In this document: piece after piece, positions 1 through 12,601 of the stretch
How the letters are laid out: each line of letters begins with the position of its first letter
How positions within the stretch are numbered: the first letter of the stretch is position 1
DNA from: Candidatus Hodarchaeota archaeon
GTDB taxonomy: Archaea; Asgardarchaeota; Heimdallarchaeia; Hodarchaeales; Hodarchaeaceae
Direction of reading: 5' to 3'
DNA: 12,601 bases
NCBI GenBank assembly: GCA_016840035.1
Contig: JAEOTC010000152.1
Coordinates: 1 to 12,601, forward strand
Translations under genes and position numbers: made by a program
Notes under the pieces: model-generated
Seen by the model: only the letters and a program-made list of their open reading frames with translations
Database searches by the model: none
What the model was told of the DNA's origin: nothing

Positions 1-2
1 AT

Positions 3-131
3 TAGCTGAATTAATGCTATAACAGAACCTACTGCATCAGGATCAGCCTGTTCATGCATAGCTAATATTATCGGTTCATCATTAACCTTTATCCAGTTAA
101 TAAATTTCTCGATTCTTTTATGGAAAGTCAA
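3..131 (-). CDS. DHH-family phosphoesterase (NrnA/RecJ-like), N-terminal fragment, runs off the left edge
   Basis: Not in the ORF track. Manual translation from TTG at 131 gives (M)TFHKRIEKFINWIKVNDEPIILAMHEQADPDAVGSVIALIQL; H-x-x-x-DPDAxGS is DHH motif I. Starts 8 nt after the stop of the HD gene, consistent with an operon. Confidence 0.8.
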   Translation of the reverse strand, partial: MTFHKRIEKFINWIKVNDEPIILAMHEQADPDAVGSVIALIQL

Positions 132-139
132 TTGGATCC

Positions 140-676
140 CTATTTCTCTGGAGTGGAAAGTAATGTTTCAATTTCATAATGTAATGTTTTTACTCTTTGA
201 ATAATTGGATGAGATTCTTCCAAATAACGAGAATATCGTTTGACAACTTGTTCCGATGTCAAAATATCATTTTCCTTAGATATGTTATCAGCATAAGCGA
301 CGATTTTTTCTTCTAGTGTGTTTGGGAGAAAATCTCTAAACGGTAGATTAAACTCTGAGGTTTCCTCCTTTGAGATTCCAGCAAAAATATGGTTTTCTAC
401 AATACTCACTAATTCTGTCGACATGTTTTCTTTTTTTAAGATATTAGCGCCAATAACCCCATGATCAAGTTTATGCGACTGCGACCTTCCGATATCATGA
501 AGCATAGCCCCAGCTAAAACTAGATCACAATTGATTGGAAAATTTCGTTCTTTCAATTCTCGGGTTATTTTTATAGCAGATCGAGTTGTAAGATAAAGAT
601 GTGAAATGACCCTATTGGGAACTGAAGATTTGAATAGTAGTTGTAAACATTGTGAATAAGTGGGGAGGGATGTCAG
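140..676 (-). CDS. HDIG/HD-domain metal-dependent phosphohydrolase
   Basis: Motifs LHDIGR, HGVIGA, VENH and EEKIVAYAD are present. The frame is open upstream of the called TTG (556) up to an in-frame TGA, adding LTSLPTYSQCLQLLFKSSVPNRVISHLYLTTRSAIKITREL with the first conserved His (VISH). The only plausible start is CTG at 676. Confidence 0.85.
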   Translation of the reverse strand: MTSLPTYSQCLQLLFKSSVPNRVISHLYLTTRSAIKITRELKERNFPINCDLVLAGAMLHDIGRSQSHKLDHGVIGANILKKENMSTELVSIVENHIFAGISKEETSEFNLPFRDFLPNTLEEKIVAYADNISKENDILTSEQVVKRYSRYLEESHPIIQRVKTLHYEIETLLSTPEK

Positions 677-725
677 TAGCCTTCATCTCAATCTAAATTA
701 AAGCGAAGAGATAGGGACGGAGGGA

Positions 726-756
726 TTTTCATAAGACAGTTTTCTACTTATCTAAT
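726..756 (-). other. 31-nt tRNA intron at position 59/60 (T-loop) with bulge-helix-bulge motif
   Basis: 4-bp helix TTCA/TGAA flanked by 3-nt bulges AAA and AAT, with the T stem as the outer helix. Cutting after the second bulge nucleotide restores TTCAAAT exactly. Confidence 0.88.
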
Positions 757-795
757 TTTGAACCCCCGGCCTCTTGGTCCCGAACCAAGAATCAT

Positions 796-825
796 CTGGT
801 CAACGTATTTGGGTTAAATACGATT
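796..825 (-). other. ~30-nt tRNA intron in the D-loop (relaxed BHB/BHL); boundaries +/-1-2 nt
   Basis: Helix GGTT/GACC with bulges TTA and AGA, and internal hairpin CGTATTT-AACCC-AAATACG. Removal restores GG-TTTT-A-TGAT. Confidence 0.75.
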
Positions 826-1155
826 AAAACCAATCTAGACCACGTCCCTTTTTTAATTCACTAATCTATTATAGTCTATTGAGTTTACCGTGTTTCAAAA
901 AAAAGTTCTAAACGATTTAAATTTTTCTTGTGTCTGATTGAATAACTCTGAGTAAGAACTCATCGAAGGGAAAAAAGAAGTTCCTAACAATCAAATATCG
1001 TCAATCTGTTCCAGAATCAGGAATTTTCTGAAAGCAGGCGTCTTTATACACTTCTTCTTCCATTCTATCCGAATATCTTTGTTTTCTTTCTTCCAAGATT
1101 TAACTTTTTCTTCGATTTCTGATTTTGAATATAAAAAGCTCCTGAATAATAATTA

Positions 1156-4100
1156 TTGAGAACAATGTCTAATAGCTTCACTCATTCTCGGTCTAAGAAT
1201 TCTAGTAAATTTCCTCCGATGTCGATTTTAAGTAGTATCTTACGAAGTACTGAACCACCTGACGAGGATTATTCAACTATACCGTATCTAGAGTTTTTGA
1301 AATCCTACACTTCCGAGATTGACCTAGATTATTTTCAAAACCGCCGTCCTTTGATCGAGCATGAATTACTTAGTAACTCTGGTCATCAGTTTTTCTTTCT
1401 TAGAGGAAAAACTGCTCGTGGTAAAAGTGAGGCTATGTGTGTTAATACCCTCCATAAAACATTAGAGAAAGATGCTTATGCTATTGTTTTGGCTCATAAT
1501 CGCGGTTTAGCAGAGGAACTCAAGGAAAAATTTGCTACATACATGAGATTACTCAGAGATAATCGTCAAATTGTCGCTTACTATAAGGACACTGAAGAAG
1601 CAAATAAGTTGATTCGAGATCAGGTGCGTGGGGGGAAAGATCAAGTAGCAGTGTTTATTATGACTCCTTTTATGCTACTTGGGTCATTTACTAGTTTTTC
1701 ATTAATGGGTCAAATTGAACACAAAGAAGTATTAGATCAACTAGGTGATTGTGAAATGTGGGGAAAAGTCTTTGCAAGTCATAATATCCAGTGGGCTAAC
1801 AAGCTTTCCTCACCTTCCATTATCTTAATAGATGAAGTTGATTCTTATCCGCTTCCTGCTTTACTTTGCTTGTCCATCTTCGTACGTTATCTAATTTGGA
1901 AAAAATCTGATATAAAAGTTGTACTTTCCTCGGCTACTGTCACCAATCCCGATCGTTTTACTAACCTCTTTTTTGGCTCAGATAGTGACTATCTAGATCT
2001 AACAGGTTTGGGTAGACGGGGTACCACTAATATCAACGTCTATTGTGAGGATGAACCCCAGGAGTTGTTAGATTACTTTATTCAAGCAGTAAAATCATAT
2101 ATTGAAGAGGAACGGGCCAGAGTCAAACCAGGAAACAACTACATTCCTCAAAAAGTGATTGTATTCTTGAATAATAAGAGAGATATTGATCTTAAAGCAC
2201 TGATAGGTACTTTTTCTGATTATTTTATTACTGCTCATGGTGACATGCAAACTAAAAAAGTCACAGAACGCATTCGTGAGTTTCGAAGTAAACGTCTTAA
2301 GATCTGCTTGGTTGCTACAAGCATCATTCAATCAGGATTAGATATTCCAGATGCATCGTGGGTAATTTTTTATGGTATTCCCCGTAAAGATCGTGAATAT
2401 CTCCAACAGCGAGGACGGGCTAATCGTGTTTCCACTCAAGAGGGAAAGATTGATATTATTCTACGATCAGTGAATAAATTTGAAAAGGACAAAGCGACTA
2501 ATATCAATGCTTTGGCTGAATTTATTTTACAGGAAGAACCCCCTCCTTTTCAAACCCCATATTATACCCCATTAACATTACAATATGCCATTGTCATGGG
2601 AGTGGTGTTTGGTTATTGGGATATAATTAATAGGCTGAAGAAGGGGTTTTATGGAAGAAATGATTCATTTTTCCGGCAAGAAGTTGATCAAGCCTTTCTT
2701 AAATTACTTGACGAACAAGTAGTAACAGTAGGATCTAATGAGATGATTTATCCTACTGATAAAACAAAGAAGTGGATCCATGCCTTTCCCAAACGATTTG
2801 GAGTTGAACTTTACAAGGTTGTGTTTCGTACAAAGACATCACAGGAGAAGAAACTTGGAACAATTAGCCTGTCAGAACTGTTTCGTAAAGGATTACCGAG
2901 TCAAACACTGGCCTACATTGATGACACCTATCAAGTTATTGAAATCGACCCAAAGAAGAAGATTGTCTATGTAAAAAAAGGATACCTTGAATTATACTCT
3001 GAACTTAATGAAGTGAAAAAAACAACTACTGCTACTGACGTAATAGCCCATGATCAGAAAATGGGTGTAGCACTTGTTGAAGTCATTGAAACAGAGAGAG
3101 TAATAACAAAAGATGTTCTAGTAGGATCCTTCGACTTAGATATAGTGCCTAACAGACAAGATTATAGGTTTACAGGCATATTTCTCAAAACGAAACAAAT
3201 TACTATTCCAATCGAAAGGAAAATCCGTCAATACTGTGGCCAACTTGATATTGATCGCTCAGTTTTTCAATCAACTACGTGCTATCATGAAGAACTGGGA
3301 ATAGGAATGTTACTAATTGATACTAGCAGACTTGATCTAACAAGCATGTTGTATCACCAATGGATAAAACCAAAAAACACGCGAGAAAAAACTCGGAAGA
3401 AAAAATCAAGAAAGAAAACGAGGAAGGGGAAAAAAAATACAACTGGAAAGACTCAAACGCTTTATCAGGAAACAAAGAACCGATTTCATCAATATTTACG
3501 TGATTTTCATTTCACTGTTGGATGTCTAGCTGATCTGCATTTGAATGGACAACCAATCACAGTAAATGATCAGGAAGTCGACTTTCGTCAATACTGCCAC
3601 ACATTAGTAAAACCTTTGAAGAAAGCCTCGGTAATTATTTTTCTTGGGGATACCATTGATAGAATAGCAGCTAATGATTTTACTATGGCAAAAGCTCAAC
3701 TGTTCATACTATACGAAGTCTTAGATGAACTAGACTTGCTTTATAAAACGATTTTTGTCCTAGGGAATCACGATTATGATAAGCGATATTTTCGATGGCG
3801 AAAAACAATAAATATCGCGATAGAACTCCGGTGGACATTAAAACCTTATCAAGATTTGATTTTCATCCATGGGCATAATTCAAAAATGGAACAATATTTG
3901 GATAAACCAGAAATAACTGGAAAAGAAATTAACAACTGGCGAACGGTTTTTGTCAAACCGGTGAAAGGGAAAAGAGTCCGAAAAGATGACTTTCTAGTGG
4001 CCGGTCATCTTCACAAAGGGTTTTGTAACCGTGACCAGCATTCTCTTGGTGTTCCTTCTGCGAGGAAATATTTGTCATCTCCTCAAAACGAAGGATGGAT

Positions 4101-4182
4101 TGGGCTGTTTGGTTTTGGTACTTTTGATGATCCTTGGGAACCATTTATTGCTATTGAGAATCCTTACAAATTAGAGATATGA
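1156..4182 (+). CDS. SF2 helicase (YprA/MrfA/SftH/Hrq1-like) fused to a C-terminal calcineurin-like metallophosphoesterase
   Basis: Helicase motifs: GKTARGKS (1405-1428), TPFML, IDEVDSY (DEVD 1831-1842), SSATVTNP, HGDM, ATSIIQSGLDI, QQRGRANR, and the MrfA-like segment LGTISLSELF..YQVIEID..IVYVK (2854-2976). MPE motifs: DLH (3532), GDTID (3646), GNHD (3763), HGH (3868), GHLH (4003). The start may be ATG 1165. Confidence 0.85.
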   Translation: MRTMSNSFTHSRSKNSSKFPPMSILSSILRSTEPPDEDYSTIPYLEFLKSYTSEIDLDYFQNRRPLIEHELLSNSGHQFFFLRGKTARGKSEAMCVNTLHKTLEKDAYAIVLAHNRGLAEELKEKFATYMRLLRDNRQIVAYYKDTEEANKLIRDQVRGGKDQVAVFIMTPFMLLGSFTSFSLMGQIEHKEVLDQLGDCEMWGKVFASHNIQWANKLSSPSIILIDEVDSYPLPALLCLSIFVRYLIWKKSDIKVVLSSATVTNPDRFTNLFFGSDSDYLDLTGLGRRGTTNINVYCEDEPQELLDYFIQAVKSYIEEERARVKPGNNYIPQKVIVFLNNKRDIDLKALIGTFSDYFITAHGDMQTKKVTERIREFRSKRLKICLVATSIIQSGLDIPDASWVIFYGIPRKDREYLQQRGRANRVSTQEGKIDIILRSVNKFEKDKATNINALAEFILQEEPPPFQTPYYTPLTLQYAIVMGVVFGYWDIINRLKKGFYGRNDSFFRQEVDQAFLKLLDEQVVTVGSNEMIYPTDKTKKWIHAFPKRFGVELYKVVFRTKTSQEKKLGTISLSELFRKGLPSQTLAYIDDTYQVIEIDPKKKIVYVKKGYLELYSELNEVKKTTTATDVIAHDQKMGVALVEVIETERVITKDVLVGSFDLDIVPNRQDYRFTGIFLKTKQITIPIERKIRQYCGQLDIDRSVFQSTTCYHEELGIGMLLIDTSRLDLTSMLYHQWIKPKNTREKTRKKKSRKKTRKGKKNTTGKTQTLYQETKNRFHQYLRDFHFTVGCLADLHLNGQPITVNDQEVDFRQYCHTLVKPLKKASVIIFLGDTIDRIAANDFTMAKAQLFILYEVLDELDLLYKTIFVLGNHDYDKRYFRWRKTINIAIELRWTLKPYQDLIFIHGHNSKMEQYLDKPEITGKEINNWRTVFVKPVKGKRVRKDDFLVAGHLHKGFCNRDQHSLGVPSARKYLSSPQNEGWIGLFGFGTFDDPWEPFIAIENPYKLEI

Positions 4183-4331
4183 AAAATCTGTTTAATTCGA
4201 GGCTCAATGTGTGAGAAAGAGAATTTCCTCATTCTTCTAATAAAACCATTAACATAACGAAAGCTGGGAGGTTAAATTTTCCTCTCAAATTAGGACAGTA
4301 AATACCCCTGACCCCCAAATAAGAAGAAGGG

Positions 4332-5126
4332 ATGAGAGATTTCATGGATAATGACACTGTTTCGACAAACCAGAAACATCAACTAGCCTATCAACAGAAA
4401 ATCCTTTCTCTATTTGAGCAAATGATGAAACGTTCCCGTAAAATTAAACGAACGGGGAAACCACAGTTTCAAGGGCATCAAGGGACAGATTTCTCAATCA
4501 GTGGGGTGATTGAAACACAGGAGAAGATCCTAGTTATTGAATCGTGTGCGGATCGGTGTTTATCACTAGAAGACATAGAGGTAATTGTTCAAGGGCAATT
4601 TGATCCACTGAGCAAGGAAGAGGAGATTATTGCTATCATAGACAGTAAAAATGGGTTTGAAAAACAAGTTCTTACTAGCTTCCCCTCAGTACATTATCCA
4701 TTGGTACTAACAAGTCAAACACAATTGATTACAACCAATATTCTAGCTCCTCCAATAACCAAGGGTTTTAAAATAATTGACGAACTGTTCCAGATTTCTC
4801 GAACTAGTAAACCCATTTTTCTTTCATCAGAGCTTAAGTACGAACTTGTTGCTTTTATTACTGATGGTACAACGCGATTACGTCTATATTTTGCATTATT
4901 ATCTCGGCCAAAGTACATCTATGAACTTGCACGTGAACTTAAGACATCACCCGCTTCAGTTTATCGTGCAATCCATGCCTTGAAGAGTAAGAAACTCCTT
5001 ATTTGTCTTAATCCTAAAAGTTCACGGAGAAAATACTACCAACTAACTCCACTAGCCCTAGCTTTACGAGAGGACCTCATGGCATTTAATAATCGAAATC
5101 AGTTAGATACTGACAAGGCGGATTAG
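4332..5126 (+). CDS. Probable transcriptional regulator: degenerate restriction-endonuclease-like N-domain plus C-terminal winged HTH (ArsR/MarR-like)
   Basis: The C-terminus RLRLYFALLSRPKYIYELARELKTSPASVYRAIHALKSKKLL..RRKYYQLT is a typical wHTH. The N-terminus GHQGTDFSISGVIE..ILVIESC resembles the Mrr-like GxSG..hD..hhhEcK pattern. Purine-rich AAGAAGGG lies just before the ATG. Confidence 0.7.
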   Translation: MRDFMDNDTVSTNQKHQLAYQQKILSLFEQMMKRSRKIKRTGKPQFQGHQGTDFSISGVIETQEKILVIESCADRCLSLEDIEVIVQGQFDPLSKEEEIIAIIDSKNGFEKQVLTSFPSVHYPLVLTSQTQLITTNILAPPITKGFKIIDELFQISRTSKPIFLSSELKYELVAFITDGTTRLRLYFALLSRPKYIYELARELKTSPASVYRAIHALKSKKLLICLNPKSSRRKYYQLTPLALALREDLMAFNNRNQLDTDKAD

Positions 5127-5174
5127 AACTTTCAACTATCAACCAGAAATAATGAAAAGACCAAATGACATGAT

Positions 5175-5197
5175 GGGATAACTAGGGGATAACTAGG
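5175..5197 (+). repeat. Perfect tandem 11-bp direct repeat (GGGATAACTAG)x2
   Basis: Read directly: 5175-5185 and 5186-5196 are identical. Intergenic. Confidence 0.9.
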
Positions 5198-5242
5198 TGG
5201 AAGGGTTATGATATGGTGATGATAAGGAGGAGACAATCAGAA

Positions 5243-5252
5243 TTTAAATATA
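5243..5252 (+). promoter_or_regulatory. Putative archaeal TATA box for the large protease gene
   Basis: TTTAAATATA about 90 nt upstream of ATG 5340; SD-like GGTGA at 5327-5331. Confidence 0.4.
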
Positions 5253-5339
5253 ACTGCAAGAATAGTAATCTAACTCCAAAAATTCAGTGAATATATTTTT
5301 TGGAGAGAAAAAACATAAAAGTCATTGGTGAAATAAAAA

Positions 5340-8300
5340 ATGAACACCCCACAAATAAAAAAAAAGAAAAAACCAATTAAATATTTACTTGTAGGAACGC
5401 TTCTCCTCATTCTGATCATAGGAGCCATTCCTCTTAAGGAAGTGGATCTTAATGATAGTTCCGGTAAAAGAATGGTAGTAGACTCCTTATCTTTACCTTC
5501 CTCACAAGTAACTGCCGTAGAGGACACGGAAATAACAGAAGAAGCTCTTCCAGCTGATCATGATATCACATCTTTCTCTGAAAGTGCAGTAAAAGGAAGT
5601 GTTAGTCAACAGATTAGAATTCCTGACCCGACTGGGAACACCGCGGGTTATATAATAAATGACACTACTGAAAGTTTCGAACTTATGCAGTCGCGTGGAC
5701 AAACGAGTCGACATTGGTATGATCCCGTCATGGATGAATATCAATATTCTTCTGATAGCTTAGTGAATCAAACAGGCACTCTAATTGAAACAGATTGGGT
5801 AACAGAGGATGAATTTTTATATCGTTTTTTCATTCAGTTCCAAACAGGTTCGAGAGTCACGTTTAATAGTTATTTAGATATTGCTACCTACATCACTACT
5901 TTGGACCCAGCTTCTATTTGGGCTGTAGGATTTGAAGGGTTTTCTGGGGCAATGGCTTTTTATCTAAATTCTGCGGATTTAATATCGGGGCATGGACAGT
6001 ATGTGTATTGGCCCCGTCTTCTTAACGGCCAGCTTACAGCATTTGATCATCCTATATTTGCATTTTACCCTCATCTTTATGTAAAAATCGAATCTGAATG
6101 GATAGATCAAATCCTCTGTGATCGCTCACTCTTTTCAAATGGATTGATACCATCAATAGCCAGTTTAGATTTTTACGCCTCAGAGACCGAATTTGGAATT
6201 ACCTATACAGTTTCAAATGCTCAAATCCAGGACACAACATGGACCATTAAACATGGATTTAAATATAGAATGAATAACCAACAATTCCATAAAATAACAG
6301 AATTGATATGTCATAATCAAGATCTTGACGATGTTAGTTTGACATACGATATTACACATAGCCCTCAAGCCTCCAATACTGATTTTGAACCAGAGACCTA
6401 TCGAATAAAGAATAGTACAGATCAAATTCTCCTTCCTGCAAACATGCCATGGAATGCAGAGGAACGTCTGGATGAGTTCGAGACCAATATAGAAATTATT
6501 TCAATTAACAAACAAGGTTTAAGATTCTCCTTCGGAGATTTAGAATTAAGTGGGTTCACTAAACCGATACTAGAATTAATATCACAGAGTATGCCTGATG
6601 AGTCATTCAAGATGGTGTTACGTGCGGGAATGACAGGCCTTGGATCTCTTCAAAAGGAACAATGGCTTCAAATTGATCCCTCTACAGGAACCATTTATTC
6701 TACCGATAATTACGATCTGTACAAAGCTTGTGGTGCAGGTTCATATACAACTGGTGATACGGTTATGAAAGTGGGAATCGTCGGAGGTTATCCTACGTCC
6801 TCAGCCGCCCTTGCATATATGGCATTTAATACAGGGATTAATGATATTATCGATTCGATCAGTAGTCCTTCTATGCAAATATATTATACGACAGGGGACA
6901 CATTTGAATCTGACGAGGGAATCTCTTTACGAGTATACAATATTGTGGGTTCAGGTAATGGGGCAGATAGTAATACGCTCAAAGAAGATTCTCAATCTTA
7001 TTCACTAGGAACCAATTCTTTAGAAACTCTAGTATGGGGTCACCAATCCTCTGCTGGATATGCTTCAGCAGATACGAATGACCTAGACGATCTACTGGAA
7101 TATTGGGCATTGTATCGTGGATCATCGGAAAACTGGGTTAGTTTTCGTTTGGAAGGCTATGGGATGGATGCATTTACATCTGATGCAGCAATCTTTTCTG
7201 ATTCCCAGACGTCTGGAACTTCTCAAGATCCCAAGTTAAGTTTTACTTATGCATTTTCCGAAACCGCTTCAATCTCAGGATACGTTACCGACACTGACAA
7301 TACATCTTTGGCTGGTATCCATGTGGATTTATATCAAGATTCTACTAGTCTAAAGGTAGCAGGAGATCTTACTGATTCAAATGGTTTCTACGAATTTTCG
7401 ATTGAACCCTCCTCTAGTACACATCTTCTCTATGCCTGGGATCCTGATTATCTCACTCAAAATATCGGTCTCACTCCACGAAATCATAAAGAAGTTAATT
7501 TTACTCTTGCTGCAGAAACTATTCCTTCCCCTCAAGCCCCACTGGGTTGTCATGATCCCTCCAATTATACTGGAGGAAGTAGTTGGCTGAATGTAACCTC
7601 AGCTTATTCAAATGGGACGTATTATGCTATAGGCAATGATTCCACAAATAATATTACCTATAATACATACAACTGGGATGTTCCTGGTAATGATACACAG
7701 GATTACGGCAAGATCAAAGGTGTATATGTCCTGATCCATTGGAAATCGGTTATTAATGATCGGGTAGCGGTCCGATTACGCTGGAGCTCTAGTAATGGTG
7801 ACTGGCACAATCTAGCCGCAAATAGCTCATGGAACCTTGCTAAACTTAATTACACAGATGCCGCTACTTGGTATTTGAACAAAATCAATTCAATTAACTT
7901 TCGGGTTGAGATTGGTTTCTTATCCCAGAATTCTGTGGATGCTGTACTTATCGATTGGGTAGGTACCTTAGTTGAGTACTATGATGTTCGTGCTGAGGAT
8001 ATCGTTATTGCCTCTGGTTCGTCTAAAGGAATAAATCAAACATTTGGGTTGAAATTCAAGAATTATGGTACTCTTACCCCCAGCACAACTGTTGATGTAA
8101 AAGTAAAAATCGAGGCCCTAAATTATACAAATTATCATACTTGGGTAGATGAGGAGTATCACTATTTAATTGGTACACTTGATCCTGGTGAAACCTCAAG
8201 TGTTCCTATGTATAGATATTTCCCCTATATCTTTCAAGGCTACAATGATTCTTCCTGTGAGAATTGGGATGGTTGGTTTGCTATGAATATTGGTGTGTAC

Positions 8301-9047
8301 AATATAACCGAGGTTTTTGTATACACATCCGTCTGGAATTCGACTACAAGTTTTTCAGATGAATTGTTTGAAGTACAAGTTCAAGGGGATCATCATAAGG
8401 TTTTTTGTGTCATTTTAGAGGATCCAGATTTCGGAAATCGGTATGGTTCATGTGAAAACTGGGATGGATCAAATTTATCTGATGGATATAGTGGTAGTGA
8501 TTGGAAGTACCAAGCTTGGAGTTCTGTTGATTGGTGGTATAACCAGAGACAAGATATTAATATTGACTTAATCCCGCTCGTTGACTCATACAACTTTACG
8601 ACTAATACTACCGAGCTTCCAGGAGATACACATGAAGGGTATGCTCGTGCAAAAGATTTTCTAGGATTATTCGGGAACTGGACTGAAGCTAGTGGAACTT
8701 CTGCAGCTAATCATGGATTTGATTTAATTTGGTGTCTTATGGGATTTGTTAGTGGTCCTGCTCATGGTGGTTATAATCGAGTTATGATAAAATGCGTCGT
8801 GGCAAGTTCATATTGGAATTATCCGTATGAAAATGATTCAATGTTCAAAACTCTTCAGCATGAACTAGGTCATGTATTTCATGCATTACATATCAATAAA
8901 CCACCAATGAACTTATCTATGGATGATCCAGATAATCCTTGGGTTATGAGTTATAAGCGGATCTGGAATAATTGGGATTGCCACACTTTCATTGATTACA
9001 ACTTATCTGTTATTTCAGATAATGCAGATAAATTTGATGGAGTATAG
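5340..9047 (+). CDS. Large exported multidomain glycoprotein with C-terminal metzincin-like zinc metalloprotease
   Basis: Basic plus hydrophobic N-terminus (KKKKKPIKYLLVGTLLLILIIGAIPL). A beta domain ends in QIDPS (~6672); a DNRLRE-like domain ends in FSDSQ..DPKLSFTY (~7250); a carboxypeptidase-regulatory-like domain starts ASISGYVTDTDNTSLAGIHVDLY; an Ig/CARDB-like module spans 7953-8375. HELGHVFHALH (8859-8891) with Met-turn-like WVMSY. More than 20 N-x-S/T sequons. Confidence 0.82.
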   Translation: MNTPQIKKKKKPIKYLLVGTLLLILIIGAIPLKEVDLNDSSGKRMVVDSLSLPSSQVTAVEDTEITEEALPADHDITSFSESAVKGSVSQQIRIPDPTGNTAGYIINDTTESFELMQSRGQTSRHWYDPVMDEYQYSSDSLVNQTGTLIETDWVTEDEFLYRFFIQFQTGSRVTFNSYLDIATYITTLDPASIWAVGFEGFSGAMAFYLNSADLISGHGQYVYWPRLLNGQLTAFDHPIFAFYPHLYVKIESEWIDQILCDRSLFSNGLIPSIASLDFYASETEFGITYTVSNAQIQDTTWTIKHGFKYRMNNQQFHKITELICHNQDLDDVSLTYDITHSPQASNTDFEPETYRIKNSTDQILLPANMPWNAEERLDEFETNIEIISINKQGLRFSFGDLELSGFTKPILELISQSMPDESFKMVLRAGMTGLGSLQKEQWLQIDPSTGTIYSTDNYDLYKACGAGSYTTGDTVMKVGIVGGYPTSSAALAYMAFNTGINDIIDSISSPSMQIYYTTGDTFESDEGISLRVYNIVGSGNGADSNTLKEDSQSYSLGTNSLETLVWGHQSSAGYASADTNDLDDLLEYWALYRGSSENWVSFRLEGYGMDAFTSDAAIFSDSQTSGTSQDPKLSFTYAFSETASISGYVTDTDNTSLAGIHVDLYQDSTSLKVAGDLTDSNGFYEFSIEPSSSTHLLYAWDPDYLTQNIGLTPRNHKEVNFTLAAETIPSPQAPLGCHDPSNYTGGSSWLNVTSAYSNGTYYAIGNDSTNNITYNTYNWDVPGNDTQDYGKIKGVYVLIHWKSVINDRVAVRLRWSSSNGDWHNLAANSSWNLAKLNYTDAATWYLNKINSINFRVEIGFLSQNSVDAVLIDWVGTLVEYYDVRAEDIVIASGSSKGINQTFGLKFKNYGTLTPSTTVDVKVKIEALNYTNYHTWVDEEYHYLIGTLDPGETSSVPMYRYFPYIFQGYNDSSCENWDGWFAMNIGVYNITEVFVYTSVWNSTTSFSDELFEVQVQGDHHKVFCVILEDPDFGNRYGSCENWDGSNLSDGYSGSDWKYQAWSSVDWWYNQRQDINIDLIPLVDSYNFTTNTTELPGDTHEGYARAKDFLGLFGNWTEASGTSAANHGFDLIWCLMGFVSGPAHGGYNRVMIKCVVASSYWNYPYENDSMFKTLQHELGHVFHALHINKPPMNLSMDDPDNPWVMSYKRIWNNWDCHTFIDYNLSVISDNADKFDGV

Positions 9048-9100
9048 ACTTCAATAAACACTCATTAACTTTGATATACAAAGTAAGGGAGTTCCTACAT

Positions 9101-9113
9101 CTTTTTTTTTCTT
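9101..9113 (+). terminator. Oligo-T tract, putative archaeal intrinsic terminator
   Basis: CTTTTTTTTTCTT about 55 nt after the stop of the protease gene. Confidence 0.4.
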
Positions 9114-9222
9114 ACAAACCAAATTTATTATTACTGTCTTAGAAAGAGAAAGGTTAATAAAGTGAAAAACAGAGTATATCATAAACAGGACTAATGAAAT
9201 ACTTGCATAATTGTGCTTCAAG

Positions 9223-9858
9223 ATGCAAAAAAAGTACACTTCCAAGAAAACTATCAATATGTTCTTAATACTATTCATATTATCTGAGATAATACTCCTC
9301 ACTTCCTCTGGTTCAATTTTATCAGTTCCCAATAGCGAAATTAGTGTAGAGGTCATCGGTTATTGGGATTCAGACCTACCATTTCAATACCCTGTTGAAA
9401 CACCTGATAACTGTACCTCTTATATACCTATTACCTTCGATGCTGGTTTTCCATACACATCTGTTGTATTTCGGATTATTTATAATGGAATAGGTGAAAT
9501 AAAGATTCTAAGAGCAATAGTATGGGAGGAAATTACATGGTGGGATTGTACTTGGAATTGGACGACTCCAAAATCCTTAACTGTGAACCAACGAATTCAA
9601 TCTGGTTCTTATTTCGACTTTGCCATAACAGACCGTTCATTTATTCTTGATCAATCCAATACAATAATTTTTACACAAATTGAGTGGGAATATCAGGGGG
9701 TCATTTATAGAACCAAGCTTGAGGTGGAAATAAGTCCAAATCTTACCAATTACCAATCATGGACATCGGATCAAGGAGTAGCAGCTGATATTTCCTTTTT
9801 ATTACTTTCTCTGTTAGGAATAATACTGTGGTTACGAAGACACCTTATGAAACGATAG
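9223..9858 (+). CDS. Exported beta-rich protein with C-terminal membrane anchor; candidate protease partner/inhibitor (family X, copy 1)
   Basis: ATG 9223 (track start TTG 9211). Basic then hydrophobic N-terminus; C-terminal TM plus basic tail FLLLSLLGIILWLRRHLMKR. Homologous by eye to the ORF at 12013. Confidence 0.75.
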   Translation: MQKKYTSKKTINMFLILFILSEIILLTSSGSILSVPNSEISVEVIGYWDSDLPFQYPVETPDNCTSYIPITFDAGFPYTSVVFRIIYNGIGEIKILRAIVWEEITWWDCTWNWTTPKSLTVNQRIQSGSYFDFAITDRSFILDQSNTIIFTQIEWEYQGVIYRTKLEVEISPNLTNYQSWTSDQGVAADISFLLLSLLGIILWLRRHLMKR

Positions 9859-9915
9859 ATCTAATATGAAGGGTAATTTTTTCAATAATCCAAACAGTAA
9901 CATCCCACTTTTTCT

Positions 9916-11070
9916 TTGGTTCTTCGAATACAAAGGTTTCCTGACAATTATCCTCATTCTCTTTTCGATTGGGTCGGTACTCGCGTTGAATACACAGACA
10001 TTCGACCTGTGGATATTACGTTTGCTTCTGGTTCATATAAAGGGACAAACCAATCATTCGGATTGAAATTAAAGAATTTCGGATCAGTTACGGTTTCTAC
10101 GGTCCATGCTCGGGTAAAAATTGAAGCACTAAATTATTCTAATTATCATATTTGGGTAGAAAAAGAATTCTCTTACTCAATAAGTACTCTCGAACCAAAT
10201 GAAACCTCCAATTCATTATATCGGTATCTTCCTTATGTTTTTCAAGGATATAATGAATCATCGTTTGAGACTTGGCGTGGTTGGTATGCCATGAATATTG
10301 GAGCTTATGAAATCACTCAAATCTTTCTTAATTCAACTAAGGGAACGTGTACTACAACCTTCTCAGACGAAATATTCGGAGTCACATCTTACACTCATAA
10401 AGTGTTTGTGCCTGCACTTGTATATGATGGTAATTCTGTTGATTCCGTAATAGATAGCTTCGATGATTTAGAGGTGAATGAAATGTACGTAAATACTTCG
10501 ACGGGGTGGAGTTCTACAAGTTTTTCAACATATTTCTCGACAGATTTTCTCCCCATATTAACCTTTGAATCAAATGATAGCACGTCCAACGTTAAATTTG
10601 ATACAACATGGAACAACTGGTTAAGAAATGAAGCAAGAATACTTCTGGGTCTAGAAGGTAACTGGAGTAATGAAATCGGTACAAGTGCAGAAAATCACGG
10701 ATTTGATCTTTTATTTGGTACAATTGACGACCTAGGATCAGTAGGAGTAGCGAGTTCAAATATGTTCTCTGTTGATGATGACCACATTAGTGGATCAAGA
10801 GTCTATTTGCACGAGATTCTTCACACCTACATGCATAATGCTACAGTGGAGACTCCATATAGTAATGTTGAGCACTTAGAATACTATCCAATTTACAACG
10901 CTACATACAACGGAACTCACTGGGTGAATTGGGTATGGAATGATACCTACCAGATTCATAATTATTTTGGAGGTTATATTATGGGCGGTGATCCAACTTG
11001 GTATCTTCATCTCGATACAGAGGAGCGAGTAACTGATTATATCAATGAATATGATGGATATGACGGATAA
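9916..11070 (+). CDS. Orphan C-terminal module (Ig-like + HExxH zinc protease) paralogous to the C-terminus of 5340..9047; 5'-truncated cassette or pseudogene
   Basis: From DWVGT (9967) to 10383 it is about 60% identical (86/141 by manual alignment) to 7953-8375. Shares HKVF and LGLxGNWxxxxGTSAxNHGFDL; has HEILH (10810-10824) and YIMG. No ATG or signal peptide in frame at the 5' end; in-frame TAA at 9898. Confidence 0.82.
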   Translation: MVLRIQRFPDNYPHSLFDWVGTRVEYTDIRPVDITFASGSYKGTNQSFGLKLKNFGSVTVSTVHARVKIEALNYSNYHIWVEKEFSYSISTLEPNETSNSLYRYLPYVFQGYNESSFETWRGWYAMNIGAYEITQIFLNSTKGTCTTTFSDEIFGVTSYTHKVFVPALVYDGNSVDSVIDSFDDLEVNEMYVNTSTGWSSTSFSTYFSTDFLPILTFESNDSTSNVKFDTTWNNWLRNEARILLGLEGNWSNEIGTSAENHGFDLLFGTIDDLGSVGVASSNMFSVDDDHISGSRVYLHEILHTYMHNATVETPYSNVEHLEYYPIYNATYNGTHWVNWVWNDTYQIHNYFGGYIMGGDPTWYLHLDTEERVTDYINEYDGYDG

Positions 11071-11110
11071 AAACAGATTAAAGACTCTCAAAGTGATTTA
11101 CGCAATGAGA

Positions 11111-11140
11111 TTTCTTTTCTCCTCCTCCTTTTTTCTCCCC
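11111..11140 (+). terminator. Pyrimidine/T-rich tract, putative terminator
   Basis: TTTCTTTTCTCCTCCTCCTTTTTTCTCCCC, 40 nt after the stop at 11070. Confidence 0.35.
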
Positions 11141-11171
11141 GATAATTCCTTGTCAACCAACAAAATACAGG

Positions 11172-11188
11172 GGGAAAATCTTTATATA
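11172..11188 (+). promoter_or_regulatory. Putative BRE + TATA box for 11248..11955
   Basis: Purine run GGGAAAA followed by TTTATATA (11181-11188), about 60 nt upstream of the ATG. Confidence 0.5.
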
Positions 11189-11247
11189 GAGGAATAACAT
11201 ACAATCCTCAGATTTATACCAGTAAGGAACGTTTTCCCAAGAAGATC

Positions 11248-11955
11248 ATGAAAATGAAATATTTCACAGTCACCTTCATTAGCGTTTTCTTTTCACTTGC
11301 CCTTCTTTCGCAAACTATCCTCATCACTGGTATTGATGATACAGCTCTCCCTACTTCCTTCAATAATCCCGTTAACTATACATTGGGAGTCCAAGTCGGC
11401 GATGAGAAAATCTACGTTGTGGAAAAAGCCTTCCGTATACTTCCAAATATTGGAGCTGTAAATAATTCCTTTTGGACAATTTTTGATGGATATCTTGCTC
11501 TGAACCAAGAATTAAAAGTAAAAATTATTGGGATTGAAAATGAGAATTTCTTCTTTGACATCCTACTCAAAGGAGATAACGGTGAATATCATCTGGAGAA
11601 GACATATAGTGTTTCACGAAAATATTACATCAATCCAGACAGATATTTTCTTACAACTACTAATCAGACCTTACTTGAAAACATATTGAATGAAAAGACT
11701 TTCTCATACGAAATAAAAGGCAAGGTATTGAATGTCACCAGGAGGTCACGTGATTTTTATCATAGTGTGTTTTATGATCTCAAAACAGGCTTCCTAATCC
11801 GAGCCTATCAAAGATCATGGAATTCAGAGCAAGTATTGAGCGAATCTGAAATCCTCATGAAAACAACAGCCGGAATTATCCGTTACCACTTCTCGTTTAG
11901 CTGGTCGTTCTGGTTCATCCTCATCATCCTCGGTTATCGAAAATTCAACCAGTAA
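11248..11955 (+). CDS. Exported protein of unknown function with signal peptide and C-terminal TM/basic tail
   Basis: Signal MKMKYFTVTFISVFFSLALLS; segments LGVQVGDEKIYVV and YDLKTGFL; C-terminus WSFWFILIILGYRKFNQ. Confidence 0.75.
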   Translation: MKMKYFTVTFISVFFSLALLSQTILITGIDDTALPTSFNNPVNYTLGVQVGDEKIYVVEKAFRILPNIGAVNNSFWTIFDGYLALNQELKVKIIGIENENFFFDILLKGDNGEYHLEKTYSVSRKYYINPDRYFLTTTNQTLLENILNEKTFSYEIKGKVLNVTRRSRDFYHSVFYDLKTGFLIRAYQRSWNSEQVLSESEILMKTTAGIIRYHFSFSWSFWFILIILGYRKFNQ

Positions 11956-12012
11956 AATATCAAATTGTATAAAACTGTAGTAAGCTTAATTTCCAAAGAA
12001 ATCTACAAAGGA

Positions 12013-12600
12013 TTGAAGCTATTCTTTCTCAAATCAGTGGTTTTTCTGCAAGCACTTAGCAAATACTTGGTAATAATTCTGGTTGTATCTGTCATTACTT
12101 CAAAAGATATAAGATCCAGTCAAAATATTGCGACAATAGAAACTTTCACAATTGAAATTCTGGGTTGTAGCAACTGGATTGATTTCATACCAGGTCCTTG
12201 TCCTCCTGGAGTTAGTCAATGTGGGTATGACACTCAAGGTTATGATGAAATGAACTTTAACTTGACTTACTTCGGTTCCTTCTCTATTAACATATCTCAA
12301 ATCTCTGTTTGGCAAAAATTGCGCTTTATTGGAATCTCTTGGAATCACTCAGCTTATTACCCCATTCCTGTGCCGAATGTTTCTTTAAAAACTGGTGACA
12401 GTTACTATTATACCGTAAGAGATATTTATACCTTCTATGATGCAGTGAACCTCTATCCTCACGGCCCATTCTATACGCAGATTATGGATGATAAAAACAA
12501 CACCTTCTGGGTAAGAACAGTAGCCCCTGATGATATTACAGTATTTAATAACACTGAACTACTTGAAAATACACATCTTTACCCAGCTATTCGGAGTACT
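12013..12600 (+). CDS. Exported protein, diverged paralog of 9223..9858 (family X, copy 2); 3'-partial
   Basis: Not in the ORF track. The frame is open from 11956 to the window end: (M)KLFFLKSVVFLQALSKYLVIILVVSVITS..FTIEILGCSNW..YDEMNFNLTYFGSFSINISQISVWQK..SWNH..NVSLKTGDSY..FYTQI..WVRT. Start uncertain (TTG 11965 or 12013, GTG 12037). Confidence 0.78.
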   Translation, partial: MKLFFLKSVVFLQALSKYLVIILVVSVITSKDIRSSQNIATIETFTIEILGCSNWIDFIPGPCPPGVSQCGYDTQGYDEMNFNLTYFGSFSINISQISVWQKLRFIGISWNHSAYYPIPVPNVSLKTGDSYYYTVRDIYTFYDAVNLYPHGPFYTQIMDDKNNTFWVRTVAPDDITVFNNTELLENTHLYPAIRST

Positions 12601-12601
12601 C

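What the first reader, a model, noticed from the sequence alone, without database searches (positions are those of the whole stretch)
5340..12601. Candidate archaeal polymorphic surface-protease system: full-length protease, orphan C-terminal cassette and cognate partner genes
Seen: the order is [full-length exported protein ending in Ig + Zn-protease] - [membrane-anchored partner X1] - [start-less copy of only Ig + Zn-protease, with divergent catalytic region] - [exported Y] - [X2, diverged paralog of X1]. Known: Rhs, CdiA and MafB loci have this layout, where orphan CT/immunity cassettes share a conserved stretch with the main gene and can replace its C-terminus by recombination. Inference: this is an analogous system in which extracellular metalloproteases are diversified (competition, predation, S-layer or virion attack) and neighbouring surface proteins act as specific inhibitors or partners. 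I do not know of a described archaeal system of this type.
Basis: partly seen in the sequence, partly recalled or inferred. Interest (0 to 1): 0.85.

Follow-up and report, generated by a model that had tools for sequence, protein, structure and literature searches.

The report
Truncated copy in mosaic surface-protease island
An Asgard archaeon carries, in a swappable genome island, a large cell-surface zinc protease followed by a headless second copy with a different catalytic domain; the family has clearly swapped domains during its history, but nothing shows that these two copies exchange now or that the neighbouring small proteins are inhibitors.

Summary
The described gene order is real. 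The 1235-aa gene (5340-9047) encodes, in order:
- a signal anchor;
- a ~550-aa scaffold;
- a CarboxypepD_reg domain;
- a CBM-like jelly roll;
- an FnIII/Ig domain;
- an adamalysin-type metzincin.

The ORF 9916-11070 has no ATG and no signal peptide. It starts with only the last jelly-roll strand (DWVGT), then has an Ig domain 61% identical to the main gene's and a metzincin only 25% identical. All catalytic motifs are intact.

The family is nearly confined to one Hodarchaeales genus (23 clusters among 1.8 billion proteins). Ig and catalytic trees conflict strongly (AU tests), with crossovers at the Ig|catalytic junction. The same scaffold also carries legumain-like heads.

Against an active Rhs-like switch:
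- The shared stretch is 73% identical in DNA, with a longest exact match of 14 nt and saturated dS.
- No further cassettes lie to the right.
- The downstream anchored proteins fall into at least five families that do not track protease class, and about half of their relatives sit elsewhere.

Verdict: a silent 5'-truncated tandem paralog in a domain-shuffling surface-protease family. It resembles polymorphic toxin systems and VARTIG (Makarova 2021), but toxin or immunity function is unproven.

The parts
4332..5126 (+). wHTH regulator (264 aa, C-terminal PadR/ArsR-like winged helix) that travels with the protease module
   Evidence: Weak Pfam wHTH hits at residues 180-244. Homologs at 43% identity sit directly upstream of both G020 protease loci, and one at 30% sits next to the C7 locus.
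5340..9047 (+). Full-length surface protease (1235 aa). Domains: signal anchor 5379-5438; N scaffold 5607-7259; CarboxypepD_reg 7269-7508; CBM-like jelly roll 7539-7979 (its last strand holds DWVGT, 7953-7967); FnIII/Ig 7986-8399; class-B metzincin 8400-9044 (HELGH 8859-8873, third His 8889-8891).
   Evidence: The closest full-length relative is P0034 (43.5% overall; Ig 68-76%; catalytic 45-56%).
9211..9858 (+). X1: small protein with an N-terminal leader and a C-terminal TM anchor (probable ATG at 9223)
   Evidence: No Pfam or NCBIfam match. Relatives are C155_214 (35%), C7_231 and X2. The Atlas gives only a weak lead to CARDB/DUF7490-type archaeal surface proteins (0.87).
9859..9915 (+). 57-nt spacer between X1 and the truncated copy. 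It holds four in-frame stops; X1's own TAG at 9856-9858 makes five. No remnant of upstream protease domains is detectable.
   Evidence: tblastn finds no other family fragment in the window.
9916..11070 (+). 5'-truncated protease copy (384 codons, TTG only, no signal peptide). Parts: vestigial last jelly-roll strand 9916-9987 (DWVGT 9967-9981); FnIII/Ig 9988-10392; class-A metzincin 10393-11067 (HEILH 10810-10824, EHL 10870-10878, YIMG 10975-10986).
   Evidence: It has 12 N-glycosylation sequons, 3.1 per 100 aa against 0.3-0.4 in the cytoplasmic neighbours. It keeps 25 of 25 conserved catalytic columns.
11248..11955 (+). Y: small protein with a leader and a C-terminal TM anchor
   Evidence: One clear relative lies next to a protease tip in G010 (24%, E 8e-10). 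Other relatives lie elsewhere. The Atlas places it near unnamed Thor/Bathy/Promethearchaeota clusters (0.93).
11965..12601 (+). X2: a distant member of the X family. It runs 13 codons into contig C288 (225 aa in all).

Best explanation
The region 4332-12601 is a replaceable island between conserved flanks in a Hodarchaeales-type Asgard archaeon.

What the island encodes:
- It carries a genus-restricted family of membrane-anchored, glycosylated surface proteases.
- Each is built as scaffold + CarboxypepD_reg + CBM-like jelly roll + FnIII/Ig + adamalysin-type metzincin.
- The genes are arranged as regulator - protease - small anchored protein.

How the family evolves (shown):
- It evolves by duplication, truncation and decay.
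- It also evolves by recombination at domain borders. The Ig domain and the catalytic head have different histories, and the scaffold also carries other heads.

Origin and status of the second copy (inferred):
- It is the downstream member of a tandem pair like the one on contig C7.
- It lost its promoter, its signal anchor and about 2.5 kb of 5' coding sequence by a deletion that ended inside the jelly roll.
- As encoded, it cannot give an exported enzyme, so it is a silent module holding an intact class-A head.
- It may have served, or may serve again, as a recombination donor. It does not exchange with the neighbouring gene at present.

Likely function (inferred):
- The enzymes most likely cut extracellular or surface (glyco)proteins.
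- The anchored neighbours are co-expressed surface proteins of unknown role.
For: Architecture and fold.

Truncation inside a domain:
- CBM-type matches to the main model run to residue 146-148 and include the DWVGT strand.
- Ig matches to the short copy begin only at residue 25-29.

Parallel tandem locus on C7, with two complete genes: 706-aa protease - X relative - 1200-aa protease - anchored protein, next to a wHTH gene.

Variable island:
- In G002 the orthologous flanks (helicase 74%, 993-aa gene 65%) enclose a subtilase and an anchored protein instead.

Mosaicism (Ig% / catalytic% identity):
- main-orphan 60.8/24.6
- main-P0026 34.3/38.9
- P0025-P0026 56.8/23.3
- P0024-G008a 54/20
- orphan-P0024 26.5/46.4

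AU tests:
- Catalytic data reject (main, orphan) at p 4e-83 and (P0025, P0026) at p 1.5e-6.
- Ig data reject (main, P0026) at p 6e-6 and (P0004, P0024) at p 1e-4.
- Sliding identities switch sharply at the junction.

Other heads on the same scaffold: Peptidase_C13 in C194 and P0035.

Decay in the family: five profile hits carry in-frame stops, and there are fragments of all kinds.

No current exchange: pS is 0.73 (saturated), dN is 0.27, and the longest shared exact word is 14 nt.
Against: - Truncated copies look constrained. The orphan's catalytic domain is not faster than those of its full-length relatives and keeps every conserved column.
- The G020 short copy has dN/dS 0.15 against its paralog at dS 1.26, with no rate excess.
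- This is unexpected for old relics. It fits either recent truncation or selection on silent modules.
- A TTG start exists, so translation cannot be excluded.
- The substrate and the role of the anchored proteins are pure inference.
Confidence: 0.55

Rival explanations
1. This is a polymorphic-toxin-like conflict system. The scaffold presents an exchangeable protease head. The truncated ORF is a selected silent cassette that replaces the main gene's C-terminus through the shared Ig stretch. X1, Y and X2 are cognate surface inhibitors (immunity proteins).
For: - The layout is main gene, then anchored gene, then 5'-truncated copy with a shared stretch, then anchored genes.
- Family-wide crossovers lie exactly at the Ig|head junction.
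- The scaffold carries several head types.
- Truncated copies show no clear relaxation of constraint.
- Protease tips remain next to X, Y and Z relatives in G017 and G010.
- In G020 the short copy and its Z gene were duplicated together (68% and 61% identity).
- The same logic has been proposed for VARTIG (PMC8416519).
Against: - The homology arm is 73% identical with a longest exact match of 14 nt and saturated dS, so exchange between these two copies is not recent and is hardly feasible by homologous recombination.
- There is only one cassette, and none lies beyond X2.
- Class-A heads are followed by Y, an X relative, Z or an unrelated protein, so partner family does not track head class.
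- Only 4 of 8 X relatives and 2 of 6 Y relatives lie near a protease gene or tip.
- Pfam found no known delivery or pre-toxin module.
- Other truncated copies are cut at other points, and some family copies carry stops.
- No close strains were available to show the same N-terminus with swapped heads.
Confidence: 0.22
2. The short ORF is an independent gene. It is translated from TTG 9916, perhaps co-transcribed with X1, and works as a stand-alone Ig + metzincin protein.
For: - The frame is open for 384 codons, all catalytic motifs are present, and there is no rate excess in the catalytic domain.
- TTG is the first available start codon of other ORFs in the window, such as X2.
- Another complete short form, P0026 (405 aa), lies on a 5.8-kb contig.
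Against: - It has no signal peptide, yet it has 3.1 sequons per 100 aa like exported proteins.
- It begins with an orphaned β-strand of a jelly-roll domain.
- The first ten residues have a mean pLDDT of 43 and the next ten 66.
- No ribosome-binding motif is seen upstream, and the spacer is only 57 nt.
- The apparent 384-aa short form P0002 is only an internal-Met gene call of a protein of at least 750 aa, P0024.
Confidence: 0.1
3. Assembly artefact: the tandem arrangement is a chimeric join of two paralogs within a metagenome-assembled genome.
For: The genome is a 293-contig MAG, and the window is a whole contig.
Against: - The copies are only 73% identical in DNA, too different to confuse an assembler.
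- Both flanks are syntenic with G002.
- A parallel tandem locus exists on C7.
Confidence: 0.03

Closest known systems
Polymorphic toxin systems with orphan C-terminal cassettes (Rhs, CdiA, MafB; Zhang et al. 2012, PMC3482391)
   Same: - A long exported protein is followed by a 5'-truncated copy of its C-terminal part that keeps a conserved stretch.
- Small genes follow each copy.
- The heads have a different history from the rest of the protein.
- Metallopeptidase heads are known in polymorphic toxins (Tox-MPTase1-5).
   Different: - Pfam matched no RHS or filamentous repeats, no known pre-toxin motif and no dedicated secretion module.
- Export relies on a Sec-type signal anchor only.
- The heads after the jelly roll and Ig are homologous metzincins, not unrelated toxins.
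- The homology arm is old (73% nt identity).
- There is only one cassette.
- The downstream genes encode exported anchored proteins whose families do not follow the head class.
VARTIG modules of Thermococcales (Makarova et al. 2021, PMC8416519)
   Same: - It is an archaeal lineage-restricted variable island.
- A large signal-peptide protein with Ig-fold domains has smaller genes aligning to its C-terminal part.
- There is evidence of recombination in the C-terminal region.
- Variable downstream membrane proteins are present.
- Its function is unknown and its layout resembles polymorphic toxin systems.
   Different: - The organism is an Asgard archaeon, whereas the authors found no counterpart outside Thermococcales.
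- The variable end here is an enzymatic metzincin head behind a comparatively conserved Ig domain, not a hypervariable Ig domain.
- No DNNxxxGG sorting motif was seen in the sequences read here.
- No sequence comparison with arCOG07710 was made here.
Adamalysin/ADAM-type metzincins (M12B fold; atrolysin C 1DTH, ADAMTS, ADAM17, ulilysin, fragilysin)
   Same: - The catalytic domain fold matches (Z 12.6, 159 residues aligned, rmsd 3.6).
- HExxH is present, with a downstream His and a Met-turn-like YIMG.
- The main gene has the canonical HExxHxxxxxH spacing.
   Different: - Sequence identity is 7-14%.
- The Pfam Reprolysin_3 match is below cut-off (14.4 against 22.4 bits).
- The Gly of HExxHxxGxxH is replaced.
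- In the family alignment, class-A heads carry an insert of about 7-15 residues before the third ligand.
- No recognisable prodomain, disintegrin or Cys-rich region was matched by Pfam.

Membership tests
Polymorphic toxin system (Rhs/CdiA/MafB type) | The C-terminal head has a history different from the N-terminal part, with crossover at a defined junction | tested here: met
   The Ig and catalytic trees conflict. AU p values range from 4e-83 to 1e-4. Identity switches at about residue 1020 of the main protein. The scaffold also carries Peptidase_C13 heads.
Polymorphic toxin system (Rhs/CdiA/MafB type) | Closely related strains carry near-identical N-termini with unrelated C-termini | not testable with these tools
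   The closest full-length relative is only 43.5% identical (P0034).
Polymorphic toxin system (Rhs/CdiA/MafB type) | Stand-alone 5'-truncated cassettes lie downstream of the main gene and share a recombinogenic conserved stretch | tested here: inconclusive
   One truncated copy is present and shares 7947-8308 / 9961-10316. However, the stretch is only 73-74% identical, the longest exact match is 14 nt and dS is saturated. No further cassettes follow.
Polymorphic toxin system (Rhs/CdiA/MafB type) | A cognate immunity gene lies directly after each toxin or cassette and co-varies with it | tested here: inconclusive
   An anchored-protein gene follows every protease gene whose downstream flank was available. 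However, at least five unrelated families are used without regard to head class, and 4 of 8 X relatives and 4 of 6 Y relatives lie elsewhere. Binding was not tested.
Polymorphic toxin system (Rhs/CdiA/MafB type) | Known delivery or presentation modules (RHS/FHA repeats, T5-T7SS signals, pre-toxin motifs) | tested here: not met
   Pfam finds only CarboxypepD_reg above its cut-off. NCBIfam finds nothing.
VARTIG (Thermococcales) | A large Ig-fold surface protein with smaller genes in the island that align to its C-terminal region, plus variable membrane-protein genes | tested here: met
VARTIG (Thermococcales) | Homology to arCOG07710/arCOG14200 and the DNNxxxGG C-terminal motif | not tested
   No arCOG sequences were at hand. 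The motif was not seen in the sequences read here.
Metzincin clan (adamalysin-like fold) | Catalytic fold of the clan | tested here: met
   VIA-align gives Z 12.6 to 1dth and Z 12.5-11 to ADAMTS, ADAM and ulilysin for orphan residues 159-383. It gives Z 9.1 to ADAM17 for main residues 1016-1235.
Metzincin clan (adamalysin-like fold) | HExxHxxGxxH/D zinc motif and Met-turn | tested here: inconclusive
   HExxH is invariant. The main gene has HELGHVFHALH, with correct spacing but Gly replaced by His. The orphan has HEILH followed by a 14-residue stretch before the His of EHL. YIMG (orphan) and VMS (main) align as a possible Met-turn. The ligands were not verified in 3D coordinates.
Pfam Reprolysin_3 (PF13582, M12B-like) | Score above the gathering cut-off | tested here: not met
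   The main gene scores 14.4 bits against a cut-off of 22.4. The orphan has no hit.

The most novel reading that the evidence does not exclude
Hodarchaeales run a polymorphic surface-protease system of their own. A conserved scaffold presents exchangeable protease heads (metzincin classes A-D and legumain-like C13). Promoter-less 5'-truncated head modules are kept intact by selection as recombination donors. Each head is linked to a surface-anchored protein that protects the producer. This would be an Asgard counterpart of bacterial polymorphic toxin systems and of VARTIG, with an extracellular protease as the weapon or recognition device.
Probability: 0.2. Interest if true: 0.8.

Novelty: new variant of a known kind. 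Interest (0 to 1): 0.45.

Why it matters
If the truncated heads are real donor modules, this would be a polymorphic, recombination-diversified surface system outside bacteria and Thermococcales. It would sit in Asgard archaea, the archaeal group usually placed closest to eukaryotes (my own background knowledge). Its head has an ADAM-like fold.

It would also offer a testable handle on conflict or self/non-self recognition in Asgard archaea, about which very little is known.

Even on the sober reading, the finding documents three things:
- an uncharacterised, genus-restricted family of large surface metzincins;
- a clear case of domain-level recombination between the Ig domain and the catalytic head;
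- an island where sister species hold different secreted proteases.

All of this is relevant to how these sediment archaea handle extracellular protein.

Tried and rejected
- **Contig look-up and reads.** The junction-in-reads test and the contexts of P0026, P0025, P0024 and P0034 could not be obtained.
- **Collection scans.** Two metagenome-contig scans (A3, P0013) and one genome-contig scan (P0034) found nothing. Alignment A2 was too diverse for pattern design.
- **P0002.** This 384-aa protein, starting 12 residues before DWVGT, looked like a second independent short form. I rejected that reading: its cluster mate P0024 shows the Met is internal to a protein of at least 750 aa.
- **P0007.** It looked cut by a contig end. 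P0025 shows a real in-frame fusion to an AAA-ATPase fragment instead.
- **Cassette-site idea from earlier notes.** The GGCTGGATT core gave 4 one-mismatch hits against 2.1 expected, so it is not enriched. No intergenic repeat family is present.
- **dN/dS for main versus orphan.** Synonymous sites are saturated, so only dN much smaller than dS can be stated.
- **Domain databases.** Pfam and NCBIfam gave nothing for X1, Y, X2 or the orphan. A PDB sequence search with the main protein gave nothing.
- **Foldseek.** Foldseek against PDB returned only Ig-domain matches. VIA-align was needed to see the metzincin.
- **Y versus the C7 242-aa neighbour.** No similarity was found.
- **Promoter and terminator scan.** It uses a bacterial consensus and was uninformative.
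- **Makarova 2019.** PMC6509191 is not held.

Full report
**Organism and contig**

The window is the whole contig C109 of a 4.3-Mb, 293-contig, 36% GC assembly. Database relatives of its proteins are labelled Candidatus Hodarchaeales/Heimdallarchaeota. Earlier notes of this scan also call the genome Hodarchaeales-type.

The last 127 nt of C109 equal the first 127 nt of contig C288. In the sister genome G002, orthologs of the window's helicase (74%) and of C288's 993-aa gene and its four neighbours (64-66%) lie on one contig. The join is therefore real.

Beyond X2, which ends after 225 aa, come conserved genes and no further protease modules. In G002 the two conserved flanks enclose a Peptidase_S8 subtilase and a 466-aa anchored protein instead. 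So 4332-12601 is a replaceable island.

**Observation**

The five genes are present as described.

Main protein:
- It has a signal anchor and CarboxypepD_reg at 644-723.
- An AF2 model of residues 734-1235 (pLDDT 73.6) shows a CBM-type jelly roll. Matches run from model residue 1 to 146-148 (Z 10.8) and so include the strand that carries DWVGT.
- The same model shows a metzincin (ADAM17, Z 9.1).

Second ORF:
- An AF2 model (pLDDT 79.6, pTM 0.80) shows an FnIII/Ig domain at 25-159.
- It shows an adamalysin-type metzincin at 159-383 (1dth Z 12.6, ADAMTS-1 Z 12.5, ulilysin Z 11.0, archaemetzincin Z 9.5).
- It has no ATG. Its frame opens at 9901, and five in-frame stops (X1's TAG at 9856 plus four in the spacer) lie upstream of it.
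- It has no signal peptide, yet it carries 12 N-glycosylation sequons, a density typical of the exported proteins here.
- Its first 24 residues are the orphaned last strand of the jelly roll. It is therefore a gene cut inside a domain, not a designed short protein.

**The family**

Against 1.84 billion representative proteins the second ORF finds only 23 clusters. A profile search finds the module in 15 of 22 genomes of the genus. The single-protein search found it in none of the 20 genomes sampled from other genera of the class.

All members, including the truncated copy, keep NHGFD, HExxH, a later His, a YIMG-like Met-turn and a C-terminal YDG. I distinguish four head classes:

| Class | Members | Zinc-motif feature |
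|---|---|---|
| A | orphan, both C7 genes, G004, both G020 genes, P0004, P0024, P0025 | insert before the third ligand |
| B | main, P0026, P0034 | HELGH with canonical spacing |
| C | G008 | |
| D | P0016, P0020, P0022, P0032 | |

**Domain exchange**

Identities by domain:

| Pair | Ig % | Catalytic % |
|---|---|---|
| main-orphan | 60.8 | 24.6 |
| main-P0026 | 34.3 | 38.9 |
| P0025-P0026 | 56.8 | 23.3 |
| orphan-P0024 | 26.5 | 46.4 |
| P0024-G008a | 54 | 20 |

P0025 and P0026 have neighbouring NCBI accessions, so they probably come from one MAG (my inference).

- Catalytic-domain data reject (main, orphan) at p 4e-83 and (P0025, P0026) at p 1.5e-6. (P0024, G008a, G008b) is borderline at p 0.048.
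- Ig data reject (main, P0026) at p 6e-6 and (P0004, P0024) at p 1e-4, but not (main, orphan) at p 0.33.
- Sliding identities switch sharply at the Ig|head junction near HKVF.
- P0034 is a full-length relative with the same Ig type and class-B head as the main gene (Ig 68-76%, head 45-56%). The main gene's combination is therefore old.
- The ~550-aa scaffold also occurs with Peptidase_C13-like heads (own contig C194, P0035, weakly P0028), with a CARDB-containing C-terminal part (P0029) and with a 1000-aa unknown tail (P0033).

The family is modular. All of these events are ancient at the sampling available.

**The truncated copy**

Contig C7 of the same genome has a parallel locus with two complete genes: 706-aa protease - X relative - 1200-aa protease - anchored protein, next to a wHTH gene. 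The simplest origin of the window's layout is the same tandem pair with a 5' deletion in the second gene.

Other truncated copies are cut elsewhere:
- The G020 short copy is cut inside the Ig domain.
- P0026 starts 45 residues before DWLG.
- P0025 is cut in the middle of the jelly roll and fused in frame to an AAA-ATPase fragment.
- Isolated tips of about 26-100 residues sit in C184, G010, G017, G002 and G004 with no other family remnant beside them.
- Five profile hits carry in-frame stops.

This is birth-and-death turnover.

Even so, the truncated copies look constrained:
- The orphan keeps 25 of 25 conserved head columns.
- Its head is not faster than full-length relatives (unique changes 18-35 against 22-32). 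Its Ig domain is mildly faster than the main gene's (23 against 9, p 0.013).
- The G020 short copy has dN/dS 0.15 at dS 1.26 against its paralog, with no rate excess.

Either the truncations are recent or silent modules are under some selection. I cannot decide between these.

**No present exchange**

The shared stretch is 73-74% identical in DNA. The longest common word is 14 nt, pS is 0.73 (saturated) and dN is 0.27. This is protein-level conservation of an old duplicate, not a recent conversion tract.

**The neighbours**

A gene for a leader + C-terminal-anchor protein follows every protease gene whose downstream flank was available. These proteins fall into at least five unrelated groups:
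- X (X1, X2, C7_231, C155_214);
- Y (Y, G010_260);
- Z (the two G020 genes at 61% identity, G010_176);
- the C7 242-aa protein;
- the G008 442-aa protein.

Class-A heads are followed by Y, an X relative, Z or the 242-aa protein, so family does not follow head class.

Of the 8 X relatives, 4 lie next to a protease gene or tip. Of the 6 Y relatives, 2 do. That is far more than chance for so rare a family, but the link is not obligatory. Nothing tested bears on inhibition. The Atlas only places them among archaeal surface proteins.

**Comparison with known systems**

The layout matches the definition of polymorphic toxin systems: C-terminal domains varied by recombination with stand-alone cassettes, with metallopeptidase toxin heads among the known types (PMC3482391). 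It lacks their delivery modules and shows no proven cognate immunity.

The closest archaeal analogue is VARTIG. That module has a large Ig protein, smaller genes aligned to its C-terminus, recombination and variable membrane proteins. Its authors found no counterpart outside Thermococcales (PMC8416519). No paper in the library pairs Hodarchaeales with metalloprotease, and none describes Asgard metzincins of this type.

**Verdict**

The best reading is a silent 5'-truncated tandem paralog inside a domain-shuffling, island-borne family of surface metzincins. The full conflict-system reading stays possible, at about 0.2.

Noticed in passing
window 1156-4182 (+): A 1008-aa fusion of a DEAD/Helicase_C helicase with a C-terminal calcineurin-like phosphoesterase (Metallophos). 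Orthologs at 65-74% are in G002 (two copies) and G004. More distant paralogs, some split, are in G001, G013 and G005.
   Followed up: partly
L050 (G002:C21) 10418-14076: At the position syntenic with the window's island, the sister species has a 709-aa Peptidase_S8 subtilase and a 466-aa anchored surface protein. This is a different secreted protease in the same slot.
   Followed up: partly
P0025 (NCBI MHA1979410.1), residues 1-40: The C-terminal piece of an AAA-family ATPase is fused in frame to the middle of the jelly-roll domain of a class-A protease copy. This is a rearrangement joint in another Hodarchaeales MAG.
   Followed up: no
G000:C184:41218-41445; L023 7946-8164 (G010); L028 1103-1231 (G017:C125); G002:C80:69618-69707; G004:C188:8608-8772: Isolated, well-conserved C-terminal tips of the protease (about 26-100 residues, with the core GYIMGG..TWYLHPDTE.RV..ID.YDG and no HExxH) have no other family remnant nearby. 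Several lie just upstream of anchored-protein genes, and six tips are called as ORFs in public data. Whether they are relics or small functional products is open.
   Followed up: partly
L081 (G000:C194) 2-2485 and 3140-5299: In the window's own genome, the same N-terminal scaffold (33% identity to main residues 92-663) carries a Peptidase_C13 (legumain-like) head. It is followed by a 720-aa NosD/beta-helix protein with a C-terminal anchor.
   Followed up: partly
G000:C155:2392-8090: A cluster of five genes encodes leader + C-terminal-anchor surface proteins. It includes the closest paralog of X1 (35% identity) and has no protease gene on the contig.
   Followed up: no
L017 (G020:C23) 5423-7528: At the G020 short-copy locus, a wHTH regulator is followed by two small polytopic membrane-protein genes (216 and 206 aa, 22% identical to each other). 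They occupy the place of the missing ~900-aa 5' part of the protease gene.
   Followed up: no
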